DNA of 32,000 nt from Xanthobacteraceae bacterium. GTDB lineage: Bacteria; Pseudomonadota; Alphaproteobacteria; Rhizobiales; Xanthobacteraceae. Each line of letters starts with the position of its first letter. Within the stretch, counting starts at the first letter, position 1. This document shows positions 1 through 32,000 of this stretch, piece after piece. The notes under the pieces are model-generated. The model did not search any database, was not told the DNA's origin, and worked only from the letters and a program-made list of their open reading frames with translations. The position numbers and the translations under genes were made by a program. The stretch covers positions 485 to 32,484 of the forward strand of contig DASPVJ010000322.1 of the NCBI GenBank assembly GCA_035622435.1, in the 5' to 3' direction.

Positions 1-819
1 GGGCCGGCCGGCCTGTTCCTCGCCAACCTCGCGGTGCTCGCGTTCAGCCAGATGTCGGGCGACGCCTTCTTCACCTGGGGCTGGCGCATTCCGTTCGCGC
101 TGAGCATCATCCTCGTCGGCATCGGCCTGTGGATCCGCCTACGCATCCTGGAAACGCCGGTGTTCCGCAATCTCGTCGCCGAGCGCAAGATCGAGCGGGC
201 GCCGATCGTCGAGGTGTGCCGCCGGCAGCCGGGGACGATCCTGCTCACCGCGCTGGCGCGCATCTCCGAGCAGGCCCCGTTCTACGTCTTCACCGCCTTC
301 ATCTTCGCCTACGGCACCGGGACGCTGCACGTCTCGCGCGACCTTCTGCTCACCGGCGTGCTCGTCGCCACCTGCCTCTCCGCGTTCGCCATTCCCTACA
401 GCGGTTACTTGTCGGACCGGATCGGGCGCAAGCGCATGTACCTCGCCGGCGCCGTCACCATGGCGGTCTTCGGCTTCGTCTATTTCGCCCTCGTCGACAC
501 CGGCTCGCCGGTCCTGATCTTCATCGCGGTGTCGCTCTCGCTCATCGCCCACGACATGCAGTACGGACCGCAGGCGGCGCTGATCGCCGAAAGCTTCACG
601 CCGCGGCTGCGCTACAGCGGCGCCTCGATCGGCTACCAGCTCGCCTCGATCTTCGCCGGCGGCCCGGCGCCGCTGATCGCGACCGCGCTGTTCGCGCAGT
701 ACAAATCGGGCACCCCGATCGCGATCTACATCCTGGCGTGCACGATCGTCTCGATCGTCGCGGTCGCGTTCCTCAAAGACTACACCGGCAAGGACGTCTC
801 GGCCGAATACGACCACTGA
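1..819 (+). CDS. MFS transporter, metabolite:H+ symporter (ProP/KgtP/ShiA-like), C-terminal part; 5' end outside window
   Basis: Frame 1 is open from nt 1 (GPAGLFLANLAVLAF...) to TGA at 817-819. It has multiple hydrophobic spans and the WGWRIPF and DRIGRKR motifs typical of MHS-type MFS permeases. Confidence 0.85.
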   Translation, partial: GPAGLFLANLAVLAFSQMSGDAFFTWGWRIPFALSIILVGIGLWIRLRILETPVFRNLVAERKIERAPIVEVCRRQPGTILLTALARISEQAPFYVFTAFIFAYGTGTLHVSRDLLLTGVLVATCLSAFAIPYSGYLSDRIGRKRMYLAGAVTMAVFGFVYFALVDTGSPVLIFIAVSLSLIAHDMQYGPQAALIAESFTPRLRYSGASIGYQLASIFAGGPAPLIATALFAQYKSGTPIAIYILACTIVSIVAVAFLKDYTGKDVSAEYDH

Positions 820-924
820 GGCGCATCGACCGATCCGGGGCTCTAAGAAAATTGCCGACGCGGCGGAACTTGTCGGCGCGCCGGGCGTTCGCGTGCAGCG
901 TGAGGCCGTTCGGGAGACAGGATC

Positions 925-1188
925 ATGTCCGGGGAATCGCTTCTCGTCATCCTCGTGGTCGGGTTGGCGGCGGGCTGGCTCGCGGGACACTTCGTGCGCG
1001 GGACCGGTTTCGGCATCGTCGCCGACGTCTGCATCGGCATCGTCGGCGCGCTGATCGCCAGCTGGCTGTTTCCCCGACTGGGCGCGCATCTCGGCGGGGG
1101 ATTGCTCGGGCGCATCGTCGCCGCGGCGGTCGGCGCCATCCTGCTGTTGCTGATCCTGCGGCTCGTGCGCGGCCGCGGGCGCTGGTAG
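925..1188 (+). CDS. GlsB/YeaQ/YmgE family stress-response membrane protein (transglycosylase-associated)
   Basis: 87-aa Gly-rich protein with three TM-like segments (LVVGLAAGWLAG..., GFGIVADVCIGIVGALIASWLF). ATG at 925 is preceded by GGGAGA. Confidence 0.85.
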   Translation: MSGESLLVILVVGLAAGWLAGHFVRGTGFGIVADVCIGIVGALIASWLFPRLGAHLGGGLLGRIVAAAVGAILLLLILRLVRGRGRW

Positions 1189-1190
1189 CT

Positions 1191-1300
1191 GGAGCATGAT
1201 GCCGAAAAAGCCTGCCCCGCACTTGATGCGGGGTGGGTACCGGTTTTCGGAAAAACATCATGCTCCAACAATAAGATAAAGCGGGATGGCGAAAGCCATC
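1191..1300. repeat. REP-type palindromic intergenic element (GGAGCATGATGCCGAAAA ... TTTTCGG-AAAAA-CATCATGCTCC plus inner hairpins)
   Basis: 11-bp perfect arms at 1191-1201 and 1256-1266, extended by CCGAAAA/TTTTCGG. Inner hairpins are CCCCGCA/TGCGGGG (1215-1233) and GATGGC-GAAA-GCCATC (1285-1300). It lies between convergent genes. Confidence 0.8.
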
Positions 1301-1305
1301 ACGCT

Positions 1306-1983
1306 TTAGCGATTGGCCGCGGCCAGGGCGGCGATGTCGGTCTTGATCTTCGCCAGCACGTCGGTGAGCGTGCCGGAGTCCTGATAGACCGCGAAGCGGT
1401 AGAACAGGACGGTGCGGTTCTTGACGATAGTGACGGCAAAGATCGTCACTTGCGTCTTGTCGACGCCGGCCTCGGTCCTGATCCGCTGGACCAGCGCGGC
1501 ATAGCACGCCCCGGGCTCCTCGGCGACAACCCCGAGGAAGTTCGTCTGGTTTATCTTGATCTGTTTGAGCGTGCTCTCGACGCGCGCTTTGATGTCCGGC
1601 AGCTGATCGGCGAGGATCTTGTCGCCCTGCGCGTGCAGGGTGGCGCACGTCTGCGCCACCGATTCCGAGGGCGGCTTGTCCATCCCGGCGATGATGGTCT
1701 GGTACTGCGCGTAGTCGTCGAGCAGCTGCCGCCTGCCCGTGCGCCAATCAGTGAGCTGTTGGCAATCGGCCGACATGGCGAGGAGCTTGTTGCCCGATTT
1801 CTCCAGCAGCCCCGAAAGGGTGGTGATCATTTGCTGGTCGGACGGATTGAGATCCGACAGCTCGCAGAATCCCGTCGGCGGCGGGAGATCGACCGGAACG
1901 CCCCCGATCGTGGTCTGCGCCGCCGGCGCGCCCGTTATGGCGGCGGCAAGGAAAAGCGCGGCGACGGTCGGACGGCTCAACAT
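1306..1983 (-). CDS. hypothetical secreted/periplasmic protein (225 aa, signal peptide, 4 Cys)
   Basis: ATG at 1983 sits 7 nt downstream of GGAGG. The N-terminus MLSRPTVAALFLAAAITGAPAAQ looks like a Sec signal. The remainder is a balanced soluble sequence and I recognise no family. The 559-aa track ORF is an upstream extension overlapping the HlyD-like gene. Confidence 0.7.
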   Translation of the reverse strand: MLSRPTVAALFLAAAITGAPAAQTTIGGVPVDLPPPTGFCELSDLNPSDQQMITTLSGLLEKSGNKLLAMSADCQQLTDWRTGRRQLLDDYAQYQTIIAGMDKPPSESVAQTCATLHAQGDKILADQLPDIKARVESTLKQIKINQTNFLGVVAEEPGACYAALVQRIRTEAGVDKTQVTIFAVTIVKNRTVLFYRFAVYQDSGTLTDVLAKIKTDIAALAAANR

Positions 1984-2039
1984 GGCGATACCTCCCATGG
2001 CCAACGCGGCGGAACCGCTCCGCCCGCAGATGTCACGGC

Positions 2040-3035
2040 TCACGCCTTCGGGCAAGCGGCAAATTTCACCAGCACGCGAAGCCCGATCGGCCAGTTGGGC
2101 GCGTCGCCGGCGAGCGCAAGGACCACGCCGCGCACCGTATCGCCTTCCCGCTCGCTGCCGTCCGCGCGCAACGTGCGCCGCGTCAGCTCGGCAGCGAGGC
2201 GCTCGGACGTCGCCGCCGCCTGCACGCCGGGAAAGGCGTCGGCGGTGACGACCGCGTGCTGGGCGAGGCACAGCTTGCCGAGATCGCGTTCGTCGACTTC
2301 GGCGCGCACGCGCCGCGTGCGCTCGTCCATCACGGTCAACAACGCGGTCGGAATGGCGGTGCTGATGAACTGGCCGGGCGCGGCGTGGACGGCGAGTACG
2401 ACGGCGTCGACCGGGGCGCGCACGGCGCAATAATCGAGGTTCACGGCGGCCTGATCGCGCTGCGCCTGCGCCATGTCGCGGCGCGCGCGCGCCTCGGCGA
2501 TGTCCTCCTGGCGGGAGCCGGCCTTGAGCAGGGCCAGGCGGGCGCGCGCCTCCTCGAGCAGCGCCGTCGCCATGCGGGCGTCGCGCTTGGCCTGGTCGAC
2601 CTGCGCCTTGGTGATCGTCACCCCTTCGACCAGCGCGGTCGCCCGGCGCAGCGAAATGCCCGCCTCTTCCGCGCGCGCCTCCGCCAAGCCGACGTTGGCG
2701 ATGCCGATGCCGATCTCCTCCGGGCGCGGGCCGTTGACCGTGCGCGCCAGCGCCGCCTCGGCGGCGCCCAGGAACCCCTTGCGCGCGTCGAGCTCCTTTT
2801 CCAGGTTCTCGCAGGAAATCCGCGCCAGCAATTGGCCGGCGGCGACGCGTTCGCCTTCGTGCACGAGCACCTCGGCGACGACGCCGCTTACCGCGGCGCC
2901 GATCGGCATGCGCTCGCCCCCTTCGAGGCGGCCCGGCGCGGCGACCACGACCTTGTCGCCGACCTGCGCCGAGGTCGCCTCGCACCCCGCGCAGCCGATC
3001 GCCGCGAGCAGGATGAGGAACAGGTTCCGCGGCAT
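2040..3035 (-). CDS. HlyD-family membrane-fusion (periplasmic adaptor) protein, probable lipoprotein
   Basis: MPRNLFLILLAAIGCAGC has a lipobox-like signal. Barrel-sandwich segments (GVVAEVLVHEGERVAAGQLLARI; VRAPVDAVVLAVHAAPGQF) flank a long Ala/Arg/Glu coiled-coil hairpin, as in HlyD/EmrA/MacA adaptors. Confidence 0.85.
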   Translation of the reverse strand: MPRNLFLILLAAIGCAGCEATSAQVGDKVVVAAPGRLEGGERMPIGAAVSGVVAEVLVHEGERVAAGQLLARISCENLEKELDARKGFLGAAEAALARTVNGPRPEEIGIGIANVGLAEARAEEAGISLRRATALVEGVTITKAQVDQAKRDARMATALLEEARARLALLKAGSRQEDIAEARARRDMAQAQRDQAAVNLDYCAVRAPVDAVVLAVHAAPGQFISTAIPTALLTVMDERTRRVRAEVDERDLGKLCLAQHAVVTADAFPGVQAAATSERLAAELTRRTLRADGSEREGDTVRGVVLALAGDAPNWPIGLRVLVKFAACPKA

Positions 3036-3256
3036 CGCGCGTCTCCGTCCGTTCGGCGGTCGCCCTCGGCGCAATTGCTATCCTACCGCTCGGCGATGCG
3101 AAAGCCGTTCAGGTCCCGATGGCGCCTGCGTAATTGCGGCTTGCCGCACGCCCGACAAGCCGGCATCATTGGAAGAGAAGCGCGTCCGCGTCACAACGGT
3201 GCGTTGTCCAGCCGATGGACCGTCCCGCGTCCGCGATGCCGCAAGGGAGTACCCGC

Positions 3257-3967
3257 ATGCCCAAGCGCAATGCCGCAGCCGTCTTCAACCGCGCGAAGGC
3301 CCCGACCATCGCCTGCATCGACTTGGCGCAGACCCCGCTGGGGGTCGACCTCGGCAGGCTCGTTCGCGCGCTACAGAAATTCGTCGACGACCACTTTGCC
3401 CCGGTTTGGGGAACGCCGGCGAAGCTCGTCAAGGCAACCCATCCGCCGCGCGGCGCCTGGGTCCTGGTCTTTCTCGAGAGCGCGGACCCGCGCCACGCCA
3501 AAGCCTTCGGCTACCACAAGCCGTTCTTCGGCGCGTATGGCTATCCGGTCGCCAAGGTGTTCGTGCGGTCGATCCGCGAGAATGAGGAATCGGTCAGCCT
3601 GGTGGCGAGCCACGAGCTCGCCGAAATGCTGGTCGATCCGGGCGGAAATCTGTGGTCCCCCGACCGCAGCAAGAAAATTTTCTACGCCTATGAGGTTTGC
3701 GACGCGGTGGAGGAGGAAAAATTCAAGATCGACGGCCTGGAAATGAGCGACTTCGTCTATCCGGCCTATTACGAGGCGTTCCGCAAGCGCAAGTCGGTGC
3801 AATTCGATCATCTCAAGAAAATAACGCGGCCATTCCAGGTACTCACAGGCGGCTACGCCATAGCGCGCAAGCGCGGCAAGGTGATTACCATCCACGGCAG
3901 CAAGGCGAAGCGGCGGCGCTTCGCCAAGGAGGATCGCCGCCAGCACCGCACCGAAGCCATGCGGTAG
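3257..3967 (+). CDS. hypothetical protein (236 aa), acidic core with strongly basic C-terminal tail
   Basis: ATG at 3257 is preceded by GGGAG. Coding looks coherent, but I recognise no family. It contains SHELAEMLVDP and the tail KAKRRRFAKEDRRQHR. The 3' half is about 52% GC by hand count of lines 3661-3840. Confidence 0.65.
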   Translation: MPKRNAAAVFNRAKAPTIACIDLAQTPLGVDLGRLVRALQKFVDDHFAPVWGTPAKLVKATHPPRGAWVLVFLESADPRHAKAFGYHKPFFGAYGYPVAKVFVRSIRENEESVSLVASHELAEMLVDPGGNLWSPDRSKKIFYAYEVCDAVEEEKFKIDGLEMSDFVYPAYYEAFRKRKSVQFDHLKKITRPFQVLTGGYAIARKRGKVITIHGSKAKRRRFAKEDRRQHRTEAMR

Positions 3968-3974
3968 TTTCCGA

Positions 3975-4382
3975 TCATATCATACGGAACCCATGCAGGG
4001 TCAGGTCGGCGTCGACGTCGGTGAACGCGACCTCGACCCGCTGGCCGATGGCGATCGGCCGGTCGCCGGCATCGACGATACGCGAGGTCAGGCGCGGGCC
4101 TTCGTCCAATTCGACCTGCACGACGAGGTAGGGCGTCTCGTCGGCAAACGCCGGGAACCAGGCCTTGTGGACCTTGGTCCAGGTGCTCACCCGCCCGCGG
4201 CACGACGCCGGCCGCCAGGCGATATCGTCGGCAAAGCAGAACGGGCAGACCGGCCCGGGCGGCAGGTGCGCCTTGCCGCAGGCGCGGCAGGTCGGCAGCA
4301 GCAGGCGATGCGCGCGGCAGCCCTGCCAGAACGGCGCGTTGTCCGGGCCGACGCGCGGGCGCGGTTTGGCATGAGTGGTCAT
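3975..4382 (-). CDS. Zn-ribbon/OB-fold protein (DUF35 family), thiolase-associated
   Basis: CxxC...CxxC rubredoxin-like ribbon (CRACGKAHLPPGPVCPFC) is followed by an OB-fold-like C-terminus. It lies downstream of an SCP-x-type thiolase, the usual pairing. ATG at 4382 follows AAGGA. Confidence 0.85.
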   Translation of the reverse strand: MTTHAKPRPRVGPDNAPFWQGCRAHRLLLPTCRACGKAHLPPGPVCPFCFADDIAWRPASCRGRVSTWTKVHKAWFPAFADETPYLVVQVELDEGPRLTSRIVDAGDRPIAIGQRVEVAFTDVDADLTLHGFRMI

Positions 4383-4402
4383 GGCACCGTCCTTTCGTGA
4401 TC

Positions 4403-4530
4403 GTCATTGCGAGCGAAGCGAAGCAATCCATTTTGTAGGGCGCAATAGGCCGGAGGCCGTATTGCGCCGGACGCAAGGCGGCGCAATACGCTTCCCCCCG
4501 CTTCGCGGGGGCAAGGCTATTGCGCCCTAC
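4403..4530. repeat. REP-type multi-hairpin element (GTCATTGCGAGCGAAGCGAAGCAATCC family)
   Basis: Arms GTAGGGCGCAATAG (4434-4447) / CTATTGCGCCCTAC (4517-4530). Inner arms CGTATTGCGCC (4458-4468) / GGCGCAATACG (4480-4490), plus a CCCCCCGCTTCGCGGGGG hairpin. The CATTGCGAGCGAAGCGAAGCAATCC motif is a common Rhizobiales repeat. Confidence 0.8.
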
Positions 4531-4537
4531 CATTCGC

Positions 4538-5701
4538 TCACCCCGTCAAAATCACCGCGTCGCCCCAGGCGGTACCCCAGTGCAGGACGTTGGCGCCCGG
4601 AATCTGCGTCGCCCCCGCGGTGCCGCGCAATTGCCGCACCATTTCGCATATCGAGTTCCAGCCGGCGAGGTGGGCTTCCGACAACAGCCCGCCCGACGTG
4701 TTGACCGGCAGCGCGCCGCCGATTTCGATGCGCCCGTCCTGCACCCACGCCGCCGCCTCGCCCGCGCCGCAGTAGCCGAACCGTTCGAGCGCGAACAGCA
4801 CGAGCGGCGAGAACGCGTCGTAGGTGTAGAAGCCGTGCACGTCGTCGCGCTTGACGCCGGCGCGCGCGAAGACTTCGAGGTCGACCGGCCGCGCTCCCGC
4901 CGGCGCCGCCGTCTGCTGATTGATGCCGAGCCCGCGCGGGGCGAAAATGAACTCGTCGCGGCCGGCGCGGGTGCCCTGCATGCCGGCGATGCGCACCGGC
5001 TTTTGCTTGAGGTCGCGGGCGCGTTCGCCGCGCGCGATGAGCACCACCGCGGCGCCGTCGCTGATCAGACAACAGTCGAACAGCCGCAGCGGGTCGACCA
5101 CCATGCGCGCGGCCTGGTGCGCCGCGAGCGTGAGCGGCTCGCGCATGATCGCCCGCGGGTTCATGCACGCATGCTTGCGCATGGCGATCGGCACCGCGGC
5201 GAGCTCGTCGCCGGTGGCGCCATAAAGGTGCATGTAGCGCTGCATGGCGATGGCCGCGCCGCCGGCCGGCGCGGTGAGGCCGAAGGGCGGCGCTTCCCCG
5301 TGGGTGCCGCCTTCCTCGCGGTTGCCCTCGACGTCGCCGGGGCCGCCGAGGAAGCCGCGCTCGCGGGTGAAGCTCACCGCGGTCACGCAGGCGACCACGT
5401 CGGCGAGCCCGGCGGACACCGCGAGCGCTGCGTGCTGCAGCGCGTTGGTGACGAAGCGGCCGTGCAGCCACGACTGGTTGACGTAGCGGATGTTAAGCCC
5501 GAACGCCTCGGCGATGCGGTCGTAGTCGGGCCCGAGCGGCCAGCCGAGATGGATCGACAGGCCGTCGACGTCGGCGCGCTCCAAGCCGGCGTCGGCGAGC
5601 GCGGCCTTGAACGCGATCGCCGCGAGGGCGAGCTGACTCTCGGCGAGCCCGCGCCCGAACCGGCTGCACCCGATGCCGACGATGGCCGCGTCGAGAGTCA
5701 T
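4538..5701 (-). CDS. thiolase-family protein (SCP-x / lipid-transfer type acetyl-CoA acetyltransferase-like)
   Basis: 387 aa. N-terminal AIVGIGCSRFG and C-terminal NTSGGLLSEAHLAGWN resemble SCP2-type thiolases. ATG at 5701 follows GAAGG. Confidence 0.9.
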   Translation of the reverse strand: MTLDAAIVGIGCSRFGRGLAESQLALAAIAFKAALADAGLERADVDGLSIHLGWPLGPDYDRIAEAFGLNIRYVNQSWLHGRFVTNALQHAALAVSAGLADVVACVTAVSFTRERGFLGGPGDVEGNREEGGTHGEAPPFGLTAPAGGAAIAMQRYMHLYGATGDELAAVPIAMRKHACMNPRAIMREPLTLAAHQAARMVVDPLRLFDCCLISDGAAVVLIARGERARDLKQKPVRIAGMQGTRAGRDEFIFAPRGLGINQQTAAPAGARPVDLEVFARAGVKRDDVHGFYTYDAFSPLVLFALERFGYCGAGEAAAWVQDGRIEIGGALPVNTSGGLLSEAHLAGWNSICEMVRQLRGTAGATQIPGANVLHWGTAWGDAVILTG

Positions 5702-5719
5702 GGCGCGCCTTCTTTCTTA

Positions 5720-5889
5720 TCCCTCCCCCTTGTGGGGAGGTTCGCCCGCAGGAGCGGAGCGAAGGCGGGCGGGGTGGGGGTGCCTCAGATGACGAGCGAC
5801 GGACGAGATGCCCGCCGCCCGTTCTCGCCTTTCTCAATCACCCCCACCCCGCTCCGCCCGCTTTGCGGGCGTCGCGACCCTCGCCACAA
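5720..5889. repeat. REP-type element (CCCTCCCCCTTGTGGGGAGG ... GGGGTGGGGGTG / CACCCCCACCCC ...)
   Basis: Inverted segments GCGGGCGGGGTGGGGGTG (about 5765-5782) and CACCCCCACCCCGCTCCGCCCGC (about 5840-5862). A CCCTCCCCCTTGTGGGGAGG hairpin lies at 5722-5741. The right edge is interrupted by the IS element. Confidence 0.7.
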
Positions 5890-5967
5890 GGGCGATTATC
5901 CCGGACTTGACTTAGGTAGCACAGTATTCTACCGAAGTCTCGACAGGCCGGCCCCTTACCACAGTAC

Positions 5968-6180
5968 CTACCCGATCAACTCGGCCGGCTCGACCCGCAG
6001 CGCGCGGGCCAGCCGGCCAAGCACCACGACCGTTGCCGCAGTAGAACCGCGCTCAATCGAGCCGAGATAGCGCACGCTTATGTCCGCCCGATCCGCCAGC
6101 TCCTCTTGCGTCAGCTTCCTTTCGAGGCGCAAACGCCGCACGTTCGCCGCCATTGCCCGCTTCAAATCCATGGCGGCCAT
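5968..6180 (-). CDS. XRE-family helix-turn-helix transcriptional regulator (about 67-70 aa; IS cargo)
   Basis: MAAMDLKRAMAANVRRLRLERKLTQEELADRADISVRYLGSIERG... is a canonical Cro/C1-type HTH. ATGs occur at 6180 and 6171. The 142-aa TTG-initiated track ORF adds an implausible N-terminal extension. Confidence 0.8.
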   Translation of the reverse strand: MAAMDLKRAMAANVRRLRLERKLTQEELADRADISVRYLGSIERGSTAATVVVLGRLARALRVEPAELIG

Positions 6181-6237
6181 CGGCAGCACGACAGGAACAA
6201 TATTGCCAGGAAGTATACTGCCGACTAGGCTGACGAC

Positions 6238-6528
6238 ATGGACAATCCGCTTGTTGCCATCGTCGGGACCGTCGAAGTCGTCGGGGCGGTTGAACTCGAC
6301 ATCGACGACACGACCTACAGCCACGTCGTCATCCGCGACCGCCGTGGCGAGTTGCGATGCTTCGCAACGGTTCGCGCGGTGCCGGGCATCTCTCAATTGG
6401 TTGAGTCGGAGGCTATCGGGCTGTTTGTCTTTTCAGAAGGGACGGCAGAATGCCGGCTTTGGTGCGTGGTGTGTGAGGATGGCCGTCAGGCGGTGGATTT
6501 CGGGGCGCTGCGGGCACTGGCGACTTAG
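6238..6528 (+). CDS. hypothetical small protein (96 aa; IS cargo), divergent from the XRE gene
   Basis: ATG at 6238. By eye most codons end in G/C, more than in the overlapping antisense frame. I recognise no family and see no clear SD. Confidence 0.45.
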   Translation: MDNPLVAIVGTVEVVGAVELDIDDTTYSHVVIRDRRGELRCFATVRAVPGISQLVESEAIGLFVFSEGTAECRLWCVVCEDGRQAVDFGALRALAT

Positions 6529-6541
6529 GGCTCTCCCGGCT

Positions 6542-7384
6542 CTAAGTGTTCTTGCTGTAGTCGGGATGGTCGAAAGCGCTCAGGCGACCGTCCTTGTCTC
6601 GCCGAAAAATGAATCTGTGTTCGTGTTCCGTGCCGAAGATGTCATTGTAAATTATTCGACCATAAAACCAGAAATAGGTGTGACGGCGGATGATGCTTTC
6701 AGCGTCACGCACGCTCATGCTGGTTGCTTCGCAGGACAATTGCCAAGTCTCCTTATCGGGATCAATGACGCGATCCCGCTCTGTGGGGAGTCCTACGACG
6801 GGCAGATTTCCGGTCAAACAGGCATCCCATGGCGGCGGGGCGGCCCAGTAGGAGAAATCGCGGCAAATAGCTTTCAGGATGGCTGGCGTCTTGCCGTGGT
6901 TTTTGAAGTAGAATCCGACGGTGATTGGAACGGATGGAACAGCATCTTTTTGCAGTCCCTTGCCGGTGATCTCCCGGATGGCGTCCGTCACATTGTCACT
7001 CGCGATCTCGGCGAACATATGCGCCCGCTCGGATTGGGTCAACGCGATAGCGGAATCGTGGGCGGCCAAAGCAGCGACACGGGTTGCGGAAGCAAGCTTA
7101 ACCGTGAAAACGCCGAGAATTGTCGTAAACAGGGCGATGACTACGGTCGAAATAGCGGTGATGGCAGCGTTGTTTTTGTCAACGAAGTCACCAAGGCAAC
7201 CGATGATGAGGCGCATCACGAGGATTTGGGGCGTACGCTCATCTTTGGATTTGCCGCCTGGTTGTGCTTCACTCTTGCTTATGCACTCGTGATAAGATGA
7301 TGATTGGACTACGACAAAACCGAGACATGCGGCACCGATCAAGAGTAGAGCCGCAATTCCTGCTATGCGCGCTGCTTTCAGCAT
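6542..7384 (-). CDS. hypothetical membrane protein (280 aa, two N-terminal TM helices plus soluble C-terminal domain; IS cargo)
   Basis: ATG at 7384-7382 overlaps the transposase stop (ATGCTGA). The TM helices are IAGIAALLLIGAACLGFVVV and AAITAISTVVIALFTTILGVFTV. The C-terminal roughly 180 aa is a mixed soluble domain with no family recognised. Track ORF residues upstream of this Met overlap the transposase. Confidence 0.7.
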   Translation of the reverse strand: MLKAARIAGIAALLLIGAACLGFVVVQSSSYHECISKSEAQPGGKSKDERTPQILVMRLIIGCLGDFVDKNNAAITAISTVVIALFTTILGVFTVKLASATRVAALAAHDSAIALTQSERAHMFAEIASDNVTDAIREITGKGLQKDAVPSVPITVGFYFKNHGKTPAILKAICRDFSYWAAPPPWDACLTGNLPVVGLPTERDRVIDPDKETWQLSCEATSMSVRDAESIIRRHTYFWFYGRIIYNDIFGTEHEHRFIFRRDKDGRLSAFDHPDYSKNT

Positions 7385-8295
7385 CCGTTGATTGCCGCAC
7401 CAAAGATGTCCGCATTCTCTCGATTGTTGTAGCGGAACTGAAATTCCGCGACGTACAGCGGCATGTATTTCTTGCTGACCTTGTGGAACGTGCCGACCAC
7501 GCCGCGCTTGATGATGGACCAAAAGCCCTCAAGCGTGTTCGTGTGGACCGCGCCGACGACGTATTGATGCGCGGAATGGTCAACGGTTTTGTGCGGATAG
7601 TCGGTAAGGTTCCTGTATCCAGAGTGCTGGTCCGTGCAGAGCAGGCTGACTTTGTCGGATACGGCTTCGCGGACGAAACCTTCCATCGTCGCGGTATCGG
7701 TGTTCTCGATAACCCGCGCGACGACATTGCCCTTCCGGCGCACGGCGCCGATGATTGCTGTCTTACCGGAACCGATGCCGCCGGTTCCACCGCCGCGTTT
7801 ATCCCAATGTTTGTTATACCATTTGCCGCCGACGAAAGTTTCGTCGACCTCTACAATGCCGCCAAGCCTTTCCATGTCGTTCTCGATCAGTGCGACGCGG
7901 ATGCGATGGCACATGTACCAAGCGGTTTTGTAGGAACCGAAGCCCATGTAGCGATAGATTTGCAGGGCCGACATGCCCTTTTTGCTGGTCAGCATCAGGT
8001 GCGTGACCTTGAACCAATCCCGCAACGGCTTGTTCGTGTTCTCGAAAATCGTACCGGCAATGTGCGAGAACCGATAGGTCGTATCGGGTGCGCACTGGCG
8101 GCATTGCCAATGAAAGGCCATCGTCGAAACCGGGCGCGGGTCCGGCGCTCCGCAGCGCGGGCAATGCACCCCTTCCGGCCAGCGGCGCGCCACAAGGTAG
8201 CGGGCACAAGCCTCTTCGTCCGGGAAAAAGGCTTCGAATTGAGGTTCGCTAAGCTGGTGAACCGGCTTCGGCCGGGCGCTGCGCTTGCGGGCCAT
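7378..8295 (-). CDS. IS1595-family (ISXO2-like) DDE transposase with N-terminal zinc ribbon
   Basis: Motifs FFPDEEACARYLVARRWPEGVHCPRCG...WQCRQC, VEVDETFVGGK and HTNTLEGFWSIIKRGVVGTFHKVSKKYMPLYVAEFQFRYNNR. ATG at 8295 sits 6 nt downstream of GGGGAGGG. Confidence 0.93.
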   Translation of the reverse strand: MARKRSARPKPVHQLSEPQFEAFFPDEEACARYLVARRWPEGVHCPRCGAPDPRPVSTMAFHWQCRQCAPDTTYRFSHIAGTIFENTNKPLRDWFKVTHLMLTSKKGMSALQIYRYMGFGSYKTAWYMCHRIRVALIENDMERLGGIVEVDETFVGGKWYNKHWDKRGGGTGGIGSGKTAIIGAVRRKGNVVARVIENTDTATMEGFVREAVSDKVSLLCTDQHSGYRNLTDYPHKTVDHSAHQYVVGAVHTNTLEGFWSIIKRGVVGTFHKVSKKYMPLYVAEFQFRYNNRENADIFGAAINGC

Positions 8296-8396
8296 TGGAG
8301 TCCCTCCCCGTGATCGGTAGAACAATCCTACCGCGTCCGGGAGCGGAAGTCAAGTCCGGGATAATCGCCCCCCACAAGGGGGAGGGTAAGCGCGGC

Positions 8397-9473
8397 CTAT
8401 TTCACCACCAAGTCCAACTGCAGCGCTTCGTTGAACGGCACGGCGGAATGGGCGATGCCGTTGCCGGCCGATTGGCCGTCGCCGCTCACCGTATAGAGCC
8501 GGTCGCCGATGACGCCGACGGCGAGGCCGTGGCGCGGATGCGGCATCGACGGCAGTATCTGCCAGCGGTTGAGCGCGGGATCGTAGATTTCCACCGCCTT
8601 GAACGCGGCGAGCAGGCGGCGGTCCTGGAACTCGCCGCCCGGCACCAGGATGCGCCCGTTGTAGACGCCGCCGCCGATGGCGCTGCGCGGCGTCGGCATG
8701 CGCTCGCGCACGGTCCAGGCGTCGGCTACGGGATCGTACATTTCGACGAGATCGATGTTGTTGCTGCCGCCGGAAATGAACGCCGCGCCGATGCGCCCGC
8801 CGATGGCGTAGATCTTCTCGCCGACCGTGGCGACGGCGTGATGGTTGCGCGCGACCAGCAGGGGCGCGCGCGCGCGCCAGGCATTGGTCGCCGGATCGTA
8901 TTCCTCGACGGTCGCGAGCACGTGGTGGGCGCGGGTCGGATGGATGCCGGTTTCGCTCGACCCGGGCAGCGAATTGGCGCCGCCGGTGACGTAGATCTTG
9001 CCGTCGACGACCGCCGCCCCCGCCGCGCCGCGCTTGGTCGGCATCGGCGCCAGCGCCTTCCAGCTGTCGGCCGCGGGATCGTATTCCCACGCATTGTCGA
9101 GGGGGCGCCAGGCGGGCGGCCCGGAATCCGGCAGGGTGAAGCCGCCGAACGCGTAGATCTTGTCGTTGAGCATGGCGAAGGCGACGTGATGCGAGGGCAG
9201 CTGCATCGGCTTCTTCTGCGCCCATTTGTTGCTCGCCGGGTCGTATTCGTAGACCAGCGCCTTCGGCGTCCAGTTGGGGCCGATGCCGCAGAAGACGTAG
9301 AGCTTGCCGGCGGCAACGGCGCCGAGCACTTCCTCGGACGGGTCCGGGAACGGCGCGAGGATGACCCACGGGGCGGCCGCCGTCGGCGCCGGCGCCTGCG
9401 CGCGCGCCACGCCGAGCGCGATGATCGTGATCGCGAGCGCGCCGGCGATGATGCGAGCCGCGCGGCTCGTCAT
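8397..9473 (-). CDS. Kelch-repeat (beta-propeller) protein, secreted
   Basis: Signal peptide MTSRAARIIAGALAITIIALGVARAQA. Repeated GKLYVFGG / DKIYAFGG / GKIYVTGG / EKIYAIGG / GRILVPGG / DRLYTVSG blades each carry a YDPxxxxW motif. The rest of the 859-aa track ORF is a spurious extension. Confidence 0.88.
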   Translation of the reverse strand: MTSRAARIIAGALAITIIALGVARAQAPAPTAAAPWVILAPFPDPSEEVLGAVAAGKLYVFCGIGPNWTPKALVYEYDPASNKWAQKKPMQLPSHHVAFAMLNDKIYAFGGFTLPDSGPPAWRPLDNAWEYDPAADSWKALAPMPTKRGAAGAAVVDGKIYVTGGANSLPGSSETGIHPTRAHHVLATVEEYDPATNAWRARAPLLVARNHHAVATVGEKIYAIGGRIGAAFISGGSNNIDLVEMYDPVADAWTVRERMPTPRSAIGGGVYNGRILVPGGEFQDRRLLAAFKAVEIYDPALNRWQILPSMPHPRHGLAVGVIGDRLYTVSGDGQSAGNGIAHSAVPFNEALQLDLVVK

Positions 9474-9551
9474 GGCCGGGCTTGTCCCGGCCATCCACGC
9501 CTTGCTTTGTTTGCGTTCAAGACGTGGATGCCCGGCACAAGGCCGGGCATG
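9471..9551. repeat. REP-type palindromic element (CATGCCCGGCCTTGTGCCGGGCATCCACG... family), copy 1
   Basis: An 81-bp near-perfect palindrome, CATGGCCGGGCTTGTCCCGGCCATCCACGCCTTG...CAAGACGTGGATGCCCGGCACAAGGCCGGGCATG. A sibling copy lies at 13221-13295. Confidence 0.85.
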
Positions 9552-9680
9552 ACGGCGGAGAATGACTGACATGGGTTCCTCCCCGGCTGTTCTCGTTGGG
9601 GCGCGAGCAAACCATAGGCGCGCGCGCAGGCGCAATGACGGAACTGGACACGGCGGGGGCGCGGTGGCAGAAGCGCCGGG

Positions 9681-10091
9681 ATGAAAACCTTCCTGCTGCG
9701 CTTCTTCACCTGGTGGAACAGCCAGACCTTCGGCACGCAGCTGTGGACGCGCCTTTACGGCGAGTTCGTCGGCGAGGACGAGTTCGCCAACCGCTACTAC
9801 CGCACCCGCGGCGGCAAGATCGATCCGACGCTCGGCTTCGAGCGGCGCTGGGTGATCTACAGCGGTTACGCCGAGGCCTCGACCGTGCCCCCCGGCTGGT
9901 ACGGCTGGCTGCATCACACGGTCGACCTGCCGCCGACCGAGGTCGCCGCGACGCCGCGGCCGTGGGCGAAGCCGCACCGGCCGAACCTCACCGGCACGCC
10001 GCTCGCTTGGCGCCCGCCCGGCTCGACCCTGGCCGAGAGCCACCGCCCGCCGGCGACCGGCGACTACCAGCCCTGGACCCCGGGACAGTAG
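9681..10091 (+). CDS. NADH:ubiquinone oxidoreductase subunit NDUFA12-family protein
   Basis: FFTWWNSQTFGTQLWTRLYGEFVGEDEFANRYYR...WHGWLHHT-like signature of alphaproteobacterial NDUFA12 homologues. It shows the conserved neighbourhood with DUF2155 and aat. Confidence 0.9.
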   Translation: MKTFLLRFFTWWNSQTFGTQLWTRLYGEFVGEDEFANRYYRTRGGKIDPTLGFERRWVIYSGYAEASTVPPGWYGWLHHTVDLPPTEVAATPRPWAKPHRPNLTGTPLAWRPPGSTLAESHRPPATGDYQPWTPGQ

Positions 10092-10208
10092 ATTCCGCCT
10101 GCGCGCGGGCCTTTCGCCCTGTGCGCGGCGCCCTTTCAGCGCCGCAATCCCGGTGTTAACAGCGATTCCGGCGCGCCGCCCGCGGCGCTGCGCGGCCGCG
10201 AGCCCTCC

Positions 10209-10991
10209 ATGCACAGACCGTATGTTCTTGCCGTTCTCGCCGCCGTGATCGCCGTGCCGATCGGGGCCGTGCCGGCGGCGGCGCAGTTCGGCTCGATCTT
10301 CGATCCGCCGCGTCCGCCGACCGACGTGCCGAACCGGCCGCCGGCGTCCCCGCCGCCCAATTCCTATCCGCAGCCGGCGCCGTCCGGTTTCCAGCCGCCA
10401 GCGCCGGGGCGCAGCGGCATCCAGTCGCAGCCGCTGCCGCCGCCGCCGGGGGCAACGGCGGCTCCGCCGACGCAACCGGCGCCCCAGCCGAGCACGTTCG
10501 CGCCGCCGGCCCCAGGCCAAGCGCCGCCGGCGCAACCCCCGGCGCCGCCCGGCGCGCCGCTGCAGCCGGGGGACGAGATCATCACCGCCCCGCCCGCCCA
10601 GAAGGTCGTCAACCCGACCGCCGTGTTCTCCGGCCTCGACAAGATCACCGGGCGCATCACCACGTTCGAGGCGGCGATCAACGAGACGGTGCAGTTCGGC
10701 GCGCTGCGGGTGACGCCGCGCGCCTGCTACACGCGCCCGCCCAACGAAACGCCCAACACCGACAGCTTCCTCGAAGTCGACGAGATCACCCTTTCGGGCG
10801 AGGTGCACCGCATTTTCACCGGCTGGATGTACGCGGCGAGCCCCGGGCTGCACGCAGTCGAGCACCCGATCTACGACGTGTGGCTGACCGACTGCAAAGG
10901 CGGCGACGCAACGGCGGTCGCGGGCGCGAAGCCGCCGGAGCCGGAACCGACGCCGCCGCCCGCGCCGCGCACACAAACAAAGAAAAAGTAG
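10209..10991 (+). CDS. DUF2155 domain-containing protein with long Pro-rich linker
   Basis: Signal peptide, then a Pro/Ala/Gln-rich tract of about 100 aa, then the conserved C-terminal domain (VFSGLDKITGRITTFEAAINETVQFGALRVTPRACYTRPP...WMYAASPGLHAVEHPIYDVWLTDC). Confidence 0.85.
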   Translation: MHRPYVLAVLAAVIAVPIGAVPAAAQFGSIFDPPRPPTDVPNRPPASPPPNSYPQPAPSGFQPPAPGRSGIQSQPLPPPPGATAAPPTQPAPQPSTFAPPAPGQAPPAQPPAPPGAPLQPGDEIITAPPAQKVVNPTAVFSGLDKITGRITTFEAAINETVQFGALRVTPRACYTRPPNETPNTDSFLEVDEITLSGEVHRIFTGWMYAASPGLHAVEHPIYDVWLTDCKGGDATAVAGAKPPEPEPTPPPAPRTQTKKK

Positions 10992-11079
10992 GGTGGCTCA
11001 AGGCGCGACGCGCCGTAATCCGTCGTCTTTGTTTGTTTGATGGTTGCGGCGGGTTGCGCGGCTTCGCCGCTTACCCAGC

Positions 11080-11745
11080 CTATGAACCGCCGATCATCGC
11101 CAGCGCATCCGTCCCCGCAATCGGCCGATCGGTCGGCAGGGCAGCGAAGCGGCCGTTGACCGCAAGCGCCGCTTCGAGCGCGCGGTGATATTGGCGGCGG
11201 GTGAGTTCGCGTGCGCCGAACGTCTTGAGGTGGTCGGTGACGAACTGGGTGTCGAGCAAGACGAATCCGCCCGCCTTGAGGCGGGCGACGAGGTGCACGA
11301 GCGCGATCTTGGAGGCGTCGCGCGCCCGGTGAAACATGCTCTCGCCGAAGAAGGCGCCGCCGAGGCTCACGCCGTAGAGGCCGCCGACCAAATCCGTCCC
11401 GGCGTAGACCTCGACCGTGTGGCAATGGCCGCGGGCGTGGAGGCCGCGGTAGAGCATGCGGATGCGCGCGTTGATCCAGGTGCGCGCGCGTCCCGCCGAA
11501 GGCGCGGCGCAAGCGTCGATCACCGCGTCGAAGTCGTTATCGCACACGACCCGGAAGCGGTCCTGGCGCACGGTGCGCCTGAGGCGCGCCGGCACGTGGA
11601 AGGCGCCGAGCGGCAGCACGCCGCGCCGCTCCGGCTCGATCCAGTAGAGCGCCGGATCCTCGGCGCTCTCCGCCATGGGGAAGATGCCGCAGGCGTAGGC
11701 CTTGAGCAGCACCTCGGGGGTGATTTCGACGGTCGCGGGCTTCAT
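11080..11745 (-). CDS. aat: leucyl/phenylalanyl-tRNA--protein transferase
   Basis: [20 protein letters not shown]...[12 protein letters not shown]...[19 protein letters not shown]...[10 protein letters not shown] match the Aat family end to end. Confidence 0.93.
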
Positions 11746-11837
11746 GACAGATGTCAGATGTCAGAGGTCGGAGGTCAGATAGTCCCTGAACTGGCATCTG
11801 TCATCTGACATCTGACATCCGACATCTGTCATCCGAC
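11746..11837. repeat. inverted arrays of a degenerate heptamer (GTCAGAT x5 / ATCTGAC x6) forming a long imperfect hairpin
   Basis: Left arm 11746-11780 is GACAGAT GTCAGAT GTCAGAG GTCGGAG GTCAGAT. A 15-nt loop follows. Right arm 11796-11837 is ATCTGTC ATCTGAC ATCTGAC ATCCGAC ATCTGTC ATCCGAC. It fills the entire accC-aat spacer. Confidence 0.9.
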
Positions 11838-13190
11838 CGCCGACGTCATCCCGCCGTCGGCGAGGAAGCGCTCCAGCCAGTGGATGTGGTAGGCGCCGTC
11901 GATGACCGCCTGCTCGCGCACCAGGGCGCGGAACAGCGGCAGGGTGGTCTCGACGCCGTCGACCACGAACTCGTCGAGCGCCCGTTTGAGCCGCATCAGG
12001 CATTCGGTGCGGGTCTTGCCGTGCACGATCAGCTTGCCGACGAGCGAATCGTAAAAGGGCGGGATGGCGTAGCCCTGGTAGACGGCGGAATCGACGCGGA
12101 TGCCGGGACCGCCGGGCGGGTGGTAGTGCTGGATGCGGCCGGGCGAGGGGCGGAACGACACCGGGTTCTCCGCATTGATGCGGCATTCGATGGCGTGGCC
12201 GTGGAACTTCACGTCGTTTTGCGCCAGCGCAAGATCGGCGCCGGCCGCCACCCGGATCTGCTCGAGGATCAGGTCCATGTCGGTGATCATCTCGGTCACC
12301 GGGTGCTCGACCTGGATGCGGGTGTTCATTTCGATGAAGTAGAAGCGGCCGTCCTCGTACAGGAACTCGACGGTGCCGACGCCGAGATACTTGAGTTCGC
12401 GCATGGCGGCGGCGACGCATTGGCCGATGGCGTCGCGCGCCTCGGCGTTGAGGGCGGGCGAGGGGCCTTCCTCCCAGACCTTCTGGTGCCGGCGCTGCAG
12501 CGAGCAGTCGCGCTCGCCCAGATGGATGGCGTTGCCGCGGCCGTCGCCGATGACCTGAATCTCGATGTGGCGCGGCTCGGCGAGGTATTTCTCCAGATAG
12601 ACGGTGGCGTCGCCGAACGCCGCCTGCGCCTCGGTGCGGGCGGTCGCGAGCGCCGCGGCAAGGTCGGCGGGCGCGCGTACGACCTTCATGCCGCGCCCGC
12701 CGCCGCCAGCCGCCGCCTTGACGAGGAGGGGAAACCCGATGGCGCGGGCGACGCCTGCCGCATCTTCCCCGCTCTCGACGCCGCCCTCCGATCCCGGCAC
12801 CACCGGGATGCCCAGGCGGCTGGCGGTGCGCTTGGCTTCGATCTTGTCGCCCATCAGGCGGATGTGCTCGGCGGTGGGGCCGATGAATTGCACGTTGTGC
12901 TCGCGCAGGATCTCGGCAAAGCGCGCGTTCTCGGAGAGGAAGCCGTAGCCCGGATGCACCGCGTCGGCGCCGGTGATCTCGCAGGCGGCGAGCAGCGCCG
13001 GAACGTTGAGATAGCTGTCCTTGGCGGGCGGCGGGCCGACGCACACGCTTTCGTCGGCAAGCCGCACGTGCATGGCGTCGGCGTCGGCGGTCGAGTGCAC
13101 GGCGACCGCCGGAATGCCGAGCTCCTTGCACGCGCGCAGCACGCGCAGCGCGATCTCGCCGCGATTGGCGATGAGGATTTTGTCGAACAT
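11829..13190 (-). CDS. accC: acetyl-CoA carboxylase, biotin carboxylase subunit
   Basis: MFDKILIANRGEIALRVLRACKELGI...GGGGRGM...EMNTRIQVEHPVTE is a full-length match to AccC. ATG at 13190 follows GAGG. Confidence 0.97.
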   Translation of the reverse strand: MFDKILIANRGEIALRVLRACKELGIPAVAVHSTADADAMHVRLADESVCVGPPPAKDSYLNVPALLAACEITGADAVHPGYGFLSENARFAEILREHNVQFIGPTAEHIRLMGDKIEAKRTASRLGIPVVPGSEGGVESGEDAAGVARAIGFPLLVKAAAGGGGRGMKVVRAPADLAAALATARTEAQAAFGDATVYLEKYLAEPRHIEIQVIGDGRGNAIHLGERDCSLQRRHQKVWEEGPSPALNAEARDAIGQCVAAAMRELKYLGVGTVEFLYEDGRFYFIEMNTRIQVEHPVTEMITDMDLILEQIRVAAGADLALAQNDVKFHGHAIECRINAENPVSFRPSPGRIQHYHPPGGPGIRVDSAVYQGYAIPPFYDSLVGKLIVHGKTRTECLMRLKRALDEFVVDGVETTLPLFRALVREQAVIDGAYHIHWLERFLADGGMTSAVG

Positions 13191-13220
13191 CGCCTCAAAC
13201 GCCCGACATCCCCCTGCCGT

Positions 13221-13295
13221 CATGCCCGGCCTTGGGCCGGGCATCCACGCCTTGACGCGGCAAAGACGTGGATCGCCGGGACAAGCCCGGCCATG
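13221..13295. repeat. REP-type palindromic element (same family as 9471-9551), copy 2, in the accB-accC spacer
   Basis: CATGCCCGGCCTTGGGCCGGGCATCCACGCCTTGACGCGGCAAAGACGTGGATCGCCGGGACAAGCCCGGCCATG. Confidence 0.85.
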
Positions 13296-13322
13296 ACGCG
13301 CGAGGAGTGCGCCTGCGCTCCG

Positions 13323-13796
13323 TCATTCGATGATCATCAGCGGCTCGCCGAATTCGACCGGCTGGCCGTCGTCGAACAGGATCTGCGTCACCGTGCCGGC
13401 GCGCGGCGAGGGGATCTGGTTGAGCGTCTTCATCGCCTCGACGATCAGAAGGGTATCGCCGATCTCGACCGCGCTGCCGACATCGACGAAAGGCTTGGCG
13501 CCCGGTTCGGGCGCGCGATAGGCGGTGCCGACCATGGGCGAGGGGACGAGGCCGGGGTGGGCCGAGGCGTCGATCATGCCGGCGACGACGGACGGGCCGG
13601 CGATCGGGACGGCGGCCGGAGGCTCGGCCCGCGCCCCCGGGGCGGCGGCGGGCAAGGCCGCGGCGCCGGCGTGGCGCGCCACCCGCACGCGCTGACCGTC
13701 CTGCTCGATCTCGATCTCGCTCACGCCCAACTCGTCGAGCAACGCGGCGAGTTCGCGGATCGCATCCTGATCGATGGCGATCCTGCGCCCGGGCAT
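13323..13796 (-). CDS. accB: acetyl-CoA carboxylase biotin carboxyl carrier protein
   Basis: C-terminal biotinyl domain with the EAMKT/L motif ([13 protein letters not shown]), an Ala/Pro linker and N-terminal [10 protein letters not shown]. It lies upstream of accC. Confidence 0.93.
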
Positions 13797-13827
13797 GCGT
13801 TGCGGTTTGGGCCAGCGCGCCACGGCT

Positions 13828-14295
13828 TCAACCCTTCGCGTCCGCGCCGACCATGGCGGCAAGCCCGCGGATGGCGAGCCCGTAGCCGTCGACGCCGAAG
13901 CCGCAGATCACGGCGCGGGCGACCCGCGACACGTAGGAATCGTGGCGGAAGCTCTCGCGCGCGTGGATGTTGGTGATGTGCACCTCGACGACCGGAATCT
14001 GCGCAGCGAGGATGGCGTCGAGGATCGCAACCGACGTGGTGGTGTAGCCCGCCGGGTTGAGCACGATGCCGGCCGCCTGCTCGCGCGCCGCCGCGTGGAT
14101 CCAATCGACGATCGCGCCCTCGTGGTTCGATTGGTGGAACTTGACCGCGAGGCCGAAGCGCTTCCCCGCGTCGCGGCACAGGCGCTCCACGTCGGCGAGG
14201 GTGGCGCGGCCGTATTTCTCCGGCTCGCGCGTGCCGAGCAGGTTGAGGTTGGGGCCGTTGAGGATGTAGATCGTCTTGCTGGTCGCCTTGGCCAT
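13828..14295 (-). CDS. aroQ: type II 3-dehydroquinate dehydratase
   Basis: [21 protein letters not shown]...[15 protein letters not shown]...[18 protein letters not shown]...[14 protein letters not shown] is the canonical AroQ sequence. Confidence 0.96.
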
Positions 14296-14429
14296 GAGAC
14301 GTGCCCGCAGTGGGACGCGCAGCAAAGCGACCGCCGTCGCGCGGCCGCAGGCTCCGTTGCCGGCTTTATAGGAGGCCGCGCCGGGAAGGGGAAGCCTGCC
14401 GGCCGCCGTCGCGCCCGTTGCCGGGCCCG

Positions 14430-15179
14430 CTAGTGGCGGGCGGCGTCGACCTTCTCCTTGAGCGCGGCGTAGCCCTGCGCGCCGACCACCACCTCGGAGC
14501 CGATGATGTAGCTCGGGGTGCCGTTGAGGCCGATCGCGTCGGCGACGTGCATGATCTCCTTCAGCGTCTCGGTCACCTCGTCGCTGGCGAGATCCTTCTC
14601 GATCCGCGCCACGTCGAAGCCGGCTTCCTTGGCCGCCGCCAGCGCGTGCGCCTTGTCGGCCGGGCCGCGCTCGCCGAGCAGCCGCTGATGGAAGTCGAGA
14701 TATCTCTTGCCGGTCTTGTCCTGCATGCGCGCCGCCACCGCGACCTGCGCGGCTTCGAGCGAGCCCGGGCCGAGCACCGGGTACTCCTTCAGGACGACCT
14801 TCAGGTTGGGATCGGTCTTGAGCAATTGCAGCATGTCGGCGAGCGCGCGCTTGCAGTAGCCGCAATTGTAATCGAAGAACTCGACCATGGTGACGTTGCC
14901 CTGCGGGTTGCCCAAGGTCACCTGGTGGGAGGAATTGAACAGTTCCTGCTTGTGCTCGCGCACGCCGACGGCCTGCTTCTCGGCTTCGGCCGCGGTCTGG
15001 CGCCGCTCCACCTCGCTCATGATCTCCTGCAGCACTTCCGGATGCGCGATCAGGTAGTCCTTGACGATGCCTTCGATCTCGTGGCGCTGGGTGTCGCTGA
15101 AGCTCTGCGCGTGCGCGGGAGCGGCGCCGACGAAGGCGATGAAGATGGCGGCGGCGGTCAAGCGGAGCATCAAGCGCAT
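14430..15179 (-). CDS. DsbA-family thiol:disulfide oxidoreductase (periplasmic)
   Basis: Signal peptide, a thioredoxin CGYC active site ([12 protein letters not shown]) and a C-terminal [11 protein letters not shown] at 15179 follows GAAGGAA. Confidence 0.9.
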
Positions 15180-15195
15180 CGCGGATTCCTTCAGG

Positions 15196-16605
15196 TCAGT
15201 TGTGGCGTGTGCCGGGCGGCGGTTTGTAGGTGACGATGTCGTCGGCGCGCACCCAGCCGGGCGAGCCGGTGGGGAAGCGCGTCTTGGCGCGGGTGGCAAG
15301 ATCGCGGGCGGTGCGGTAATCGCCGCGGGCAAACGCGGCCTGGGCGGCAGCGAGGTCGGCCTCGGCGAGGTCGCCCTTGCGGCCGTAGGCCATGGCGAGC
15401 TGGCTGTAGCCGTCGGCCATGTCGGGTTCCCGCGTCACGGCGGTGCGCAGCAGCGGGATCGCCTCGTCGGCCAACTTGGCTTCGTTGGTGGCGACGAGCG
15501 CCTGGCCGAGCATCACGCGGATCAAGGTCGCGTTGGGGGCCAGCGCCGCCGCGTGGCGCAGCGGCCCGACCGCCTCGGTCGGGTGCCCGCCTTCGAGCAG
15601 CGCCTGCCCCTTGAGTTCGTAGAAATACGGGTTGTTGGGCTGGGTCTGGATCAGCCCGTCGATCAGGGTGAGGGCGGCACGCAGGTCGCCGTGTCGATAG
15701 ACCGAAATCGCCCGCGCGTAGCGGGCCGGCAGGCTGGTGTCGGACGGGGGGTAGCGCCGCCCCACCGTCTCCGGACGGTCGATGAAGCCGACGAGCTTGG
15801 CGCGCATCAGGTCATGGCGCGCCTGCAGTTCCGGCGGATCCTTCTTGTCCCAATAGGGGCTCGTCTTGACGAGCCCTTCGAGCGCGTCCATGCGCTCTTT
15901 CGGCATCGGATGGGTCTGCAGATAGGGATCGATGTAGCGGACCTGGAACTCGATCTTGTCGGCGAAGCGCTTGAACGTGTCGTACATGCCCTTGGGCGAC
16001 TGGCCGGTCATGGTGAGGAATTTCACGCCGGCCTTGTCAGCCTGCTCCTCCTGGGCACGGACATAGGCGAGCAGCGAGCGCTGCAGCATGCTCTGCGGCC
16101 CCTGGATGATGGCGGCGCCGATGTTGCCGGCGCTGGAGTTGGAGGAGCGCGCGCCCGCCGCGGTGGCGCCGATGCCGAGCAGCAGCGCGACGATGGCGGC
16201 GGTCTGGGCGTTGGCGAGTTCCTCGCGTATGCGCGCCAGATGTCCGCCGGCGATATGGCCGGACTCGTGCGCCAAGACGCCGATGATCTCGTTCGGCGTG
16301 TTGGCGTCCATCAGGGCGCCGACGTTGATGAAGATGCGCCGCCCGTCGACCACGAAGGCGTTGAACGCGCGGTCGTTGATGATGACGACGTGGACGTCCT
16401 GGTGGCCGAGCCCGGCCGCGCGCAGGATCGGTCCGGTATACTCGCGCAACAATTGCTCGATTTCGGCGTCGCGGATGATCGGCAGGTTGCCTTGCGCGTG
16501 CGCCGGGACGGCGGGCACGGCGACCGCGAGCGCGGTCGCCGCCGCAAGCGCGCGCAACGCTGGCGTCCGGCGTCCCAGCCTGTTACCCGTCTCGCCGATG
16601 CTCAT
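15196..16605 (-). CDS. M48-family metalloprotease with C-terminal TPR domain (BepA/YfgC-like)
   Basis: Signal peptide, an HESGH zinc motif (GVLAHESGHIAGGH), a downstream EEQADKAG, and a TPR-like C-terminal half. It sits 16 nt upstream of the dsbA-like gene. Confidence 0.9.
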   Translation of the reverse strand: MSIGETGNRLGRRTPALRALAAATALAVAVPAVPAHAQGNLPIIRDAEIEQLLREYTGPILRAAGLGHQDVHVVIINDRAFNAFVVDGRRIFINVGALMDANTPNEIIGVLAHESGHIAGGHLARIREELANAQTAAIVALLLGIGATAAGARSSNSSAGNIGAAIIQGPQSMLQRSLLAYVRAQEEQADKAGVKFLTMTGQSPKGMYDTFKRFADKIEFQVRYIDPYLQTHPMPKERMDALEGLVKTSPYWDKKDPPELQARHDLMRAKLVGFIDRPETVGRRYPPSDTSLPARYARAISVYRHGDLRAALTLIDGLIQTQPNNPYFYELKGQALLEGGHPTEAVGPLRHAAALAPNATLIRVMLGQALVATNEAKLADEAIPLLRTAVTREPDMADGYSQLAMAYGRKGDLAEADLAAAQAAFARGDYRTARDLATRAKTRFPTGSPGWVRADDIVTYKPPPGTRHN

Positions 16606-16808
16606 GCGGTGCGGTTCTCGAACCGTTTCGGGGGCAAACTAGGGAGGCCGCCCGGCCCGGTCAATGCAATGCGGATCACGTCGCGAATAAGGCGCTGTGT
16701 CCCGGTTGCCCGCGCGGCGGCCGGCGCGGGCGCGGCCGTCGGGCGGCCAACAAGCCCGTCGAATACGGCAGCAACGAGGCCCTGCGCGGGCTCCCGGGCG
16801 CCGCGCTG

Positions 16809-18008
16809 ATGCTCGAGGCCGCCACCCGCCTGCTCAAGCCCTCGGCGCGCAGCAACGTGCCGCCCTTCATGGTGATGGACGTGATGGCGGCGGCCGCGCG
16901 GATCGAGGCGGCCGGCGGCCGCGTCGTGCACATGGAGGTCGGCCAGCCGGCGGCACCGGCGCCGCAGACCGCGATCGCGGCGGCGCGGGCGGCGCTCGCG
17001 ACCGGCCGCATCGACTACACCGAAGCGCTCGGCATGCCGGCGTTGCGCGCGCGCATCGCGCGCCACTACGCGGAGCGCTACGGCGTCGCCGTCGAAGCCG
17101 ACCGCATCGTCGTCACCACCGGTTCCTCGGCGGGATTCATCCTGGCGTTCCTCGCCCTGTTCGAACCGGGCGACCGGGTGGCTCTGGCCAATCCGGGCTA
17201 TCCGCCCTACCGCCACATCCTCGCCGCGCTCGGCTGCGAGCCGGTGCTCATCGAGACGACGGCCGCGACGCGCTGGGCGATCACGGTCGAGGCGCTGATC
17301 GCCGCGCACCGGACAAAGCCGCTGCAAGGGGTGCTGGTGGCGAGCCCCGCCAATCCGACCGGCACCATGATCCGCGCCGAGGCGCTCGCCGCGCTGGTCG
17401 CCGCCGCGCAGGCGGAAGGCATGCGCTTCATCTCCGACGAAATCTATCACGGCCTCGACTACGCCTTTGCGCCCGAGACCGCGGCGCGGCTGTCGCCCGA
17501 CGCCGTCATCATCAACTCGTTCTCCAAATATTTCTGCATGACCGGCTGGCGCGTCGGCTGGATGGTGGCGCCGGGCGCGCTGGTGCGCGCGGTCGAGCGG
17601 CTGCAGCAGAACCTCGCCATCTCGGTGCCGATGCTCTCGCAAGTCGCCGCGCTCGCCGCGTTCGACGGCCGCGCGGAGATGGAGGCGGTCAAGCACGGCT
17701 ACGAGGCAAACCGCCGCATCCTCATCGACCGCCTGCCGGCGGCCGGCCTCGACCGCTTTCTCCCGGTCGACGGCGCCTTCTATCTCTATGCCGACGTGTC
17801 GCGGTTCTCCAACGACAGCTTCGACTTCGCCAAGCGCATGCTGGAGGAAGCGGGCGTCGCCGTCACGCCCGGCATCGATTTCGATCCCGTCAACGGGCAC
17901 AACTTCATCCGCTTCTGCTACGCCCGTTCGGCCGACGACATGCGCGAGGCGGTCGCGCGCATCGGGGGGTGGCTGCGCAGGGTGAGGCAGCCGGGGAAGC
18001 CGGCGTAA
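16809..18008 (+). CDS. pyridoxal-phosphate-dependent aminotransferase, class I/II (aspartate/aromatic type)
   Basis: PPFMVMDVMAAA, ANPGYPPY, ASPANPTG, SDEIYHGL and SFSKYFCMTGWRVGW (PLP lysine) motifs. Confidence 0.92.
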   Translation: MLEAATRLLKPSARSNVPPFMVMDVMAAAARIEAAGGRVVHMEVGQPAAPAPQTAIAAARAALATGRIDYTEALGMPALRARIARHYAERYGVAVEADRIVVTTGSSAGFILAFLALFEPGDRVALANPGYPPYRHILAALGCEPVLIETTAATRWAITVEALIAAHRTKPLQGVLVASPANPTGTMIRAEALAALVAAAQAEGMRFISDEIYHGLDYAFAPETAARLSPDAVIINSFSKYFCMTGWRVGWMVAPGALVRAVERLQQNLAISVPMLSQVAALAAFDGRAEMEAVKHGYEANRRILIDRLPAAGLDRFLPVDGAFYLYADVSRFSNDSFDFAKRMLEEAGVAVTPGIDFDPVNGHNFIRFCYARSADDMREAVARIGGWLRRVRQPGKPA

Positions 18009-18021
18009 CCCGCCACCACGA

Positions 18022-18465
18022 TCAGTCGGCGAATGGATTGACGACGGAAACGTCGAGGTCTTGGAAATGCCGGACATTGCGGGTTGCAAGATCCGCCCGG
18101 TTAGCAGTGACGATCCCCGCGATCAGAGTGTCGCGAAAGTCGACCGGTCGCCCGATACGCTCACGCGTCGCTGCAATGGAAGCTGCTGCACCGGCGGCTC
18201 TTTCATCGACAGGCAAAATCTCGTTCTGAATATGGATTTCAAGCACGCGCTCCAAAGCCTCTTCCAGACGTTGCCGATGGCGGCCGATGGCGAGTCTTTC
18301 GATTCCGACCCGCAGCTCGAAATAGGAGACTGCGGTCAACCAAAAAATGTCCGGTGGCTGACGATTGAGCCACCGCTCAAGTTCGGCATTGCGCTCGCTC
18401 TGCATCAGCGCGGAGACGATATTGGTGTCGAGAATAATCACTTCATTGGTGTCGAGAACAATCAC
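18022..18465 (-). CDS. vapC: type II toxin VapC/FitB (PIN-domain ribonuclease), N-terminus carrying an 8-aa tandem duplication
   Basis: (V)IVLDTNE-VIILDTNIVSALM..., ...FWLTAVSYFELRVG..., ...FRDTLIAGIVTANRADLATRNVRHF are PIN acidic-residue contexts. GTG at 18465-18463 overlaps the vapB TGA (GTGA). An alternative GTG lies at 18441. Confidence 0.85.
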   Translation of the reverse strand: MIVLDTNEVIILDTNIVSALMQSERNAELERWLNRQPPDIFWLTAVSYFELRVGIERLAIGRHRQRLEEALERVLEIHIQNEILPVDERAAGAAASIAATRERIGRPVDFRDTLIAGIVTANRADLATRNVRHFQDLDVSVVNPFAD

Positions 18466-18468
18466 TTC
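18421..18468. repeat. 24-bp tandem direct duplication (1 mismatch) spanning the vapB-stop/vapC-start junction
   Basis: ATTGGTGTCGAGAATAATCACTTC (18421-18444) is followed directly by ATTGGTGTCGAGAACAATCACTTC (18445-18468). Confidence 0.95.
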
Positions 18469-18716
18469 CGAAATTTTGGCGGGCGTACGAAGTACCCGCG
18501 CCACTCGGGGATTTCTTCGCTAAGCCCGATACCGGCAAACTCGTTGGCGATGCGCGTGCCCAAGCCTTTGGGCGGCGTGGGGCGCTCGTCGCGTCTCACC
18601 GCATCCCGCAGGATCGTGCGGGCTTCCTCCTCCATGCTGCGGCCGTGGCGGGCGGCGCGGCGCTTGAGGCGCGCCTTCACGCTGTCTTCGATATTGCGCA
18701 CGATGATCTGGCCCAT
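18462..18716 (-). CDS. vapB: type II antitoxin VapB/FitA (ribbon-helix-helix, Arc-type)
   Basis: MGQIIVRNIEDSVKARLKRRAARHGRSMEEEARTILRDAV is a typical FitA/Arc RHH N-terminus. Its stop overlaps the vapC start. Confidence 0.9.
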   Translation of the reverse strand: MGQIIVRNIEDSVKARLKRRAARHGRSMEEEARTILRDAVRRDERPTPPKGLGTRIANEFAGIGLSEEIPEWRGYFVRPPKFRK

Positions 18717-18726
18717 GGGGCGATCT

Positions 18727-18748
18727 CCTTGATATCATGATATCAAGG
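18727..18748. promoter_or_regulatory. perfect 22-bp palindrome, candidate VapB/FitA operator over the vapBC leader
   Basis: CCTTGATATCA|TGATATCAAGG lies 11 nt upstream of the vapB ATG and overlaps the GGAG Shine-Dalgarno. It is AT-rich for this genome. Confidence 0.6.
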
Positions 18749-18804
18749 CGGACGATCGGCGGCAATCGGTGGATCGCGGGCCGTTCGCTCCTGAGCCACC
18801 TGCC

Positions 18805-19461
18805 TCAAAACTCCACGTCGAGTTCCTCGAGGTCGTCGGGCTCGGTCTTGGCGGCGGCGATCCATTCCTGCACGAACGGCATGGCCAGGATGGTGCGGCA
18901 GTACGCCGCGCAGGGCGCGTCGAGCTTCACGTCGTAGGTCTCGAACCGCGTGCACACCGGCGCGTACATGGCATCCGCCAGGCCGGGCCGCGCCCCGAAC
19001 AGGTAGGGTCCCTGGTAGGCGGCGAGACACTCGCGCCAGATGGCGGCGATGCGGTCGATATCGGCCTGCGCCCCCGCCCACACCTTGAAGGCGGGATAAT
19101 GCGCCTTGATGTGCATGGGCAGCGCCGAGCGCAGGTTGGCGAAGCCGGAGTGCATTTCCCCGCTCACCGCGCGGCAATGGGCGCGCGCCGACTGCTCCGC
19201 CGGCAGCAGGCCGGCGTCGGGGTTGAGTTCGTGGAGGTACTCGGCGATCGCCAAGGTGTCCCACACCTTGACGCCGTTGTGGGTCAGGCAGGGCACCAGA
19301 AACGACGGCGACATCAACAGCAATTCGGCGCGGATCGAGGGGTCGTCGCTGGGGATCACCATTTCATCGAAGGCAATGCCGGCTATCTTGCACAACAGCC
19401 AGCCGCGCAACGACCAGGAGCCGTAGTTCTTGCTGCCGATGGTGAGCTTTGCCTCGGCCAT
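18805..19461 (-). CDS. glutathione S-transferase family protein (YfcF-like)
   Basis: KLTIGSKNYGSWSLRGWLLCKIAGIAFDEMVIP...VPCLTHNGVKVWDTLAIAEYL is a thioredoxin-like GST N-domain, followed by a helical C-domain. ATG at 19461 follows GAAGGGGA. Confidence 0.88.
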   Translation of the reverse strand: MAEAKLTIGSKNYGSWSLRGWLLCKIAGIAFDEMVIPSDDPSIRAELLLMSPSFLVPCLTHNGVKVWDTLAIAEYLHELNPDAGLLPAEQSARAHCRAVSGEMHSGFANLRSALPMHIKAHYPAFKVWAGAQADIDRIAAIWRECLAAYQGPYLFGARPGLADAMYAPVCTRFETYDVKLDAPCAAYCRTILAMPFVQEWIAAAKTEPDDLEELDVEF

Positions 19462-19707
19462 GTCCGTCCCCTTCACGGCCAGCCGCCCATGGCGGCGCGC
19501 CGAATTGGGCTGGAAAGCCAGCCGGTTGCCACAACCTCTTGAGGTCGGCCCCGAACCGTCTTGCCATGCCGTCCCGGCGCCGGCGATTGTCCCCAGGCGG
19601 ACCCCGGACAGCAACAATTTTCTCGCGGCGCAACATCAAATCCACTAGCCTTTCGCGGCCGGGGTGGTGGGGACGGCGATGGCGAAGGCCGCGCCGCTCG
19701 TAGCGCA

Positions 19708-20928
19708 ATGCTGTACCAGGCCTATCAGGCCCATTCCGACGTCATGGGCCTGGTGCGCGCGTTCGCCCAGGTGGCGCTGGGGGCGCTCGGCCGCTCCCCG
19801 CCGGGCGGCGGAGCCGGGCCCAACGCGCTGCGCAACCTCACCGCCGCCTACGAACTGATCTCCCGGGCCGGGCTCACCCACGTGCGCCCGCCGTTCGCCG
19901 TCGACAGCGTCACGGTCGGCAACCGCGAGGTCGCCGTGCGCGAGGTGAGCGAGCGCGCAACCCCGTTCGGAACGCTCCTGCACTTCAAGAAAGACATCGA
20001 CACGGCGCAACCGCGCGTTCTCCTGGTGGCGCCGCTGTCCGGGCATTTTTCCACCCTGCTGCGCAACACCGTGCGCACCATGCTGCCCGAGCACGACGTC
20101 TACATCACCGACTGGCACAACGCCCGCGACGTGAACCTCGGGCACGGGCGGTTCGGCTTCGACGAGTACATCGAGCACCTCGTCTCGTTCCTCGAGGCGA
20201 TCGGTCCGGGCGGCCACGTGATGGCGGTGTGCCAGCCCTGCGTCGCGGCGCTGGTCGCCGTCGCGGTGATGGCGCAAGCCGGCAATCCGGCGCAGCCGCG
20301 CAGCATGACGCTGATGGCCGGGCCGATCGACGCGCGGGTCAATCCGACCCGGGTCAACGAGCTAGCCACCAGCAAGCCGATCGAATGGTTCGAGCAGAAC
20401 CTCATCGCCAGCGTGCCGTTCCGCTACGGCGGCGCGATGCGGCGGGTCTATCCGGGCTTCGTCCAACTCGCCGCGTTCATGAGCATGAACATCGAGCGGC
20501 ATCTCAAAGCCCATCGCGAGCTCTACGACAACCTCGCCGCCGGCGAATACGAAAAGGCGCAAGTGACCAAGGCGTTCTACGACGAATACTTCGCCGTCCT
20601 CGACCTCACCGCCGAGTTCTATCTGGAGACGGTCGAGCGCGTGTTCCAGAGGCACGCGCTGCCGCTCGGCGAACTTGAGTTCCGCGGCAGCAAGGTCGAG
20701 CCGGCGGCGATCCGCCGGACCATGCTGCTCACCGTCGAGGGGGAGAAGGACGACGTCTGCGCGGTCGGCCAGACGGTCGCCGCGCACGATCTGTGCGCCA
20801 AGCTGCGGCCCTATCTCAAGCGCCACCACATGCAGCCGGGCGTCGGCCACTACGGCGTGTTCAGCGGCAAGCGCTGGGAAGGCCAAGTCTATCCGATCGT
20901 CAAGAACGTCATCCTGGCGAGCGATTGA
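19708..20928 (+). CDS. phaZ: intracellular polyhydroxyalkanoate (PHB) depolymerase
   Basis: MLYQAYQAHSDVM...PLSGHFSTLLRNTVRTMLPEHDVYITDWHNARDV...AVCQPCV...LLTVEGEKDDVCAVGQT...GVGHYGVFSG is a full-length match to the PhaZ (PHB_depo_C) family. Confidence 0.93.
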   Translation: MLYQAYQAHSDVMGLVRAFAQVALGALGRSPPGGGAGPNALRNLTAAYELISRAGLTHVRPPFAVDSVTVGNREVAVREVSERATPFGTLLHFKKDIDTAQPRVLLVAPLSGHFSTLLRNTVRTMLPEHDVYITDWHNARDVNLGHGRFGFDEYIEHLVSFLEAIGPGGHVMAVCQPCVAALVAVAVMAQAGNPAQPRSMTLMAGPIDARVNPTRVNELATSKPIEWFEQNLIASVPFRYGGAMRRVYPGFVQLAAFMSMNIERHLKAHRELYDNLAAGEYEKAQVTKAFYDEYFAVLDLTAEFYLETVERVFQRHALPLGELEFRGSKVEPAAIRRTMLLTVEGEKDDVCAVGQTVAAHDLCAKLRPYLKRHHMQPGVGHYGVFSGKRWEGQVYPIVKNVILASD

Positions 20929-20935
20929 ATAAACT

Positions 20936-21066
20936 CGACGTCATCCTGAGGAGGTCGCGCGCTGTTGCGCGCGACCGTCTCGAAGGATGGCCACAAACAC
21001 CGAGCCTGCTTCCATCCTTCGAGACGGCCGTTCGCCAACGCGAATGGCCTCCTCAGGATGACGTTT
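20936..21066. repeat. REP-type nested palindromic element (ACGTCATCCTGAGGAGG ... CCTCCTCAGGATGACGT)
   Basis: Outer 17-bp perfect arms at 20938-20954 and 21048-21064. Inner 16-bp perfect arms CCGTCTCGAAGGATGG (20975-20990) / CCATCCTTCGAGACGG (21012-21027). There is also a GTCGCGCGC-TGTT-GCGCGCGAC hairpin. Confidence 0.88.
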
Positions 21067-21084
21067 GTGTTTGTTTGATGCGCC

Positions 21085-21552
21085 CTACACCTGCTTCTCG
21101 AAGAACAGGCTCAGCTCGATGTTGCGGGCCGGCATTTCGGCGTAGTGGCCGAACGGACCGCAGCTCGTAAACCCGGCGCTTCGATAGAGGCCGATCGCTT
21201 CGCGCTGGTAAGGCCCGGTTTCAAGGCGCAACGCGAATTTGCCGCACGCCCGCGCCTCTTCCTCGATCCGACGCAACATCGCCTTGGCGAGGCCGCGGCC
21301 GCGGGCCGCCGGTCGCGTATACATGCGCTTGACCTCGGCGTAATCGTCAAACAGCGCAACCCCGCCGCACCCGGCGGCAACGCCGCTAAGCCGCGCCACG
21401 AAGAAACGCACGTGCGGCTCGAACAGTTGGTCGATCGACAGCCCGTGCCGTTGATGGGCCTCATAGGCCGCCCCGAGAACGTCGTTAAGTTCGCCGATCA
21501 ACGCGTGCACCTCCGGCGTTGCCGCGATCGCTCGCTCGATGGTGACGCTCAT
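21085..21552 (-). CDS. GNAT-family N-acetyltransferase
   Basis: 155 aa with an acetyl-CoA binding motif, RMYTRPAARGRGLAKAMLRRIEEEA (Q/RxxGxG/A). Confidence 0.88.
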   Translation of the reverse strand: MSVTIERAIAATPEVHALIGELNDVLGAAYEAHQRHGLSIDQLFEPHVRFFVARLSGVAAGCGGVALFDDYAEVKRMYTRPAARGRGLAKAMLRRIEEEARACGKFALRLETGPYQREAIGLYRSAGFTSCGPFGHYAEMPARNIELSLFFEKQV

Positions 21553-21605
21553 GCGCGATGATCTTCCTTGTCGCCGCGGTTCGCCGGACGACGCGAACTA
21601 TGCCG

Positions 21606-22118
21606 TCAGCCGCGTCCGGCGCCGGGCGAATCGAGCACGCGCTGCATGAACACGAGGTCGAGCCAGCGGCCGAACTTGTGGCCGACCTCCTCGAAGTGCG
21701 CGACCTCCTTGAAGCCGAGCCGCCGGTGGAACGCGACCGAGGCGGCGTTGGCGGCGTCGATGCCGCCGAGCATGACGTGCTTGTCGAGTTTTGCCGCCAA
21801 CGGGAACAGCGCCTCGACCAGGCGACGCCCGAGGCCGCGGCGCTGGCGGTCGGCCGCGACATAGACGGAATGCTCGACAGTGAAGCGATAGCCGGGCCAC
21901 GCGCGCCAATCGCCGAACGAGGAAAAGCCGGCGACGTCATCGCCTTCCGCCGCCACCAGCACCGGGTAGCCCTGGGCGCGTCGGCCGTCGAACCACTGGG
22001 TGCGCTCGGCAAGCGTCACCGGGGCGAGCGCGTAGACCGCGGTCGAGGTGGCGATGACCTCGTTATAGATGGCGAGGATGCCGGGCAGGTCGGCCGGAGC
22101 GGCGGCGCGGATGAGCAT
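21606..22118 (-). CDS. GNAT-family N-acetyltransferase, phosphinothricin/methionine-sulfoximine acetyltransferase-like
   Basis: MLIRAAAPADLPGILAIYNEVIATSTAVY...WF...GYPVLVAE...VEHSVYVAADRQRRGLGRRL...N..S...H..LGF resembles PAT/MddA-type GNATs. Confidence 0.85.
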   Translation of the reverse strand: MLIRAAAPADLPGILAIYNEVIATSTAVYALAPVTLAERTQWFDGRRAQGYPVLVAAEGDDVAGFSSFGDWRAWPGYRFTVEHSVYVAADRQRRGLGRRLVEALFPLAAKLDKHVMLGGIDAANAASVAFHRRLGFKEVAHFEEVGHKFGRWLDLVFMQRVLDSPGAGRG

Positions 22119-22213
22119 GGCGGGCCTCGCTCAAGATCGGCGAATGGCGAGGAGCGAATGGCGAATAGGGGAAGCCACCGTTCCATCCGCTACTCGCCAA
22201 TTCGCGGAAACGC

Positions 22214-22241
22214 TTGAACGGGGCCAATTATCCACTATAAT
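22214..22241 (+). promoter_or_regulatory. near-consensus sigma-70-type promoter (TTGAAC-16 nt-TATAAT) predicting a leaderless mRNA for the XRE-cupin gene
   Basis: TTGAAC at 22214-22219 and TATAAT at 22236-22241. The ATG lies at 22248, 6 nt after the -10 box, with no Shine-Dalgarno. Confidence 0.55.
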
Positions 22242-22247
22242 CAACGT

Positions 22248-22814
22248 ATGTCAACTATCCTGGACGATCCGACGCCGGCGTTGGCCGCCCGCCTGCGCCT
22301 CGAGCGCGACGCGCGCGGCTGGTCGCTCGGCGGGCTGGCGCAACGCTCCGGCGTCTCCAAGGCGATGATCAGCAAGATCGAGCGCGCCGAGGCGAGCCCG
22401 ACCGCCGCGCTGCTCGGGCGGCTGTCCGGCGCGCTCGGGCTCACTCTCTCCGCGCTCCTCGCCCGTGCCGAGGGGCGGCCCGACCGCCTGGCGCGGGCGG
22501 CGGTGCAGCCGCGCTGGCGCGACCCCAAGACCGGCTACGTGCGCCGCCAAGTGTCGCCGCCGTCGGCCCCGATCGAACTCGTGCGGGTCGAACTGCCGGC
22601 GCGTCGGTCGGTCTCCTTTCCGGCATCCGCTTACGCCTTCGTGCACGAGCTGATCTGGGTCCTTGACGGGCATCTCACCTTCGTCGAGGGCGAGGACACC
22701 CACGAGCTCGACGCGGGCGATTGCCTCGCGCTCGGCCCGCCGCGGGACTGCACGTTCAGCAACGCCGGCCCGCGCCCGTGCGTCTATCTGGTCGCCGTGG
22801 TGCGGCAGGGATAG
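22248..22814 (+). CDS. XRE-family transcriptional regulator with C-terminal cupin domain
   Basis: N-terminal HTH (LRLERDARGWSLGGLAQRSGVSKAMISKIERAEASPT) plus a cupin-like C-terminus (ELIWVLDGHLTFVEGEDTHELDAGDCL). It is divergent from the PAT-like GNAT. Confidence 0.9.
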   Translation: MSTILDDPTPALAARLRLERDARGWSLGGLAQRSGVSKAMISKIERAEASPTAALLGRLSGALGLTLSALLARAEGRPDRLARAAVQPRWRDPKTGYVRRQVSPPSAPIELVRVELPARRSVSFPASAYAFVHELIWVLDGHLTFVEGEDTHELDAGDCLALGPPRDCTFSNAGPRPCVYLVAVVRQG

Positions 22815-22896
22815 ATTTCCGGCGCGGTGAGCGTCACGGCCGATTGCCTGAGGCTCGGAGCGGCATCCGTGCTGACGATGACGAGCCGATGCCGGC

Positions 22897-24957
22897 CTAC
22901 CGCAGCGCCGCCGCAATGTTGCCGCCGTCGACGGTGGTCACGTCGCCGGTGGTTTTGAGCGCCAGCGCCTGGTGCACGAACGCCTGCGCCACGTCGTCGG
23001 CCGTCACTTCGCGGCCGAGCAGGTTGCCGGCCATGTAGTCGTGCTCGCTCAAATTCCGCGCCTTGGCGCGCTGCGCGATCATCTCCGGCGTCAGCAGGCC
23101 CGAGCGGATGCGGTCGGCGTTGACCGCGTTGGCGCGGATGCCCTCGTTGCCGTAGTCGAGCGCGTACTGGCGCACCAAAAAGAGCGTCGCGGCCTTGGGC
23201 AATCCGTACGGGCCGAAATTCGCGCCCGGATTGACCGCCTGTTTCGACACGTTGAACAGAAGAACGCCGCCGGTGCCTTGCGCCAGCATCACCCGCACCG
23301 CGTTCTGGGCGACGCGTTGGTGGGCGAAGAAGTTGAGTTCGAAGCTCTGGCGCAGCACCGCCTCGTCGACTTCGCCGATGCGGCCCTGCCAGGCAGCGCC
23401 GGCATTGGATACGACGATGTCGAGCCCGCCGAACGTTTCGCTCACCGCATCGAAGGCGGCGCGCACCGAACTCCCGTCGGTCACGTTGCAGCGGAGCGCA
23501 AGCGCCGCGCCGCCGATCGCCTTGGCGCGGGCCTGCGCGGCTTCGCCGTCAAGATCGAGCAGCGCGACTTCGGCACCCGCCGCCGCGAACGCGCGCGCGG
23601 TCGCCGCTCCGATGGTGCCGCCGGCGCCGGTGATCACCGCGATCTGCCCGGCCAAGGGTTTCTCCGGTTCCTTGCCGAGTTTCGCCTGTTCGAGCGACCA
23701 GTATTCCACGTCGAACATGTCGGCTTCGGCGATCGATTCGAACCGGCCGATCGCCTCCGCGTCGGTGATGGTCTCGATCGCGGCCTCGGCGAGGTCGGCG
23801 GCGACGCGCGCGTCCTTCTTACTGCGGCCAAGCCCGACAACGCCAAGCCCCGGCACCAGCACGACGCGGGGCAGCGGGTCGAGCATGCGCTTTAGCCCGT
23901 TGCAGCGCGCGTTGTTGCGCGCGAAATACGCTTCATAGGCGTCGACGAAGGCGTGGACCGCCGCAACCGCCGCGCGCTTGAATTCGCCGAGCTTGCCGTC
24001 TTCCGGCGCCGGGACGAGGAGCGGCGAGTTCTTGGTACGGATGGCGTGGTCGGGGGTCACGACGCCCGCCTGGCTGTAGCGTTTGACCTCGGCGCCGTTG
24101 ACGAAATCGAGGACGGCGGGGCTCGAACGGCGTTCGAGCACGAGCCGGCGCCAGGCGCCCTCGACTTTGGGGTCCTTGAGGCTGCAGGCGCCGCGCACGA
24201 TCGGGGCGATCTCGGCGAACGGCGCGCTCTGCTGCGGCAGGCGGATCGCGGCGAATACCGTCCGGCGCCCGCGTTTGAGGCGCGCCTCGGCGAGGCTCAC
24301 CATCTCGATCATGCGCTCGTAGGCGTCGCGCGCGCTTGCTCCGAACGTGAAAATGCCGTGCTTGATCAGGATCAGGCCCTCGACCGCGGGCGCCGCGTCG
24401 TGCACCTGCGCCGACTTTTTGGCGAGCGCGAAGCCCGGCATCAGATACGGCACGACGCCGAGCCGGCCGTCGTAGACCTCGGCGCACAGCTCCGCCCCGT
24501 TCGGCTGGTCGACCAGGCTGAGCACCGCGGTCGAATGGGTGTGATCGACGAACTTCGCCGGCACGAAGGCGTGCAGCAGCGTCTCGACCGACGGATTGGG
24601 CGCCGTCGGGTCGACGAGGTTGGCGCGCTGGACGCGCACCATGTCTTCGTCGGCGAGCGCGTCGAGCGCACGCAGCTTGCGTAACGGCGCCAGCCGAACC
24701 GCCGGCAAGCCGGCCGGCTCGATCGTCGCCATGTCCCAGCCGCTGCCCTTGACGCACAGCACCTCGGCGTCCTCGCCGAGGAGGTCGCGCACGCGCGTCT
24801 TTACCGAAGTGTTGCCGCCGCCGTGCAGCACGAGCTTGGGGTCGCGGCCGAGCAGGCGGGTCGTGTAGACGCGCAGCGCGATGTCGGCGCCGATGCTCCG
24901 TTCGGCATAGCGGTCGACGAGCGCTTGCGCGTCGCGGTCGACCCAGCCGCTCTTCAT
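22897..24957 (-). CDS. bifunctional class II aldolase / short-chain dehydrogenase (rhamnulose-1-phosphate aldolase/alcohol dehydrogenase-like)
   Basis: The N-terminal two thirds are class II aldolase/adducin-like (LHGGGNTSVK, FVDHTHS). The C-terminal SDR has ITGAGGTIGAATA (TGxxxGxG), NAG and YGLPKAA (YxxxK). ATG at 24957; the upstream TTG at 24999 would overlap rne. Confidence 0.9.
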   Translation of the reverse strand: MKSGWVDRDAQALVDRYAERSIGADIALRVYTTRLLGRDPKLVLHGGGNTSVKTRVRDLLGEDAEVLCVKGSGWDMATIEPAGLPAVRLAPLRKLRALDALADEDMVRVQRANLVDPTAPNPSVETLLHAFVPAKFVDHTHSTAVLSLVDQPNGAELCAEVYDGRLGVVPYLMPGFALAKKSAQVHDAAPAVEGLILIKHGIFTFGASARDAYERMIEMVSLAEARLKRGRRTVFAAIRLPQQSAPFAEIAPIVRGACSLKDPKVEGAWRRLVLERRSSPAVLDFVNGAEVKRYSQAGVVTPDHAIRTKNSPLLVPAPEDGKLGEFKRAAVAAVHAFVDAYEAYFARNNARCNGLKRMLDPLPRVVLVPGLGVVGLGRSKKDARVAADLAEAAIETITDAEAIGRFESIAEADMFDVEYWSLEQAKLGKEPEKPLAGQIAVITGAGGTIGAATARAFAAAGAEVALLDLDGEAAQARAKAIGGAALALRCNVTDGSSVRAAFDAVSETFGGLDIVVSNAGAAWQGRIGEVDEAVLRQSFELNFFAHQRVAQNAVRVMLAQGTGGVLLFNVSKQAVNPGANFGPYGLPKAATLFLVRQYALDYGNEGIRANAVNADRIRSGLLTPEMIAQRAKARNLSEHDYMAGNLLGREVTADDVAQAFVHQALALKTTGDVTTVDGGNIAAALR

Positions 24958-24962
24958 TCGTT

Positions 24963-27860
24963 TCAGCCCTTGTCGCCGGCCAGGCGACGCGACCACCAAC
25001 CGCTACGGCGCGGCTGGCTCGACGGCGGAACCTCGGCAGGAGCCGGCGCCGGCGCCGCCGGTTCCGCGGCAGGCTCGGAATGCGGCGCTGGCGGCACCGC
25101 GGCCTCGGCCGGCCGATCGCCGAAGACGAGCGACGCTGGCTCGCGCACGGTGGAACGCCGGCGCGGCGGCTCGGGCGCGTCGGGCGGCGCGTCGGCTTGG
25201 GCCGGCTGCGGATGGGGCTCGTCCGCGCGCGGCTCAGCCATGTCCGAACCGGAACGCGGCTCCGGTCCTGCCGCGGGCATTTCGCCGGCAACCGCCTCGG
25301 GGCGCGCCTGCACCGGCGGCCGGTCGAAGTCGGCGACCGCGCTGTCGAGTTCGGGCTCGAAGGCGGGCGCCGCCTCGAACGGCTCGGCCTCGCGGCCGCG
25401 CCGGCGGCGTCCCCCGCGCCGACCGCGGCGCCGGCGCCGGCGCTCGCCGTCGCCGAAATCTTCGCCCGCGGCCTCGCGCGGATGGCCCTCGTCGTCGTCC
25501 GTGCCGGCCCGGGGCGGCGCGGCGATTTCGCCATGCTCGACCCGCCCGCCCGCATCGTACGGCAGCTCGCCGCCCTCGCGCCGGCCGCGGCGCCGACGCC
25601 GTCGCCGGCGGCGTCCGCCCGGCTCGCCGTGTTCGGACGGCCGCTCGCCGCCATGCACGACCTCCGGCCGCGCTTCCGCCTCGGCCTCCTCGCCCTCGGC
25701 TTCTTCGTCTTCGGCCTCGTCCTCGCCGTCCGCTTCCGCCGCGGCGATGTCCTCCGCCTCTTCCTCCTCCGGCGCCGGCGGCACGGTCGTCGGCTGCACG
25801 GCGATCGCGCGGGCGGCCTCCACGGTGTGCACCTGCTCGCCCTTGTCGATGACGAAGGATTGCTGGCCGCCGATCCCCGCGTCCGCGTTGATGGTGATGG
25901 CGATGCGGAAGCGCTGCTCCAGATCGCGCAGGTGCGCGCGCTTGTGGTTGAGCACGTAGATCGCGACTTCGGCGCGGGTGCGCACGATGAGATTGTGGGT
26001 CGCGCCCTTGATCAGCGTCTCCTCCAGCGAGCGCAGCAATTGCAGCGCCACCGAGGAGACCGAGCGCAAGTGACCGGTGCCGCCGCACGTCGGGCACTTC
26101 TCGGTCGAGCTTTCAAGCACGCCGGTGCGGATGCGCTGGCGCGACATTTCCAACAGGCCGAAATGGGAGATGCGGCCGACCTGGATGCGGGCGCGATCGT
26201 GCTTGAGGCACTCCTTGAGGCGGCGCTCGACCGAACGGTTGTTGCGCTTCTCGTCCATGTCGATGAAGTCGATGACGATCAGGCCGGCGAGGTCGCGTAA
26301 GCGCAGCTGCCGGGCGATTTCCTCGGCCGCCTCCAAGTTGGTCTTGAGCGCGGTGTCCTCGATGTGGTGCTCGCGGGTGGCGCGGCCGGAGTTCACGTCG
26401 ATCGACACCAGCGCCTCGGTCTGGTTGAGCACGACGTAGCCGCCGGAGCGCAGCTGCACGATCGGCGAGAACATGGCGTCGAGCTGGCTCTCGATGCCGT
26501 AGCGGGTGAAGATCGGCTGGGTGTCGCGGTAGGCCTTCACGTTCTTGGCATGGCTCGGCATGAGCATGCGCATGAATTCCTTGGCCTCGTGATGGGCCTC
26601 CTCGCCGGCGACCACCACCTCGTCGATGTCCTTGTTGTAGAGGTCGCGGATCGACCGCTTGATCAGCGAGCCTTCTTCGTAGACCAAGGTCGGAGCGGTC
26701 GACTTGAGGGTGAGATCGCGCACCGTCTCCCACAGCCGGATGAGGTACTCGAAGTCGCGCTTGATCTCCGCCTTGGTGCGGTTGGCGCCGGCGGTGCGCA
26801 AGATCACGCCCATGCCGTCCGGCACCTCCAGATCCTGGGCGACCGACTTGAGGCGCTTGCGGTCCTGGGCGTTGGTGATCTTGCGGCTGATGCCGCCGCC
26901 GCGCGCGGTGTTGGGCATCAGCACCGAGTAGCGACCGGCAAGCGACAGGTAGGTGGTCAGCGCCGCGCCCTTGGTGCCGCGCTCCTCCTTGACCACCTGC
27001 ACCAGCATGATCTGGCGGCGCTTGATCACCTCCTGGATTTTGTACTGCCGGCGCAGCCGCGGCATGCGCTCGGGCACTTCCTCCATGGCGTCCCCGCCGC
27101 CGACCGATTCGACGACCTCTTCATCCTCGCCGTCCACGTCCTCGACGCGGGTTGCTGCCTCGCCGTTGCCGTTGGATGCGGCTTCGCCGTTGCGCGCGGC
27201 CGCAGCTTCGCCGTTGCCGTCATCGGCGGCCGGCTCGGATGACTTGGGGGCCTCGGCCGCTTGCGCCTCGACCGGCTCGGGCGCGGGCGGCGCCTCGCTC
27301 GCGGTCGCGGCGGCATCGGCCTCGGCCGGCGCGGCGGGATGCGTAAGCTCGGCCGGCGGCTCGGGTGCGAGCCACGGCTCGCTTGCCGGCGGCGGTTCGT
27401 CGCCGGCGGCGGGCGGGGCGGCATCGAGATCCGCTGCCGCGGCGGCCGCCTCGCTGATCTCCTCGGTCACCGGCTCGACCGGCGCGTGGCGCACCGCGTC
27501 GTGCCTCGCCGCTGCGCGCCCGCCCTGATGTCGGCCGGCGCGCCGGTCGACCTCGTCCTCGGCGGCGCGATGGGCGCGCTCCTCCTCGGCGATCAGCGCC
27601 TGCCGGTCGGCAACCGGGATCTGGTAGTAGTCGGGATGAATTTCGCTGAACGCCAGGAACCCGTGGCGGTTGCCGCCGTAGTCGACGAACGCCGCCTGCA
27701 GCGACGGCTCGACGCGCGTCACCTTGGCAAGATAGATATTGCCCCTCAGCTGCCGGCGATTGGCCGACTCGAAGTCGAATTCCTCAACGCGATTTCCGCG
27801 CACGACCACCACCCGGGTTTCCTCCGGATGGGTCGCGTCGATGAGCATTTTGTTGGCCAT
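24963..27860 (-). CDS. rne: ribonuclease E
   Basis: MANKMLIDATHPEETRVVVV...GNIYLAKVTRVEPSLQAAFVDYG (S1), the catalytic core (...VSIDVNSG...LAGLIVIDFIDM...CPTCGGTG) and Arg-rich/acidic low-complexity C-terminal scaffold segments. ATG at 27860 follows AGGAAG. Confidence 0.96.
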   Translation of the reverse strand: MANKMLIDATHPEETRVVVVRGNRVEEFDFESANRRQLRGNIYLAKVTRVEPSLQAAFVDYGGNRHGFLAFSEIHPDYYQIPVADRQALIAEEERAHRAAEDEVDRRAGRHQGGRAAARHDAVRHAPVEPVTEEISEAAAAAADLDAAPPAAGDEPPPASEPWLAPEPPAELTHPAAPAEADAAATASEAPPAPEPVEAQAAEAPKSSEPAADDGNGEAAAARNGEAASNGNGEAATRVEDVDGEDEEVVESVGGGDAMEEVPERMPRLRRQYKIQEVIKRRQIMLVQVVKEERGTKGAALTTYLSLAGRYSVLMPNTARGGGISRKITNAQDRKRLKSVAQDLEVPDGMGVILRTAGANRTKAEIKRDFEYLIRLWETVRDLTLKSTAPTLVYEEGSLIKRSIRDLYNKDIDEVVVAGEEAHHEAKEFMRMLMPSHAKNVKAYRDTQPIFTRYGIESQLDAMFSPIVQLRSGGYVVLNQTEALVSIDVNSGRATREHHIEDTALKTNLEAAEEIARQLRLRDLAGLIVIDFIDMDEKRNNRSVERRLKECLKHDRARIQVGRISHFGLLEMSRQRIRTGVLESSTEKCPTCGGTGHLRSVSSVALQLLRSLEETLIKGATHNLIVRTRAEVAIYVLNHKRAHLRDLEQRFRIAITINADAGIGGQQSFVIDKGEQVHTVEAARAIAVQPTTVPPAPEEEEAEDIAAAEADGEDEAEDEEAEGEEAEAEARPEVVHGGERPSEHGEPGGRRRRRRRRRGRREGGELPYDAGGRVEHGEIAAPPRAGTDDDEGHPREAAGEDFGDGERRRRRRGRRGGRRRRGREAEPFEAAPAFEPELDSAVADFDRPPVQARPEAVAGEMPAAGPEPRSGSDMAEPRADEPHPQPAQADAPPDAPEPPRRRSTVREPASLVFGDRPAEAAVPPAPHSEPAAEPAAPAPAPAEVPPSSQPRRSGWWSRRLAGDKG

Positions 27861-28566
27861 TGATGAGTCTTCCTGCGGCGCGCCCGCGGGGCCCCTGGTG
27901 CGGCCGCGAGGGCCGCGCCGGGCAGCGCCCAGGCGTGCGCGCCGAAACGGTGGTGGATGAGATGGATCGGGTGGTCGGAGGCCGAACGGGTCGGACCGGC
28001 GACGATCCCGTCCCCATCGCGCGCCGGCTGCGCGGCGCTGCGGTGCGGACGATCGGTTTCGTGCGCTCGGCCCATGGCCTCTTACCTATGACGGGCGGCA
28101 GCCTGACGCCGCCGCAATTCGTTCTCTGCTTACGGCCGTGAGCGCCTCGCGCCCGCGCCGGCGGAATGACGATCTTCGAATCGCTATCCCGCCCCAGCTT
28201 ATCGTCGGAGCATGAGTATGCTCCAACACGCCGCGCGCACTCCGGTCGTCCTTCAAGGAGGCATCGGCTCCTTTCGCCCTCCCGCCCGCACAGGTTGCGC
28301 CCGGCGAGGGGACGAAGGCCGCCCGCGTCTCCCACTCTCGCGATGATGTCCCGTGGGCGAGGGAAGCGTGGGCGGGCCGGATGCCCGAACGCGGCAGATC
28401 CGGAATGCTGAACCGTCAGCCCGGCCTTCTTACGGCCACGGGCCGGCCTTGGCAAGCAGGCATCATCCGTGCCGCGATACCGGCGATGCGGGTCGGCGCC
28501 GCATCCGGCGGAGATCGCCTCGCCCAAGTCTTAAATCGCGGTTAACCACGCCCGCCTATTGGAGTA
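27861..28566 (-). promoter_or_regulatory. long non-coding spacer upstream of rne, probable rne promoter plus structured 5' leader (also the divergent amidase promoter)
   Basis: A 706-nt gap without credible coding; track ORFs here are Arg/Pro-rich junk. It has many GC-rich inverted repeats, e.g. GGAGCATGAGTATGCTCC at about 28207-28224. The extent of the leader is not determinable from sequence. Confidence 0.4.
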
Positions 28567-29856
28567 ATGAGGGGCGGAGGTGAGGAGAGGGTGAGCATTC
28601 GCGCAACGTGCCTGCTCGCTGCGATCTGCGCCGCTTGGCTTGCCGCCGGCGCCGTGCCCGCGGGCGCGGTCGACCGCGCCGCGCCGCCGCGCCCGCCGTC
28701 TGAGGACTATCCGGTCGCGACCGAAGCGCGGCTCCTGGGCGACGAAACGCGCACCCGATTCGTCGTCGAACTGACCCGCACGGTCGAACTTTCCGCGTTC
28801 ACCCTCGCCGATCCCTACCGGGTCGTCATCGACGTGCCGCAAGTCGTTTTCCGCCTGCCGGCCAAGGCGGGCGAGACCGGTCGCGGCCTCGTCAAGGCCT
28901 TCCGCTTCGGGCTCGTCATGCAGGGCGGCTCGCGCATCGTGCTCGACGTGGCCGGGCCGGTGCGCGTCGACAAGGCTTTCGTGCTCGATCCGGTGGACGA
29001 GCAGCCGGCGCGGCTGGTGATCGATCTCGTCGCCATCGACCGGGACAGCTTTCTGCGCAATCTCGCCATCGAGAATCAGGCCCGCCGGGCAGCGGCGGCG
29101 CCGGCGCGCGAGCGCGAACCGGCCGCGAAAAGCGCCGACCCGCGTCCGCTGGTGGTGATCGATCCGGGACACGGCGGCCTCGACAGCGGCACCGTGGCGC
29201 GGAGCGGGGAGACCGAGAAGACGATCGTGCTCGATTTCGCCCTCAAGCTGCGCGACAGGCTGGAAAAGACCGGCAAATACCGGGTGGCGTTGACGCGCAC
29301 CGACGACCACTTCGTGCCGCTCGCCGAGCGGGTGCGGCTTGCCCGCGCCGGCCAAGCCGCCTTGCTGATCTCGATCCATGCCGATGCGCTGATCCATCGC
29401 GACCCGGAAGGTCACGGCGCGACCGTCTACACGCTTTCGGAAACCGCCTCCGACGAGGAGGCGGCGCGGCTGGCCGACACCGAGAACCGCGCCGACCTGA
29501 TCGCCGGCGTCGACCTGACCGACGAGCCGGGCGACGTGGCGGACATCCTGATCGACCTCGCGCAAAGGGAAACCAAGGCGTTTTCAATGCAGTTCGCCCG
29601 CGCGCTGGTGAACGAGTTCAAGCTCTCCGGGCGCCTGCACAAGCGCCCGCTCAAGTCGGCGGGCTTTCGCGTGCTCAAAGCCCCCGATGTTCCCTCGGTC
29701 CTCATCGAACTCGGCTTCGTCACCAACCCGCAGGACCTCAAGCTTTTGACCTCGGACGCGTGGCGCTCCCGCGCCGCCGACTCGATGGTGCAGGCGGTGC
29801 AGACGTTCTTCACGACCCGGGTGGCCGGGGCGGGTGCGGCGGCCGGCTCGAACTGA
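28567..29856 (+). CDS. amiC: N-acetylmuramoyl-L-alanine amidase (AMIN domain plus Amidase_3, AmiC-type)
   Basis: Signal peptide, an AMIN-like domain (TRFVVELTRTVELSAFTLADPYRVVIDV) and an amidase_3 core (VVIDPGHGGLDSG...LISIHADA...VLIELGFVTNP). An alternative GTG start at 28591 has a better-spaced GGAGG. Confidence 0.9.
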   Translation: MRGGGEERVSIRATCLLAAICAAWLAAGAVPAGAVDRAAPPRPPSEDYPVATEARLLGDETRTRFVVELTRTVELSAFTLADPYRVVIDVPQVVFRLPAKAGETGRGLVKAFRFGLVMQGGSRIVLDVAGPVRVDKAFVLDPVDEQPARLVIDLVAIDRDSFLRNLAIENQARRAAAAPAREREPAAKSADPRPLVVIDPGHGGLDSGTVARSGETEKTIVLDFALKLRDRLEKTGKYRVALTRTDDHFVPLAERVRLARAGQAALLISIHADALIHRDPEGHGATVYTLSETASDEEAARLADTENRADLIAGVDLTDEPGDVADILIDLAQRETKAFSMQFARALVNEFKLSGRLHKRPLKSAGFRVLKAPDVPSVLIELGFVTNPQDLKLLTSDAWRSRAADSMVQAVQTFFTTRVAGAGAAAGSN

Positions 29857-30038
29857 GAGCGCGGCATGGGCGCGCGGCCTCAGTTTGACCATAAAGCGGC
29901 GCGACCACGAGGGCGGAGCGCGCGGCACGGCCGGGGGCCGGCTGCGCGCGCCCAAGCGCGTTCGACTGGCGTAGATTGCGGCGTCGACAACACCGGAATC
30001 GCCGCGGCGGGGACGGCCGCGGGGAGAGGGCGGCTCGG

Positions 30039-32000
30039 ATGAAGCTGTTGTTGCGCTTCCTGGGATTCCTGTTCACCGTCGGCACGATCGTGTTCCTCGT
30101 CGGCATCGCCGCCGCGGCCGGCCTGTTCTGGCATTTTTCCAAGGGCTTGCCGGATTATTCGCAGCTGCAGAATTACGAACCGGCGGTGATGACCCGCATC
30201 CACGCCGCCGACGGGTCGCTGCTCGCCGAATATGCGCGCGAGCGCCGGCTCTATCTGCCGATCCAGGCGATCCCGCCGCTCGTGATCAACGCCTTCATCG
30301 CCGCCGAGGACAAGAACTTCTACGAGCACGGCGGGATCGACGTCTCCGGCATCATGCGCGCCGCCGTGGTGTACGTGCAGAATTTCGGCAGCAACAAACG
30401 GCCGCAGGGCGCCTCCACCATCACCCAGCAGGTGGCGAAGAACTTCCTGTTGACCAACGAGGTGTCGCTCGACCGAAAGGTCAAGGAAGCGCTGCTGGCG
30501 ATGCGCATCGAGCGCACCTATTCCAAGCAGAAGATCCTCGAGCTTTATCTCAACGAAATCTACCTGGGCATGGGCGCTTACGGGGTCGCCGCGGCCTCGC
30601 TGCTCTATTTCGACAAGTCGGTGAACGAACTGACCATCGCGGAAGCCGCGTATCTCGCCGCGCTGCCCAAGGCGCCCAACAACTACCATCCGTTCCGCCA
30701 GCGCGAGCGCGCGATCGAGCGGCGCAACTACGTCATCGAGCGCCTGGTCGAGGACCATTACATCAGCGCCGAGGACGGCGATAAGGCGCGGAAGGAGCCG
30801 CTCAGCGTCACGCCGCGGCCGACCGGCGCTCATATTTTCGCCGCCGAGTACTTCGCCGAGGAAGTCCGCCGCGAAATCAACGAGAAGTACGGGGACACCA
30901 AGCTCTACGAGGGCGGACTCTCCGTGCGCACCACCCTCGATCCCAAGCTGCAGGTGATGGCGCGCAAGGCGCTCGACGACGGCCTGGTGCGCTACGACGA
31001 GGGGCACGGCTGGCGCGGGCCGGTCGCCCAGATCGACCTGTCCGGCGATTGGGGCGCGAAAATCGTCGAGGTCAAGGCGCTTCCCGACATCGCGCCGTGG
31101 CGGCTCGCCGTGGTCCTGGACGTGAGCGATCAGGCGGCGCGCATCGGGCTGCAGCCAACGCGCGAGCCGGGCGGGGCGCTGTCCAAGGAGCGCCAGATCG
31201 GCATCATCCCGCTCGACGGCGTCAAATGGGCGAAGCCCGCCGCCGGCCCCGATCGCTTCAAGCCGGTCGCCAAAGTGACCCAGGTGCTCCACCCCGGCGA
31301 CGTCGTCTACGTGGAGCCGAACGGCAAGGACGCGAATCAATTCCGCCTGCACCAGCTTCCCGAGGTCTCGGGCGCGCTGGTGGCGATGGACCCGTTGACC
31401 GGCCGCGTGCTCGCGCTGGTCGGCGGCTTCTCCTACTACCAGAGCGAATTCGACCGGGCGACCCAGGCGCTGCGCCAGCCCGGCTCCGCGTTCAAGCCGT
31501 TCGTCTACGCCGCTGCCATCGACAACGGCTACACGCCTTCCTCGATCGTGATGGACGCGCCGGTCGAGATCGACCAGGGGCCGGGCCTGCCGCCGTGGCG
31601 GCCGGAAAACTTCGAGAGCGGCAAGTATTTCGGCCCGCAAACCCTGCGCTTCGGGATCGAGCACTCGCGCAACGTCATGACCGTCCGGCTCGCCCAGGAC
31701 ATCGGCATGCCGCTGATCGCCGATTACGCCAAGCGGTTCGGCGTCTACGACGACCTGCCGCCGTATCTCTCGTTCGCGCTCGGTGCCGGGGAAACCACGG
31801 TCCTGCGCATGACCCAGGCCTATTCGATGTTCGCCAACGGCGGGCGCCGCATCTCGGCGACCCTGATCGACCGCATCCAGGACCGCTACGGCAAGACCAT
31901 CTACCGCCACGATGCGCGCGAGTGCCGCGGCTGCGACGCCGACAAATGGACGAACCAGCCGGAGCCGACCCTGGTCGACCGCCGCGAGCAGGTGCTCGAT
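30039..32000 (+). CDS. mrcA: penicillin-binding protein 1A (bifunctional glycosyltransferase/transpeptidase), N-terminal 654 aa; 3' end outside window
   Basis: My own translation, as this ORF is absent from the track because it has no stop in the window. MKLLLRFLGFLFTVGTIVFLVGIAAAAGLF (TM anchor), GT51 motifs AAEDKNFYEHGGID and GASTITQQVAKN, and transpeptidase SAFKPF (SxxK) near 31480. The 676-aa minus-strand track ORF is its antisense shadow. Confidence 0.95.
   Translation, partial: MKLLLRFLGFLFTVGTIVFLVGIAAAAGLFWHFSKGLPDYSQLQNYEPAVMTRIHAADGSLLAEYARERRLYLPIQAIPPLVINAFIAAEDKNFYEHGGIDVSGIMRAAVVYVQNFGSNKRPQGASTITQQVAKNFLLTNEVSLDRKVKEALLAMRIERTYSKQKILELYLNEIYLGMGAYGVAAASLLYFDKSVNELTIAEAAYLAALPKAPNNYHPFRQRERAIERRNYVIERLVEDHYISAEDGDKARKEPLSVTPRPTGAHIFAAEYFAEEVRREINEKYGDTKLYEGGLSVRTTLDPKLQVMARKALDDGLVRYDEGHGWRGPVAQIDLSGDWGAKIVEVKALPDIAPWRLAVVLDVSDQAARIGLQPTREPGGALSKERQIGIIPLDGVKWAKPAAGPDRFKPVAKVTQVLHPGDVVYVEPNGKDANQFRLHQLPEVSGALVAMDPLTGRVLALVGGFSYYQSEFDRATQALRQPGSAFKPFVYAAAIDNGYTPSSIVMDAPVEIDQGPGLPPWRPENFESGKYFGPQTLRFGIEHSRNVMTVRLAQDIGMPLIADYAKRFGVYDDLPPYLSFALGAGETTVLRMTQAYSMFANGGRRISATLIDRIQDRYGKTIYRHDARECRGCDADKWTNQPEPTLVDRREQVLD

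Follow-up and report, generated by a model that had tools for sequence, protein, structure and literature searches.

The window analysed here, a stretch of 32,000 nucleotides from a Xanthobacteraceae bacterium (GCA_035622435.1 DASPVJ010000322.1:485-32484), carries a cluster of genes bounded by inverted repeats (IRs), with a thiolase-like gene on one side and a Kelch-repeat gene on the other. The 24-nt sequence GGGCGATTATCCCGGACTTGACTT was found at 5890-5913 and its exact reverse complement at 8347-8370 (24/24), as an initial annotation of this DNA had described. At ≤3 mismatches these two element ends were the only matches in the window, and none of the shuffled controls contained any match to the IR (0/100). 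Comparison with sister elements indicated that the conserved end comprises 23 nt, beginning GGCGATT, and the element spans 5891-8369 (2,479-2,481 bp) with four genes. About 1.5 kb of this is cargo, and all three passenger genes are located between the IRs. The features, in order of position, are as follows.

5875..5890, + strand: left half of a split REP hairpin, consisting of CCCTCGCCACAAG and the first ambiguous G, which holds the left copy of the target repeat
5891..5913, + strand: transposase-distal terminal inverted repeat (IRR), perfect and without a third copy in the window
5915..5935, + strand: subterminal hairpin GGTAG-N9-CTACCGA beside IRR, part of the IS backbone, with similar motifs in sister elements
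5968..6180, - strand: XRE-family helix-turn-helix regulator, 70 aa, read outward to IRR (Pfam HTH_3, 5.4e-16)
6181..6237, no strand: divergent control region between XRE and orf96 with two tandem AGGAAGTATAYTGCC-like boxes (conservation in five modules)
6238..6528, + strand: orf96, 96 aa, a conserved all-beta protein with an OB-fold-like model (homologues and AlphaFold2)
6523..6547, + strand: stem-loop of 10 bp where orf96 and ORF2 converge (a terminator-like match, of a kind no commoner than in shuffles)
6542..7384, - strand: ORF2, 280 aa, with two hydrophobic helices, both long, and a beta-sandwich predicted at the C-terminus (AlphaFold2 model)
7378..8295, - strand: IS1595-family DDE transposase, 305 aa, intact, with an N-terminal zinc ribbon and GGGGAGGGA upstream of the ATG (Pfam, NCBIfam)
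8314..8332, - strand: hairpin GGTAG-N7-CTACCGA, overlapping the transposase promoter at its -10 box, TAGGAT (sequence and folding)
8347..8369, - strand: transposase-proximal terminal inverted repeat (IRL), GGCGATTATCCCGGACTTGACTT read on the - strand, perfect, with the same 23 nt at the ends of sister elements
8370..8386, + strand: right half of the split REP hairpin, CCCCACAAGGGGGAGGG, 17/17 complementary to the intact REP at 5721-5737

GC amounted to 57.8% in the element and 69.0% elsewhere in the window, and the sequence lines 6601, 7081, and 7801, in which a drop had been noticed by hand counting, gave 41.7%, 51.7%, and 46.7%, respectively. The mini-hairpins that had been reported just inside both ends were also found, at 5915-5935 and 8314-8332; as DNA, their folding is weak (-2.5 and -5.1 kcal/mol, respectively; z ~ -3.5). 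The IRR-side hairpin has a counterpart in one sister element (L018; CGGTAGAA...CTACCT) at an equal distance from its IR, and a GTAG motif is present at this position in L009, L001, L011, and L015. The subterminal motif common to L018 indicates that the distal end is a real IS end and that the XRE-orf96 pair lies inside it.

The transposase gene is 918 nt long and belongs to the IS1595 family, as annotated earlier. Three models matched it above their cut-offs, namely Pfam PF12762 (DDE_Tnp_IS1595, ISXO2-like; 130 bits, cut-off 27; 8.5e-38; positions 2-153 of 153), Pfam PF12760 (Zn_ribbon_IS1595; 41 bits, cut-off 25.4; 1.6e-10; residues 25-68), and NCBIfam NF033547 (205 bits, cut-off 75; 1.1e-60; 1-215 of 215 model positions). 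At E ≤ 1e-40 the relatives number more than 7,000, and source names give only "IS1595 family transposase". A promoter scan on the - strand (8353-8325) revealed TTGACT and TAGGAT separated by 17 nt, the -35 box (TTGACT) being inside the proximal IR; sister elements have an equal promoter layout, with TATATT, TATCTT, or CAATAT at the -10 position and without the hairpin. The closest annotated plasmid transposases were at most 41% identical, so that the clade of the element is absent from that plasmid collection. Searches against plasmids with the whole element (megablast), ORF2 (tblastn), and orf96 (tblastn) gave no match.

The 20-nt core of the IR was then scanned as DNA, not through the protein, against one genome per species. 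Eighteen loci were found, and an IS1595 transposase adjoined the IR core in 15 of them. Seven complete sister elements (L001, L003, L009, L011, L015, L018, and L019), measuring 1.7-2.2 kb, had both IRs, perfect 8-bp duplications, and unrelated flanks. Shared ends at IS1595 transposases together with perfect 8-bp duplications indicate that, in line with the initial annotation, the repeat marks a family of mobile elements; it is no REP motif. The transposases of the sister elements are 66-72% identical to that of the window. Cargo differs among sister elements with identical ends: L001, L003, L011, and L014 have the same IRs with cargo that is unrelated or on the other strand, and the sister elements from the shared-IR search (L001-L019, L038) are without XRE-orf96.

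The three cargo ORFs had been regarded as one set of unknown function. One of them, however, encodes an ordinary XRE/HTH_3 regulator, and the cargo consists of two separate modules, both of which recur at other loci. In the first module, the ATG of ORF2 overlaps the stop codon of the transposase gene (ATGCTGA), and such a stop/start overlap of 4-7 nt is found in the window, L015, L018, and L038. ORF2 matched no family in Pfam, NCBIfam, PADLOC, or PHROGs and no PDB relative by sequence, and a look-up of the 100%-identical ORF2 fragment P0001 gave no match. The pLDDT was 77.8 over the whole AlphaFold2 model and about 90 for its C-terminal domain, and Foldseek returned only weak, generic beta-sandwich matches (Ig-like, ApaG, LEA, and TRAP-beta; TM 0.26-0.56). 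An ORF2 profile matched the gene that follows the transposase gene in L006, L009, L015, L018, L019, and L038, and the superfamily contains 11,043 cluster representatives, with roughly 2,900 at E ≤ 1e-10. As a membrane protein with two helices and a beta-sandwich domain, ORF2 is the usual partner of the transposase in this IS clade. Furthermore, ORF2 homologues in L022, L032, and L033/34 immediately follow remnants of the transposase 3' end, with a weaker case in L020/21, and a decayed IRR is retained in L022. Four of the 11 informative loci with ORF2 homologues (L024, L031, L035/36, and L039) had no transposase nearby, indicating that ORF2 exists outside IS too. ORF2 may act at the membrane for the host or for the element.

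In the second module, the control region showed a mean column identity of 77% over five modules. The orf96 product has 26 homologues, 57-100% identical and nearly all 94-101 aa in length, and matched nothing in Pfam, NCBIfam, PADLOC, or PHROGs. Its AlphaFold2 model (pLDDT 91.5) gave SSB, Rim1, IF-1, and the RecO OB domain as the best fold matches, at E values of only about 1e-2. XRE genes 63-79% identical to that of the window are paired divergently with orf96 homologues across a conserved operator in L025, L026, L044/45, and L046. In L046, XRE-orf96 lies at the distal end inside the IRs of a different IS1595 element, with the same gene order as in the window, and the pair of L025 is enclosed in an IS1-like element flanked by the perfect 8-bp duplication AAGTAAAA. 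Among the five contexts sampled, three different elements, of IS1595 or IS1-like type, enclose XRE-orf96, and in a fourth case it is close to an IS1-like transposase. In L026, it stands beside the core genes FYDLN_acid, aroA, cmk, and rpsA with no recognisable IS ends. XRE may repress orf96 through the conserved boxes, and the stem-loop at 6523-6547 is probably a two-way terminator.

Whether these modules are more than passive passengers is a further question, and accessory functions are possible, although we regard them as unlikely on balance: ORF2 could provide, for example, membrane-linked control or host-fitness compensation, and the XRE/OB-fold pair could have a regulatory, DNA-handling, or addiction-like role. 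The translational coupling of ORF2 and its recurrence over elements with transposases only 65-72% identical are consistent with such functions, as are the repeated housing of XRE-orf96 in IS1595 and IS1-like elements and the resemblance of the orf96 model to single-strand-binding OB folds. However, the four sister elements with the same IRs and other cargo indicate that neither module is needed for movement. The persistence of ORF2 homologues after transposase decay looks like host-side selection, the XRE-orf96 contexts sampled number only five, and the fold matches are weak.

Subsequently, the insertion site was examined. The octamer CCACAAGG, previously noted just outside both ends, is indeed present at 5884-5891 and 8372-8379; a third copy at 8190 lies within the transposase gene. 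The 8 nt outside the family-consistent (23-nt) ends are GCCACAAG and CCCCACAA; accordingly, the duplication of the window copy is not a clean 8 bp, and it can be read as 7 exact bp with a 2-nt offset, as 8/9, or as CCACAAGG with uneven IR ends. The 8-bp target duplication that the initial annotation named for the family is perfect in the seven sister elements and not clean in the window copy. When the element and one copy of the repeat were removed, GACCCTCGCCACAAGGGGGAGGG was obtained, an imperfect hairpin (-8.7 kcal/mol, z -3.55, one mismatch) that resembles the intact REP hairpin at 5722-5740. The REP hairpin motif also occurs at unrelated loci (L010, L011, L026, L027, and L046), and a REP hairpin is likewise the site of the different IS1595 element of L046, whose duplication, CCCGCAAG, is perfect. 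The rebuilt site, the recurrence of the motif, and the L046 element all support the earlier proposal of an insertion into a REP hairpin. Rfam gave only sub-threshold microRNA-like matches, on a hairpin at 5763-5859, and an exact-protein look-up of the thiolase-like flanking gene gave no match.

Two checks suggested with that proposal, for an empty site and for further copies, came back negative. The empty site predicted in silico is GACCCTC(C/G)CCACAAGGGGGAGGGTAAG, and a scan of metagenome contigs with the pattern of left flank, 6-16 nt, and right flank gave no match. A second copy of the exact 2.48-kb element in a different flank was not found either; the exact orf96 protein look-up recovered only L027, which has the same insertion at the same site in one other assembly, and L028, an internal fragment. 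The window and L027 showed zero differences over 5500-8438, with neighbouring DNA about 2% different.

The window copy could consequently be a fossil or a rearrangement, that is, a once-mobile copy that is now fixed, whose flanks perhaps stem from separate REP insertions that recombination between two IS copies brought together. Such a joining would explain the missing clean duplication, and two targets would give look-alike flanks because REP hairpins are near-identical; the absence of an empty site in the scans and the sole other occurrence outside the contig, at the same site, also fit. We nevertheless consider this history rather improbable, because the IRs match at 24 of 24 positions, the transposase ORF is full length and intact, and both flanks rebuild a single hairpin with one mismatch. 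Moreover, the identity to L027 despite the divergence nearby favours recent arrival or spread.

It is still less probable, and in our view very unlikely, that the element is a chance composite in which the true IS, like those of L019 and L038, measures about 1.9-2.0 kb and consists of the transposase gene and ORF2, and XRE-orf96 is resident chromosomal DNA caught between this IS and a solo IR left by another copy. The lack of XRE-orf96 in the sister elements with shared IRs and its position beside core genes in L026 could be read in this manner, and the GC content of XRE (66%) is nearer to that of the host than to that of the transposase gene (58%). However, no IR copy was found between ORF2 and XRE at ≤3 mismatches, and the distal IR is identical to the proximal one and is accompanied by the same kind of subterminal hairpin as in L018. 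In addition, L046 has the same gene order inside its IRs with a perfect 8-bp duplication, and the flanks outside both IRs of the window element rebuild one REP hairpin.

A reading of the 24-nt repeat as a host motif of REP type, with no link to transposition, has almost no likelihood: no transposase was near two of the 18 genome matches (L012 and L016) or either of the viral matches (L047 and L048), but these four occur singly and differ in the outer 2-3 nt (3/24, or 2-3/23), whereas the remaining matches are paired or adjoin an IS1595 transposase, with 8-bp duplications, and within the window the motif is confined to the two element ends. The two viral-contig matches to the IR core were rejected as IS ends, having no transposase and different outer bases.

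Taken together, these findings make it highly probable that 5891-8369 is one transposable unit, a passenger-carrying IS ("transporter IS") of the IS1595 family. The mobile unit with cargo that the initial annotation had proposed is supported in that the cargo lies inside the IRs and varies among sister elements; the evidence for movement is at the level of the clade, and the window copy itself may still be able to move. By analogy with the family, the transposase, with its zinc ribbon and DDE domain, would be expressed from the promoter that has its -35 box within the proximal IR, would bind both 23-nt ends, and would move everything between them, normally with an 8-bp duplication. The window copy would have inserted into a REP hairpin, at its loop and stem, between the thiolase-like and Kelch-repeat genes. 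It carries ORF2, translationally coupled to the transposase, as one passenger module, and a self-contained cassette of an XRE repressor and the OB-fold-like orf96, placed between ORF2 and the distal subterminal hairpin, as the other.

As a tentative proposal, which we hold to be possible but doubtful, ORF2 and the XRE/OB-fold cassette would be portable accessory modules that IS1595 and IS1-type transposons have repeatedly recruited. ORF2 would then be a clade-wide second gene that is translated with the transposase and kept by the host after transposase decay, and XRE-orf96 a self-regulated nucleic-acid-binding cassette that aids persistence or controls movement. The element itself is ordinary, since passenger-carrying IS of the IS1595 family are already known; its interest lies in the recurring cargo, with many members of the ORF2 superfamily directly behind an IS1595 transposase or its remnant. 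If the proposal is true, two uncharacterised protein families would be defined as IS-associated, one of which has about 11,000 cluster representatives and lacks a Pfam entry. Both modules offer a cheap entry to the question of why small IS of soil Alphaproteobacteria carry membrane and nucleic-acid-binding proteins, and they would be of use in annotating these elements, which are abundant and break up metagenome assemblies.

Finally, the element was compared with known systems. The XRE-orf96 pair is like type II toxin-antitoxin and C-protein-like XRE cassettes in having a small XRE/HTH_3 regulator, a conserved operator, and a small partner gene, and XRE weakly matches HipB/Y4mF antitoxin and restriction-modification "control protein" models, below their curated cut-offs. 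A type II toxin-antitoxin reading was rejected, however, because the genes are divergent and not co-transcribed and the OB-fold-like orf96 product matches no toxin family. The IS1 family belongs to a related DDE superfamily and shares XRE-orf96 through the IS1-like L025 element with its 8-bp duplication, whereas the window transposase scored 14 bits on the IS1 model against 205 on the IS1595 model. ISNha5-group elements of the IS1595 family are larger (about 3.5-8 kb) than the window element and have different ends (CGGnnTT). One element cited for that group carries a transcription regulator as a passenger, a feature in common with the window element. In the IS1595 family, a classical IS is about 0.7-1.2 kb long and contains one transposase gene only; with four genes and 2,479-2,481 bp, the window element is therefore a transporter-IS variant, which is compatible with membership of the family. 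The window end GGCGATTAT presumably fits the end pattern ggnnatTAT of the ISNwi1 group in the ISfinder family table. All groups of the IS1595 family except IS1016 have a zinc ribbon, and the family makes 8-bp target-site duplications. Its passenger-carrying members, with transcription regulators among the passengers, have been described since 2009; in the family libraries and literature searched, no description was found of a two-helix membrane beta-sandwich protein or an XRE/OB-fold cassette as passengers. The closest likeness is probably to the ISNwi1-type subgroup with passengers (Siguier, Gagnevin and Chandler 2009), which the window element resembles in its transposase domains, its short terminal IRs, and the location of the passengers inside the IRs; the 8-bp duplications are likewise shared by the sister copies, whereas the window copy differs in being without a clean one.

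The element at 5891-8369 is very probably one IS1595-family element with these boundaries. Its own DDE transposase would mobilise the whole segment as one unit, including two recurrent modules of passenger genes. Direct inspection covered positions 5600-8700. The sequence GGGCGATTATCCCGGACTTGACTT forms a perfect 24-nt inverted repeat (IR) at 5890-5913 and 8347-8370. No further match with up to three mismatches was present in the 32-kb window, and 0 of 100 shuffled sequences contained any match. Two weakly folding GGTAG..CTACCGA mini-hairpins were located just inside the ends (5915-5935 and 8314-8332), and CCACAAGG occurred outside them at 5884 and 8372. The GC content of three hand-counted lines was 41.7%, 51.7%, and 46.7%, and that of the whole element was 57.8%, compared with 69.0% elsewhere in the window. 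The initial annotation, which had described these repeats, hairpins, flanking copies, and the drop in GC, was correct on all main points.

A scan with the 20-nt IR core, using one genome per species, yielded 18 loci, mostly from metagenome-assembled genomes (Xanthobacteraceae, Roseiarcus, Methylocapsa, Hyphomicrobiales, and Rhodospirillales). An IS1595 transposase or its decayed fragments adjoined the IR in 15 of them, and the intact neighbouring transposases were 66-72% identical to that of the window. One element was cut by a contig end (L013), and two loci (L012 and L016) lacked a transposase and had lone IR matches whose outer bases deviated. Both IR ends were present in eight loci. The conserved end comprised 23 nt from GGCGATT, the base just outside being variable, and with these 23-nt ends seven elements showed perfect 8-bp duplications of unrelated, mostly AT-rich targets.

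Sister elements with perfect 8-bp target duplications (locus, length, duplication)
L001, 1,862 bp, GTCTTAAG
L003, 1,725 bp, TCTATAGA
L009, 2,167 bp, TCCGAAAA
L011, 1,871 bp, ACTATATG
L015, 1,955 bp, CTAATTCG
L018, 2,087 bp, CTTATAGT
L019, 2,019 bp, CTCATTTG

The seven duplications show directly that this clade transposes, and they refute the reading of the IR as a REP motif. Because all seven elements are longer than the 0.9-kb transposase gene requires, each carries something extra. In the window copy, four genes were found, all between the two IRs.

8295-7378, minus strand: transposase, 305 aa (Pfam DDE_Tnp_IS1595, 8.5e-38; Zn_ribbon_IS1595, 1.6e-10)
7384-6542, minus strand: ORF2, 280 aa, its ATG overlapping the transposase stop (ATGCTGA)
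6238-6528, plus strand: orf96, 96 aa, without a family match
6180-5968, minus strand: XRE/HTH_3 regulator, 70 aa (Pfam HTH_3, 5.4e-16)

The transposase matched the full NCBIfam model 'IS1595 family transposase' with 205 bits (cut-off, 75). Its sigma-70-like promoter, TTGACT-17-TAGGAT, has the -35 box within the transposase-proximal IR, and the same layout was observed in the sister elements. If the XRE ORF is read as 142 aa, it overlaps orf96 on the opposite strand. This longer version was rejected; since it brings no extra domain and orf96 has 26 homologues (57-100% identity, nearly all 94-101 aa), the 70-aa XRE gene and orf96 were taken as real.

ORF2 had no family match in any library searched. 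A word-indexed search of 5.8 billion proteins returned only 19 relatives; when 1.84 billion cluster representatives were searched exhaustively with a profile, 11,043 relatives reached E <= 1e-3 and 2,893 reached E <= 1e-10. Among 37 sampled relatives, neither a Pfam domain nor a PDB relative by sequence was detected. The AlphaFold2 model (pLDDT 77.8 overall, about 90 in the C-terminal half) consists of two long helices with hydrophobic cores at about 5-27 and 75-97, followed by a beta-sandwich, and Foldseek against the PDB gave generic Ig-like matches only (TRAP-beta, ApaG, LEA protein, and TMEM106B; E 6e-4 or worse, TM 0.26-0.56). Two motifs were conserved, N-x-G-(K/R)-T-P-A and W-F-Y-G-x-x-x-Y-x-D.

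In L006, L009, L015, L018, L019, and L038, the ORF2 profile matched the gene that immediately follows the transposase; in the window copy and in L015, L018, and L038, the transposase stop and ORF2 start overlapped by 4-7 nt. Eleven informative loci were found via the ORF2 protein alone. A co-oriented transposase or its 3' remnant lay directly upstream in six (L019, L022, L032, L033/34, L038, and weakly L020/21), a diverged IS1595 transposase lay in the opposite orientation in L023, and no transposase was seen beside ORF2 in four (L024, L031, L035/36, and L039). ORF2 is therefore the usual, not the obligatory, second gene of this IS clade, and it outlives the transposase in several places. The remnants comprised the last 20-48 transposase codons (L020 3945-4004, L022 3856-4004, L032 395-526, and L033 2407-2487), and L022 retained a decayed distal IR (4872-4894). 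That the cargo provides accessory functions of the element is a tentative, rather unlikely reading, compatible with a single transposable unit. A small DUF6471 gene was also observed beside IS1595 or IS1-like transposases in L023 (3745-3987, adjoining the ORF2 homologue) and L045 (5435-5695, near XRE-orf96); the two copies are 62% identical, and this gene may be another recurring passenger.

The 8 nt outside the ends as defined by the family (5891 and 8369) were GCCACAAG to the left and CCCCACAA to the right. Three readings agree with these flanks: an exact 7-bp repeat (CCACAAG), two additional C residues lying at the transposase-proximal junction; duplication of 9 bp in which one base is substituted (CGCCACAAG versus CCCCACAAG); or the CCACAAGG repeat of the initial annotation, which requires IR ends of unequal length. 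The same geometry was observed in L038 (4016-5891), where a 9-bp direct repeat, TTTTCCGGT, is separated from the proximal IR by a 2-nt spacer, which hints that cleavage or repair at this end had a variant outcome. The insertion was also present at the same site in a second assembly, L027 (ENA ERZ27251333). The two sequences differed at 95 positions in 1250-5500 (about 2%) and at 7 in 8439-8700 but were the same throughout 5500-8438, so that the identical tract covers the whole element and its immediate flanks. This tract would fit an element that arrived recently and spread through recombination, or else a metagenome consensus of mosaic origin. An empty site, named as a check in the initial annotation, was not found in a scan of metagenome contigs. 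It is unlikely that the window copy is fixed or rearranged, a question of its activity and not of its identity.

Under every junction reading the flanks rebuild one hairpin, observed as GACCCTCGCCACAAGGGGGAGGG (-8.7 kcal/mol; -11 kcal/mol with the C restored). The right half of the split hairpin is complementary at 17/17 positions to the intact hairpin at 5721-5737, and five unrelated loci contain the motif CCTCCCC-N3-7-GGGGAGG as well. The proposed insertion into a REP hairpin is supported by these results. A long imperfect hairpin with 21-nt arms, 86% complementary (5769-5789/5832-5852), lies between the intact REP and the insertion, with sub-threshold, microRNA-like Rfam matches; palindromic elements seem to cluster in this spacer. 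Elsewhere in the window, translations of 9450-9750 contain PGLVPGIHV and RPGHDE-type strings, which may belong to a dispersed repeat of Bradyrhizobium-like genomes.

The orf96 gene was divergently paired with an XRE gene in all five contexts examined.

Contexts of the XRE-orf96 cassette
Window copy: between ORF2 and the subterminal CGGTAGAA..CTACCT hairpin
L046, 3669-6813: at the distal end of a different IS1595 element, 3,145 bp
L025, 1401-4337: within a 2,937-bp element with an IS1-like 292-aa transposase
L044/45: an IS1-like transposase and the DUF6471 gene lie about 1.5 kb away
L026: beside FYDLN_acid, aroA, cmk, and rpsA at a contig start, no IS ends being seen around it

The L046 element (transposase 38% identical to that of the window; IR GGGAATTATCACCTTGACATAGTA) has the order transposase, 288-aa ORF, PIN, orf96, XRE, and shows a perfect 8-bp duplication, CCCGCAAG, within a REP hairpin. 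The L025 element has 28-nt IRs (GGTAGTGACGCATTTTGAAATC..), a perfect duplication, AAGTAAAA, and a 366-aa ORF whose match to a ClpP-like protease family (PF01972) is weak and falls below the cut-off. The XRE-orf96 control region showed 77% mean column identity and two tandem AGGAAGTATAYTGCC boxes. A possible orf96 promoter, TTGCCA-17-TAGGCT, overlaps the conserved boxes (6200-6237); given that about 7 nt separate the end of its -10 box from the ATG, the orf96 mRNA may be almost leaderless. The all-beta orf96 model (pLDDT 91.5) best matched OB-fold proteins (SSB, Rim1, IF-1, and the RecO N-terminal domain; TM <=0.6, E about 1e-2), and the predicted protein would be OB-fold-like at most.

The closest ORF2-bearing relatives, L019 and L038, are about 0.5-0.6 kb shorter and lack the cassette. 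L018 has the same subterminal hairpin, at an equal distance from its IR, as the distal end of the window copy, so that this end is a true IS end and the cassette is internal. A chance composite with a resident XRE-orf96 pair is thus highly improbable.

The end GGCGATTAT presumably fits the ISNwi1-group pattern ggnnatTAT, and that group includes passenger-carrying members of 1.75-4.75 kb. The interest of the element is modest and lies in its recurrent, uncharacterised cargo. Seven groups of the IS1595 family have been described in the literature; the concept of the 'transporter IS' with passenger genes was first defined in this family, and transcription regulators have been named as passengers of one of its elements. 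The present element belongs to this already described class and is ordinary as a member of it.

Follow-up and report, generated by a model that had tools for sequence, protein, structure and literature searches.

The window, by which we mean the whole 32,000-nt stretch of DNA that was analysed, contains a 2.48-kb element carrying a transposase gene and a passenger gene, hereafter called the cargo, with all parts of the element lying within 5890–8370 (Table 1). The transposase matches the Pfam domains DDE_Tnp_IS1595 (PF12762, 8.5e-38) and Zn_ribbon_IS1595 (PF12760, 1.6e-10), aligns with the NCBIfam model transpos_IS1595 (NF033547, 1.1e-60) over its full length (model positions 1–215 of 215), and is 64–74% identical to the transposases of relatives that also carry the cargo. 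The features that define the IS1595 family, namely a DDE transposase with a zinc ribbon, inverted repeats and an 8-bp target duplication, are all present in the element.

Table 1. Features of the element and its insertion site, in coordinates of the window.
Feature	Position	Strand	Remarks
Target-site duplication, left copy, CCACAAGG	5884..5891		inside a REP-like hairpin; the 8-mer is repeated at 8372-8379
Terminal inverted repeat, cargo end	5890..5913		24 nt, GGGCGATTATCCCGGACTTGACTT, 100% complementary to 8347-8370
XRE-family HTH regulator, extra passenger	5968..6186	-	Pfam HTH_3 5.9e-16; start may be the ATG at 6177
96-aa OB-fold gene	6238..6528	+	divergent from XRE, convergent with cargo; 26 homologues
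Hairpin with 10-bp stem, candidate bidirectional terminator between the convergent cargo and OB-fold genes	6523..6547		consensus scan only; not above chance expectation for its region
280-aa passenger protein (cargo)	6542..7384	-	TM1 7-27, Cys-containing loop 28-74, TM2 75-97, Ala-rich stalk to 118, Ig-like beta-sandwich 123-270
ATGCTGA, cargo start codon over transposase stop codon	7378..7384	-	without Shine-Dalgarno sequence upstream
IS1595-family DDE transposase, 305 aa	7378..8295	-	GGAGG Shine-Dalgarno sequence before ATG
Promoter-like site, TTGACT, 17-nt spacer, TAGGAT	8325..8353	-	consensus scan only; -35 box in inverted repeat
Terminal inverted repeat, transposase end	8347..8370		perfect partner of 5890-5913
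Target-site duplication, right copy, CCACAAGG	8372..8379		8 bp, same as left copy

Passenger-carrying insertion sequences (transporter IS, tIS) are described as restricted to the IS1595 and IS66 families (10.1101/2021.05.26.445724; Siguier, Gagnevin & Chandler 2009, Res Microbiol 160:232). The element resembles the IS1595 tIS in several respects: its one transposase is of the DDE type with a zinc ribbon at the N-terminus, its target duplication is 8 bp long, its inverted repeats are short and start GGnnATTAT, and its passengers follow the transposase within the repeats. The inverted repeats enclose the cargo, XRE and OB-fold genes, and the element appears to be an intact and presumably mobile IS1595-family tIS of a known kind. 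Its GGnnATTAT end is what we take to be the ISNwi1-group signature of ISfinder. An earlier, sequence-only reading had described the 280-aa protein as the cargo of a transposase element, which is borne out by the position of both genes within one pair of inverted repeats; that reading had also called the pairing of a membrane protein with an IS transposase unusual, a view that gives way before the already described class of passenger-carrying IS1595 tIS.

Intact copies of the REP-like hairpin found elsewhere in the same genome read GCGACCCTCCCCACAAGGGGGAGGGTAAG, from which we conclude that the element inserted into such a hairpin and duplicated 8 bp of it. These same-genome copies served as the target-site reference in place of empty sites: a search for an empty site in same-genus genomes could demonstrate none, the left-flank thiolase gene being shared with them and synteny ending at the REP cluster. 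The GGG/CCC termini run into the G/C-rich target, which leaves the boundary of the element ambiguous by 1–3 nt. The G+C content of the element is 52–60%, against about 70% in its flanks, and the GC3 of its genes is 0.61–0.74, against 0.91–0.93 in the flanking genes. The element occurs as a single copy in this 644-contig genome and was not found in any of the nine same-genus genomes searched, in four of which the left-flank gene is found at 84–88% identity. On the strength of this foreign G+C and GC3, the single copy and the lack of a match in the nine genomes, we regard the element as foreign DNA that was recently acquired.

The XRE regulator is 79% identical to the XRE in the same position of a different IS1595 element (locus L055), and the OB-fold gene, which the sequence-only reading did not list, is paired with an XRE gene in both L054 and L055. 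The 26 homologues of the OB-fold gene are 59–72% identical to it and encode 94–124 aa, mostly 95–98 aa; an AF2 model of the protein (pLDDT 91) is an all-beta barrel, whose closest counterparts by fold, small SSB proteins, match it weakly (E 7e-3). A 142-aa ORF (5968..6396), in which the XRE frame is extended upstream, was rejected because it overlaps the opposite-strand 96-aa gene with its 26 conserved homologues.

The cargo protein and its family

Two N-terminal TM helices about 45 residues apart, followed by a soluble C-terminal domain of about 180 aa, had been proposed for the cargo beforehand, and hydropathy analysis agrees closely with this, placing 47 residues between the two segments (positions in Table 1) and leaving 183 soluble residues after the second. 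In the public gene call the protein begins at M57 and is 224 aa long. Homologues of 270–318 aa retain TM1 and the Cys-containing loop, and the dN/dS of the first 56 codons is 0.16–0.65; since this part of the protein is conserved and the ratio lies below 1, we take the long 280-aa form to be correct. A possible lipoprotein signal in TM1 (LIGAAC) was rejected, as the motif is not kept in homologues.

As judged by the positive-inside rule, with K3 and R6 at the N-terminus and K96 and R102 after TM2, both termini would be inside and the loop periplasmic. The cargo would then sit in the inner membrane with its Ig-like beta-sandwich in the cytoplasm and a two-cysteine loop in the periplasm; the two loop cysteines are conserved in many aligned relatives, and TM2 is rich in Thr and Ser. 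A conserved pattern of alanines in the stalk (A105, A107, A108 and A112) suggests helix packing, and this Ala-rich stalk probably drives oligomerisation.

An AF2 model built with 18 homologues (mean pLDDT 79, about 90 in the C-terminal domain) consists of TM1, a poorly defined loop (pLDDT 45–70), a short helix at 53–70, a long helix at 72–118 that comprises TM2 and the stalk, and a C-terminal beta-sandwich with three inserted helices. Foldseek searches against the PDB returned generic Ig-like sandwiches (TRAP beta/delta, ApaG, LEA and TMEM106B) at TM-scores of 0.2–0.3 relative to the query, and no function was drawn from matches as generic as these. Only N162, G164 and D248 are invariant across the wide family; they look structural, and no catalytic site is apparent among them. 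Because the wide family is without conserved catalytic-looking residues, the fold gives no functional handle.

A word-index search yielded 19 relatives only, and a profile search reached far deeper, with 12,847 cluster representatives (clustered at 50% identity) at E <= 1e-3 and 3,171 at E <= 1e-10. Against Pfam, NCBIfam, PADLOC and PHROGs, the cargo gave sub-threshold noise only (TRP, FliC_D2 and FtsL), and a sequence profile search of the PDB reached only MotB, at E 0.65. Among the PADLOC-DB v2 defence models, the best E-value for the window cargo was 0.06, with no match for two relatives, and tblastn of the single cargo protein against phage and plasmid collections gave no match. When 56 diverse members of the family were compared with Pfam and PHROGs, none was assigned a Pfam family, and PHROGs gave nothing beyond one weak phrog_9607 match. 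The sequence-only reading could assign the protein to no family, and its verdict holds across the databases listed here; the Pfam search and the passage of an AlphaFold model through Foldseek, both now run, gave no Pfam family and generic Ig-like fold matches. The cargo family is a large, unannotated and fast-changing family of membrane proteins, which merits a database entry even without an assigned function, and the cargo itself lies outside every named defence, toxin-antitoxin, channel or LEA family tested.

Among viral models, the best match to the cargo is the 'transmembrane protein' of Rhizobium phage RHEph01 (UniProt L7TMN9), a full-length match between predicted structures (E 4e-7, 301 columns). 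A family member on an IMG/VR contig matches phrog_9607 at 9.4e-7, although this PHROG is reached by only 1 of the 56 members. Both the RHEph01 protein and PHROG 9607 are themselves without an assigned function.

Linkage to IS1595 transposases and exchange of the cargo

On the minus strand, the junction of the two genes reads ...AAC GGA TGC TGA, with the transposase TGA at 7380–7378 and the cargo ATG at 7384–7382. This overlap of the cargo ATG with the transposase stop in ATGCTGA, pointed out in the earlier reading, can be read directly from the DNA and recurs in many independent relatives (L007, L011, L012, L024, L028, L050, L051 and L052), in which the start codon is ATG or TTG and the stop codon TGA, TAA or TAG. 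We infer that transposase and cargo form a translationally coupled pair, in which both genes would share one transcript and ribosomes ending on the transposase would restart 4 nt upstream, leading to cargo translation with no Shine-Dalgarno sequence; the cargo output would be small, in step with a low level of transposase.

The closest relative of the cargo (48% identity) lies in L010, a 2,021-bp element made up of transposase and cargo alone, with homologous inverted repeats and an 8-bp target duplication that is either TCATTTGG or CCTCATTT. A transposase or its decayed C-terminal remnant is found directly upstream of the cargo in L005, L007, L010–L012 and L049–L053, and L007 additionally retains an inverted-repeat remnant beyond the cargo gene. 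At L005/L006, L007, L009, L011, L012 and L049–L053, gene callers show no transposase or a fragment only; the DNA just upstream of the cargo in those loci still encodes the transposase C-terminus (...FQFRYNNR..DIFG.AI.GC, followed by the stop). These remnants are often frame-shifted or down to 15–40 residues, and end in the GGATGCTGA or GGATGTTAA overlap. In many genomes, a lone cargo gene of low GC3 sits between native genes.

A sample of 401 genomes of the class contained a family member in 17 genomes, some of them with tandem cargo paralogues, and IS1595 transposase sequence was present within 1.5 kb of the cargo in about 10 of the 19 distinct loci. Metagenome loci were collected with a narrower family alignment and counted as assessable if they had at least 200 nt of upstream sequence. 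Transposase sequence adjoins the cargo in 23 of the 62 assessable loci (15 with a co-directional transposase or remnant, 7 divergent and 1 elsewhere), and in about 60% of the 62 no transposase was detectable. The background of IS1595 transposase matches is 3–9 per 3–6-Mb genome, which is well under 1% per gene. Other loci have a second architecture: the cargo directly follows a small DUF6471 gene, and farther upstream there is often an IS1595 transposase in divergent orientation, only about 28% identical to the window transposase; here transposase and cargo are uncoupled. A DUF6471 gene upstream of a cargo match was found at at least 16 loci, one of which is on an IMG/VR viral contig. With the neighbourhoods of homologues surveyed, linkage to IS1595 transposases typifies the family, and the case in which homologues are never linked to a transposase does not hold.

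The cargos differ far more than the transposases beside them. Across six intact elements the transposases are 64–84% identical and the cargos 24–52%, and in two elements whose transposases are 84% identical the cargos align over 46 columns only. Residues 1–112 of the window cargo are 52–77% identical to the relatives P0007, P0009, P0010 and P0013, whose C-terminal domains are only 17–19% identical to it; conversely, residues 113–280 are 42–56% identical to P0002–P0006, with N-terminal parts that are only 13–54% identical. The window cargo is thus mosaic, its membrane module and its Ig-like domain resembling different sets of relatives. The slot behind the transposase can also hold a different protein: in L148, whose transposase is 81% identical to that of L045, it is filled by a non-homologous 222-aa protein with two TM helices and a soluble C-domain. 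Both this 222-aa gene and the 288-aa gene of the L055 element were tested for membership of the cargo family, and neither is a member.

Across pairs of cargo genes, the dN/dS is 0.11–0.29, copies with a decayed or lost transposase included, and the cargo remains intact under purifying selection once the transposase has decayed. The fast divergence of the cargo could come from weak constraint instead of an arms race. The tIS papers covered by the analysis do not mention that the overlap is conserved, how large the passenger family is, that it is mosaic or that it outlasts transposase decay.

Possible roles of the cargo

The tie to IS1595 transposases, the speed of change and the survival after transposase decay suggest that host or element gains something from the passenger. 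With moderate confidence, we read it as a passenger gene, coupled to the transposase, of an ISNwi1-like tIS that is intact and was recently acquired, and as probably encoding a conflict-type membrane protein that serves host or element. We propose only tentatively that this conflict-type role is one in exclusion or abortive infection, in which recognition would fall to the variable cytoplasmic domain. A role in conflict is argued for by the persistence of the cargo without a transposase, its fast and modular change, the replacement in the slot by analogous proteins, the tandem paralogues, the phage look-alike, and the PIN-domain cargo, of toxin type, in a neighbouring IS1595 element. Under such a role, the cargo would benefit the host or the element itself rather than transposition; the variable cytoplasmic domain would serve in recognition, and the module of TM helices and stalk would act as anchor or effector. 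An exclusion or defence-type membrane protein is our best guess, inferred from these features of the sequence.

Two kinds of known protein invite comparison. Cap15 of CBASS is reportedly an abortive-infection effector with two TM helices and a beta-domain, encoded next to a CD-NTase. The cargo resembles it in that its TM helices are N-terminal and lead into a compact cytoplasmic domain made up of beta-strands, and in being found on mobile DNA. It differs from Cap15 in that its element contains no cyclase or other signalling partner and the loci of its relatives no cyclase, that no PADLOC model matches it, and that its beta domain, an Ig-like sandwich into which helices are inserted, is larger than a minimal barrel. 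The superinfection-exclusion and entry-exclusion proteins of phages and plasmids are small, fast-diverging inner-membrane proteins of mobile elements; the cargo is likewise a small, fast-diverging membrane protein from a mobile element. However, no sequence relation of the cargo to any named exclusion protein was found, and an insertion sequence does not enter cells by a step of its own that could be blocked.

The cargo might instead be no more than a hitch-hiker, with an everyday task in the envelope or under stress and no part in conflict, for example as a binding domain of the LEA-2, ApaG or TRAP type tethered to the membrane; it would have been captured once or twice long ago and have drifted fast and neutrally since. 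The generic character of the Ig-like fold matches would fit this explanation, as would the want of any defence-model match, the dN/dS of 0.2–0.3, which denotes moderate constraint only, and the origin of all sources in soil or sediment metagenomes. For LEA_2 and WHy proteins in particular, the cargo has no Pfam LEA_2 match and a low-rank fold resemblance only (ranks 20 and 45). More generally, the cargo is associated with two IS1595 subgroups that are only about 28% identical and differ in gene order, module shuffling and slot replacement are typical of conflict genes, and some genomes carry tandem paralogues, all of which make simple hitch-hiking rather unlikely.

We consider it improbable that the cargo is an accessory or regulator of transposition, a membrane protein that would bind to the transposase or sequester it, or would decide when or where transposition occurs, with coupling to fix the stoichiometry. 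The conserved stop/start overlap is what such a role would lead one to expect, the family is characteristically tied to IS1595 transposases in two architectures, and in the second of these the divergent transposase is separated from the cargo by the HTH-like DUF6471 gene. Yet the cargo stays intact and constrained where the transposase has shrunk to a remnant of 15–40 aa, a close sibling element has an unrelated protein in the slot, and the disparity between cargo identities (24–52%) and transposase identities (64–84%) is not expected of an interacting partner; the IS1595 family, moreover, includes cargo-free elements of about 1.1 kb. The accessory role, one of several offered as speculation in the sequence-only reading, is therefore disfavoured by a cargo that outlives transposase decay and by sibling elements that hold unrelated cargo.

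Another of those suggestions, an addiction module, appears more improbable still. Here the cargo would be a toxin lethal to cells that lose the element, with the XRE protein, the OB-fold protein or both as antidote or repressor; small proteins with two TM helices are common as toxins, an XRE gene does lie in the same element, and the XRE/OB-fold pair recurs in a different IS1595 element that carries a PIN-domain gene. That pair, however, also occurs without this cargo, and conversely the cargo occurs without the pair: the other cargo loci surveyed yielded no homologue of the XRE or of the OB-fold gene, the cargo is kept as an isolated gene in many genomes, and the minimal, 2.0-kb relative L010 lacks the XRE and consists of transposase and cargo only, so that the XRE and OB-fold genes of the window element are an addition. 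An obligate adjacent partner gene, by which type II toxin-antitoxin systems are recognised, is thus missing in L010, and addiction with the XRE as partner is disfavoured.

Least probable is a channel-like protein, in which two TM helices around a short helix and a cytoplasmic Ig-like domain would form a gated pore of the KirBac type: the model does have the order TM1, helix 53–70, TM2 and beta-sandwich, TM2 is rich in Thr and Ser, the stalk in Ala, and KirBac chains are among the weak Foldseek matches (189–212 aligned columns, ranks 40–50, E about 0.03), but, in contrast to Kir and KirBac proteins, the cargo has neither the Pfam IRK and IRK_C domains, with no IRK match in the 56 members, nor a TxGYG selectivity filter, the loop reading GCLGDF in place of a GYG-type filter and being modelled at a pLDDT of 45–70, and the TM-scores are 0.23–0.28.

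Insertion sequences are usually regarded as transposase-only, and this minimal IS has a protein-coding passenger whose very large family is unnamed in databases. If the reading of the cargo as an exclusion or defence protein is true, it would give a role to thousands of soil-bacterial proteins now listed as 'hypothetical membrane proteins', and IS1595 elements would join the known vehicles of defence genes. A further and more speculative extension, which we hold to be doubtful, is that this IS1595 lineage keeps a cassette-like slot right behind the transposase stop, supplied by translational restart, in which modular proteins with two TM helices are exchanged and recombined, each with a conserved module of membrane helices and stalk and a swappable cytoplasmic recognition domain, and that the family of 12,847 clusters is a new, widespread class of single-gene membrane proteins for exclusion or abortive infection, which minimal transposons spread and hosts retain after the death of the transposase. 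Independently of function, the transposase-remnant signature upstream of the cargo is a handy marker of old IS insertions.

A putative end-module and the cargo slot of IS1595 elements

In the window, an XRE gene is paired divergently with a conserved OB-fold gene of 96 aa. The same pair adjoins the cargo-end inverted repeat of a 3.15-kb IS1595 element at a compared locus, L055, where the XRE protein is 79% identical to that of the window; the transposase of this different IS1595 element is only 38% identical to the window's. The pair is also present at a further compared locus, L054, and seems to be an end-module that recurs among IS1595 elements. The remaining gene content of the L055 element comprises a PIN-domain protein (Pfam PIN, 5.4e-7) and a 288-aa soluble protein.

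In a 1.84-kb sibling element at locus L148, whose transposase is 81% identical to that of locus L045, the cargo slot is filled by a 222-aa two-TM protein with no homology to the cargo family (hhalign probability 0.1).

Locations of elements, repeats and cargo-family loci
Feature	Location	Sequence
Divergent XRE/OB-fold pair	window 5968-6528	
REP-like repeats	window 5712-5895 and 8370-8397	consensus core GCGACCCTCCCCACAAGGGGGAGGGTAAG
Cargo, 224-aa form	window 6542-7216	
IS1595 element, 3.15 kb	L055:3668-6814	repeats GGGGAATTATCACCTTGACATAGTA
Sibling IS1595 element, 1.84 kb	L148:1374-3213	
DUF6471 plus cargo-family gene	L008:5745-6852; L146:2031-3204; 14 further loci	
IS1595/DUF6471/cargo block	L008:1610-7334	
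Paired cargo-family members	G188:C22:50737-54549; G399:C39:78306-79513; G283:C431:7526-8755	

REP-like hairpins at insertion sites

Like the window's element, the L055 element sits in a REP-like hairpin (CCCCCGCAAGGGGGG), and these two independent insertions hint at an IS1595 target preference for such hairpins. The repeat family has numerous copies genome-wide and also occurs in same-genus genomes.

Neighbours, pairs and start codon of the cargo family

At least 16 loci, one of them on an IMG/VR viral contig, carry a small, HTH-like DUF6471 gene upstream of the cargo-family gene, and an IS1595 transposase often lies divergently beyond the DUF6471 gene, on the side away from the cargo; we found no literature on DUF6471. 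In a Xanthobacteraceae MAG (L008), the IS1595/DUF6471/cargo block is flanked by dprA and a separate DprA_N fragment, suggesting insertion into or beside dprA.

Close or tandem pairs of cargo-family members occur in three genomes, with an internal stop in one copy in two of the three pairs. In the public protein collection, the window cargo is present only as a form starting at M57, which is without the conserved first TM helix; this start is likely a start-codon mis-call.
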